A stretch of 64,000 nt of DNA from the human T2T-CHM13v2.0 reference genome, Homo sapiens. Of the stretch, positions 1-64,000 are shown piece by piece. The DNA is taken from NCBI RefSeq assembly GCF_009914755.1, contig NC_060939.1; one strand, 5' to 3'. A model generated the notes under the pieces. It searched no databases and had not been told where the DNA came from. It was given only the letters and a program-made list of their open reading frames with translations. A program made the position numbers and the translations under genes. Positions within the stretch are counted from its first letter, which is position 1. Every line of letters begins with the position of its first letter.

Positions 1-2694
1 ACCAGCGTTCAAACTCAAGTATGTAGGCAAGCCAGCAAGATTATCGAGGCAAAAAATATCAATGTATGCCTCTCAGTTTCTGAATCACTCTTGTGGATCA
101 CTTTTAATAAACATGTAACACCTACTTCTTTTCTAAATAATGACATCAAATGTTCCAGAGAAGTTGACCTTTTCCAGAGGGAAATCAATCAAACTCTGAC
201 AATGTAACAAACATCCTGAGACAAATGTAAGAGCAAGGGAAGTAAACAGAATATTTATTATGATAAGAATTATTTCCTTTTCCAGAATTCTTATCTTTGG
301 GCTTATCACACTGGGAAGTCCTAGAATTGGCTGTGAGATGAAAACAAAGGAAGTAGTTTAAAAATTCTGAGTAAGAAAATACTAATTTTATACATATTAA
401 AGTATAAACCATATAAAAGTATAAAATCTTATTACAGAGCCAACACTAGCAGCAAGAAAGAATTTTAAAACAGTGCAAGATAACACTGAGTGATAAACCA
501 TAAATCAGAGTGACCACAATGGCAGATATAATGCATGGGCTGGTATCTAGTTGTTTAACTCATGAATTAAAGTAAAACAAGCAAGTACTCATGTAGTGCT
601 GATTCTATGCCAGGCACTATCCTAAGTGATTTAAATATGCTAACTGACTTAACTCTCATAATAACCTGATGAGATAGGTCTTATGATAATCATTTTATAG
701 ATGAGGAAACTGTGGCACAGATCAGTTAAGTAATTTTCCCAAGGTCACACACCCAGTAAGCGACAGTGTTGGGGATATGACCCCAGGGAGTCTAATTCCA
801 AAGTCTGAGATCTTAACCACATAGCATCTCATATGTCTAGTACTGGTGGTAGTAATAATAACTCTTTTGTTATTATCTCCTATGTCAATACCTGAAGTCA
901 ACCTTCAGGTATTACATGAAATGCATACATGCATGTAACTGACCATTGTTGTATAACAAGCCATATCCAGAATACCCCATCTTCACATATCCAGACTATA
1001 ATGGGCACTGTGCAAGTGTCCTGATCATTATCTAGCTCACTTAGGTGGAGCCGGAAATTGTTTGCAGGCCCGCAGCCCATTCCCTATAGGCAGGTTGCCA
1101 TAACTTGTGCCATGGAGGCACGACCCACCAGGCCAGGCATGGACACCTGCTCCAAAGGCAGCCATCTGAAGATTGGGCAGTGACCTGTGACCAGCCTCAC
1201 CTAAGCCCTTCGACCAACATGGTGGTAATGGGACCCGTCATACTCTGTCTCTTGGAGACTTTTCACATGAGGCCATAGAGCAGATGCTGAATGAGTGAAC
1301 TGGTGTTGAATTGGAGAGAGACCCAGAGAAAGCACTGGAGAGATGTCATGAGGCAGTAGAAGCCATGAACAAGAGGGGGCATGAGGTAGACAGGGAGAGG
1401 GCGGGAGTCAGTCAGCTGTGGGTAGGAGGAAAACATGAGCCAAAAGCAGGCTGTGAGGAATGGAGTCACAAATTCAGTTGCTGATGGAGAATGCGGTGAG
1501 CCCTGGGTTGACACTGGGTGACCAGAGCTATGTGGCATCTTGAAATTTCATGAGTGACACTTTCTGTGAAGCCAGCGGTGCAGTTCTGGAGATGGTTTCT
1601 TGTCCTCTTTAGGTTTCCATACATTCTTATATTAATCTCCCATTACGGAAGTAGTTTGACTTTTTTTTTTTTTTTTTTTTTTTTTGCATCTTGCAACCTG
1701 AAAGAACCTAACCTAGGTAATTACAGTCCTAGCCTTTGCCTTCTTTTTGTTCCTCCTCCTCCTATATGCCATTACCAAATCCTTGCCAAATTTGTCCTCA
1801 GACCCCTTCTCCCTCCTTTCCACACTACCTGTGGTCCTTAATCCTCCCACCCAGGTGCCTGCGGTGGCCTCCTAGCAGGGGCTGCTTTAAAAACATCAGA
1901 AACATAATTTTCTAAATTGTTTAAAAATCATTCTGATGAAGAATTTCAATGAGCTTTGGACTCACTTGTTACAAAAAAGTAAATCGGCTCTTTTTGATGG
2001 ATGTGCTATTATCACTGATTGAAATAAAAGAATATGAACATTTCCTAGCTGAATTTCAACAAAAATGCTTGCGTAATGGTATGTGGGATTGAAAAAGTAA
2101 TTTTAATTTATAAGCATGCTTCTTCTTTTGGGTCGGCTTTACTTTGGTAAAGTGTCTTTTATCAGCCGTGACAGCCCTAAAACCCAGTGTCAGCATATAA
2201 CAGTCTTCTGTAAGTCAAGATTTTCAAAATAATCAATCTTAGCCCATCTTATTTATTCACCCCTAAATTATTATTTTAAGGAATAATTATATTAAATATT
2301 ATTTGAAATGCTTATACTTTCTAATCTCTCATTTTAAAAAATTCTTTGTGAGCATATGTTTTACAATGCATATATTAGTAAAATAGTGTGAATATTTTAT
2401 AAAGTGGTACAAGTTCAAAGCATTTTAAATGATGAAGTATGTGACAGAAAAAAGGTGGGGCCAAGGCCTATGGGATAAAATGTTAGGTTTTCAAAGTTTT
2501 TCTCTAGCTAGCCTCCTCTTACCTTGCCTCTCTGGCCATTTTCCATCCCAGCTTCTCCGCTCCATTCAAGCTCTCCATTTCTGGAAGCTGATGCTACTAC
2601 AAGCTCCCCTCTCAGCTTCTCCTTCATCAGGTGAACTCAGTTGACATTCCTTTCTCCTTCTACCAATCCAGATGATCAAATTTTATTTTATTTT

Positions 2695-3057
2695 TGATAT
2701 GGTTTGGTCGTGTCCCCACCCAAATCTCACCTTGAATTGTAGTTCCCATAATTCCCACATGTTGTGGGAGGGACCTGGTGAGAGGTAATTGAATCATGGG
2801 GGTGGGTCTTTCCTATGCTGTTCTCGTGATAGTGAATAAGTCTCATGAGATCTGATGGTTTTATAAAGGGCAGTTGGCCTGCACACACTCTCTTGCCTGC
2901 TAGCATGTAAGCTATGCCTTTGGTCCTCATTTGCCTTCTGCCATGATTGCGAGGCCTCCCAGCCGTGTGGAACTGTGAGTCCATTAAACCTCATTTCTTT
3001 ATAAATTACCCAGTTTCAGGTATGTCTTTATTAGCAGTGTGAAAACGGACTAATACA
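2695..3057 (+). mobile_element. THE1-family MaLR solo LTR (THE1B-like)
   Basis: Begins TGATATGGTTTGG..TGTCCCCACCCAAATCTCA and ends GACTAATACA. 5-bp TSD ATTTT on both sides (2690-2694, 3058-3062). Confidence 0.9.
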
Positions 3058-3515
3058 ATTTTTAAAAAACCTTATAGTCCCAAAGTTTTAATTTCTTGCC
3101 CATAACAGTGATACAGACACTAGTTTAAAATATGCTAGTGTCTGATATTTTAGTTCTGTTTTGTTTTATTGTTGAACTACAAATTAGATCCTAATATTAT
3201 AATTTTATACCTAAAGTGTTTAGATTTACCTGCATGTTTGCCAATATATTGACTCATTATTTCCTATAGCATGCCAGATCTTCCCTTTGCCATCATTTTC
3301 CATTTCAGGCAGTCCATTAGTAGTAGACAATGCCAGTAGCCCTTCCACATCCTCTCAGCACAATTTGCAAGCTCAACTGGCCCTCCCACTCTCAACACCT
3401 GTGATTGTGCCCAAGGGCTCTCTCTGGCTGCTGCAGCCCCTCTGCTTCTGCTGGAAGCAGGCAAAAAATGAGGGGGAAGTAATGTCTTCTGGGAACAGCC
3501 CTCAAATAAGGTCTG

Positions 3516-4028
3516 TGCGGAGACCAGCTCAGTCAGGTAGACCCTAACCCAGCAGCACTAGAGGAATTAAAGACACACACACAGAAATACAGAGGTGTGA
3601 AGTGGGAAATCAGGGGTCTCACAGCCTTCAGAGTTGAGAGCCTCCAACAGAGATTTACCCACATATTTATTAACAGCAAGCCAGTGATAAGCATTGTTTC
3701 TATAGATTATAGATTAACTAAAAGTATTCCTTATAGGAAACAAAGGGATGGGCTGAAACAAAGGGATGGGTCTGGCTAGTTATCTGCAGCAGGAACATGT
3801 CCTTAAGGCACAGATCCCTCATCCTATTGTTTGTGGCTTAGGAACGCCTTTAAGTGGTTTTCCGCCCTGGGTGGGCCAGATGTTCCTTGCCCTCATTCCG
3901 ATAAACCCACAACCTTCCAGCCCGGGAGTTATGGCCATCATGAACATGTCACAGTGCTGCAGACATTTTGTTTATGGCCAGTTTTGGGGCCAGTTTATGG
4001 CCAGATTTTGGGGGGCCTGTTCCCAAGA
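3516..4028 (-). mobile_element. MER9-like (HERV-K HML-3) solo LTR
   Basis: Reverse complement starts T(C)TTGGGAACAGGCCCCCCAAAATCTGGCCATAAACTGGCCCC, matching my recollection of MER9. GTCTG direct repeat at 3511-3515 and 4029-4033. Confidence 0.8.
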
Positions 4029-4279
4029 GTCTGCAGGGAGTTGTTGAATACCCCAGCTCTCTTGCCCCTTAGGATGGAAAACTGAGAATTCTCTCTCCTG
4101 GCCCCAGGGTTCCTCAGTAGGATTAAGCTCCGGTTGCCAATGGTGGTGACTTGCTTGATAATGAAATTTTTTTGGCTTCCTTTCCTTTTTCCTCTCTCAC
4201 TTTCCTACTTGCCTACAACTATTTCCTGAGATCACCTTGCAAGTAAAATACTGGCACTCATATTTTGGAGGAAACTCAA

Positions 4280-4930
4280 ATGAAAACAAGATTCTTTATA
4301 AGTTCCCTTAGTGCAGGTCCCATTGGTGGTAAATTCAATTTTTGTTTATCTGGAAACATTTTCATTTCATTATTGTTCTTGGAAAATAGTTTTGATAGAT
4401 GTACAGTCCCAAATTGTCAGGAGTTTTTTGTCAAACTTTGAAAGTATAATTCTGCTGTCTATTGCCACGCACCTTTATAGGTGATCTGTCTTTTTTCTCT
4501 GAGAAAAGATCTTCCCTTTATCTCTGGTGTTCTGCAAATTTTACTATGATATACCTAGGTTTCGATTTTTAAGAAATTTATTTTTCTTTGTGGGGATTGC
4601 TCTTACTGGATCTGTGGATTCTTATCTTTCATCATTCTGGAAAGTTCTCAGCAATGATCTCTTCAAATATTGCCTCTCTTGCAGTCTCTCTGATCTTTCC
4701 TTCTGAGACTCTAGTTAGACATATGCTGAACATTTTCTAACATCTAAACATTTTAAGATCTCACTACCAGTTAGCCAATTTTTGCTTCAACTGTTTCTAA
4801 TCTATTTAATCCTTCCATTGAGCTTTTTAAAAATTCATATATATATAAATAGTAGACATCTTCAGAGTATATTAATTCAGTGGCTTCTATATTCATGTTT
4901 TTATTTTTAAATTTCTATGTGAATCTTTTT
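4280..4930 (-). mobile_element. Old L1 (L1M-type) fragment
   Basis: T-rich text typical of antisense ancient L1 (e.g. TTCTGGAAAGTTCTCAGCAATGATCTCTTCAAATATTG). Boundaries approximate. Confidence 0.55.
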
Positions 4931-4949
4931 TCAATCAGCTCTATCATTT

Positions 4950-5087
4950 TTTAATTTTTTTTTATTTTGTAGAGATGGGGTCTTACTATGTTGCCCAGGC
5001 TGGTCCTAAATTCCTGGGTTCAGGCGATCCTTCTGCCTTGGCCTCCCAAAGTGCTGGAATTACATGTGTGAGCCAACATGCCCGGCC
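4950..5087 (-). mobile_element. Alu monomer / AluJ fragment
   Basis: T-run, then GTAGAGATGGGGTCT...CCTCCCAAAGTGCTGG...GCCCGGCC. Confidence 0.85.
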
Positions 5088-5211
5088 ACCTCCATCATTT
5101 TTGATTGTCTCTTTTTTCTTTGTGTGTGATTCTAACTTCTATTTCTTTAGACATTTCATACAGTTTTATTTTATACTCTTTATCTGATAATTCTAGTATT
5201 TAAAGTTTTAG

Positions 5212-5565
<354 letters not shown>

Positions 5566-5784
5566 TGATCTTTGGTAGTGTTTGTACATTTGTTTGATCT
5601 TAATCTGTAGGAAACCTTAGGGCGTAAACTGAGATTGCTTTCTTTCAGAGGAAATTTTCATTTGTATCTGCACGCAGGAGGCACTGCCCACATGGGAACA
5701 TTTGACGTCTTCCAGGGTCCTTGGCTTACTCTGAGGTCTAGGGTTCAGCACCTTCACTTTGCTGCTGACCCAAGTCTTAGGCTC

Positions 5785-6170
5785 TGTTATGGCCTGAATC
5801 ATGTCCTTCTCAAATTCATATATTAAAGTCGCAACCACCATTACCTAAGAATGCAACCATTTTCAGTTAAGATTTTTAAAAAGCGATTAACTTAAAATGA
5901 GGCCCTTGGGGTGGGACTGTAATTCAATATGACTAGTGTCTTTATAGAGGAAGAGACACCAATGAGGTGTGCCCACAGGGTTGACCCTGGGAAGAGGCAG
6001 CAAGAGGGCCACCATCTGTAGACCCAGGAGGGCAGCCTCAGAAGAACCCAACACTATCAGCTCCTTGATTTTGCACTGCTAGCCTCCAGAACCGTGAGAA
6101 AATAAATTTCTATTGTGTAAGCCACCCAGTCTATGGTACTTTGTTATGGCAACCCAAGCAGACTAATACA
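5785..6170 (+). mobile_element. MLT1-family MaLR LTR
   Basis: Starts TGTTATGG. Ends CCTCCAGAACCGTGAGAAAATAAATTTC..AAGCCACCCAGTCTATGGTACTTTGTTATGGCA..GACTAATACA. Confidence 0.8.
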
Positions 6171-6536
6171 GCCTCCATAGGGCAGTTTGTTAGGGTTTGC
6201 CTTTAGGGTAACTGCAGCTTTCCTGTGCACCTGCTATTCATCATTTGGATTCAGCTCATATTTTCATCCCTGCCCCCGGGGAATTTCCCTTACTTCCTAC
6301 AAGCTCACTGATGCAAATAAAAGCATGTTTCCATGCAGGTCTAGTTGTTCTGTTGGGGTATCTATTCAGAGTGTCTGGTCTGCCACACTGCCTGAAGTGC
6401 CTCAGAGTCCACTGCTTCCTTAAATGCTGATTTCACGGCTTTCTTCTGTGATATCTTCCTGAGAAATCATCTCCCACAGGAATACTTCCCTCCTTAAACT
6501 CTTAGCACTTATTTATGCATTATTTATTGTCACTTA

Positions 6537-6938
<402 letters not shown>

Positions 6939-7635
6939 CTAGACACAATGTGTGCCGATTTCATGTTTCTGGAATGAGGGAATATAAAATAAAAAACCAA
7001 GAGCCAGAAACCTGTTCGCTGTCAGTATTACATTAAAAAGACTGCATGAACCATAGAGTTGACTGTGGATATTAAGTGGTCCAAACATGTTTTAACAACA
7101 AAAAGATCACATCTCAGGCCTGATTCCAGGGAGCCCTGGAGTAATGAAAAGACCTTTCATTATTGATCAGAAACACCCCTGAAAGGAAATGAAAATTGAA
7201 GGGATCAGATCAGTAATCCTAATTTATTTAGCAAGTTCTGATCTTCCTGAGAAACAAAAAAAATAATAGAAACTAAATTTATCTTGCACTGCCTCAAACC
7301 GGAAAGGAAAATACAGTCACCTGTTGTGACTCATTTGCAGTCTATTTTGTAATGGTTTCCAGATTCCTCTTCCAATTAAAAAGCAGGCCAGAAGAACCAA
7401 GATTGTTTAGTTAAGTCTGTTTGGTAATAGGTTTTAGACCGTAACTACATAAAGTCACTTACAATAAGGGATCAGAGTCTGTAAATGAATTCTGATTTTA
7501 AAAATTAGTGAGATTTCAGGGTTCTGCAATTAATTGGGTCATTTCATTTTGCTGAAGAAATAAAAAGGAATGAAGTGCAAAACAAATATTTAATGGTCAT
7601 ATAGCCACATGGTCATAATAATTTTATTATATTAG

Positions 7636-7848
<213 letters not shown>

Positions 7849-9311
7849 TAGGAAGCTGAAGGGGTAGAAAGAGGAGAATGGAGATGTAAAATGCAGAGAC
7901 CGCAGCAGAGAGGAGTTGGCTTCCAAGGCTACCTTTTTTGAGGTGACTCAGAAATCTGGAAGTAGCCCTCCTCCCTTCCAGCCCCAAAGGGCTTCTTGAG
8001 GGGTTCCAACAAGCATTTGGAGTCTGGACAGCTATAAACTGTATATTACCCTGTCCCTGCCTTGCAACTAGGTGTATTCTATATCCATGATACAAGAGAA
8101 GCCCATTCTTCATTGACTGAGAGACTGCTAGGAGGTCAGGATTGTTCTTAGACCAGTTTGAACCCCAAAAACCTAAACTGAATTTGATTTAGATTCTTGA
8201 ATAGGCTCCAGTTTCTGAAAGGATCACATAGCCTTGTAATCAGAATGCTGGTGGTTTCCGAAGCTGTTGCCTTTCTTTTTTAACCAAACTCACCACCTGC
8301 TTAAATTTAGCCTTCTTTTCTCTTTATGGAAGGGACAGTTATCTCCAAATGGGTCTAAACTCAAGTTACTTTCTAGCCCAGCAGTTGCTCAGCTGGTAGC
8401 TTGTGGGGATATATTTATTTAAGTGAAGTGTCTGCATCCTCTTCTGTTAATCAATTCTGGAAATCAACATCTCTCCACTCCTTCTTTTGGTGAGAGAAAA
8501 ATCCACCCTCCCCAAATCTGCAAAGACTCTGCATAGCACACATGCTTCAACTTTTGTCCTCTTCTCACAGATGGCATGATCCATTTCCTGTTGACTTGGT
8601 TTGTCTCACGCACGTGCCATTAGATCTAATGACTAACGCATGCCACCTTCTGAAGAGAACCTAAATAACCTTCCTGTAATTCTAGTTCTTTTGTAATAGA
8701 CCCAAATCTGGTTTCTCTTCCTGGTCTACTTAAGGCAAATGCTATGGAGGTAATTTTTCTATCCCCTTGCCAAAGGATGTGAGGGTAAGGTTAGCGACCC
8801 ACTGCTGCACTGCACTTCTGCTTCAGAAGCAAAAGAAAGACAATAGCCAAAGGGTTACTGGAGAAGCATAATAAATAGTTTTCACTTATTACAGCTTTTA
8901 TGGTCCAATTCTCCAAGGTGCATAAAACCAGCACATTGAGATAGGGCAAATGAGTCTAAGTGTTATATCGTGGCTTTCTTGTCTCATAGTACACCCCGGA
9001 GAATACCTGAAACCCTGCGTTAGCCAACACCAAGGTTAAAAATACCTCTCTCTCCTCTGGCTGGGGGAGAGAGCAGGTTTCACCTTGCCGAGGGACAGTG
9101 AAGGCCATAGCCGCACTTGCTTGACTAGGACATTCTCTTGCTGGAGACCTGCCTAAATACAAGTATAGCCCACCATAGAATTTCTCCCAGAAACATGGTC
9201 GGCTCCGTCTTGAGCTGTCATCATAACTTCAGAAGAGTTGGGAAGGGCTTTCTTCTAGCAAAAACTACCTCCTCTACCTTAATAGCTAGAGAGTCAGCCA
9301 CCTGAAATTCT

Positions 9312-9456
9312 TTTCCTTTTTTCCTTTAAAAAAAAAAAAAAAGACAGACTCTTGCTATATTGCCCAGGGTGGTCTCGAACTCCTGCTTTCAAGTGATCTT
9401 CCCGCCTAGTCCTTCCAAAGTCCTGGGATTACAGATGTGAGCCACCCTACTTGGCC
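9312..9456 (-). mobile_element. Alu monomer (FLAM-like)
   Basis: Left-arm Alu sequence flanked by the 16-bp TSD AGCCACCTGAAATTCT (9296-9311, 9457-9472). Confidence 0.85.
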
Positions 9457-9632
9457 AGCCACCTGAAATTCTATCAGTGACAGATTCCTTTAGCTGAAGT
9501 CATGTTCAAATGTAATCCTCCCAAGAATGGTAACATTATACATCAATGCATTAAACAAAACAACCTGTGCTTATTGAAAAAGTCATATGTGCACACGGTA
9601 AAACAAAATTCAAATAGTACAAAAGGGTATAT

Positions 9633-9892
9633 AGCTGGGCACAGTGACTCATGCCTGTAATCCCAGCAGTTGGGGAGGCTGAGGCAGGAGGATCACTTGA
9701 AGCTAGGAGTTCAAGACCAGGGCAAAAAACAAGGCCCCTGACTCTACAAAAAAAAAAAAATTAGCTCAGCATGGTGGCATGTGCCTATGGTCCCAGCGAC
9801 TCAGGAGGCTGAAGTGAGCTATGACTCCACCACTGTACTCCAGCCTGTACCGTGGAGTGAGACCCTGTCTCTAAAGAAAAAAAAAAAAAAAA
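9633..9892 (+). mobile_element. AluJ with internal deletion
   Basis: Alu consensus; TSD-like AAAAGGGTATA / AAAAGAGTATA. Confidence 0.85.
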
Positions 9893-12819
9893 GAGTATAC
9901 ATTAAAATTGGTCTTCTTCTTCCCCAGTATCCTCAGTACCCCAGTTATTCCCCATCTCGCCAACCCCCATCCCCCAGCAATCACACTTAGCAGCCTTATC
10001 TGGGCTTCCCGAAATATTCTGTACATATTCAGGCATATGTATAATATATACCCCTTTATAGCCCTCCCTCTTTTTGCCTCCTTGCTTTTGCTCCAAGGGT
10101 AACTTAGCACTTGGAGAGGGATTTCATCCTTCCCAGCAGCTGCCCTGTGTTCCATGGTCACCACAACAGAGGGTAGAAGCTGGCCTGGCTTAAGGATGAT
10201 TGAGAGGCTCAATATTTCCTTCAACAAACAAACAAAAAATGCCAAGGCCACCTTAAGGTGGCTTGCTTTAGTAAGAGATAAGCTCATAAAACAGTATTTA
10301 TTCAATAAAACCTGGCAAAATATTTTAGGAGTAAGTTAAGTTTTGCCAAGAGAAGTGCTTATAAACTTTGAGAGCAAGGTAGACCTTCACATATCCAGGC
10401 TTCTTCTACCTGAATTTGTTGCTGCTACTCTTGCTTTTGTCCCTTATGGGTTTAGGGTGCAGGTAGAGACCAGGCAGAGCAGTTGTGAAAGTAGAAGGGG
10501 TTGGGCCTTGCCCAGAATGAGGAGTGAGATCAGGATAGCGTTGTAAGTCAAAAATAAAAACAGACAAATCCATTTCCCAAGAGAACACAAGGGAGTTTCC
10601 TGTAGAAGCCTGTAACATTCTGATTTCTATACAAAACATTTCATGTTTGTGACTTACTTGATTCTAAGGTTAGAGTTAAGTAGACTCCATTCATATAATG
10701 AATAAATAAGTAGGTTTTGTGTTTCATGAGATTAAGATAAATGTGGTCTAACTGAGAAGTACCAGTTTCATACATGTTTGATAATTTATATAACTTGTAT
10801 AATGATCATTTATGTCACTCAGCTTTTCCGTGTGACACTTTCTCCATTTATAAGATACACTTAGAATTCTGTCAGTTTAGAAACGTTTACCTGAATCTCA
10901 AATTTTAGATCTAACTTCCAGGTTACAAAAAATTCAAAGAATAGAGAAAAAGCTGTATAACATCACTAAGAAGCCATTAGACACATCCAGGAGGCCTGGC
11001 ATTTGGCAGGTCAGCTGATGCCATGTCAACAGTCAGTAGCATGACAGAAAGAGACTGTTAGAGATTGAGAGACTATAGGGACATTAAAAAACAGGTGCAA
11101 TGTATCGTCTTGTATTGGATCTTAGTTTAGAGAAACCAAGTATAAAGGACATTTTTAGGACAATTTGGGAAATTTGAGTTTTAATTAGGAATTATATATT
11201 AAAGAATATAATTATTTTATTTAATTTTTTCCCCAGAAAATCCTTACGCAGAAAGGAATATAACCATACCATTTGGCTACATGTAAAAATGTTATTTTGA
11301 CTCTAAAAAAAGTTTTATTTGCAAAAGATGTACCCTGAAGTTAAAAAAACAGTGTTTTTCCTCTCCTTGAACTTTGAGTTCTTGAAGGTTACCAGACCAG
11401 GATAAACATGGCTATGCTACATTTTCATTTTTGTGCTGGTTGCTCAGAAGCAAGTGTCATTACTGACAACTGGGATGGGGTGTGTGGAGAGGAAATTACA
11501 GCAAATCAAAATGTTTGCAGCCATACATGGCTGTGATTCTTGAGTTACCTCTTTGTGGGTGTTGAGTTCTTGTATTAAGTTTTGCACCATCAGCAGAGCA
11601 GGACATGTGTTATGTAAAGCCAGGGTTCTTGCATCACAGTATTCAAGCCCTCTTACCCAGATCCTATCACATTCAGCTGCAGATGTAGCAAGAAGTTCCA
11701 AAGCAGGAAAAAAAAAAAAAAAAAAAAGCATGTCCCAGGACTACAACCTGCACTCTGGGTCTCAGTATATTATGAATGAAAGTGAACAATAAAGACTCCC
11801 TGTTGGGTGGGAAGGCAGAGGGAAGTCACTTGAGGCTTCAGGGCCCTCCAAGCATAGAAACCTCAATCATGCCTGAGTCTCTCTTTTCTAAGAAGTCCTT
11901 TCTCAGGAGGAACCAGTGAGAAGAACCAACTATTATCGGTGCGCTCCAGCTTCCTGGGCTGGAAGATTTGGACTAGACCTTGAGGTTCCTATAGAGACAG
12001 CTGCCCTTAGTGGCCCCCAACCTGGGCCTGGACCTGAGAGTCAGGAACAGCTCCCATTGGAACTGCCTCTTTAAGCTCATTCCTGTCTGTCCTAATATCC
12101 CTCAAGCCTAGGTCCCAGGGAGCCCTGCTGGATTCTGGCTGATTCAGAAGGCCATGTCCTACACATCCTTCCAAGTGGCTGCTCTGCTGAGTGGGCTGGG
12201 AGGAGGTGCAGCCTGCTGGGCAGTGAGCGTTGACTGAGTATTTTGATAGCACTGGGGAGCTCTCTGAGCAGGCACCACCATGCCCATCTGTCCATTAGCA
12301 GTAGGCTATGGATTAGGAGTGGTAGAAAGGATATCTTTAAATAGATTTCTTTGTTTGTTTGTTTGGTTTGAGGCCTAGTGATTGAGGTCACTCTGGGAAA
12401 AGCTTCAGGAAGCTCTGGTCAGAAACTTTGGGTTTTACATTTCACAACAATTATCCTTCCACTGGGGAAAAGAAAAGGTTAGTTAGGTGGCGTAGAGAAA
12501 TGAGGACCAGAAGTTCCCCGCCTAGGAAAATCAGAATATGAAACATTATTGAAATACATATTAATATTTCATATGTCTTAGTCATGGCTGGGAGGGTTCA
12601 GCCTAATTGGCAAACTCAGCTTTATCAGGGAATCCTTGGTATCTGCTGCTGAAATGCAACTCAGATCCTTGTCACCTTTGAGCCTGTCCTTCACAGATAA
12701 AAGACATGAGTTTGGAATGGGTTTCTGCACTGTGGAAGGGGGAATAGACTTACTCAACGTCTTGGCTTTAAGTCCTAGCTCTGGTACTTGTTAATCTTGG
12801 TATTTTAAATAAGTCTCTT

Positions 12820-13102
12820 GGCAGGCACGGTGGCTTATGCTTGTAATCCAGCACTTTAGGAGGCCAAGGTGGGAGATCCCTTGAGCCTGGGAGTTGGAGA
12901 CTAGCCTGGGCAACTTAGTGAGACCATTTCTACAAAAAACTTTAAAATCAGTTGGGCGTGGTGGTGCACACCTGTAGTCCCAGCTAACTCGAGAGGATAG
13001 CTTGAGTCCAGAAGGTCAAGGTTGCAGTGAGCTATGATCACACCACTGCACTCCAGCCTGGGTGACCAAACAAACAAACAAACAGAAAAAAACAACAAAA
13101 AC
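12820..13102 (+). mobile_element. AluJ
   Basis: Dimeric Alu with a (CAAA)n tail; AAGTCTCTT/AAGTTTCTT flanks. Confidence 0.85.
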
Positions 13103-13274
13103 AAGTTTCTTGACCTCCCCGGGGCTCAGCAACTAACAGATAACTGAGATAACTGTGGTCAGGTATAGGCTCGGGCAACTGCACATGGTGAGCAGATTTT
13201 GGGTTTGTGAGAGAAGACAGAAGAGAATTGAGTGGAGCTCCTCCCAGGCCCGCAACAAAAAATTATAAATTTGG

Positions 13275-13423
13275 AGGCTGGGCATGGTGGCACACACCTG
13301 TATTCCTAGCTACCTGGGAGGCTTAGGCAGGAGGATTGCTTGTGCTCAGTAGTTTGAGGTTGCAGAGAGCTGTGATCACACCACTGCATTCCAGCCTGGG
13401 TGACAGAGCAAGATCGTCTCCAA
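13275..13423 (+). mobile_element. Alu monomer (FRAM-like)
   Basis: GGCTGGGCATGGTGGCACACACCTGTA..CAGCCTGGGTGACAGAGCAAGA. Confidence 0.8.
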
Positions 13424-14447
13424 ATACATACATAGATATGTACACAAATACATAATTTGGCTATAGTTTTATTTTTAAAATATGTTTTAAATGATGGAAC
13501 TTCCTATACTAGCATATAATTTATAATTTCTTTGTAATTCATTTTTTTGAAAGTGTGAAACATTTGCAAGTCACCCTTTATTCTTCTTTCACCAGTGTGG
13601 TATTAATCACCCAGTGATTACCCAGAAGTAATGCTTAGGGCTCCTTCCTGATGCCCCAGGCTAGGGGAAAGCGTAGGGGATAGGGTGGGGATGGGGTAGA
13701 GGCAGGTAATTTTGCCTCCAAGCCTTACATCACTGTTTACAAGTTCATTCCTCCCTGCCTCATCATGTAAATCCCCATAAAAATGGCATCTCCCTATAGT
13801 GACTGTCCATCAAATAATGACTTTGTCACCTTCTGCTCCTGTGTTCTGGATATCTCATTGTTTTACCTCCCTCTCTTTATGCTCCCTTTTCCCCTGGGTT
13901 TTGCTGATGGTAAACTGGTCAAGTGCTGCCACCTACTGGCCAAAATGTATATTACTAAAGAGCTGTGGTCTGGAAAAGGTTAAGGCCCAAGGTGCCTGTG
14001 TTACAAATGACTGGATTGCGGCTTTTCACATAATTTTGTTAGCAACCTATCAGCAAAGAAAGAGTTCACAACTGTGCTTTCAGGGAAAAACGAATTTTGA
14101 CATAGTTGTTTAATGAGTGTTAAAACTTTTTATGTTGAAATAGTTTTAGATTTACAGAAAAGTTGTACAAATGGTACAAGAAGTTCTGCTTGGCCTTTAC
14201 TCAGGGTTCCCTAATATTAACATTCCTAAGAGTAACTGCAGGACAATAATTGAAACCAGGAAATGGACATTTGTACAATACCGTTAATTACTCCACAGAT
14301 ATAATTTGAAGTTTGCCAGCTTTCTCACTAATGCTCTTTTTCTTGTCCAGGATCCAATGATTCATTATCTTCTATTATATTTATTTGTCTTGTCTCCTGG
14401 ACTCCTCTAATCTGTGATAGCTCCTCCATCTTTCTTGACCTTCACAC

Positions 14448-15297
<850 letters not shown>

Positions 15298-16258
15298 GAC
15301 CTTCACATTTTTGAAGAGTAATGGTCAATTATCTTGTAAAATGTCCCTCAGTTTGTCCGCTATTTTCTCATGATTAGGTTGAGGTAATCTGTCTTTGTCG
15401 AGAATACTGCCATGTTCTTAGTGCATCATATGAGGGGATGCATGATGTTGATACGTCTTATTTATTAGTAGTGATGCTAACTTTCATCTCTTGGTTAAGA
15501 AGGGGGGAACTGTCAAGTTCCTCCTGGTTAAATTGCTATTTTTCCTTCACAATTAATAAGTATTGCAGGAAAATGCTTTGAGATTATGCAAATATCCTAT
15601 ATCTTACCATACTTTACCTATTGACTTTAGAATTTCTAGATGGTTCTTGCCTGCAGCAATTATTAATGCGGTATTCGTTTGCATAGTTGTGATTACCTAT
15701 TTTCATCTTTTCATCTCTCCTACATTTTAAAATAGGAATTCTACTATAAGGAAGAACTGTCCCTTTCCCCCATTTATGTATCTATTCAATTATATAATTA
15801 GCTCAGTATGGACTCATGCATATTTTATTCTGTGGACTATAATCCAGTACTATCATTATTTATTTTGTTGTTCAAATTATCCAAGCTTAGGCTTTGGGAG
15901 CTCTTTCAAGCTAGCTTCTGTGCCCTTTGACATGCCCCATAATTTTTAAAAAACAGCTTTCTGGAGGTATAATTGACAAATACAAATTGTGCTAATTTAC
16001 ACTGTATAACTTGATATATATATATCAGCTTTCTCAGGAACCTCACAGAGCACACCATGTTATTCTCAGTGTGTGAACTCAGAAAAGGGCACATGAAATC
16101 ATCTTCCCTGAGCACAGTGACTCAGTTACTACCCAATTATCACAAGTACCCAACCCAGGACCTCAGGACCTTGGCATTTTACCCTGTGGAGAAATAGACT
16201 TGGCATGACAAAAGTAACAATTATGAAGAAGTTACAAAGGTTTAAAAAAAAACTTTGA

Positions 16259-16579
<321 letters not shown>

Positions 16580-16840
16580 CTAACATGTATGGCTGCTGGC
16601 TTCCTTGCTGAGAGGGCATGTGAACATCAGCTTGGTGCTTTCATCCTTGGGCAGGGAGGAATGGCAGAGAAGAAGCTCTGAAAAGCATCTCCTCTACAAA
16701 GGCGATGAGAACAATGGCAAAAATGGTCAAAGTCAACTTTTTCAGAACTCTGGAAATTATCCAAAGGCTTGCAACAATTGAAGGAATGTTTAAGAAAAAC
16801 AGCCTGAATCTCAGTAAGAACAGCAGGTTTGTGACATTTT

Positions 16841-17272
16841 TGTCAGGCCTCTGAGCCCAAGCTAAGCCATCATATCCCCTGTGACCTGCACGTACCTGCA
16901 CGTACCTGCATGTACACATCCAGATCGCCAGTTCCTGCCTTAACTGATGACATTCCTCCACAAAAGAAGTGAAAATGGCCTGTTCCTGCCTTAACTGATG
17001 ACATTGTCTTGTGAAATTCCTTCTCCTGGCTCATCCTGGCTCAAAAGCTCCCCAACTGAGTACCTTGTGACCCCCACTCTGCCCACCAGAGAACAACCCC
17101 CCTTTGACTGTAATTTTCCTTTACCTACCCAAATCCTATAAAATGGCCCCACCCCATCTCCCTTCGCTGACTCTCTCTTCGGACTCAGCCCGCCTGCACC
17201 CAGGTGAAATAAACAGCCATGTTGCTCACACAAAACCTGTTTGGTGGTCTCTTCACGCTGACGCAAGTGAAA
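16841..17272 (+). promoter_or_regulatory. 5' LTR7 (promoter)
   Basis: Two GTTCCTGCCTTAACTGATGACATT repeats, SOX-type ACAAAAGA (16960-16967), TATA box CCTATAAAA (about 17135) and AATAAA (about 17208). Confidence 0.95.
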
Positions 17273-17274
17273 TT

Positions 17275-17292
17275 TGGTGCCATGACTCGGAT
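17275..17292 (+). other. Primer binding site, tRNA-His
   Basis: TGGTGCCATGACTCGGAT, one mismatch to the HERV-H PBS TGGTGCCGTGACTCGGAT, immediately after the LTR. Confidence 0.9.
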
Positions 17293-17879
17293 CAGGGGAC
17301 CTCCCTTGGGAGATCAATCCCCTGTCCTCCTGCTCTTTGCTCCGTGAGAAAGATCCACCTACAACCTCAGGTCCTCAGATCGACCAGCCCAAGAAACATC
17401 TCACCAATTTCAAATCCGGTAAGCGGCCTCTTTTTACTCTCTTCTCCAACCTCCCTCACTATCCCTCAACCTCTTTCTCCTTTCAATCTTGGTGCCACAC
17501 TTCAATCTCTCCCTTCTCTTAATTTCAATTCCTTTCATTTTCTGGTAGAGACAAAGGAGACAGGTTTTATCCGTGGACCCAAAACTCTGGCACCGGTCAC
17601 AGACCAGGCAAGGCAGCCTTCCCTTGGTGTTTAATCATTGCAGGGACGCCTCTCTGATTATTAATCCAGGTTTCAGAGGTGTCAGACCATGCAGGGACGC
17701 CTGCCTTGGTCTTTCACCCTTAGCGGCAAGTCCCGCTTTTCAAGGGGAGGGGCAAGTACCCCAACCTTCTCTCCGTGTCTCTACCCCTTCTCTGCCTTTC
17801 TGGGGGGCAAGAAACCCCCAACCCCTTCTCCTTCACCTTTAGCGGCAAGTCCCATTTTTCTGGGGGAGGGGCAAGTATG

Positions 17880-18040
17880 CCAACCTTGTATCTCTGCCCC
17901 TCGATTGCTTATTTCCACACCCCGACCTCTTATATCTCTGCACCCCGATCCCTTATTTCCGCGCCCCAACCTCTTATATCTCTGTGCCCCGATCCCTTAT
18001 TTCCACACCCCGGTCTCGTATCTCTGTGCCCCGACCACTT
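17880..18040 (+). repeat. HERV-H leader tandem repeats (about 21-23 bp units)
   Basis: Alternating CTTATTTCC..CCCC and CTTATATCTCTG..CCCCGATC units. Confidence 0.75.
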
Positions 18041-18997
18041 TCCCACTTTTCTGGAGGGTAAGAACCCCCGAACCCCTTCCCTCCATGTCTCTACTCTCTC
18101 TTTTCTCTGGGCTTGCTTCTTTCACTATGGGCAACCTTCCACCCTCCATTCCTCCTTCTTCTCTCTTAGCCTGTGTTCTTAAGAACTTAAAACCTCTTCA
18201 ACTCTCACCTGACCTAAAATCTAAGCGTCTTTTCTTCTGCATTGCCGCTTGACCCCAATACAAACTTGACAGTAGTTCCAAATAGCCAGAAAACGGCACT
18301 TTCAATTTTTCCATCCTGCAAGATCTAAATAATTCTTGTCATAAAATTGGCAAATGGTCTGAGGTGCCTGACGTCCAGGCATTCTTTTACACATCGGTCC
18401 CTTCCTAGTCTCTGTGCCCAATGCAACTCATCCCAAATCTTCCTTCTTTCCCTCCCGCCTATCCCCTCAGTCCCAACCCCAAGCGTCGCTGAGTCTTTCT
18501 AATCTTCCTTTTCTACAGACCCATCTGACCTCTCCCCACCTCCCCAGGCTGCTCCTCGCCAGGCGGAGCTAGGTCCCAATTCTTCCTCAGCCTCCACTCC
18601 TCCACCCTATAATCCTTTTATCACCTCCCCTCCTCACACCTGGTCCGGTTTACAGTTTCATTCCATGAGTAGTCCTCCCCCACCTGCCCAGCAATTTCTT
18701 CTTAAAAAGGTGGCTGAAGCTAAAGGCATAGTCAAGGTTAATGCTCCTTTTTCTTTATCCGACCTCTCCCAAATCAGTTAGCGTTTAGACTCTTTTTCAT
18801 CAAATATAAAAAACCCAGCCCAGTTCATGGCTCATTCGTCAGCAACCCTGAGACGCTTTACAGCCCTACACCCTAGAAGGTCAAAAGGCCGTCTTATTCT
18901 CAATATACATTTTATTACCCAATCTGCTCCCGACATTAAATAAAACTCCTTCTGGCCCTCAAACCCCACAACAGGATTTAATTCACTCGCCTTCAAG

Positions 18998-19324
18998 GTG
19001 TACAATAATAGAAAAAAGTTGCAATTCCTTGCCTCCACTGTGAGACAAACCCCAGACACATCTCCAGCACACAAGAACTTCCAAACACCTGAACCGCAGT
19101 GGCCAGGTGTTCCTCCAGAACCTCCTCCCCCAGGAGCTTGCTACAAGTGCCAGAAATCTGACCACCAGGCCAAGGAATGCCTGCAGCCCAGGATTCCTCC
19201 TAAGCCGTGTCCCGTCTGTGCGGGACCCCACTGGAAATCAGACTGTTCAACTCACCTGGTGGCCACTCCCAGAGCCCCTGGAACTCTGGCCCAGGGCTCT
19301 CTGACTGACTCCTTCTCGGCTTAG
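18998..19324 (+). pseudogene. HERV-H gag C-terminal remnant (nucleocapsid)
   Basis: Two CCHC knuckles, CYKCQKSDHQAKEC and CPVCAGPHWKSDC. Upstream gag is broken by stops. Confidence 0.9.
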
Positions 19325-19404
19325 CGCCTGAAGACTGACACTGCCCGATCGCCTCAGAAGCCCTGTAGACCATCACGGACACCGAACTTTAAGTAACTCT
19401 CACA

Positions 19405-19764
19405 GTGGAGGGTAAGTCCATCCCCTTCTTGATCAATACAGAGGCTACCCACTCCACATTACCTTCTTTTCAAGGGCCTGTTTCCCTTGTCTCCATAACT
19501 GTTCTGGGTATTGACAGCCAGGTTTCTAAACCTCTTAAAACTCCCCAACTCTGGTGCCAACTTAGACAATACTCTTTTATGCACTCTTTTTTAGTTATCC
19601 CCACCTGCCGAGTTCCCTTATTAGGCCGAGATATTTTAACCAAATTATCTGCTTCCCTGACTATTCCTGGACTACAGCCACATCTCATTGCTGCCCTTCT
19701 CCCCAACCCAAAGCCTCCTTCGTGTCTTCCTCTGGTATCCCCCTACCCTAACCCACAAGTATAG
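19405..19764 (+). pseudogene. HERV-H protease remnant
   Basis: FLINTEATHS (catalytic DTG degenerated to NTE) and PLLGRDIL; ends at an in-frame TAG. Confidence 0.85.
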
Positions 19765-19797
19765 GACATCTCTACTCCTTCCCTGGCAACCAATCAC

Positions 19798-20511
19798 ATG
19801 CCCATTACCACCCCATTAAAACCTAATCACCCTTACCCCGCTCAACGCCAATATCCCATCCCACAGCATGCTTTAAAAGGATTAAAGCCTGTTATCACTT
19901 GCCTGCTACAGCATGGGCTTCTAAAACTTATAAACTCTCCTTACAATTCCCCCATTTTACCTGTCCAAAAACCAGACAAGTCTTACAGATTAGTTCAGGA
20001 TCTGCGCCTTATCAACCAAATTGTTTTGCCTATCCACCCTGTGGTGCCCAACCCGTACACTCTTTCGTCCTCAATACCTTCCTCCACAACTCACTATTCT
20101 GTTCTTGATCTTAAAGATGCTTTTTTCACTATTCCCCTGCACCCCTTGTCCCAGCCTCTCTTTGCTTTCACCTGGACTGACCCTGACACCCATCAGTCCC
20201 AGCAGCTTACCTGGGCTGTGCTGCCGCAAGGTTTCAGGGACAGCCCTCATTACTTCAGCCAAGCTCTTTCTCATGATTTACTTTCTTTCCACCCCTCCGC
20301 TTCTCACCTTATTCAATATATTGATGACCTTCTTCTTTGTAGCCCCTCCTTTGAATCTTCTCAACAAGACACACTTCTGCTCCTTCAGCATTTATTCTCC
20401 AAAGGATATCAGGTATCCCCCTCCAAAGCTCAAATTTCTTCTCCATCCGTTACCTACCTCGGCATAATTCTTCATAAAAACACACTTGTTCTCCCTGCCG
20501 ATCGTGTCTGA
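19798..20511 (+). pseudogene. HERV-H reverse transcriptase remnant
   Basis: YRLVQDLR, LDLKDAFF, LPQGFRDSP and YIDD motifs; premature TGA. Confidence 0.93.
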
Positions 20512-20568
20512 CTGATCTCTCAAACCCCAACCCCTTCTACAAAACAACAACTCCTTTCCTTCCTGGGC

Positions 20569-21732
20569 ATGGTTAGATACTTTCGCCTTTGGATACGTGG
20601 TTTCGCCATCCTAACAAAACCATTATATAAACTCACAAAAGGAAACCTAGCTGACCGCATAGATCCTAAATCCTTTCCCGACTCCTCTTTCCGTTCCTTG
20701 AAGACAGCTTTAGAGACTGCCCCCACTCTAGCTCTCCCTGACTCATCCCAACCCTTTTCATTACACACAGCCGAAGTGCAGGGCTGTGTAGTCAGAATTC
20801 TTACACAAGGACCAGGATCGCGTCCTGTAGCCTTTTTGTTCAAACAACTTGACCTTACTGTTTTAGGCTGGATGTCTCCGTGCAGCTGCTGCTGCCACCC
20901 TAATATTTTAGAGGCCCTCAAAATCACAAACTATGATCAACTCACTCTCTACAGCTCTCATAATTTCCAAAATCTATTTTCTTCCTCACACCTGACACAT
21001 ATACTTTCTGCTCCCCGGCTCCTTCAGCTATTCTCACTCTTTGTTGAGTCTCCCACAATTACCATTGTTCCTGGCCCGGACTTCAATCCGGCCTCCCACA
21101 GTATTCCGGATACCACACCTGACTCTCATGACTGCATCTCTCTGATCCACCTGACATTCACCCCATTTCCCCACATTTCCTTCTTCCCTGTGTCTCAACC
21201 TGATCACATTTGGTTTATTGATGGCAGTTCCACCAGGCTTAATCGCCACTCACCAGCAAAGGCAGGCTATGCTATAGTATCTTCCACATCTATCATTGAG
21301 GCTACCGCTCTGCCCCCCTCCACTACTTCTCAGCAAGCCGAACTAGTTGCCTTAACTCAAGCCCTCACTCTTGCAAAAGGACTAAGCGTCAATATCTATA
21401 CTGATTCTAAATATGCCTTTCATATTCTGCACCACCATGCGGTCATATGGGCTGAAAGAGGTTTTCTCACTACACAAGCGTCCTCCATCATTAATGCCTC
21501 TTTAATAAAAACTCTACCCAAGGCCGCTTTACTTCCAAAGGAAGCTGGGGTCATTCACTGCAAGGGGCATCAAAAGGCATCAGATCCCGTTGCTTTAGGC
21601 AATGCTTATGCTGATAAGGTGGCTAGACAAGCAGCTAGCTCTCAAACTTCTGTCCCTCACGGCCAGTTTTTCTCCTTCATGTCGGTAACTCCCATCTACT
21701 CCCGCTTCCCACATGAGGCAAATGGTTCTTAG
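20569..21732 (+). pseudogene. HERV-H RT connection + RNase H remnant
   Basis: FIDGSS, QQAEL, YTDSKY, HCKGHQ and GNAYAD RNase H motifs; same frame as the RT ORF. Confidence 0.9.
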
Positions 21733-21739
21733 ACTGAGG

Positions 21740-22500
21740 AAAATACCTCCTTCCAGCCTCACAGGCCCATTCTATTCTGTCGTCATTTCATAACCTCTTC
21801 CATGTAGGTTACAAGCTGCTAGCCCGTCTCTTGGAACCTCTCATTTCCTTTCCATCATGGAAATCTATCCTCAAGGAAATAACTTCTCAGTGTTCCATCT
21901 GCTATTCTACTACTCCTCAGGGATTATTCAGGCCCCCTTGCTTCCCTACACATCAAGCTCGAGGATTTGCCCCCACCCAGGACTGGCAAATTAGCTTTAC
22001 TCAACATGCCCCAAGTCAGGAAACTAAAATACCTCTTAGTCTAGGTAGACACTTTCACTGGATAGGTAGAGGCCTTTCTTATAGGGTCTGAGAAGGCCAC
22101 CACAGTCATTTCTTCCCTTCTGTCAGACATAATTCCTCAGTTTAGCCTTTCCATCTCTATACAGTCTGATAACAGACCAGCCTTTATTAGTCAAATCAGC
22201 CAAGCAGTTTTTCAGGCTCTTGGTATTCAGTGAAACCTTTATATCCCTCACAGTCCTCAGTCTTCAGGAAAAGTAGAACGGACTAAAGGTCTTTTAAAAA
22301 CACACCTCACCAAGCTCAGCCACCAACTTGAAAAGGACTGGACAATACTTTTACCACTTTCGCTTCTCAGAATTCAGGCCTGTCCTCAGAATGCTACGAA
22401 GTACAGCCCATTTGAGCTCCTGCATAGATGCTCGTTTTTATTAGGCCCCAGTCTCATTCCAGACACCAGACCAACTTAGACTGTGCCCCAAAAAAACTTG
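21740..22500 (+). pseudogene. HERV-H integrase remnant (frameshifts, stops)
   Basis: CSIC zinc finger, DWQISFT, VDTFTG and QSDN motifs spread across broken frames. Confidence 0.8.
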
Positions 22501-23066
22501 TCATCCCTACTATCTTCTGTCTAGTCATACTCCTATTCACCGTTCTCAACTACTCATACATGCTCTGCTCTTGTTTACACTGCCGGTTTACACTGTTTCT
22601 CCAAGCCATCACAGCTGATATCTCCTCATGCTATCCCCACACTGCCACTCTTAACTCTTGAAGTAAATAAATAATCTTTGCTGGCAGGACTATGCTGAAT
22701 CTCCTTAGGCATTCTCTAATCAGATGTCCTGAGTCATCCCAATTCTTAGACCTTTTATACCTGTTTTTCTCCTTCTCTTATTCCATTTAGTTTTTCAATT
22801 CATAGAAAACTGTATCCAGGCCATCACCAATAATTCTAAATGACAAATGTTCCTTCTAACAACCCCACAATGTCACCCCTCACCACAAAATCTTCCTTCA
22901 GCTTAATCTCTCCCACTCTAGGTTCCCACGCCGCCCCTAATCCCGCTCGAAGCAGCCCTGAGAAACATCGCCCATTATCTCTCCATACCACCCCCAAAAA
23001 TTTTCACCGTCCCAACACTTTACCACTATTTCGTTTTATTTTTCTTATTAATAAAGAAGACAGGAA

Positions 23067-23489
23067 TGTCAGGCCTCTGAGCCCAAGCTAAGCCATCATA
23101 TCCCCTGTGACCTGCACGTAGCTGCACGTACACATCCAGATCGCCAGTTCCTGCCTTAACTGATGACATTCCTCCACAAAAGAAGTGAAAATGGCCTGTT
23201 CCTGCCTTAACTGATGACATTGTCTTGTGAAATTCCTTCTCCTGGCTCATCCTGGCTCAAAAGCTCCCCCACTGAGTACCTTGTGACCCCCACTCTGCCC
23301 ACCAGAGAACAACCCCCCTTTGACTGTAATTTTCCTTTACCTACCCAAATCCTATAAAACGGCCCCACCCCTATCTCCCTTCGCTGACTCTCTCTTTGGA
23401 CTCAGCCCGCCTGCACCCAGGTGAAATAAACAGCCATATTGCTCACACGAAGCCTGTTTGGTGGTCTCTTCACACGGACGTGAGTGAAA
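23067..23489 (+). promoter_or_regulatory. 3' LTR7
   Basis: Near-identical to the 5' LTR and preceded by the PPT AAAGAAGACAGGAA. Confidence 0.95.
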
Positions 23490-23518
23490 ATTTTAACTTG
23501 GGCTATTCCTATCCCCTC

Positions 23519-24558
23519 TGATATGGTAATACAGGAGTTACTAAGAAATTATTCTAGTCAGTTAGAGCAGGTAAAAGAGTTCTCAGTGGAATTTTCCTTT
23601 AATAAAAAGCAGCCCCCAAACCACTTCTTCACTAACAGAAAGCAGCCTGAAAAATCAAGCTTCAGGCATAGATATGCAAGCTAGGTGCTTGCATATGTAA
23701 ATGCCAGCAGGTGTATCTGGAAGCCAGGTACATTCAATATGGTGATTCCCGCTCCCTTTTCTTTGTCACCATATGTGCGGGTTTCATGGCATCAGCCAGG
23801 TAAAGCCACGTGTGCAGGTGTCACGGCGACAGCCAGGTAGAAGTCACATTTGCATAATAAACGATTAGGGTGGGAGGGCCAGTTTCTCCGTAGGCTATGT
23901 AAATGACACACCTAGTCAAACCAATCCCCTGGGCCCTATGTAACTCGATCACTGCCTCCTCAAGCCTCTCTACAAAATCAATCACGTTCCACCCCAAACC
24001 TGGAAACCCTCTCTTGGGTGACCTGCTTTCTCCAAATGAGAAATCTTTCTCTCCCTTTCCTCTTCTTTGTCTATTAGACTTTGCAGTGCTAAACCCACTC
24101 CTTGTGTGTGACTGTGTCCTTACTTTTCTTGGTGTGAGACAATGAACCCCAGGTATTTACTCCAGACAATGGAGCTGTTTCAACGGTTTCGCTGTGTCCC
24201 CACCCAAATATCATCTTGAATTGTAATCACCATAATCCCCACGTGTGTAGGGAGAGAGCTGGTGGGAGGTGACTGGATCATGGGGGATGGTCTCCCATGC
24301 TGTTCTCATGATAGTGAGTGAGTTCTCACAAAATCTGATGGTTTCATAAGGGGCTCTTCCTCCTTCACTCCTCACTCTGTCTCTTGCCTGCCACCATGTG
24401 AAGAAGGTGCCTGCTTCCTTGCTTCCCCTTCTGCCATGATTGGGTTTCCTGAGGCCTCCCTAGCCATGTGGAACTGTGAGTTAATTAAACCTCCTTCCTT
24501 TATAAATTACTCAGTCTCGGGTAGTATCTTTATAACAGTGTGAGAATGGACTCATACA
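23519..24558 (+). mobile_element. THE1/MST MaLR LTR split by an ERV1 LTR
   Basis: TGATATGG at 23519-23526 resumes as TTTCGCTGTGTCCCCACCCAAAT at 24187 and ends GACTCATACA. TSD CCCTC (23514-23518, 24559-24563). Confidence 0.85.
23527..24182 (+). mobile_element. ERV1 solo LTR (LTR9-like)
   Basis: T(A)ATACAGGAGTT..AAGAAATTATT start and GCTGTTTCA end; 4-bp TSD ATGG/ACGG. Subfamily name uncertain. Confidence 0.7.
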
Positions 24559-24747
24559 CCCTCCTCCGCAGCTCTGCAGTCTCCTTAAAAACTAACAGCC
24601 TGGCAGCCTCTGGAGGGGGAGGGGGACGGCACAAGGGGTTTGGTGCTCTCTCAAAACACCGTTCTCAGATCATGGTCATTCTTTGACTTATCAGGAAGTT
24701 CTCTGGGAACCTCCATTCACAGGGCTTTTAAACATTTTACCTGGCTC

Positions 24748-25300
24748 TGATGCCAGTGGGCTGAGGGAGGCCCACAAAAGCAGGTGGGACCTTGACCCCA
24801 GCAGTGTCCAGAATGTTGACATCATCATGAGAAGGAATTCAAGGATGAGTCAGAAAACAGGGAAAGCGTGGAGATTTATTATAAAGGGAAAACTCAAAAA
24901 AAGGGGAGTGTGCATACTCAAGAGAGAGTCTTACAATGGGGTTTGTGGTTTCTATCTTCAGGGGTTTCTTTCACCAAAGGGGTGGAATATTCATGAAGAT
25001 TCCTGGAAAAAAGTAGAGATTTCTTGGAACTCTGGTGCCACTCATTTTTACACCAAATACAGGTATTCCCGTAACTGTTATGGTACTGATGGGCATGTGA
25101 TTGAGTATGTTAATGAGCATACAATGAATTCCTAGGAGAAACCTAGGTCAAATCCAGTGCCATGTTGGGTCCAGTTAGTCTTAGCCAGCTTGGTTCACAA
25201 CCCTGCAGCTATTCTGACAGTTACCTTTTGCTTAGCCATGCGAAACTACTGCCTGGAATTTTCTGTTCTCTTGTGACCACCCTGTGTTATTCCTGTCTCA
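24748..25300 (-). mobile_element. ERV1 solo LTR (MER61-like)
   Basis: Reverse complement begins TGAGACAGGAATAACACAGGGTGGTCACAAGAGAACAGAAAATTCCAGGCAG; TSD GCTC/ACTC. Subfamily name uncertain. Confidence 0.65.
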
Positions 25301-25334
25301 ACTCAGTTTCCATCAATTCCTGAGGCATTTGTCA

Positions 25335-25490
<156 letters not shown>

Positions 25491-25601
25491 TCAGGGATGA
25501 TTGTTTAATATTGCAGTTGCCTGAGCCAGTGACAACAGTTGAGACCAACTCAAAAGCTGACCAAAAATCTTAAAGGAAAATTTGGGGAATGAGATATGAA
25601 A

Positions 25602-26036
25602 TGTGAAAGGAAAGTAAAAACTTGGGACCCTACTTTACTCTGCCAAAAGGAAAAAATTAATCTGAAAGCTGAGTCATGCAAGAAGCTGCCTTTTCTTTTG
25701 TTCCTAAGCAGATAGCTACAGATAAAAGGTCAAATATCTTCACAGGTAGCTACTCTATGTTCACGTTATCTTATATAATGTGCTGATTTACTGAGAGTGA
25801 GAGGAATATATAATTGACTCTTCCCCTACTGCTCGTTTTCCCTTGCAACATGTGGATGACCATGCCTTCCCTCTTTCCCCTCCAGTCCACTCTGCCCCTT
25901 TAAATATTGAAGTGCTCAAATTCATCTTTGGAGAAAGGCACAGACCACAGACTGTTTCTGTGATTCTGTGTTTTTTTCTTCCAGGGAAGTCCTTAAACTT
26001 GGCCAAATAAATGTCTAAATTGATCAAGACCTGTCT
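25602..26036 (+). mobile_element. MER4-group ERV1 solo LTR
   Basis: TGTGAAAGGAAA..CTTGGGACCC..GCTGAGTCATGCAAGAAGCTGCC start; GACCTGTCTCAGATACTTTTTG end. Confidence 0.75.
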
Positions 26037-26675
26037 CAGATACTTTTTGCTTTACCCCATTGAGGGCTTTGAAAAGTTTCAATATATTCCTGAGAATCTG
26101 GACTGCTCTGCACACCCGTGTGAGATATTCTCCTTTATTTAAAGTGAGCTGATTATGAACAGCAATCACATCCACAAAATACCTTCATGGCAACACCTAG
26201 TGTTTGAATGAGTAACTGGGGACCAGAGACTAGTCAAGTTGACACATAAAACTGATCATCACAAGAGAGAACAGAGCTATATAGGAACAAAATGTTTATA
26301 TAGTATTGAAATTGATATTAATCATCCTTGGGGCAGAGCTCAGCATACCTCCCACCATCCCACTGGTATGCCCCAAAGCCCACTCATGACTATACATGTG
26401 AAAGTATTGAGAGATAAATGGGCATGATATATGCAACCTATTCTCCCAAGGTTCCAGGAAAATAATTATGTAAACATATACACAGAGAATGATAAAGCAA
26501 ATGTGACAAAATATAAAGCATTGTTAAATCTGGCTAATAGGTACATAAGAATTCCTTATGCATCCTTGCAACTTTTCTGTGAGTTTGAAATTATTTCAGA
26601 ATAAAACTTTTTAGAAAATGTCCACAAAAAGCTTTGTAGAAGAACATTAATATCACCTTCATTAAAAATAGCCAA

Positions 26676-26993
26676 GGCTGGGTACAGCGGCTCATGCTTA
26701 TAACGCCAGCTCTTTGGGAGGCCAGGAGTTCAGGAACAGCCTGGGCAACGTGGCAAGAACCTGTCTCTACAAAAACAAAACAAAACAAACAAACCAACAA
26801 AAAAACCCCACACACAAAAATTAGTGGGGTATGGTGGCATGTGCCTGTATTTGCAGCTACTTGGAAGGCTGAGGCAGGAGGATCACGTTAGCCCAGGAGG
26901 TCCAGGTTGCAGTGAGCGGTGATTATGCCGCTGCACTCCAGCCTGGGTGACACAAGGAGACCCTATCTCAAAATAAATAAATAAATAAATAAA
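26676..26993 (+). mobile_element. AluJ
   Basis: Dimeric Alu with an (AAAT)n tail. Confidence 0.85.
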
Positions 26994-27038
26994 AATTTAA
27001 AAAGGGAGATCAGTCTTACCCCTATATTTAAAAAATGA

Positions 27039-27363
<325 letters not shown>

Positions 27364-27579
27364 ACAAAAATAGTTTTTTTAACTGGAAAAAATCTGCATT
27401 TTAAGATATTTGCTGAGCCTGTAATCCCAGCTACTAGGGAGGCTGAAGCCCAGGAGGATCGCTTGAGCCTAGGAGTTTGACGCTAGCCTGGGTAACGTGG
27501 CAAGACCCTGTCTCTAAATCAATCAATCAATCTGTCTATCTATCATCTATCTAATTTGCTGATAATAAATATAGCTAAG

Positions 27580-27805
27580 ATTTATGGAGGATTTATATGC
27601 CGGACACTGGGCTAAGCTTTACCTACTTCTAGTGTCTAATCCTCACAACCACGCTATAATGTAGATACTTATGCCTATTTTACAGATGAGGAAACAGACT
27701 GAGGGAAGTTAAGTAATTTGCCTAAGGTCTCACAATTAGTAATCAGCACAGCAGGAAAGCCAAACTGTGTTTCCCGAGCCAGGCCTCTTGATCGGTTACT
27801 ACATT
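27580..27805 (-). mobile_element. MIR
   Basis: MIR core ATTTTACAGATGAGGAAACAGACT..GTTAAGTAATTTGCCTAAGGTC. A similar MIR lies at about 590-820. Confidence 0.7.
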
Positions 27806-28210
27806 GTATTAAAGAGGACCTTAATTTCCCTGCCCCCCAGCTTCTGACACACACAACTGCCTACACAAGTTATTTTACTGGAGAGGGCTTTTAAGGACCA
27901 TCCTCTCTAATAATAATTTTTACTTCTTCTGAGAGTCAATCAGGTTAATATAAATGGCTAATCTCTAGAAATAGAATGTTCCACTTTCATTTAAAAGCAT
28001 TATTTTGCTCCACTAGAGAACATCTCTTTATTTCCCTGCATTAATCTTTCTTTGACCATGGCACTGGCTTTTGTTTTCAAGCGTGTTGTCCTCTCCGTTT
28101 CACCCTTCCTCCAAAGAAACTCGATGAGCTACTTGCTTAGGATTTCAGGTAGAATAAAAACAAAAGAAGGCAAGGATTGTCTAAATTTAAAGTGCTGGAA
28201 AATCCAACAT

Positions 28211-28216
28211 TTTATT
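28211..28216 (-). terminator. Candidate distal poly(A) signal
   Basis: Minus-strand AATAAA with UGUA motifs just upstream and a U-rich UUCUUUUGUUUUU element downstream (about 28155-28168). Confidence 0.6.
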
Positions 28217-29027
28217 TACTACATTTTGGTGACTACATAAATGCTGAAACATTTTAACACTGAAAAGCATGATGGCATCATCACTTGCTTTTTTTTTTTT
28301 TTTTTTTCTTTTTTGCTTAGCAAACACAGCAGATGATATTGCACGGCATAAAGTGAGAACAGTAGCGAAGCTTAAAATAAATGAAAGAAACCTTAATGCA
28401 GTACAGGAGATACTCAGAAACAAACCAGAATAATGCCTAATGCATTACACGTTTTTGTTGCTACACACAAAAATACAGAAGCAGCATCGGACAGAGAGAA
28501 AGAGAGAGAGACAAAATATTAGCAAACAACCATAACTGGGTACAATAATCATTTAGTCTGAAATGTAGATGCAACGTAGAAACTACCACTGTTTTCTAAT
28601 TGACAAAGAAAATGACAGCAACATTTGTCTTTTATCAAAAAATCTTCTAAGCCCCTCATGGTTAGGGTTTTAATTAACTATTTAATTATGTATTTACCCT
28701 TTTTTTTTGTCTTTTTTTCATTGCTAAGGAAGAACTCCCTCTGCTCTTGGAAGATTTTCTACTCTACTGATCTTATTTTATTTTATTTTATTTTTACCTG
28801 ATGATTGTCTTAGGCACCCTCCTTACATAATAAACCATCAAGCTAACTTGAACAGGGAAACTGAGTCACACTCAAACAATAGCTAAGGTCAAAAGTGTAG
28901 TGAAAGTAGAAAAAGTGGGGAAGGGATAGGTCTAAGTGAGTGACAGATGGGCTGATTCAGACAGGGCAATAAGCACAGGGAGATATGAAGACAACTACCA
29001 AAGCAAGTGGAAGACAAGGTTTTCAAC

Positions 29028-29033
29028 TTTATT
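29028..29033 (-). terminator. Candidate poly(A) signal
   Basis: Minus-strand AATAAA followed by GU-rich CUUGUCUU..CUUGCUUUGGUAGUUGUCUU. Confidence 0.55.
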
Positions 29034-32000
29034 GTATTGAAAAATACTTGTCACTTGGTTCAGATGGCAAATCTAAAATGAGCCCACAATGATTATGTAA
29101 TAAATGCAGAACGTACCACAACAAATCGAGACTAACACAGAAACAGAAGATGTGACTTTGTGAATACAACGCCGCTCAGCGCTTCACTGCTGATGTAGGA
29201 GTCGACTCCCTCAACCATTGTCCTAGGTTTCTATAACTCATCGCACAGCATTTGTATTAAAAACAAATCACTGGTCAATGCTTTCCAACAGAACACTGAG
29301 TGATCCTGCAACCCAAAGCAGATTTATTGCCCTATTAAAATACATAATGAGTATAAAAATGTTCCTAAGAAAATGTAACATTTGACCTGAAGTCTAAGCC
29401 CTCTCTTTCCTTCCCCACCACAGTCACCCCTGTGGGAGGGAAAGAGAAAGGTAAAATTTGTATGTTGAGAGGGAAAGTATTTACATCTATGGGTTTATGA
29501 TGTGTAGTGAGGGCAACTTCTTTCAGCAAAATAAAACAAAATAGTGGGCACCGACTCTTCTGAGGATGCCACTGTCAGTTGAGAATTCTGTGTGTGTGCT
29601 CATCACAGGTAGGGCCAAGTATCTGAACTGCCTCCATGAAGGGAGCTGAGGGCAGGGATCATCTCTAGTGCAGAAAAGAAACCAGTGGGAAGATGAAGAG
29701 TGAGCAGAGACAAACTCAGAGAGGCGTGGAGTACATTCACCCCAGTACCCTGACATTTGAGGATGACTCCTGTGACTTTGGTAGGGGCGCGTGGGGAGAG
29801 GAGGGGCAGTCATGAGTAGCAGATTCCAAGAAACTGATGTGGAGAGGGATGTGTAACTTTGATTTTTCTCTTAAATTCTATTGATAATTGAGGCCAAGCA
29901 ATTGTATTTTGTGTCTACTGTGGACTGGCCAGAGGGGTAGGGGCTGGGTCAGCTGCTCCCCAGCCTTGACTTTCTGCTTAAGGGCATGAGGCCATTACAC
30001 TCTCCTCTCAGCTTTGCAAAAGGAACTGTGTCTCCATGCCCTGCCCCCTGCCTTGAAGCAATTCAGAAACTTGGGAAAACCTAGAGGATTTCCAAATTCA
30101 AGTTAGCTTGTCTCTTTGAGTTTTTACACTCTACTTTTCATACCCGTGCGAATGGTTAAAAAAAAAAAAAAAAAAAAAGAAGTAGCAAAGTATCTCACAA
30201 ATGCCGGTGCTTTGAAATATTAAAAAAGTCTCAAATTCTTTGGAATTTCAGGTCTTACCTGCAAAGTAATCTTTTCTAAAAAAAAATTAATAAATTAAAG
30301 GAAGAACATGAACAATGCCTTTCTTCTGTCTAAATGACAAAAAGGACTATCTTGAAACACTCACTTTGGCATGTACAAGTTTCTGAGGGGGACCTGGCAG
30401 TGTTTACAGCACACATTGAAGTACCTACTAAGAAAAAGCTAAAGATACACCCTGCAGTTAAGAGAAGCTCTTGCCTTCAGCTTATCTTAGCATCGAGAAC
30501 AAAAAGATTGTAACATAAAGCTTTGGCCATTTTGATTCTACTATATACATTTTAAAAACTACACAGTCATAAATTAAAGCAGTGATTAAATAAGCTCATA
30601 TAAAATGTAATTAAATTAAAAAAAATCACAGCACATTATAGAGAAAAATAGGAACCAGCTTCACAGAAAAGAGATTTTATATATATATATTTTTTTACCC
30701 TGTGGAAACAAATTTTCTACGGAACACAAAAACTTCATAAGTAACCATCAAAATGAAAATCATTTCGTATTCCATTCTTGCATTTTTACACAACCCTTAA
30801 CTCACCCGGGGAATATTTCCAGAAACTAAGTCTTCCTTGAGCAATAGAGCAGTTCTGCCAAGAAAATAAACCCCAAATCAAAGAGGGGGGGGGACATCCC
30901 AAACATACAAACTACAAAATAAATAAGAATTATAAAGTTTTTTTTAAAGTAACCTTAACAATTATCAAACTAGTAAGTTCTGCCTTATCACATAGACTCT
31001 CTATACAACATAACCCTAAAACTTTATTACTATGAGGTATTTGGAGGAATTGGTAAAAGTTATGCACGGCCTGCCTGGTGGAGGGACAGGTGAAGTCAGG
31101 TGGGGGGAACTTGAGAGGGAACAAGGAGGAGGAGCTTTGGTTTATCAGCAAGAAATTGGGAAAAAAAAAAGTCATCCTTTGGTATCAAAGAAAGTTTCAT
31201 TGCATGGTTGCACGGAAAAAGCACCACGGTGAATAATTATTCCTTTTTTTTTCATTAGTGGCCTTTCTAAGAGGCTGAGGTATTCAAAGAGTATAAGGTG
31301 AAAGAGGTCAACAGCGGTTTAACACTTTGGTTCAAGCAAGGCACTCGTCCTAGGAGTTTACAAAGTTTGCAACATGTTTGCCTAGAGATTTACAAGTAGA
31401 ACTAGCAGTAATAAGAGTAGTATTTCCTAATGTTGTTGTTGTCATTATTGTATCATTATTAAGAATGAAGACAAGTTTACACACTGAGTGAAGAGTTAGG
31501 AAGGGGGAGGGGTGGGGGAAGGGAAGGGGCGGAGTTCCCTCTGCAGACTGAGACCGTGCATGAAAATATCTTTGGTATTCTTTGGTATCATCAATGTGAT
31601 TAAAATCACCAATGGAAATTGAGTGAGGTAGCGTCTTTGGTTCACACTATAAATAGTAGATCTTTACACTTTTTTTTCTTTTTTTCTTTTTCTTTTTTTT
31701 TTTTACACGTGGAAGTCGCTATTTCTTACCTTCTGCTTCTTTGTCCTTACTATTTAGGAAATAGTTACCAAATGTACTGTAAAGCTAACCACACCACAGT
31801 AATAACCCAGAAGGCCAAACATGTCTCAAAACAGCCTCTGGTGTTTGAATGCACCCTAAACAACTAGATAGAAAAAGAAGTGCTTTCTCTTTGTTTGCTA
31901 AATGCATAGTTTTCATCCTTTATGTACAAAGAAGGGAGGACCTTTCTTAGGGAATATGCCTTTATAGCTCATGTGAAAATGTCCTAGGACTCTTTGGTAT

Positions 32001-32385
32001 AGCAAAGTTTGCATTTAACCTGCAACCACGGTCATTCACCTGGGGTAGCAATGGGAGTGGAATGAATCCAAAAGTAGCGTAGTGCTTTTATATTTTCCTG
32101 GAAAAATAATTTCGCTTTTTTGAGGGGGCACAGTGAGTGACATGTTCATTTAGGACTTCTGGATTTCCCACACATTTTCTTTGGTCTTTGGAGTCTATTC
32201 CAGCTGCATCCAGGGACTGGAATACTCAATTCCTGACATCCAGAGCTCTTTTACCTGAACATTTACTGAAGTCTGGGGTTTTGGGGTGTCCAGACGTCAC
32301 AACTCCCTGCCCTCTACAGGAAAGCTTCCAGTGATGAGAGGACCTGAATGTCTTATGGCCAGAAACAGACTAACTTCCATTCTAC

Positions 32386-32432
<47 letters not shown>

Positions 32433-33009
32433 TACTTTAAGTGCAGTTTTGGAATAAACACATGTACAAATAAAAGAGTAAGATAGATACCTTTTTCTGG
32501 TGAATTTTGCAAAAGAATTGAGAAATGATGGGTGAACAAATGGCACATGACCTGCTCTGTGGAATGTAGATTAAAAAACTCAAGCCAGAAATTAATGTTA
32601 CACTAAATAGGAATGGAAGCATTGTGTTTTTTTTCTACATGCCAGTTCAGGAGCAAGTAAAGAATCAGTCATACATGATGTAATAAGTGTATTGCTTGTG
32701 AGAAGCTGAGTTTGTCCATCACGATTTCTAAAAAGCAAAGGGTGTGAGTATGCTCAAACAGTCGAGTAAAAAAATTGCTTTTCAGGCTCTGATTTGTGCA
32801 TCTGTTTATGAGAAAATATATCTCTAAGCCCTGAAATTGCATAATGGGTGCAAATTCAATGCTGGTATGAAAATTATCTTTGGTGTTAGCAAATAGGATA
32901 ACTGGGTAGTTTCTTAAAAAACCATTATGGTAGGATACTGAAAATGAAGCAATATTCTGTGAGACTGTGCCTACACAGTACCAAAATAATTGGTCAAAAA
33001 TGTAACATG

Positions 33010-33310
<301 letters not shown>

Positions 33311-35835
33311 GGGTAACATGTAGTTGGATTGATTTTGGGGGTAATATATAGTAGCAACAAATAAAAAACATGGTTGTCTGAATTCTGCTATTCTTTTCTT
33401 GGGGTATTGAATTTGGTAAGATTGTGTGTAGACACAGCTTGAATTTCCCTGCATTTAGAATTATCACGTTTTAAATAAATAAGGCTTTCCTCCCTCCTAA
33501 ATTATAAATACATTATGTAGCTGTATCCCGGGCTCCCTCCATCCCTGGAGAGAGAGAAAATGTTAATCAGTTTTTTCCTTTTTGTTTATGTCATTGACAA
33601 GATTCTATTTTTTAGTAAATCTTGAAGGGTGGCCATTTAAATGGTCTCTTTCAATAGCTGAACTATAATTGTGCCATATTTAGAAGGGAAATTTTTAAGC
33701 TGGAGTTGTGGGTGAAATTAAAAACAAAAAACAAAACATGTCAAGGCAAATGAAGTATTTCATCAAAAGAGAAGTATATGTTGGTTTCCTCTTCTCATTC
33801 GACAGCAGACATGAAGGAGACACAGATAGATGGCTTGTTGGTTTTGCTTTACCTCTCTAGTTGCCTGCCTGTTACAGACCTAGACAAGGTGCTGAGATTT
33901 GATGCTAAGGAGTTATGTTTTGTGTCAAGATGGTTCAGTTTTGTTCTTTGGCATTTTTAATGAATCTCAATAAAACAACTTATCATTAGGATAACATTTA
34001 ATTTCATAGTTCTAAGTAGGGGTGGTAATTAACTTACAGTATCCAATTCTTTACCTAATGGCATAAGGGGCATCCACTTAGATAAGTTACAGTCCAACTG
34101 AATTCAGAGAGAATTTTTCTGGGAATCAAGTGATTCACTGGGGTACCACTAATACGACTTCATTTTTTTTTTTGACTTTGACTTCTACAGCTCTGGTTAA
34201 GTGATTTGGACAAATAGAAATTTAAAATTTTGTATTTGTAAGCTCAGGTCTAGTTTTTAATCTGTCCCTGTTAGAGAGCAAAATCTATATTATAAAATTT
34301 CCAGCTAAATGCAGTAGCAAGAAAGAAGGCAGAATGCTTTGGAGGCTATTCTTAGTTCCATAAATTGATTAATACCAATAGATCAAAAGTCTTGTCGTCC
34401 ACCAGAACACTGGCTTTTTTCTATACAGTTCCACCAATTCCACCATTTCTCAGTTGCACCTGCTGTTTTGTTGACGTCCAAGTCATAAAATTTCTGGGAT
34501 TGGCAATAAGTTAATTTGATAACTTTTTAGGATAGTTATAAGTACTGAATAGCTCATTTGAATAATAATGTTGTTTTTTTAAACTTTATTTGTATTTGTA
34601 AAGTATTTAAAAGAGGTTTTTGGTGCCAGATGCATAAAGCAAATATAAGTCAATTAATCTAAGGATAGTTCTTTATTTAGTGACCTTTTACTAAAAAGCA
34701 TTACTTTGAACAAATTTTCTAATTTAGTTACCCTCCCTGTTAAATTTAGTTTTCTAGTGTAAAAATGGGGTACTACTTTGGAAAGATCCTCAGGTTTTCT
34801 CAGCTAGGAACAGATTATGGAACCATGTCTATCTCTCTACTTAAGTGACATTTATGGATCCTGAAAAGGAGTGTGCCATCTGGATGTACACGTGTACTGC
34901 ATCGACCTCTCTGCCATGATATTAATTGCTTCCCTGAAGCTACATTCTTTCTTGCCAGTTCTGAAAACTCATATTTCAAATGCTTCAAGAGTCATAAATA
35001 ATAGTCATGATTCTATGTGGCATGTGTATTACAGCTAGATCAGTTCATACGTATAACTTTTCATAGTATCTTGTGTAAAAATAGCTTTGGTTATTAAAAT
35101 CATTGCAATAAAATACCTGCACTATAATATTAAGTGTGTTCTTTGGTACCTAGGTGATTTTTTTAATGGATGGACTCTTGTTTCATTTCTTAAAAAATAT
35201 CTGAACATTCCTTAACAAACAAAGAGAATGCACTGGTTTAGGTGTCATTCAAATTTTCTTTGCTGGGTTTGAATCTGCATTTAGGTTGCGGGCCTGGCAG
35301 GTTCAAACGTTAGGCTAGACGAGCAAAATCACACTCCTAATCCAATGAACTCAGACAACCCCATACCATGTTGGTTGCACTCCTATAGAACAACCATTTC
35401 TGAAGACCAGCTCTGCCTAAGTCTGTAACCACTGGTGGTGGTAGTACTGAGACACCATACACCTTCGTGGCATGGTAGAACAGATGAGAAAGTTCGATCT
35501 TAAAAGATGTCCGCTCAATGGCTCAAAATCACTATGCTCCAAACCACTAAACAGCCAAGCACAGCGAGGATGGTCATGGATTGAAGGTGTGAGATCCAGT
35601 GGTGTTTTCCTGCTCATCATTTGTCTTGCCAAGTCGCCGCCCTGCTGAAGTGTGTGTCTCCAAACAAAGTCAGAATGCAGGTGAGCTAAGTCTTTGGTTT
35701 CTTTGGACTATAAATAACGCTTTTTTTTCTTCAAATATTTCTAAGTATAAACCTGCTATCTTGAGGTCCTGGTCTTTTAAAAATTTTTTTTAATTTAAAG
35801 CTTTTCCACCGAGGTTTTAGTTTGTGGTTCTTCCT

Positions 35836-36128
35836 TCATGCTTTGGTACAAGTGCTTGATGAAGAAGATGAGTTGCCTGAATTGGAGCTGCCCTCGTCCT
35901 GCCACTTGTCCAGACTCCTCCTTCTTGCGTTCATGAAGAAGTTGCTGACAGTGCTCAGCTCCAACCCCAGCTGCTGGGAAATGGTGATTTGCAATTCTTT
36001 GGATGGACGCTTATTTTCCTTGAATATTGCATGTAGAGTTCGACGCTGGACATCTGTGAAGACCAACCTGGGCTTTTTGGGTGTGTTGCCTCTATCCTTC
36101 CCATGTTCTTGTTCTTTCCTTTTGCATG
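35836..36128 (-). CDS. ONECUT1: ONECUT1/HNF6 terminal coding exon (linker + homeodomain + C-terminus)
   Basis: Acceptor ..TTCTGTGTTTCTTCACAG|CATGC (phase 1). Reads (A)CKRKEQEHGKDRGNTPKKPRLVFTDVQRRTLHAIFKENKRPSKELQITISQQLGLELSTVSNFFMNARRRSLDKWQDEGSSNSGNSSSSSSTCTKA*. F48/M50 is the ONECUT signature. HGKDRGNTPKKPR and DVQRRTLHA distinguish it from ONECUT2. Confidence 0.98.
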
Positions 36129-37890
36129 CTGTGAAGAAACACAGAAGATGTTAGAACAAATGGTCTAGGGGAGAATCATGAGTAGAAAGACAGAGCTCAT
36201 AAAATTTGTTAGCCATTCCTCATGGCCTGCTTTCTGTTTGCTGACCTCTGCTTTAAGCACCATTGGAGGCTGGGAGGAAAGTGTAATAGCAGAATGGAGA
36301 ATTGGGATACAGGTGAAGTTCTGTGAGGCCTGGGCGTGGGTTGTGGCTTTGATGAGTATTTGCTCTTTGTCCTGGGTAAGTCAGTTAACTCCATCTGGGC
36401 TTCAGATTCCTCACCTGTAGAATGTAAGTTTCTGGCTAAATGAACTTAATCAGTTTGAACCTTTATTTCTTCATCCTCAAAATGCATATAAGAATACCTA
36501 CCTTGCCGTGTTGTGGTATGAAATAGTGTATGCAAAAGTTTATGCTAACTTTACAAATGCAACACCTTGTCAGCAAGAAGTGGTTGTAGCCCTCAAAGGG
36601 TTTATAGTCTGCTGCCAGTAGAATATTAAGAGCCTAATCAGAGTCTAAAAACATAGTAGAAAGGAATTGCATTTGTTTCCCTTCTGATCTTTTTTATTTT
36701 CCAGGAAAATCTGTATATAAGAAAGTTAAGTATATAGTTTTTTTTATCATGGCCATCAAACAGTCTTCCACTGATTTTCTAGTGGAACCGGGAACTGTGG
36801 AGGTGTGAACCGCTCTTCTTCGACATTGAGACTAAACCTGCCAAGTTAGCCATGTTCATCTCTGGGGTCTCTCTGTGCCTCCTTTTTGCAAGCCATGCTC
36901 TTGGAGTCCCCCTCATCACTTACTTGGTCTCCCACTAAGGGGCCCATTCCCTGCGCTTGCATGTCTGGTCCTGTATTATGAAGCTGCTTTTTGGCTGATG
37001 GAGTTATTCTAATGTATCATCCCAATGGAGCCCTCAGACCCCAGGGTTTGGCGCCAGATCAGGGTCTCTCCTGATTTTAGATGCCATAAGTCTCTTTCCA
37101 CCCTAATGAGGCTCACTAGTTTCCACCTGCTAGAGGACTATCAAGGCTGCATTGGTAACAATGCACACTGCCCCTCCACCCAATCTCCACCATCAATCAA
37201 TCCTCACAACCATCCACAAATAACCATACAACCCAAGTAAAAATAGTGCTCTGATATGTGAATGCAGCCTTAAGAAAAGGCTCCTATGCCCTCACTGCAA
37301 TCAGATTGCTGCCTCTTAGCCCCCTATGTAGGCGTTCTAGAGCAGCCACTGCCACCTTTATATCTGGCTGGCTGTACTCTCATCATGACCATAGTGGAAG
37401 ATGGACGGGGCATGCTTCGTGATGGAGGGAGGGATTGCCATTCTTCCATAGCACATCCCTCCCATTGCTGTCCTACCTGTTGCTGCCTTCTGCTTCACTG
37501 TATGCCTCTGTGTATTCCAGGTTCTCAATTCCTTACCTGATGGTTCACCAGCTCTGGCTAGATTCAGCCTCTGTGCTCTCCTCAGCCTGCCCCTCCCTTT
37601 CATTTCCAGCTGGGTAGATCCTGGACTTCAGAGTTCCTGTAAAACTTCAGGTGCCATTGGTACAAATTAGCTCAGCAACAGATCAGCTGCAGAGCTCATA
37701 GGATGAAAGCTGGAGAGGCCTCAAGGCTTTAGAGTCCAATCCAGAAGGCTCCAATTTTTTAAAACAATGTGCTACTTAGTAAAAAAAGTTCTGAGTGTAT
37801 ATTCCCTTATATTATTTATTTATAAATCATATACATGTGTTAGTATACTACTATATTGTGCACATTATAAAACATACACAATACAAAGAC

Positions 37891-38180
37891 ATTTTTTTGA
37901 GACAGGATCTCACCCTGTTGCCCAGGCTGGATACAGTGGTGCAATCTTGGCACACTGCAACCTCTGCCTCCGTGGGCTCAAGCGATCCTCTCACCTCAGC
38001 CTCTGGAGTAGCTGGCACTACAGGTGCGTGCTGCCACAACCTGGCTAATTTTTTTGTATTTTTTTTTTTTTTATAGAGATGGGGTCTCACCATGTTTCCT
38101 AGGCTGGTCTTGAGCTCCTGGGCTCAAGCAGTCTGCCCACCTTGGCCTCCCATTAGAGGTGTGAGCCACTGCCCCCAGCC
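37891..38180 (-). mobile_element. AluJ
   Basis: Antisense Alu consensus, degenerate. Confidence 0.85.
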
Positions 38181-39688
38181 CACAATACTAAAATTTTTAA
38201 AGGGATACAATAAAAATAAATAGACATGGAATTCTCTTCTAGAGATGCATCTGCTTGCCAGGCTCTGGAGTGTATTCACCCTACTTACGGGGCCACTGGT
38301 CCAACCATTAGTAAATATAAGAGTGATAATTTCAGAATGGACATGAAGGGAGGGCTCAGTCATGAAAGAGAGATTTGTAGGCAAGGCAGGCCTTATGGCC
38401 TTTTGTAACATGTCCTGTAGGTCACTTGCTATGCCTCTTGCCCACCATGAGGGGCGGCATCAACCTAACGGGCAGTATTATTAAATGTCCAACTCCCTCA
38501 GAGCCTCGAGTTATAGACATTCTGAGCCAGGTGAGAGTCTCCAAATAGAGTTCTTCCTCCCAGAGGCCTACAGCCCTCACCGGGCACCTAGATTAAGTCC
38601 CAGAAAAAAATGACTAAAGTCAACTCCAGTTGGTTTGAGTCAGCCCGTGTAGACACAGCCTCATACAATACTGATGCAGATGGCTGATTCATTGACTTAA
38701 AAATGAATACAACACAGGTTTTGCTCTTAAGGATGCCAGATTTAAGTAAATAACTGCACATAAGCAATTAACTACAAGAGTATAAAAAGAGTGTACAGAG
38801 TCTACTGCTTGAAGATATTCAGGAAGGAATTACAGAGAAGGCACTCAGATGGGCCCTAAAGGATAAATGGAGGCTTTCTAGTGAGAGGAGTGGGAAAGCT
38901 CATTCCCTGCAGAGGGAGCAGCATTGTGAAGGATTGATAAGTATTAGTAGATTGGTATTTGTGAGGCAAGAGGGCACACAAGAAGGAAAGGCTGTGGGAG
39001 ATGGCTTCGTGCATAGACAGAGTTCAGATATGAATCATCTCATAGGTAAGGAGGAGGTAGGGGGAGGCATGAGTAAGGGTGTAGTGTGATTACATTTGGG
39101 CTTAGAAAAACCCCTCTGGTGGAGTTGTGGAGGGAGAACTGGAAAGCAGCAAGATTAGGGACAAGAATGCTACAGTGGGTGCTGTGGTCTACTACCCAGA
39201 TCCCCCTTCAGGACTGTGCACTTGTTCCTCCAGCTGCTGGAAGGGTTGGTGACAGGTGGCTCTCAGGTGAGGTCCATTCTTGGAATTGCCCTTGGCCAAA
39301 GGTTATGCCACTCTGGGGTGGGGTGGGGGTTTGCCCATATCTAGTGGGGGTGGGTGGGGGGCTGTAGGAGATGGGGGTATGAAAGGTGGTGGTCTAGGAG
39401 AGTGGAAATGTGTTGGTTTAAGGACCCTCACCCCAATCCCTTGCATCAAGTGAGACAACTCTAAAGAGTCATCTGGTTCAAGAGCACTCCATATAATTGG
39501 ATGAGGCTATTTTTGCACCTACATTGTTGTTCAACTCCTCCTTCTGTCCAGTCTTACTTCCTTCACCACCCCCAGGGGGATTATTTGCCATAACATGCTC
39601 CGAAAACCTTTCTGAATGCACATCTCAGAAACTCAGAATCTGCTTTGCAGAGAACTGTACCTAAAATACAAGTCAGAAAACCACCGTA

Positions 39689-39990
39689 GGGCCAGGCACA
39701 GTTTCTCACGCCTGTAATCCCAGCAGTTTGGGAGGCCGAAGCAGGCAGATTACTTGAGGTCAGGAGTTCGAGACCAACCTGGCCAACATGGTGAAACCCT
39801 GTCTCTACTAAACATACAAAAATTAGCAGGGCATGGTGGCAGGTGCCTGTAATCCCAGCTACTTGGGAGGCTGAGGCAGGAGAATTGCTTGAACCCAGGA
39901 TGCAGAAGTTGTAGTCAGCTGATATTGCAACACTATACCACAGCCTGGGCAAGAGAGCAAGATTCCATTTCAGAAAAAGAAAAGAAAACC
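39689..39990 (+). mobile_element. AluS
   Basis: Full Alu; TSD AGAAAACCAC. Confidence 0.9.
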
Positions 39991-42900
39991 ACTGTAATGA
40001 GGACCCAAAATTAGACAATGGCAGAATCGGAGAAGAACTTCTTGGGCGGTCAAATCAAGAAGACTTCTTGACTACTTGGCTAAGAAGGTATAGTCTGGAA
40101 CATCTGCCAGGTTTCTGGTTGGATGATAGTAATGGGGCCATTAGGAAATGCAGATGGAGAAATGAGTTTTATGAGGATAGTAACCACTTCTCTATGGAAC
40201 AAATTGCATTGGATGTGTTTGCTGGACATTCTGTTAAAGATCTCCATTAGGTGGTTGTACAGCAGACAGCAGGATGTATGGGATCTGGAGTTCAGGGGAG
40301 AGATCTGGGCTAGAAATATAGACTTGGAAGTCATTAGGTCTCTAGATGGTAAATTACACAGAACACTCACTCATGGGAAAGTAAATAACTGAGCATTGGG
40401 TACAGACTTGACTTATTTATCATTCAAAAGGCAGAGCTAAGGGAAATCAGAAAGAGATATTCATCTTCCATCTAGCCAGATTGTATGTTTGAATGACTTC
40501 AGTCTGGTCCTTGGCATTTGGCAGGACTGTCTGCTGAAGCTACCCCTGAGCCAGCATTTCCCAAATGGCATCAGAAGAATGATACTCTCTCAAACAGGGG
40601 TTCCTTGAAAAGATGGTTTGCAGATTAAGGACATTTAAAAAAATCTATTATATATTGCCTCTTCCTCAAGATTCATAACATATGTAAGCACAGCTAATTC
40701 TGTTTCTCAAATTTGTTTGACCCCAGAACCCTTTTTGGTGGAGACTGTCGATTAATGTCTTATACAATATTAATGTTGGGGAAATGCAGTTTGGAAGTTC
40801 CTGCCCTGGGACCTCAAGCACTGTAGACGTTACAATACCAGAACCTGGGGAAGTGAGATTCTCTTGGAGCAGGGACCCTGGCTGACTTGCTCTGTATCTC
40901 CAGGACGCCCTGGCCTAGGGCCTGGTTGTAAGGGCAGATCAGTATCCACGTGGGTATGGGGCAGGGGTATGTCTGCGAATAAGTAGATGTGATTAGATCT
41001 GGAGGAAATGCTGCCAAAGCTGGAGGTGCTGAAAAAGAAAGCAGAGATATCAGTAAAATGGAGAGTAGACTAAAGCTTACTGAGAGTCACCGATGACCAG
41101 GGGAGGCTAAGTGGAGCAACCCACAGAAACAAGTCATACTTCTAGAAGCTTTCACCAGACTATAGCTGTGAGAGCTGAAATTTCCACGGAATTGATTTCA
41201 GAGTAGAGATTACCCATTGTAAGGTAGGAAACCCCCAATTGGAGGTTATGAGAGTCGACAGGAATGTGCAAGATAGACAGAGAGAGAGAGAGAGAGAATG
41301 AAAAAGGAGTATGACAAGAAGTAGTGCTGCTTAGGGAAGAGCAACACACATGTTTTATGTGAATGTAATATTTTTATGTAGGGGTACAGTTTCCATTAAA
41401 AATAGAGAAATACTTGTCAGTTAACTGGATTAAGTGGAAGGAGATGGCCATTGTTGGTGAAAGGTAGTACTAATGATGAAGATCTGTTAGGAGTCACCTC
41501 CATGAGGGTGGGCAAGCAGACAGCTCTATAGGATTCACTGGCAAAGTATATCAGACAAATGACTTTGATGTTTATGGGTGAGGTCACCCAAAGTGAGTAC
41601 CATGGAGGAGGTAGAAGTAGGCATGAAAGATGGTAAAAGTCAGAGCATGACTTTGTGTGCCACGCGAATAAAAGATTATGAAGAAAAAAAAAACAGAGCA
41701 TGAGGGTGTGGGCAAAGGACAGAGACTTCTAGTTCAGGCATGCCTGGGGACTGCTTTGCCTATAGTGGGCAAGGCAGAGCCAAGTGGGTTTCAAGAAATG
41801 TAACTTTGCAGGAGGTTGAAAGGTATTTTGTGAACAATGAGTTGTGAGGTCAAGTTGGTTTGGGAAATGCTGAATTAATTAATGATTAACCAAATTTCTT
41901 TAATGCAGGACTTTTCAGAGCTTTAATATGTTACTGAGCATCAACACTTTCTAGCTTACAGGCTCTCCCAAACTTATTTGATCAAAGAACTCTTTATTCA
42001 GGGAATTTCTCTTAGGAATGGTGATCCTTAGAACAGTTTCTCAGAGTGTGGTTGGCAGACCTGTGCTGGTCTGTGAACCACTACTGACCTGCAACGAGGT
42101 CAGTACAAAATATTGAGAATAAGCAATTAGAAATGTTTATGGCAGTTTGACATTGCTGCAACATTCAAATGTGTGATTATTTCTCTAGTAATATATTTTT
42201 TATTGTATTATCAAAATTATTCATTCAGGACAGATGGAAGTTAGAAACAAACCAACAAGCTAGTCCTTCACTACCTAGAGTTTAAGAAGCCCTGTCTTAG
42301 AACACACTTTCTAAAACATAGTATATAGTAACATCTTAGGATCAGTTGTCACTCAAGCATTTGTATACTAACTTATATCCATTTTCCTGACTTAATGATA
42401 CAAAGGACTTTAGAACATATAAAGTGCTGATTGGATTATGCAAAAGTCTGCCAAGAATTTGTCTGGGAATATGTGGGCATACATATATTGGCCTGGGAGG
42501 CATTAATAAAGCCAAATGAACTTATGATACAGCTTCTTAAATGAGCCTGGACTCTTGAAGACACAAGCTCTGGCCCAGCTCCGTGGATATGCACCTGCAA
42601 ATACCATCAATATTATGAATTTGGGGATTATGTTTCCAACACATGAAATTTGGGGGACACATTCAAACCAGAGCAAATATATTGTCTTACTAATTCTTAG
42701 TACCATTTTGTGAGGTGAGAGAAGCCATCGTATTCCATTTTGCAGCTGGGGACACTAAGCTCAAAGAAGGTGAAGGACTTGGTCAAGATCACACATCTAT
42801 CAGTGGCCACAGAGCTGGGCTTGAGCTGTGTGCTGGCAGCTTATCCACTCATATGTGGCTTGCTCTCTGTGAGTCCTTAGACTCTAGACAAGTATTTTCT

Positions 42901-45900
42901 CCCTCGAAATAGCTGCCCTAGAATATGTTGTCCTAACATCATCGCAGAGAAAGTGGACTAGAGAGCAGTAAAGGGGAAAGGCTGAGATGTCCAGGACACC
43001 ATGAAACTGCCTTGACATCTAAGGACAGCTTGGCATTGTCATAAGGGCCTGCTGGAGATGCAGCATCTTCACCCTAAAGGCTGATGTAGATGCTGAAAAC
43101 TGCAACCCCTCAGTAGCCTGCAGGGCCAAGTGTTCTCACACAGGTAAGTCTGTGACGTCCGAGTCACGCAAGGGGTGTCTTGCCTGGATTTAGAAGAGAA
43201 ACGTCCAGGCGGCCCTCAGCCCCTTTGCTGCTCCAATGCCTCTGGGTCAGATGGGGGTGCACTGGTAAGGCAAGACACATCCTGAAGTTCTCAAGAGCCA
43301 GCCCAGGGCTGCTACCCAGATTCCTGATGGGCTTGGCCATGGCATCCCTGCAAACCCTGCTCAGGAGAGCTTGGGGCTTCAGGGGTAGGGAACAACAATA
43401 TCAAAAAGCATGTGGGCCAGAATATGAAAATCCACAGGGATAGAAAGCACACTGGTGGTTACTTATGGCTGAAGGGGTAGTGGTGGGAAATGGGAGTGAC
43501 TAATAGGTATGGTTCTTCTTTTTTGGGGAGATGATGAAAATGTTCTAAAATTGACTGTGGTTGCAAAGCTCTGTGACTAACTGGATGACTTTAAATGGGT
43601 TGAATTCTATGGTATGTGAATTACATCTCTATCAAGTTGTAAGAGCAGCGGCAGCCAGCCATGCACACAGGGTGAGCCCTCTGCTCTCACCCCTACCTGC
43701 CACTGAGAGAGACCCTTTTCTGGTCTGTGGCAAAGGACAAGAGGTAGTCAGCTGTTCATGTGCATTGAGCCCTGAAGACCCTCTCTTGTCAGCTGAAGCT
43801 GTTTTTCAAAGTAAACTCTTAGAGACAATATATGTGGATGAGCGAGCACACAAATAAACAGATTTCAGTAAAACGCAGTTGGGGGTAGGGAGAGACAAAT
43901 GAAGGGGAAACTATGCAAGCAAACATGGCAGGACTGTTCCTGAGCCTGTATTCCAGGCCAGTACCTACACTGTGGAGATTAAAGAGCCTTTGGATTGACC
44001 GAGACCATCAGGATTAGAGCTCAGACTCCAGGAGTCCTAGGTCAGAATGTTATCTGCCTTGCCTTGAGTGATCTTACTGTGCAGTGTATATTTTTATAAG
44101 CTGTGTCCCCAGTTGTTTGGGTGATAAAGGAGCTCTTAAGTGGCAAATTCAGAGGGCACAGCCCAGTGTGCCATTTGAAAAGCAACACCAGTGAGCTCTA
44201 ATTGATACGGCCAAGGAAATCCTTTGCATGGGAAGCAAAGTCCTGCACAGATTGTCTGGAAACTGATGGCCAGCAGAGGGAGGTGGAGCCCAAACAACCT
44301 ACTGGACATGAGCTGTGTTTGCTGTGTCTCTGTGAGTAGCCAGAGCAACTATGGAAACTCTTTTGGTCACACACATGGAAAGCCTAATAAGAACATGCAG
44401 AGAGCAGACATTCCCAGTGGGGAATAATCACCGTAACTCACCCTTGTGTCTTGCTTTATAGTGCTTAAAACACCTCCATAAAACCTTATCATGTGATCCC
44501 CACAAAACTCAGGTGTGGTAGAAATAGGTATTCTTCCTTTTTTTTTTTTTTGTAGGTGAAACCCTGTCAGAGAGGTTAGGCAGCTTGCCTGCGGGCTGGT
44601 TAGTAGGGGACTTGGGCCTCCAGCTTCACTGGACCCTGGAAGCAGAGGGCAGCACCAGTGAAACATCATGGAAACTTTCCCCAGGATGGTGAAATGGGGG
44701 CAAGAGCTGAGGGAACGGGTGAAGTGGAGCTCAGAGAACTTGCACCCAAGGTGAACAGAACAGCAGCAGTTGGTCAGCCAAGCAGCAGGCCAGTTGTCAG
44801 CCAGATCCGTCTTGATGTGGCTGAAAGGACTGCAGTTTGGCCTTCCAGGAAAGTGGGCTGGATGGAAGTTGAGACAAAGGGAGTTCTGGCAGCATAGCAG
44901 ACAGCACACCCATGCTGGCCTGGGAAAGGGACTGGAGTAGTCCCATGTCAGGAAGGATGCAGGGGAGCATGGGATAGTTGTCTCCTTGTGTGTATCAGCT
45001 TTGAGAAGAAGCTGAAGGAAGCAGCTCACCCAATGGAAAAGGAAAGAGCGGGAGCAGAGGGCCTTGGCAAAGCCAGGTCGGGAAAGTCATTGGAGCCTCT
45101 CCCTGCCCCCGGTCTGCTTCTCTAGCAGAGCTGTCCAGGACAGAATCCTGCCATCCCATAGTCTGCTGCCTGGAGTCCTTCCTGAGTCAGTGAATAAAAC
45201 ATGGTGATGGACCTGTCTTCTCCAGGTGAAGCTCCACAGCTGCATCCCAGGAGAGATGGGAACCCTGGACAAGGTTGCCTGGGCCTGGGAGGGGTGGACA
45301 GCATCTCCTGAGCTAAGCCCCATTCATGAGTCACCTTACCAGGCCTCACAATAAGGGCGTGAGGGAGACACTGTTATTCTCTCTCTAGTTGACGAATGAG
45401 CAGCCTGAATCTCGGTGAGGTTAAGAGACTGGCCCAAGTCACCCCAACAGCAAAATGGTACAGCTGGGATTTGAGCCAGCACAGGGCCCCATGACAGCAC
45501 TGGAGGACATCGGGAGGTACACCTCCCGCTCCTCTGCAGGCACAGACTATGGGGAAACAGAGAACCATACCAGCTTTCGCTTTCTTTGACCCCACAAACA
45601 GCTATTTTGGTGTGATTCTAGACTATCTCAGTTCTTCTCTCCACAAGGTTTGTCTTCTCTCCCTTGTTCTGTTTTCCCTGTGATAGAGGCTAAACCTGAA
45701 CTAGAATGGTAGCTGAGAATTCTCGTTGAAAGAATGCATTTCGTACCCAATGATACTGGCATCGTCCTCTCGCTGGTCATTCACGCGCATGTGCACACAC
45801 TTTCCTGAGCACAGCCTCATCAGTTTTTATACTCACAGGAAGAGACACCCATCAACCTGACCCTTCCCTCCATGAAGCTCTCCCCCTGTACTGCAGCTTC

Positions 45901-46011
45901 AAAGGAACTGGTGGGAAGAGAGAAGCTGCGGCCTTGCGCCTGCTAGTTTGGTCAGTAGCAAAGGGCAATAGGTCTCTTTTCTGGAAGTTTGGCTCAAGAA
46001 TTTTGATTTCT

Positions 46012-46660
46012 ATCAGTATATGAAGAGATATCTGCACTGCCATGTTCATTGCAGCACTATTCACAATAGGCAAGATGTGGCATCAATCTAAGTGTCCATC
46101 AACAGGTGAACGGATAAAGAAAATGTGGTAGATATACATATATACATATTATTCAGCCATAAAAAGAATGAAATCTTGTCATTTGCAGCAACACGGTTGG
46201 AACTGGACGGTATTACGTTCAGTGAAATAAGCCAGGCACAGAAAGGTAAATATTGCATGTTCTCACTCACGCGTAGGATCTAAAAAAATTGAACTCATGG
46301 AGATGGAGAGTCGAATGATGGTTACCAGAGGCTGGGAAGGGTAGTGGGGAGTGGGGGATAAAGAGGGGATGCTTAATGGGTACAAAAATACAATTAGATA
46401 GAATGCATAAGACCCAGTGTTAGGTGGCACTATAGGGTGACTACAGTTAATTATAATTTATTGTATATTTCAAAATCGCTAAAAGAGTAGAATTGGGATG
46501 TTCCTAACATGAAGAAATGATAAATGCTTGAAGTGATGGATACCCTAGTTACCCTGATTTTATCATTACACATTGTCTGCTTGTATCAAAATATCACATG
46601 TACCCCACAAATATATACAACTATTATGTATCCATAATTAAAAATTAAAACTAAAAAAGG
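46012..46660 (+). mobile_element. L1MA-type 3' end
   Basis: ATGTTCATTGCAGCACTATTCACAATAG, GAAATAAGCCAGGCACAGAAAG, CATGTTCTCACTCA, and an A-rich end. Confidence 0.9.
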
Positions 46661-48499
46661 ATTTTTCTAAATTCTTTTAGAATTCTAAATTCCTAAACTT
46701 CTGTTATTGGCTGATCAGTTGGAGTTTTATTCCATCAGTATCCCTCACTTAAAAAAGACTCTCAATAGTTTGCCTCCAATAATTGGAGTGATATAGATGC
46801 TCTAGTTATTATGATGATTCCACAAAACAGTCAAAACAAAAAGCACATCTGATGAATTACATGCTTATTTTTACCTCATATATGCCTATTGTGAATTGTA
46901 AGTCTTAGCTTATCGACCTCATTTTTCTAATTAATAGATGTATATGTTACTTTATAGTATTTATAGTAATTGAGAGTTATAAAACAGAATTTCTTTAAAA
47001 AACCTACAATCTTGAGTTTTCACTAAGTCATCAGACATTTTCTCTAATTAATTTCAAATTAGTGAAGTTTTCCTTGTTTGCTTTTTTGGAAAGTTGTCTG
47101 TAGAATCAAACTGTAAATGCTATTCTTCCAATGACATGCATGATACAATTAGTTTCACAAGGGTCTCCCAAAAGCCCAAGATGAAAGCCCTTGGCGGCTA
47201 CTCTACCATGATATTCAAGGACCTTGACACCCTGACCTCAACCACATTTCCCATGTCACCTCCTACTACTACTGCCCACTCAATACCAATCATTCCTGCC
47301 ACACTGCTCAGAAGTCATTCCTAGATATGAACCTCCACATCCCTACTACTTTGCTCAAGATGTCTCCTACATCCAGAATGTCCTTCCTTTTCTCTTTTCC
47401 ATACAAAAAGATCCCTGTGCAATGAAGGTCAACCTCAAGCATCTTCTTTTCTGCTAAGCCTTCTCCATCCCCTCTCCCATCCAGGGAGAGTTGTTGTCTT
47501 TTGTGCCCACAGAGCACCTTCCCCACAGTATAATTAGTTAGTTACCTACCCATCTCTCTCACACAGTCTGTAATACTAGAACATGGATTATTTCCTTGGC
47601 ATACTCAGCACCCTTGTTGGGAAAGCAAGTTGGATGTGGCTCCATAGAAAATAGAGATGCAAGAGACACAAGTCTTTTAAGTTTTGAAAATGTGTGCATA
47701 GAATGAAGTTCCATGAGATAGCCTTAATCCCTTTACTGGATAGTGATTTTTGCAGTAGTTTAATGGCACCATGGGGAGATTTCTGAAATGTTATATCAGA
47801 AACATATGGGGATATATATGGGGAATATATGGGGATATATCTGAAATGTCACTGACTGGGAAGTCAGTAAAGGTTGGCTGAGTCCTTGGTATTGCCACCA
47901 CTCCTATAACTGGGTCTGAAGTGAGCTCAGGGACAGGTAAGGAGCAGACTAGAGCAACAGAGCTGGAGAAGCAGAAGGCACAGGGGAAACTAATTTGGGG
48001 TGGAACATTGAAATTAGTTGGGAGTAGGTAATCACCTCCCTTTACCAAGGTTAGGTGCCCAGGAGGGGCCACTGAGTACCAGAGGGCAGAGGTGTACTGT
48101 CTGCATCCGTCCTTGCTAAGTTTGGGTGGTGACTGGTCCATATTTGCCTTAGAGAGGAGATAAGGATCAGATTTATGGATAATGTCAGCAAATATCCAGA
48201 GAGTCTGTGTGGTAGAAACCTTAACAATAAATTAATGAGATGACTCCAGCAGAAGAGTCTTGAAGAAATTCAAATTCAAGGGATGAAAGACTCAAAGAAT
48301 GCTTTATAAATAAGGTGAAATGATATCCCATTTTGTTTCTTTTTCTTCTGGCAACTGCCAAGCCATTGGGCTTTTTGAGTAGGACCTCTGGCTATTATAG
48401 AGCCCTGGATCCATGGGTTAGGGTATCATTTCTCTCTCCTGGGCTTCAGGGCTGGCCTGCATTCTGCAGTGGGAGAGACTGGAAGGACCCTCAGAAGTT

Positions 48500-48830
48500 C
48501 TTAGTCTTCTCTGCAAATGGGAACCACTGAGAAACTTTAAAAGCACTCGTGCCTGGGATCCATCTCCAGAGATACTGATTTATTCAGTCTCGCAGAGGCC
48601 TAAGCCTGGGATTTTTGAAAGCTCCCTCGGTGATTCTAATACTTAGCCAAGGCTGAGAACCACTCCTCTAAATCAGTCTTCTCAAACTTAAATCACCTGG
48701 ACATCTTGTTAAGACGAAGATTCTGATTCGGCAAGCCAGGGTAGACTCTGAGATTCTGACCATCTAACAAGCTCCCAGGTGATGTCTAGCTGCTGGTCCG
48801 GGACTGCACTCTGAGTAACAAGGGCTGAGA
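48500..48830. mobile_element. MER5-type hAT-Charlie DNA transposon fragments
   Basis: CAGAGATACTGATT, AACAAGCTCCCAGGTGATG, GAGAACCACT. Confidence 0.7.
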
Positions 48831-49733
48831 GTCCCGAGCGTGAACTCCAGTAAAGGTGTGGCCCAAATACATCAACATCGCCTGGGAGCACAAAGGGGCG
48901 GCTTGTTCACAATGCACATTTTGGAACCTCATCCTATACCTACTGTCTCTGAGAGTGAGATTCACAAGCCGATATTTTGTTTTTTAATTAATTTTTTAAC
49001 GTGGAAAAAAATGAACTTTAATATGGCTTAAAAATACCACAAATCAAATCCAAAGACAAAAATTGAGAAGCAGTTGTAAAATACACAATAATTTCTTTAT
49101 ACAAATCACTCAGAAATAAAAGAACATCCAGGGCAAAGGATATGAACTCTGTGTCAGTTTATGAGAGAGAGAGAGAGAGAACATTTATTTTAATTTTTTG
49201 TCTGAGCTTGGCAAAGATTTAAAACCTTACTAATCCTCAATGTTGACAAGAATAAGGAGCAATAGGCACTTTTGATGGGAACATCAATTGGAACAACTGT
49301 TCTGAAAGATGATCTGCATTTATATCAATATTAAAATATATTTACTTTTGATCAAGTAATTAACACTTCTAGGAATTTATTCTAAGGCTATATTCAGGCA
49401 AGTGCTCAAAAATATAAGTACACATATTCATCATAGATCCTTTTATAGTAGTGAAAACTATAGGGAGTTAATCAATGAATTATGGTAAATTTGTGTGTGC
49501 AAAGACTTGCTTACCTATGACTACATCCCCAGAATCTAGCTCAGTGCTTGGTCTATATATGAACATTTATTGAATAAATGAACAAATAAATATAGTAGAA
49601 AATTCTATAGCCATTAAGAATGATGATGTAGATGTATATTTATTGCAGTGGAAAACTATTCATCCGATCTTACAAAAAGGACAAGCAGATGACAAAACTG
49701 CATAGATAGAATCATCTCATTTTTGCATAAAAA

Positions 49734-49770
<37 letters not shown>

Positions 49771-49947
49771 TGTGTATATATCTATGGAAAAAAGTTTAGA
49801 AGAATGTATACCAACATATAAATTGTGTTTCTTCCTAAATGGTGAGATTATAGATGTTGTTTGCATTCTTATTTATATCTTTAAGTAATGTCTGTTTTTT
49901 TTTACAATGAGCATGTATTAACAGATGTAATTTTGATAATCACTAAA

Positions 49948-50055
49948 TTTTTTTTTTTCATTTTTGTTCCATAGGTTATTGAGGTACAGGTGGTGTTTGG
50001 TTACATGAGTAAGTTCTTTAGTGGTGATTTGTGAGATTTTGGTGCACCCATCACA
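49948..50055 (-). mobile_element. Short L1PB/L1PA 3' end
   Basis: T-run, then GGTGTTTGGTTACATGAGTAAGTTCTTTAGTGGTGATTT..GGTGCACCCATCAC. Confidence 0.75.
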
Positions 50056-50409
50056 GGCAGATATTTTAAACAAGCTTCTCAGTAATTTGGATGCCCAATA
50101 AATTGGAGAGCCACTTGCTCCTAGGACAGTATTTTAGACCTTTCCAAGCTCAAGAGAATTACTCCATACTTTGGCAAAAACACAGGCTGACTAAATCAGA
50201 ATCTTAAGAGTGGCCTGGGAATCTGTGCTTTGAGAAGAATACCAGGTAATTCCTGTGAGTTCAGGTCCAGGAAAGCCTGCTTTGTGGGATCTTTCTGTGG
50301 GACTGGGCCCAGGTAACCCTCCTCTCTCCCCACAGTGAACTTGTACTTGTAAAACCCAGCTGCATTGATTGTCATAGACAACCTGGCAGAGGAAAAAAAA
50401 GCGAGATGT

Positions 50410-50809
<400 letters not shown>

Positions 50810-51399
50810 TCAGAGTAATGGCTGTGAGCTTTTTAGCGCTAATTGACAGGGCCTCCTTCATCTTGACTTGTCTGAATTTACTGCCAAGTGCCTAACATGG
50901 AAGGGAGGGAGCTGTGGGACTGAAGGGCATCCCTGTGGGCAAGTAAGTGTATCTCATGCCCAGAAAGAGGAAGAACAAGGTTTTTGTGCCACTCCTTATT
51001 ATCCACCGGGCTGGCTCCAAGAGATGAACTAAAGAACTGGAGGGTTTTTGTTGTTTTTGTTTTAATTTCTGCAGCTCCACACCCATGCTGTGACAGGAAC
51101 CCTATTAGTTTGTACTGGGCTTGTTTTAGGGTTGTTACATTTAGAGGATGTTTAAAGTGTTATTTTATATAATAAGACGTGGCATGAGTGCACACACACA
51201 TACGCATATAACAAACCCAAGCTGCATATTTTGGCGTGTGCTTATCAAGCTGTAACATGCATTAGAATCACTTCCAGGGCTTGTTAAAACGTGACAAGCC
51301 AGAGTTTCTAGCCAGAGTTTCTGATTCCATAGGATTTCTAACAAGCTCCCAAGTGATGCTGGGGCGTGGGTATGGCAGGTGGGGTGGGGAGAGAGAACT

Positions 51400-52190
51400 G
51401 CAAATGAATCTTAACTAAAACATTTTTAAGCAGGTTTGTTTATTTTATGGGTATGGGCAAAGCAATTTTGAAATGATTTTAGATGTATTACAGGATTGAG
51501 CAAATGAGTAAATATGTGTGTGAGAGAGACAGAGAGAGAGAAAGAGAGAGAGAGAGAGGTAGATTACTGGGTACCAGAGTTCCCACTGTGCAGGAAAAGA
51601 CATATAAATAGGGAATGGGGGAAGGCAGGGAAAAATCCTCTGAGGATATATTGCAATTGGAGGTGGAGGTACTGGTATGAACTAATGATTTTAGAAATAC
51701 GTACATGAGCACGTATATAAGCATGTTTATGCGTACATGGATATTATGTATGTATGATGTGTATACACATATTTGTATGTGTGTGTAAATAAATGTATAT
51801 GTATCTGTTTCCTGGCTTTGTCTGAGAGGGTAGAAAACCAAAAGTCACCCTAAAGCCATGAGCACACTTAGTGCCTAGGCTGTCTTGGACTCTAACATTT
51901 TTCCCCACCAGGATAAACCAGGGCTCATCAAAGAAGTGGCACATTCTAGGATTGGGGCAGAATATGTACCAAATGAGCTTGGAACATCTTATGATGCCAG
52001 AAAGTTAAAAAAAAATGTAAGCATTGTCATAGGGACACAGGAGTCAGAGGGAAAGGGCTCTCGTCAGTGAAATCTGGGACAATTTGAGCACCAAAATAGT
52101 TAAGTACAGTAATGAATTGTAAGCCACTGGAAAAAAAAGGAATGCCTGAGTCCACTCCAATCATAAATGGATAATGAGAGAGAAGGAAGG
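51400..52190 (+). mobile_element. L1MC-type fragment
   Basis: CCAGGGCTC..AGAAGTGGC..ATTCTAGG..GGGGCAG, ATCTTATGATGCCAGAAAGT, TGGGACAATTTGAGCA. Confidence 0.6.
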
Positions 52191-52418
52191 CTCTTGCAAA
52201 TATCCTCTCTCTCTATCTATATGTTGAATAAATGAATGCTATTCATGATATATTTGGGAAAGGACAGGGATGATGGAATTACCAGAGATTTTTTATTGTC
52301 TCCATTATTCTTTTATGTGTTTTCAAATACTCCACCATAAATTTAATAATGGGATTTTTTAGTTTGAAAAGTTACAAAGTAGTAGTATGTACCATCCCAT
52401 AGGGAAAAGATTGGAAGG

Positions 52419-52460
<42 letters not shown>

Positions 52461-52580
52461 GGTTATCTGTGTGGGGTGCTGTGGGTGATTCTTTTATTTT
52501 TTTTCTTTATTAGTGTTTTACCCTGCAGCTCCAGCTCAAAGGATGTATATAATACTAATAATTTGCAACAAGAAATGAAG

Positions 52581-52903
<323 letters not shown>

Positions 52904-52997
52904 AGAAGTTACCTTTTAAAAAAGCATTGGAATTAAAACATAAATTAAGAAATAAGATACAAGGTGCTTGAACATGGTAAGTATCAAACAAATGTTA

Positions 52998-53564
<567 letters not shown>

Positions 53565-53755
53565 CTACGCAGAGGGGTGGTCACCCTGTACTACTTCTCT
53601 TTTAATTTCATTACTCAGATAATTGCACTGGGCAGCATCTTCTAGGGAGGCAATTTTCTGGCCAAATAATTAAAAGAAGTAAGAGCCATTTAGTACTTTC
53701 CCTAGAAAGTTATCTTTTGGGAGATGGGAGAGGCCCTTGATTATTTTTAAAGAGG

Positions 53756-53789
<34 letters not shown>

Positions 53790-55169
53790 TAAAGAGACAT
53801 AGACTATCTCTTAAGAATATACAAGAAACTGGTAACAGGGGTTTCTTCTAAGGGAGGGGGACTTGGGGACTTAGGGAATATGATTGGGAGGAAAACTTGT
53901 TTTTTTCTGTATACATTTTCATGCTGTTCAAATTAAAATAATGATGTGCATTTAGTATATGTTCAAAATATTTATTAATTAAAAACAATTCTTTAAAAAA
54001 GTCTGTTGCTTATGGAACAACTGTGAAAATAACTAGATCGGAGGAAAGTAAAATGTGTTTTCTTATGAAAATATGCTTGCCATTAAACTGATTAGTTTCC
54101 ATCACAGATAGATTTGTAAGTGACTCAAACCAAGACTTTCCAACATTTGTCTGCCCCACCTACATGTCTGTGCTTCTGTCTACTCTGCTGTTCTCTTTGT
54201 TTATAGATAGACAGCTCTTGAGCTACCATTACTGGGGAGTTACTTTTGTTTCTCTAACAGCAGGGATGGATTTGGGCTAACCCCTTCCACTGGTTCTTCA
54301 GGGCTCCTTGTACCCAGGGAAGTGGCTGGATGGAATGTGAGTAACCATCACTGCCCACCAACACCGGGAAGTGAAAACTGGACCCAAAGGACCCACAATC
54401 TTCACCTCATTAGCATCGTGCTCACATCATGTCTCTCTCAGTAAGTAACAGGTTCCGGTGAGGCAGAAACAATCTAACTGATTGGATGCCTCAAATCTGT
54501 ACAGAAGCCAGAGAGCCCACCTATCGTAGGAATGTATTTGAGAGGGTGAACTATTCTGAAACATTCCATCTTTATATTGACATCCACATAACCACTCTGC
54601 AGTTAAAGGTATATCCAAGCACCCAGCTTCCCATGCCAGAAGCAAGGAGCCTGTTCCATTTCCATTTTCACTCTCCACCATGTCTACTCGACTTTAGAAA
54701 TAGCTCTCAAATTTTGCCACCCATTTTCTCCACCTTTGCTGACAATGACATATAATCAGACCCTCAGAATCTATTGCCACTTCTAGCTAGTCCCTTGCGA
54801 CTTTTCCTCCCATTATCTTCCTCTCCAGCATGCTTTCAAAAGCACAAATCTGACCATTTCATTCCACAACAGGTCACAACTTCCTTTGGGCTGCACCAAC
54901 ACACCAGGTCCTTTGTCATCTCCTTTCAGTCTCCTTTCCAGTTTTCCTGGCTGCTCCCACAGAACTTTATTTCTACCCAGATCAGAGACTTTGTCAGTAT
55001 TTATTTTCCTGCATGCTTCCTCCCTGTGAGCTCCTTCAGGATACAATAAACACCTCATTCCTCTTTCGTGCCCCTGTACTCAGCCTAGTGCCTGGCACAT
55101 AGGAGGCACCCGATCAGTGTTTGGGCGAATGAAGGAAAACAGACCTTTTGAGTGATGTAACATGGCCAT

Positions 55170-55340
55170 CAGTGGTGCTTCTCAGACTTTAATGGACACA
55201 AGAATTTCCTGGGGGTCTTGCTGAAATGCAGATTCAGGTTCAGTAGGTGTGGGGTGGAACCTGAGGGTCTACAGTTCTTACAAGTTCCCAGGTGAGGTCG
55301 ATGTTGCTGTTTAGGGAGCCACACTTTGAGTAGTGAGGAC
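55170..55340. mobile_element. MER5A-like DNA transposon
   Basis: GTGCTTCTCAGACTT..AATGCAGATTC..ACAAGTTCCCAGGTGA..CCACACTTTGAGTAG. Confidence 0.75.
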
Positions 55341-55987
55341 CTATAGAACATTAATAACTTTTTTAGATGGAGGAGCATGTTGAATCAATTATTCCTCTAA
55401 GGATCTTGAAGTTTTGAGTGAACTTTTGATTTCAAAAAGATCAAAAGAAGTAAAAGATTTTATAAACACACACAAACACACAGTTATACAGAGTAAGCTA
55501 CAGAGCTATAGGTTATTCCAGAAGTAAGTAGGAAAAGGGAGTAAAAATAAGAGTCATCTACCCTTAAATTCTCAATACCATTATTCTAATTTGCCACTTG
55601 AATTTATATTAGAATCACCGGGGAAACTTTTTAAGCAGCACATATTCTCCCCCCTTCTCTCCCTCCAATCTGATTTGCTCTTCTAGAGGAATAGGACACC
55701 CTCAGTCCATGGCTCCCTACCACTGAAAACCACAGCTTTGGAGAATGCTTTTGTAATTGATGGCAATGTTTTGTGTCACTCAGCTGTGCTGGGAAAGAAA
55801 CAAGCTTTTAGCTTCATAGTAATTCTGATCTAAGAGCTCTTCTGCAAAAGGAGTTTAGCCAGGGCCCCCACGCATGCTGTTGTTCCCTCTTCCTGGAAAC
55901 TTCTTCCTCCATTTCTGTCCCAAGTCCTACTCATCCTCCAGATCTTCAAAATTGTCCCTTCATCACACCTTAAACTCCTCCTTCCTG

Positions 55988-55991
<4 letters not shown>

Positions 55992-56051
<60 letters not shown>
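55992..56051. repeat. (CA)n + A-run microsatellite
   Basis: About (CA)20 followed by about A20. Other CA/TG tracts lie at about 49738, 52422 and 53756. Confidence 0.95.
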
Positions 56052-57394
56052 CATGTAAAGTTATTTGTTCTCTTCCCTGCTAGACTGTGAGTTCCAAAGA
56101 AAAATTGTGTTGTACATTCCATTCCCGGTCCTGAGCACGGAACTTGCTACAGCAGGTGCTCAAATGAGTGAAAAAATTAACTCTTTTTTCCATATTTAAT
56201 GAAATTCCCTCTTTTACTTATTTTATCCTCCCGTCCAAAAATGGCTGAATATAATTCCTATGAGAGCTGATATTTAGTATGGGGCTAGAACCTGCTTAAA
56301 TGACAATAGAGTATGTCTTGAGGTTTGTTTGGTCTGAATTGCTTGGGTTGAGGAATCAGACAAAAACAATGTTTCTACCTCCTCAATGTTAAAAATAAAT
56401 AATAATCACTGCCTACCAAACAATATGTATCATATATGTAAGATATGAAGCACAAAAACAAAATGAACATCTATGAGTCCACCACTCAATAAAAGAACTA
56501 GAACATTAGTTGCCTTGTGAAGCTACAGGGTGTTCTTGCCTCTTATCTCCCTGCCTTCCCCTATCCTCTAAATTTATGTTTATTACTCATTTTTTTAAAA
56601 ATAGTTTTTATATATCATGATTTATTTATGCATTCCTTGTCAGTGAACGTTTAGGCTTTTTCAGTTTTTCTGCTCTTAGGAACAATGCTGCCAAGAACAG
56701 TCTTTGCATGTCTCTAAGAGCATTTATGAATTTACCTATAATATATGCCAAAGGGTAGAATTGCTAGATATATGTAGGTCCAGGTTGAGAAGATGATGCC
56801 AAGTCATTGACACTATGTTTTTGTAGTGAAGGTGCCAATTTACTTTCGTTTCCACCAGTAGTGGCTAAGAGTTCCTAATGACCCATATCCTTGCTAACAG
56901 CTTGTCTTACTAGAACACAAGCAATGGAATCTCAAGCTGCAGCACTTTGGGGCCAGAAGGCAGAGCTCCTGCCTGGATAGGTTATTTCCTCCTGACCACC
57001 TGACAAGGGACTGGCCCCCTGAGGCTTACACTTTGTTGAGACCTGAAACTGCAGACAGAGCACTAAACTTAGAAGAGACTAGGGCCCCAACTAAGCTTCC
57101 CCATGGATAGATACATAGTCATCATAGAAGGCAATCAATCATAGAATGTGACACCTGGAAGGGACCCTAAAGCCAAATCCTTCATTCTACATTTATTGAG
57201 ACTGAGGCCCAGAAAGGTTAAATTACTTGACAATGTCTAAGAGCTAATTACTACAGAAATCTTCCTCTGGGGCACTTTATTCTTAATCCAGAGAGGGTTT
57301 TCTTTTTTTTTTTTTTGTAACTGAAGATGGTGTAATACGATCCATTACATTAATAATGACTGTAAATATTCAAATAACTGACTAGTTTATTTAA

Positions 57395-57694
<300 letters not shown>

Positions 57695-58981
57695 GACCAG
57701 TTTATTTAAAAAAAAAACTTGTTTAACTTAAGTGGCATGAATTTGATAACTTTCATTTCTTTGGTTATAAAGACGGGTGATATTATTCGATGGGATAAAG
57801 AAACCAAAATTATAGTTTCAATATGCAAATTTAACTCTCCTAAGAGACACTGGTCGCCTGGGGGATAAACAGTCCCCAATTATCTGATTGATCATTCTTG
57901 TCCTTGGATCATTCCCCATACCCACCAGGCAAATACTAGGTGCCTCCTTAAAAAGCCATTTTTGTAAGGAAAACTTTAAATTCATTAAATTTAAAATCAT
58001 CTTCCCCTTAGGAGCACTCATAATTAGGCTATACTAAGACTCTGGGAACGATCTATGGAGATATGGCAAACTAGCCTCCGTGACTTGACGGTTTCTAATC
58101 CACATGCGAATGTGGAAAAATGCCAAAAAGAGACCAATCTTCAGCAGAGGTACTTAGCGCTCTCCAGAGTATGCATAATAACCGAGTGTGGTATATAAGT
58201 CTAGGGCAGAGGCATCTGTCTCCATCCATCAGACAGTAAATGTGGAGCTGGGGAGGAAAAGGAGTGCTTCCTAACAGGATGGGTGTTGGTGTGAACAAAG
58301 GGGGCTTTTGAAGCCTGTAGTGGAAATTTTCCTTCTGGAGCTGTGTCCTTCAGGAATTCTCTTCCTCCCTATCCCTTCCCATCTGCCTGGTCCTCTCTAC
58401 ACCAAGTCCTCTTTTACCATTTAAACAAATCTTTTGGTTTAACAACGTCTGCAGGCAGATGCTAAAAGCTTTCTGTGAGGCAGCCCTTTTTTAATGTCAG
58501 GATGAAACTCAGGAGCTGTTTATTACTCTGGGGTGGGGGGCTTGGAGGGAAAGAACACCAAGTAATTTTGTGCAGGAATGCTGACCAAACAGTACTGAGG
58601 TACTTCTGGTTCCAGTTTTCCTCCTAGCAGTCATTTTAATCAGCACTTCCCCCTTTTAATGAGCTGGTAGTGCCATTACATAATCACCCAGCTCACTGGA
58701 TTAATGATGAAAAGAGGAACTGATTTTTCCAGTTGCATCATTTGAAGTAAATGTTAACTTTCTTTCTGAGTCCTTAGTTAACAGCATTAGTGTGACAAAT
58801 ATGTCTTTGTCTAGCATAAGTAATTAGAATTTAATCACTTTAACTGCATCTTAATTACCCCAAATGAATTGAAAGGACATTTAATAGCAAAGATTAAATT
58901 GCCTTAATGAACGATTTTTGTGACTCCATCAATACTCGAATCGCTTTAGCCACTCCTCTCACGCACTTCAGTCGCAGAATC

Positions 58982-59012
58982 TGCAGCGAGCACAGAGGTC
59001 ACTAGGTGGCGC
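58982..59012 (+). promoter_or_regulatory. CTCF site (core + upstream motif)
   Basis: Core GGTCACTAGGTGGCGC (58997-59012) preceded by TGCAG at the usual spacing, in a local CpG-retaining patch. Confidence 0.7.
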
Positions 59013-59977
59013 GCTTCGCTCGTTTGTTTATTTAATTTTCCCCATTGATCTGTTTTAGAAGACAACAGGAAAGAAAGCAAAAAGCACATAGTTTATTGCG
59101 TTCCTTCGATAACCTCTCTTTGGGACTATGAGATCATCACCAGATGTGAAAACGAAAGCAGTGATTTCAGAAACCGTCGATTCTGAATATCCCATGGCGG
59201 CATATGCAAAGGAAGATGAGAAACACATGGTGACTGGAAACATGCAGTGTTTGACAGAAATTGCAAGATGCCCTCTAGACAACTCCCAGCCTATATACTC
59301 TGTTTTGGTCAATTTATTACTTTTTAGTGCAGAGCCCTAAAATTTGAGTTACAGGCAATCTTTGAAATAGCAAGGCAGGCACTGATGTGGAGCCAAGAAG
59401 TGTAATTGCTGTCCAAGTGCAGATCAGAATGCCAATGCCTGAAGGTATGGGAAGATCTGAGCCCTTGGGCCCCCCTCAAGGCAAGGGACCGAATGGACCA
59501 GCCCCACCCACAGGCACATCTAATGAGATAGGTCTTGTCCATCAATAATTGTTTAAGTGAACAAAGGGATGGGAGGCTGGGGTTTCACATCTACTTCTGG
59601 CACTTCCTCACATTTTCTGGCTGCTTCTTCAAAAAAGAGTAATAAAAAATCTCTTTTACAAGTCTTGAGTATAAAAGAAATAAGTTTTCATAAGTGACTC
59701 TTTTTGAGAGTCCCAAAGGAAAGACACACTTTCTCTAATTTCAAGAGCTTATTATGTAGAGACTTTTGAATCAGTTATTTCCACATTCTGACTCCACTAA
59801 CCTGGTGCACCTGTCCTGGCAACAGAAGCATGGGATGGAGGATAAAATGTTCTGGGCTTTGGACTGGGAAAGCTGAGCTCAGGGCATCACTGTTTTCCAG
59901 TGGTGTTATCACAAGTAAATTATTTAACCTCACTGAAGAGAGCAACAGGGAAAAAAGTGGTAAATACCACTTAGACT

Positions 59978-60150
59978 AATGGTTCCCAAACTTGGCTGCA
60001 CATCAAAATCACCTGGGAGTTTATAAAAATCCAATGCCCATGTCACGTCCTGTACCAATTACATCAAAATATCTGAAGCTGCAGCTAGGCATCAGTTTTT
60101 TTAAAGGTCTCTAAGTGATTCCAATGTATAGCAAGATTTGGGAACCACTG
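59978..60150. mobile_element. MER5-like DNA transposon
   Basis: TGGTTCCCAAACTTGGCTGCACATCAAAATCACCTGGG ... TTTGGGAACCACTG terminal inverted repeats. Confidence 0.75.
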
Positions 60151-60342
60151 GTATAAATGTTGAGTCTTCAATGAGAACATCTATGTTCCGATCACAGTAC
60201 CCAACAAATAGAATGTGCACAAAAAACTTAAGCTTCTTCCTTATCAGTTACTATGACAAATGAGATTGGTTGTACTTTAGGGTCTAGTTCTGTCCAGCTG
60301 TTGTCTTATTAAATTGCCTCATCTAAAAGAGAAGAAAATTTC

Positions 60343-60486
60343 TTTTTTTCTTCAACTTTTATTTTGAGTTCCAGGGTACATGTGCAGGATGTGCAGGTTT
60401 TTTACACACGTAAACATGTGCCGTGGTGGTTTGCTGCACAGATCAACCCATCATCTTGGTACTAAGCCCAGCATCTATTAGCTATT
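60343..60486 (-). mobile_element. Short L1PA 3' end
   Basis: GGGTACATGTGCAGGATGTGCAGGTT..AAACATGTGCC..GGTGGTTTGCTGCA; TSD AAGAAAATTTCT. Confidence 0.85.
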
Positions 60487-61499
60487 AAGAAAAGAAAATT
60501 TCTAGAAATTAATTTGTTACAATTTTATGATACCGTAACATCTCTTGGAAGAGACATATGTGGATGCTTCTATAGCAAGACCCTGTGATAAGTAATTTTT
60601 ATGTTTGTATCAAAATAATCAGATTGTCTTGTGATTGGTCTAGTCACCTAGCCCAATCTTATTATCTCAGGAGGAAATTAAACTTCGTTAGTATTAACAT
60701 ACTTGTATTAAAATAAGAACCTATACAAACCTATTGATAGAAGGTAGGAATTTATGATTGTGCACTAAATCCATTCACATAAGAAATATTTTTCTTTTTA
60801 CTGGACTCTATGAGACTGACATTTTTTATGTAGAAATAATGTGGCTTTCTTCTCCCAAAGATGCTTATCCATCTTATTCAAATAGAGACACAATGAGAGT
60901 ATTATTTAATAAATATTTGTTAAATGTTTTCTCCAGCATTATAAGAAATGCACCCTCTAACAACCACAACTTCAGTAACACCTTCCTTCTGTTGCTACCC
61001 TAGGTTGGGGGCCATTCAATTTTACCAAGAGTGTGGAAATTCTGCTGTTTTAATGGGGACTGAAAGGAAACTAGTCATTTCTCATTCAAACCATCAAGGC
61101 TCCTAGATTGATTTAAAATATTAAGTCGGTGTTTAAATATTCCAATAAATGGACTTTACAAAGAGCACAAGCAATGTCACTTGAGGAACAAGGCCTCAAG
61201 CTGAGGAGCAGGATATTGGAGAGCCTCCTTCTTAATTACCCACCTTTATTAGACTTGAGGATTTTCTGTCTTACAAGAAAATCAGAAATAAATTTTATTG
61301 GTATGCTCTGTAAGAACGATTTCTTCTGATAACTTGGGGTAGCAGCATTTGTTTGATTAGCTGAATTTGCCATGAATGTGGAAATAATGACATCAAAACA
61401 GCTCGTGTAACAACCTCCTTAAAGACCTCGTAGATTAGAGATGACTATAGATTTTCCCCAGCGCGGATCAAAGGGACTGAATTGAACGTTTTAGCTTAA

Positions 61500-64000
61500 T
61501 GATCCAACCCCTGTCACACCCACAGGGACGCGAATTCCGATTTTATAAGCAGGTGTGCACGTGCACTCAGATACTCACACAAAGCCGCGTGGAGGGACGA
61601 AAAGATCAACCACCCGATCGACGAGGATAGGTTTGATCTTTTCGATTACCTCAGTGTGCCAGTGTATATTCCCGGCTGGGCCTAGCGCCCTAAGAAACTT
61701 CGGAACTTTAGCTGTTAATTTTTGTTTTCTTACTATGACTTCCCAAAGACATTCTATCTGCCTACCGGGGCGAAGAGAAATGGGACCAGGCGTCAGGGCG
61801 GTGGGACCCTGTCCAGGGTCCTGACTCCGCGCCAGGGCTCCAGGCCAGTCGGCCTCCGAAGGCCCTTTCACCCACCCCACACAAGAGGAAACAAAGACTT
61901 CTCAGCTCAAGGCCTCAGGGCTGCCTCCTGACTCCGGTCAGTTTGCAGGAAGAGGAAACAACAAAACAAAGGAACCGCCAATCCGCCGGGTATTATATCC
62001 CTCAGCTCCAACCTCCGACTTCGGACCGCCAGGGTCACCTTCTCTACGCTGACCCCGCTTTTCTTAAATGAAAACACGCCAACAAAAGCATACTTCGGAT
62101 ACAAAATCCAAGTACGCATCTTTTTTGGGGAGGTTAGAGCTGAGGTGTACTTCGGAAGATGAGAATTTTGTTTTCATGAATTGGGTAACACCCAGGCATT
62201 GTTAGGTACCCCGACAGACCCTCTAGATATCCTTCTCTTCCTCCTTCACACTTTCTTCCTATCAAAATAGTTATTGTTTTGAAATTCACTAGAACAACGA
62301 CGTTCTAAAAACAAAGGCGCAGCAAGCATCCCTTTCTTCGCTGCCGCGGGCTGAACCACGGACGCTCGCGGGTCGCCCAGCCCCGACGGCCCGCAGGGGG
62401 CGCGCGCCGCAGCCGCAGCACAGCCCGGCTACCCCAAGAAAGGGAGCCGAATGGAGGGAAGCAGGGAGCGCGGAGGGCTCGAGGCTTGCAGATAAGGAGA
62501 GGCGCATCCTGGGATTTGGGTCCTCTGCTGCTACAACACAACCGTGCTATTGTTGGCACTGTCCGACCCAAGTGTCGGTGGTAAGCGGCGATGTCGGGGC
62601 TGGGTCTCTAGCAACCGCTGTGCCCTGGGTCAGGCTGGTCGCCCCAGCTACCGGGATCCCTCTCCGGATGCTTCCAGGGCGATAGGTGCTGCACCCATTG
62701 ACGGGATAGCCGCATACCTCCGAACAGGTAGTGGAGTTCGTCTCTGGCAGGCATCCTAGCTGCGCTGACACCAAGGTCGCCACACAATAGCCATCAGCCC
62801 CCCTTAAGCCCCAGAAGTAGGTTTCCCCTGCCCCAGCCATAGCGGTTCCAGTCGTCGCCACGAGCCCACTTCTTATCCCCAAGCGCACCTCCCTCTCCTC
62901 ACCCGGGTTTATGCCCGTTACACAGAGAGAACTACACAGGGGGAACTATGGTCCTACACCCTCGAGGGGACAGACACCGGCCGTGAGACAGGCACCACGC
63001 AGAGCCTTCTGGTGACTGTCCGCAGGAGCGAGACCTTTTTTGGTTTTGCAGTCGGCTAGGTGTGTGTGTGTGAGGGTCCCCAGTTGACTACCGGGATGCA
63101 CTGCCACTTTTCGGCCTGGCGGGCTCTGGGACTCCTTGGTCTCCGTAGGAGGCCATCCTAGGCCTTCGGAGGAGGCGCTCCCAGCTGGCGGCGCCCCTCG
63201 CCCCGGGCTCAGAGGCGGACACGGTCGGTCGCGCCCTGCTGGCCCTTTGTTCGCGCCGCAGCGGGCTGGGAGCAGCTGCGCGACACCAGACCCACAGCGC
63301 CAAGACGCGAAGCGCGAGGAAACCGCTGCGCTTGACTCCTTCTCCCCCAACTCTTGGACCCAGGAACGCTTCCAGCTCCTGCGTCCCACACGCCCAGTCC
63401 TGGCTTCTCTCCCGGCCCAGAAGTCTTCAAGGATTGAAGGGCTCTGCCTAGGGCCCCGCACTCCTGCCTGACTCCCATGGCCCAGAAAAGCAGGGGGACA
63501 TTTGAAATGTCACCCCGGGATAAATATTAACAAAAAAGCAAATGGACTTGTGCAGGGGCCAGTTATCAATCAACCAGGCCGCAAGGCCACTCAGGGCAAA
63601 CACAGCCCAGGTTGGGCTGGGCGAGACTTTCTCATGGCCGCCCCCCGACCGAACCCCTCCCCCCTTGGCTCAGGTCCTTCTTAGGTCGTTCTGGGGCAAA
63701 CACCGGACGGGAAGGGGGCGCCGCCAACTCCCCCGCGGGGTTTAGAGGTTTCCTCGCCTCCAAGTCCCGCAGGGCAGGGTCGGAGTGCCCAACACCCACC
63801 CCCGCCCGAACCTCGGGCCTGCGCGCCGCCTTCCCCTGGGTCCGCGGTGCTGCGCTTGCTGTTGGGTGTGTGTCGCTGTCTCTTTCCGAGCCGGCAGCTC
63901 CTGCTGTGTGGCCGAAGCCCTCTGGAATCTTTAATTGGAAACTAATCTTGGTCTTGATAGACGCCCACGTCAGAGGCGCGCCACCCACCCACACCCCCCG
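61500..64000. promoter_or_regulatory. Intronic CpG island (continues past the window edge)
   Basis: Sharp rise in GC and CpG density, free of repeats. Confidence 0.85.
62388..62403 (+). promoter_or_regulatory. CTCF-like site
   Basis: GGCCCGCAGGGGGCGC, near-consensus. Confidence 0.55.

What the first reader, a model, noticed from the sequence alone, without database searches (positions are those of the whole stretch)
29776..35698. Strand-specific array of about 12 miR-9-5p seed sites reaching 6 kb past the ONECUT1 stop codon
Seen: TCTTTGGT on + (ACCAAAGA in the mRNA, the miR-9-5p 8mer) at 35691, 35140, 32877, 32178, 31991, 31634, 31579 and 31569. The 7mer-m8 CTTTGGT occurs at 35085, 31325, 31177 and 29776. 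That is eight 8mers in about 4.1 kb, where a base-composition estimate gives roughly 0.1. I noticed only about two 8mers elsewhere in the window. Known: ONECUT factors are reported miR-9 targets in neural development. Inference: most sites lie 3-6 kb from the stop, so they matter only in a long isoform. That would make 3' UTR length a switch for miR-9 sensitivity.
Basis: partly seen in the sequence, partly recalled or inferred. Interest (0 to 1): 0.8.

Follow-up and report, generated by a model that had tools for sequence, protein, structure and literature searches.

The report
ONECUT1 long-UTR miR-9 site array
The DNA after the human ONECUT1 stop codon carries a dense, one-stranded cluster of binding sites for the neural microRNA miR-9; most of it lies beyond the annotated end of the gene yet matches an ancient block shared with ONECUT2 and ONECUT3, although the link between this gene and miR-9 is already known.

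Summary
All 12 listed sites are present. In 29000-35835 there are 8 miR-9-5p 8mers, 5 more 7mer-m8 sites (31135 was missed) and 4 7mer-A1 sites. All lie on the mRNA-sense strand and none on the other. Dinucleotide shuffles give 0.29 8mers (max 4 of 2000).

It is the ONECUT1 3' UTR, which probably runs about 6.8 kb to an AATAAA at 29033-29028.
- The RefSeq end at 33333 has no poly(A) signal and abuts an Alu insertion.
- The distal core is paralogous to the ONECUT2 and ONECUT3 3' regions. One block (31568-31704) holds a miR-9 8mer, a let-7 8mer and a miR-9 8mer pair. Another (31325-31350) holds a miR-124 site plus a miR-9 site.
- Each composite motif occurs at exactly three places in the genome, the three ONECUT genes.

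ONECUT1 as a top predicted and reporter-validated miR-9 target is already in print (PMC10914762). What my searches did not find in print is the unannotated extension and the shared cassette.

I had no transcript data, AGO-CLIP data or other vertebrate genomes.

The parts
29010..35835 (-). Inferred full-length ONECUT1 3' UTR (about 6.8 kb), from the base after the TGA stop (35836-35838) to a cleavage site inferred about 20 nt past the AATAAA at 29033-29028
   Evidence: The strand-specific site array ends at 29775. A PAS with a GT-rich downstream stretch lies at 29033-29028. The distal core is paralogous to the inside of the ONECUT2 UTR. GC is 0.356 (annotated part) and 0.39 (extension) against 0.428 further downstream. 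The cleavage position is inferred and was not observed.
33333..35835 (-). RefSeq NM_004498.4 3' UTR (2,503 nt)
   Evidence: Hub annotation. No AATAAA or ATTAAA lies within 600 nt upstream of its end.
35700..35707 (-). miR-9-5p 7mer-A1 site, 9 nt before the next site
35691..35698 (-). miR-9-5p 8mer, 138 nt after the stop
35140..35147 (-). miR-9-5p 8mer
35084..35091 (-). miR-9-5p 7mer-m8, 56 nt after the previous site
33945..33952 (-). miR-9-5p 7mer-A1
33006..33318 (+). Alu insertion, antisense to the mRNA, flanked by the duplicated 8-mer GTAACATG. The RefSeq 3' end (33333) lies just upstream of it in mRNA sense.
   Evidence: Masked-repeat list from the hub; sequence; flanks; Alu-type matches to other loci
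32877..32884 (-). miR-9-5p 8mer, the first site beyond the RefSeq end
32185..32192 (-). miR-9-5p 7mer-A1, overlapping the next 8mer by 1 nt
32178..32185 (-). miR-9-5p 8mer
31991..31998 (-). miR-9-5p 8mer
31568..31704 (-). Paralogue-conserved block A: an A-rich tract, a miR-9 8mer, a let-7 8mer and a tandem pair of miR-9 8mers
   Evidence: 80% identity over 144 columns to ONECUT2 L004:7837-7979, E 5e-27; alignments. The composite motif has exactly 3 genomic places, the three ONECUT genes, with control 0.
31634..31641 (-). miR-9-5p 8mer in block A; counterpart of the ONECUT2 8mer at L004:7904
   Evidence: flank alignment score 82 against a null maximum of 28
31624..31631 (-). let-7 8mer seed match (CTACCTCA in mRNA sense), the only let-7 site in the 6.8 kb. 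It is invariant in all three paralogues.
   Evidence: That this motif is the let-7 seed match is recalled, not taken from a call.
31579..31586 (-). miR-9-5p 8mer, first of the tandem pair
   Evidence: score 66 against a null maximum of 28
31569..31576 (-). miR-9-5p 8mer, second of the tandem pair (10 nt start to start). The pair corresponds to ONECUT2 L004:7962/7971.
   Evidence: score 64 against a null maximum of 32
31325..31350 (-). Paralogue-conserved block B: a miR-124 7mer-m8 (31338-31344) followed by a miR-9 7mer-m8 (31324-31331)
   Evidence: 26 of 26 identical to ONECUT2 L004:9855-9880. Three-way alignment with ONECUT3. The motif has exactly 3 genomic places, the three ONECUT genes, with control 0. 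That GTGCCTT is the miR-124 seed match is recalled.
31176..31183 (-). miR-9-5p 7mer-m8
31007..31040 (-). Weak colinear block C shared with ONECUT2 (L005:179-212) and ONECUT3 (L006:3952-4001). In ONECUT1 it holds an AATAAA (31028-31023), a candidate medial poly(A) signal.
   Evidence: (E 1.5 alone, but the spacing to the previous anchor is 231 nt against 233 nt)
30237..30244 (-). miR-9-5p 7mer-A1
29775..29782 (-). miR-9-5p 7mer-m8, the last site of the array, in a GC-rich context (flank AU 0.38)
29028..29033 (-). AATAAA, candidate distal poly(A) signal, with the most T/GT-rich downstream stretch of the candidates inside the array region
   Evidence: downstream T 0.47, G+T 0.64
34585..34677 (-). 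Two AATAAA hexamers (34677-34672 and 34590-34585), candidate proximal poly(A) signals about 1.2 kb after the stop
   Evidence: Sequence only; usage is unknown.
35841..35847 (-). miR-9 7mer-m8 match inside the last codons of the CDS, also present in ONECUT2
   Evidence: It may be kept by the coding constraint alone.

Best explanation
This is the 3' UTR of ONECUT1. The real UTR is most likely about 6.8 kb (stop at 35836, AATAAA at 29033-29028), not the 2.5 kb of the RefSeq model. It carries 8 8mer, 5 7mer-m8 and 4 7mer-A1 seed sites for miR-9-5p.

The sites would work in the ordinary way. AGO-miR-9 binds the seed matches and recruits TNRC6 and the deadenylases, and the mRNA is destabilised and translated less. 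Closely spaced sites (9-56 nt apart in five pairs) probably act cooperatively. Biologically, this would clear ONECUT1 as miR-9 rises in neural and retinal progenitors, closing the window for early-born fates.

The distal core (31.7-31.0 kb) is an ancient cassette kept in the same order in ONECUT1, ONECUT2 and ONECUT3:
- Block A: a miR-9 site, a let-7 site and a miR-9 pair.
- Block B: a miR-124 site next to a miR-9 site.

What is shown: the sites, their excess and strand bias, the paralogy, and the lack of a poly(A) signal at the RefSeq end. What is inferred: that the distal part is in the mature mRNA, the cleavage point, AGO binding at these particular sites, cooperativity and the developmental role.
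For: Sites and statistics:
- 8 8mers against a shuffle mean of 0.29; 13 7mer-m8 against 0.97; 0 antisense.
- The miR-9 5p arm is identical in 3 of 3 MIR9 hairpins of this genome and complementary to the sites.
- Of 29 seed motifs scanned (recalled motifs), only miR-9 is enriched: 13 sense and 0 antisense, with all 28 others at 2 or fewer.
- 11 of 13 sites have A or T opposite miRNA position 9, and 8 of 13 have A at t1 against an A frequency of 0.305.

Paralogues:
- ONECUT2 has 8 sense 8mers and ONECUT3 has 3 in their 3' regions, with 0 antisense. There are 0 sense 8mers in 10 kb of each upstream intron.
- Block A is 80% identical over 144 columns and block B is 26 of 26 identical to ONECUT2. 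The homeodomain-coding exon is only 72% identical.
- The composite motifs of blocks A and B each occur at exactly 3 places in 3.1 Gb, the three ONECUT genes, with 0 in the controls.
- The ONECUT2 counterparts lie inside its published 14,575-nt UTR. By their order they are that paper's 'sites 7+8', the strongest PAR-CLIP sites (PMC10914762). The mapping by order is my inference.

RefSeq end: there is no PAS hexamer between 33956 and 31028, and the end abuts an Alu with a target-site duplication.

Other checks: only one ORF of 90 aa or more (96 aa) in 28500-35835 and no Rfam family.

Literature (passages read):
- ONECUT1-3 are top TargetScan miR-9 candidates, and a human ONECUT1 UTR reporter and the endogenous mRNA and protein are repressed in 293T cells (PMC10914762).
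- Onecut1 and Onecut2 are up in miR-9-2 knockout mouse retina (PMC13060328).
- A Xenopus Onecut1 UTR reporter is used as a known target (PMC3361082).
- Chick OC1 is repressed by miR-9, according to reviews citing Luxenhofer 2014. That paper itself is not held.
Against: - No transcript evidence was available, so continuity of the mRNA from 33333 to about 29010 is not shown.
- RefSeq (the model named in the hub table as the selected transcript) ends at 33333.
- PMC10914762 reports few PAR-CLIP reads on OC1. It also states that mouse OC1 lacks miR-9 sites and that miR-9 did not lower OC1 in Neuro-2a cells. Either the mouse lacks the extension or its annotation is also short; I could not check.
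- Only 4 of 17 sites show flank homology to a paralogue clearly above the shuffled-flank null. The other 13 have no such support. Two of them scored 31 against null maxima of 29 and 30, on an alignment that lay outside the miR-9 seed match in both the query and ONECUT2.
- Cross-species conservation could not be computed.
- The triple-8mer pattern alone is no rarer than its reversed control: 3 places against 4.
- PMC10356556 calls the OC1 3' UTR short and reports that the OC2 mRNA is resilient to miR-9 in prostate cancer cells. Many sites therefore do not guarantee strong repression.
Confidence: 0.7

Rival explanations
1. ONECUT1 makes short and long 3' UTR isoforms by regulated alternative polyadenylation. 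Only the long, for example neural, isoform is strongly miR-9-sensitive, so UTR length acts as a switch.
For: Candidate poly(A) hexamers exist at 34677, 34590, 31028, 29328 and 29033. 9 of the 13 8mer/7mer-m8 sites and both conserved blocks lie more than 2.9 kb from the stop. General lengthening of 3' UTRs in neurons is established knowledge (recalled). Weak block C shows that the 31028 hexamer sits in a partly conserved stretch.
Against: The first 750 nt already hold two 8mers, one 7mer-m8 and one 7mer-A1, so no isoform escapes miR-9. The annotated 'short' end (33333) lacks any PAS and abuts an Alu. The ONECUT2 long form is reported as predominant in 98.3% of samples. A search for ONECUT1 with 'alternative polyadenylation' listed 9 papers, none with both terms in the title or abstract (listing only). 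Isoform usage was not testable here.
Confidence: 0.2
2. The distal stretch (33332-29000) is not part of the ONECUT1 mRNA. It is a conserved DNA element (an enhancer) or a separate non-coding transcript, and the motif excess reflects something other than miRNA targeting.
For: It lies outside the RefSeq model (hub table). No transcript data were seen. Developmental transcription-factor loci are rich in conserved non-coding DNA (general knowledge).
Against: The strand bias is complete: 13 to 0 for the 7mer and 21 to 1 for the 6-mer core. An orientation-free DNA motif would not show this. The bias favours A at t1 and A/T at position 9, as miRNA sites do. The homologous blocks in ONECUT2 lie inside a documented UTR with PAR-CLIP reads. 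The blocks pair the miR-9 seed match with let-7 and miR-124 seed matches.
Confidence: 0.08
3. The array works mainly as a miR-9 sponge (competing endogenous RNA), or as a trigger of miR-9 decay, rather than as a means of repressing ONECUT1.
For: A sponge role has been proposed for the ONECUT2 3' UTR, with 'up to 26 miR-9 sites' (PMC10356556). ONECUT1 holds 17 sites of 7 or 8 nt.
Against: No site has 3' pairing beyond the null: the best Watson-Crick runs in miRNA positions 11-20 are 2-4 nt, as at random UTR positions. That argues against target-directed miRNA degradation. miR-9 is very abundant in neural cells and ONECUT1 mRNA is scarce (PMC10914762 notes low OC1 expression), which makes titration unlikely; this is an inference. 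Repression of ONECUT1 by miR-9 is what the experiments report.
Confidence: 0.05
4. The cluster is chance, or a by-product of repeats or low-complexity sequence.
For: Over the whole window the 7mer count is not unusual: 20 of 100 shuffles reach it. Three sites lie within 73 nt.
Against: 0 of 2000 regional shuffles reach even 5 8mers against 8 observed. The only masked repeat of 100 nt or more within 29000-35835 is the Alu at 33006-33318 (hub list), and it holds no site. The three clustered sites are not tandem copies of one unit; they are part of a block aligned base for base with ONECUT2.
Confidence: 0.01

Closest known systems
ONECUT2 3' UTR miR-9 site array (PMC10914762; PMC10356556)
   Same: It has eight sense-strand 8mers (my count matches the 'eight conserved 8mer sites' of PMC10914762). 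It has a tandem overlapping pair plus an upstream site, and blocks A and B in the same order. It is repressed by miR-9 in 293T and Neuro-2a cells, with PAR-CLIP reads on the tandem pair.
   Different: The ONECUT2 UTR is fully annotated (14,575 nt). In ONECUT1 the homologous blocks lie 4.2-4.5 kb after the stop, outside the RefSeq transcript. No other ONECUT1 site is alignable to ONECUT2 (13 of 17 flanks at null level). The site density in ONECUT1 (8 8mers in 6.8 kb) is about twice that of ONECUT2 (8 in 14.6 kb).
ONECUT1 as a published miR-9 target (TargetScan ranking and reporter in PMC10914762; chick OC1 in Luxenhofer 2014, seen only through citing reviews)
   Same: [quoted passage not shown]
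   Different: The papers I could read give no coordinates. PMC10356556 speaks of a 'short 3' UTR OC1', and PMC10914762 says mouse OC1 lacks sites. Neither mentions a 6.8-kb UTR or homology to the ONECUT2 sites.
Multi-site 3' UTRs of developmental regulators whose truncation relieves repression, such as HMGA2 with its let-7 sites
   Same: Many sites for one heterochronic miRNA in a long UTR of a developmental regulator. UTR shortening would reduce repression.
   Different: Here the proximal UTR keeps strong sites, so truncation would only weaken repression. No truncating rearrangement or isoform is documented.

Membership tests
Canonical miRNA (miR-9-5p) 3' UTR target-site cluster | A perfect match to miRNA nucleotides 2-8 (with or without A opposite nucleotide 1) on the mRNA-sense strand | tested here: met
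   8 8mers and 5 7mer-m8 on the ONECUT1 sense strand. The 5p arm was read from the three MIR9 hairpins of the same genome.
Canonical miRNA (miR-9-5p) 3' UTR target-site cluster | More sites than composition predicts, on one strand only | tested here: met
   8 against 0.29 and 13 against 0.97 in 2000 dinucleotide shuffles; antisense 0. It is the top non-homopolymer 8-mer of the region.
Canonical miRNA (miR-9-5p) 3' UTR target-site cluster | The sites lie within the mature mRNA, between the stop codon and the poly(A) site | tested here: inconclusive
   4 of 13 8mer/7mer-m8 sites (and 2 of 4 7mer-A1 sites) lie in the RefSeq UTR; the rest lie beyond it. Indirect support for the extension: no PAS at the RefSeq end, a PAS at 29033, and paralogy to the interior of the ONECUT2 UTR. 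No RNA data were available.
Canonical miRNA (miR-9-5p) 3' UTR target-site cluster | Evolutionary conservation of the sites | tested here: inconclusive
   Between paralogues, 4 of 17 sites (31634, 31579, 31569, 31324) are conserved with ONECUT2, and two modules with ONECUT3. Cross-species alignment was not possible, because no other vertebrate genome is held.
Canonical miRNA (miR-9-5p) 3' UTR target-site cluster | AGO occupancy and miRNA-dependent repression | not testable with these tools
   Literature only. A human OC1 UTR reporter and the endogenous OC1 are repressed in 293T cells, but there are few PAR-CLIP reads on OC1 (PMC10914762).
APA-dependent miRNA-sensitivity switch | Two or more functional poly(A) sites giving UTR isoforms | tested here: inconclusive
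   Hexamers at 34677, 34590, 31028, 29328 and 29033. Their usage is unknown. The annotated end at 33333 has no hexamer.
APA-dependent miRNA-sensitivity switch | The short isoform lacks the sites, so that it escapes repression | tested here: not met
   Two 8mers, one 7mer-m8 and one 7mer-A1 lie within 750 nt of the stop, upstream of every candidate PAS except an ATTAAA 42 nt and one 669 nt after the stop.
Target-directed miRNA degradation trigger | A seed match plus extensive pairing to the miRNA 3' end | tested here: not met
   The best Watson-Crick run opposite miRNA positions 11-20 is 2-4 nt at all 13 sites. The null at 500 random UTR positions peaks at 2-3.
Structured RNA family (Rfam) | A match to a curated covariance model | tested here: not met
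   0 matches at gathering score in 28000-36200.

The most novel reading that the evidence does not exclude
The three vertebrate ONECUT genes have kept, since their duplication, one colinear 'timer cassette' in their 3' UTRs. It consists of a let-7 8mer flanked by miR-9 8mers, followed by an adjacent miR-124 and miR-9 pair, and at the nucleotide level it is better conserved than the homeodomain exon. This cassette, rather than the scattered sites, would be what shuts off early-born neuronal identity as these three miRNAs rise. The ONECUT1 copy sits outside the reference transcript model. Target predictors, reporter constructs and variant interpretation would therefore miss it, which could explain the conflicting reports on whether mouse Onecut1 responds to miR-9.
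Probability: 0.4. Interest if true: 0.6.

Novelty: new member of a known kind. Interest (0 to 1): 0.42.

Why it matters
ONECUT1 (HNF6) is a dosage-sensitive regulator of liver, pancreas, retina and early-born spinal neurons. If its real UTR is 6.8 kb, the reference model hides about two thirds of its miR-9 sites. It also hides its only let-7 and miR-124 seed matches found here.

This has three practical consequences:
- It affects miRNA target prediction.
- It affects the design of UTR reporters and knock-ins.
- It affects how non-coding variants just downstream of the gene are read.

The shared cassette gives a small, precise target for testing how miRNAs time the shut-off of ONECUT factors: about 400 nt, 31.3-31.7 kb in the window.

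The basic link, that miR-9 represses ONECUT1, is not new.

Tried and rejected
- Chance or repeat origin: rejected.
- Rfam scan of 28000-36200: nothing.
- A protein-coding gene in the distal stretch: only one ORF of 90 aa or more (96 aa, 29523-29813). I did not pursue it.
- 3' supplementary or TDMD-type pairing: none above the null.
- Genome-wide search for the triple-8mer spacing pattern: 3 places (ONECUT1, ONECUT2 and one on contig 23), but the reversed control gave 4, so the count alone says nothing.
- My first pattern for block B was mis-designed and matched only ONECUT3. The corrected pattern matched all three genes.
- Flank homology for the proximal sites: no alignable counterpart in ONECUT2 or ONECUT3. 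13 of 17 sites are at null level, two of them with marginal scores on an alignment that lay outside the seed match.
- A BLAST hit from 30579-30550 to ONECUT2 2343-2372 (E 0.019) is not colinear with the other blocks, and I did not use it.
- Literature searches for an ONECUT1 long UTR or poly(A) choice, for let-7 or miR-124 with Onecut and for ohnologue UTR conservation found nothing relevant. may have failed only because an apostrophe cannot be searched.
- Papers read that added nothing on this point: PMC6582315, PMC7961372, PMC10515288, PMC2736963 and PMC8612522.
- Luxenhofer 2014 is not held.
- TargetScan's own UTR model and site table could not be consulted. It may already display some or all of the distal sites.

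Full report

Yes. TCTTTGGT occurs 10 times in the window, all on the + strand. The other two are at 5569 and 57758.

The four listed 7mer-m8 sites are present. There is a fifth at 31135 and one inside the last codons of the CDS at 35841. Adding 7mer-A1 sites and 6mers, the stretch from 35835 to 29000 holds 8 8mers, 5 7mer-m8, 4 7mer-A1 and 4 6mers in mRNA sense.

The 6-nt core occurs 21 times in sense and once in antisense. Two thousand dinucleotide-preserving shuffles of these 6,836 nt give a mean of 0.29 8mers (largest 4) and 0.97 7mer-m8 (largest 7). ACCAAAGA is the most over-represented non-homopolymer 8-mer of the region.

Over the whole 64 kb the 7mer count is unremarkable (20 of 100 shuffles reach it), so the excess is local. 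Downstream of 29000 and upstream of the stop, the sense-strand density falls to background: 3 and 2 7mer-m8 in about 29 kb and 28 kb.

**2. Are these miR-9 sites?**

The Rfam mir-9 model finds three hairpins in this genome. Their 5' arms are identical and begin with the 8 nt complementary to the sites.

Eight of 13 sites carry A at t1 against an A frequency of 0.305, and 11 of 13 have A or T opposite position 9. These are features of effective sites as I recall them from the targeting literature.

No site has 3' pairing beyond what random UTR positions give. They are plain seed sites, not decay triggers.

**3. Where does the UTR end?**

RefSeq ends the transcript at 33333. In mRNA sense that point is followed within about 15 nt by a T-run and an antisense Alu (33318-33006). 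The Alu is flanked by the duplicated 8-mer GTAACATG, which marks an insertion into pre-existing sequence.

No AATAAA or ATTAAA occurs anywhere between 33956 and 31028. The annotated end therefore has no poly(A) signal. I read it as a limit of the transcript model at a repeat. That is an inference.

Candidate signals are at 34677 and 34590 (1.2 kb after the stop), 31028 (4.8 kb), 29328 and 29033 (6.8 kb). The last has the most T/GT-rich downstream stretch of those within the array region. The last miR-9 site is at 29775.

The stretch has one ORF of 90 aa or more (96 aa) and no Rfam match. Its GC content resembles the annotated UTR more than the DNA further downstream.

**4. Paralogues**

The held assembly let me find the last coding exons of ONECUT2 and ONECUT3 and fetch their flanks.
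- ONECUT2 has 8 sense 8mers after its stop and ONECUT3 has 3.
- Neither has any antisense 8mer.
- There is no sense 8mer in 10 kb of either upstream intron.

BLAST of the ONECUT1 region against them gives two significant non-repeat, non-coding matches besides the coding exon and Alus:
- 31704-31568 matches ONECUT2 7837-7979: 80% over 144 columns, E 5e-27.
- 31350-31325 matches ONECUT2 9855-9880: 26 of 26 identical.

The coding exon itself is 72% identical.

Block A aligns base for base. It has a miR-9 8mer, then an 11-nt stretch holding a let-7 8mer match, then about 40 nt, then two miR-9 8mers 9-10 nt apart. ONECUT3 keeps the let-7 stretch and one miR-9 8mer.

Block B holds a miR-124 7mer-m8 match next to a miR-9 site, in all three genes.

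Patterns for each composite match exactly three places in the 3.1-Gb genome, the three ONECUT 3' regions, and the reversed-pattern controls match none.

Two further weak matches keep the same order and nearly the same spacing, 231 nt against 233 nt. The only let-7 and the only miR-124 seed match of the whole 6.8 kb are the ones in these blocks.

The remaining 13 of 17 ONECUT1 sites have no detectable paralogous flank.

**5. What the literature says (passages read, not whole papers)**

PMC10914762 reports the following:
- OC1, OC2 and OC3 are among the top TargetScan miR-9 candidates.
- Human OC1 has 'multiple' 8mers.
- A human OC1 UTR reporter and the endogenous OC1 are repressed in 293T cells.
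- OC2 has eight conserved 8mers.

By their order along the UTR these are the ONECUT2 counterparts of 31579 and 31569. That mapping is my inference.

The same paper says that few reads mapped to OC1, that mouse OC1 lacks miR-9 sites, and that OC1 was not lowered by miR-9 in Neuro-2a cells.

A 2026 preprint finds Onecut1 and Onecut2 raised in miR-9-2 knockout mouse retina (PMC13060328). PMC10356556 describes the 14,575-nt OC2 UTR, calls the OC1 UTR short and proposes a sponge role for OC2. A Xenopus Onecut1 UTR reporter is treated as a known target (PMC3361082). Reviews cite Luxenhofer 2014 for chick OC1; that paper is not held.

Searches for an ONECUT1 long UTR, for poly(A) choice, for let-7 or miR-124 with Onecut, or for ohnologue conservation found nothing on these points. 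TargetScan itself and the supplements were out of reach.

**6. Reading**

The array is real and is a canonical miR-9 target cluster. The gene-miRNA pair is already known.

What the evidence adds is that the ONECUT1 UTR very probably continues about 4.3 kb past its annotated end. It also shows that the distal core is an old cassette, shared by all three paralogues, combining miR-9 with let-7 and miR-124 sites.

The 'length switch' is possible but unsupported. The annotated short end is not a credible cleavage site, and every plausible short form keeps two 8mers.

The sponge, enhancer and chance readings are unlikely for the reasons given under rivals.

**7. Limits**

- I saw no RNA-seq, 3'-end data or CLIP data.
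- No vertebrate genome other than this one was held, so conservation rests on paralogues only.
- The identities of the let-7 and miR-124 motifs and the rules for effective sites are recalled.
- That the ONECUT genes are duplicates from the early vertebrate genome duplications is also recalled, not tested.

Noticed in passing
window 31665-31705 (mRNA sense): An A-rich tract of about 40 nt sits immediately upstream of block A and is partly conserved in ONECUT2. Oligo-dT-based 3'-end or single-cell methods could prime here internally and mimic a poly(A) site in the middle of the UTR.
   Followed up: no
window 32387-32428: A run of 42 A on the + strand, which is a U42 run in the putative UTR. A second run of 21 is at 30158-30178. 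Their origin and effect are unknown. Their length may vary between people and may disturb read mapping.
   Followed up: no
window 35841-35847: A miR-9 7mer-m8 match overlaps the last codons of ONECUT1, and the same letters occur at the end of the ONECUT2 CDS. It could be kept by the protein sequence alone.
   Followed up: partly
window 57758-57765 and 5569-5576: The only other two 8mers in the window are also on the + strand. One is in the ONECUT1 intron and the other about 23 kb beyond the putative poly(A) site. That is within chance for 57 kb.
   Followed up: no
G000:C23:33258616-33258681 (-): This is the only other place in the genome with three miR-9 8mers in the block-A spacing. It has no sequence likeness to the ONECUT blocks apart from the seed matches. 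The reversed control pattern gave 4 hits, so it may be chance.
   Followed up: no
L006 (ONECUT3 downstream), about 1722-4500: The ONECUT3 counterparts of blocks A, B and C lie 1.4-3.7 kb after its last coding exon, and an AATAAA lies at L006:4508. This suggests an ONECUT3 3' UTR of about 4.2 kb. I did not check it against any annotation.
   Followed up: partly
window 29523-29813 (-): A 96-aa ATG-initiated ORF lies on the mRNA-sense strand inside the putative distal UTR and overlaps the last miR-9 site. It was not searched against protein databases and is probably chance.
   Followed up: no
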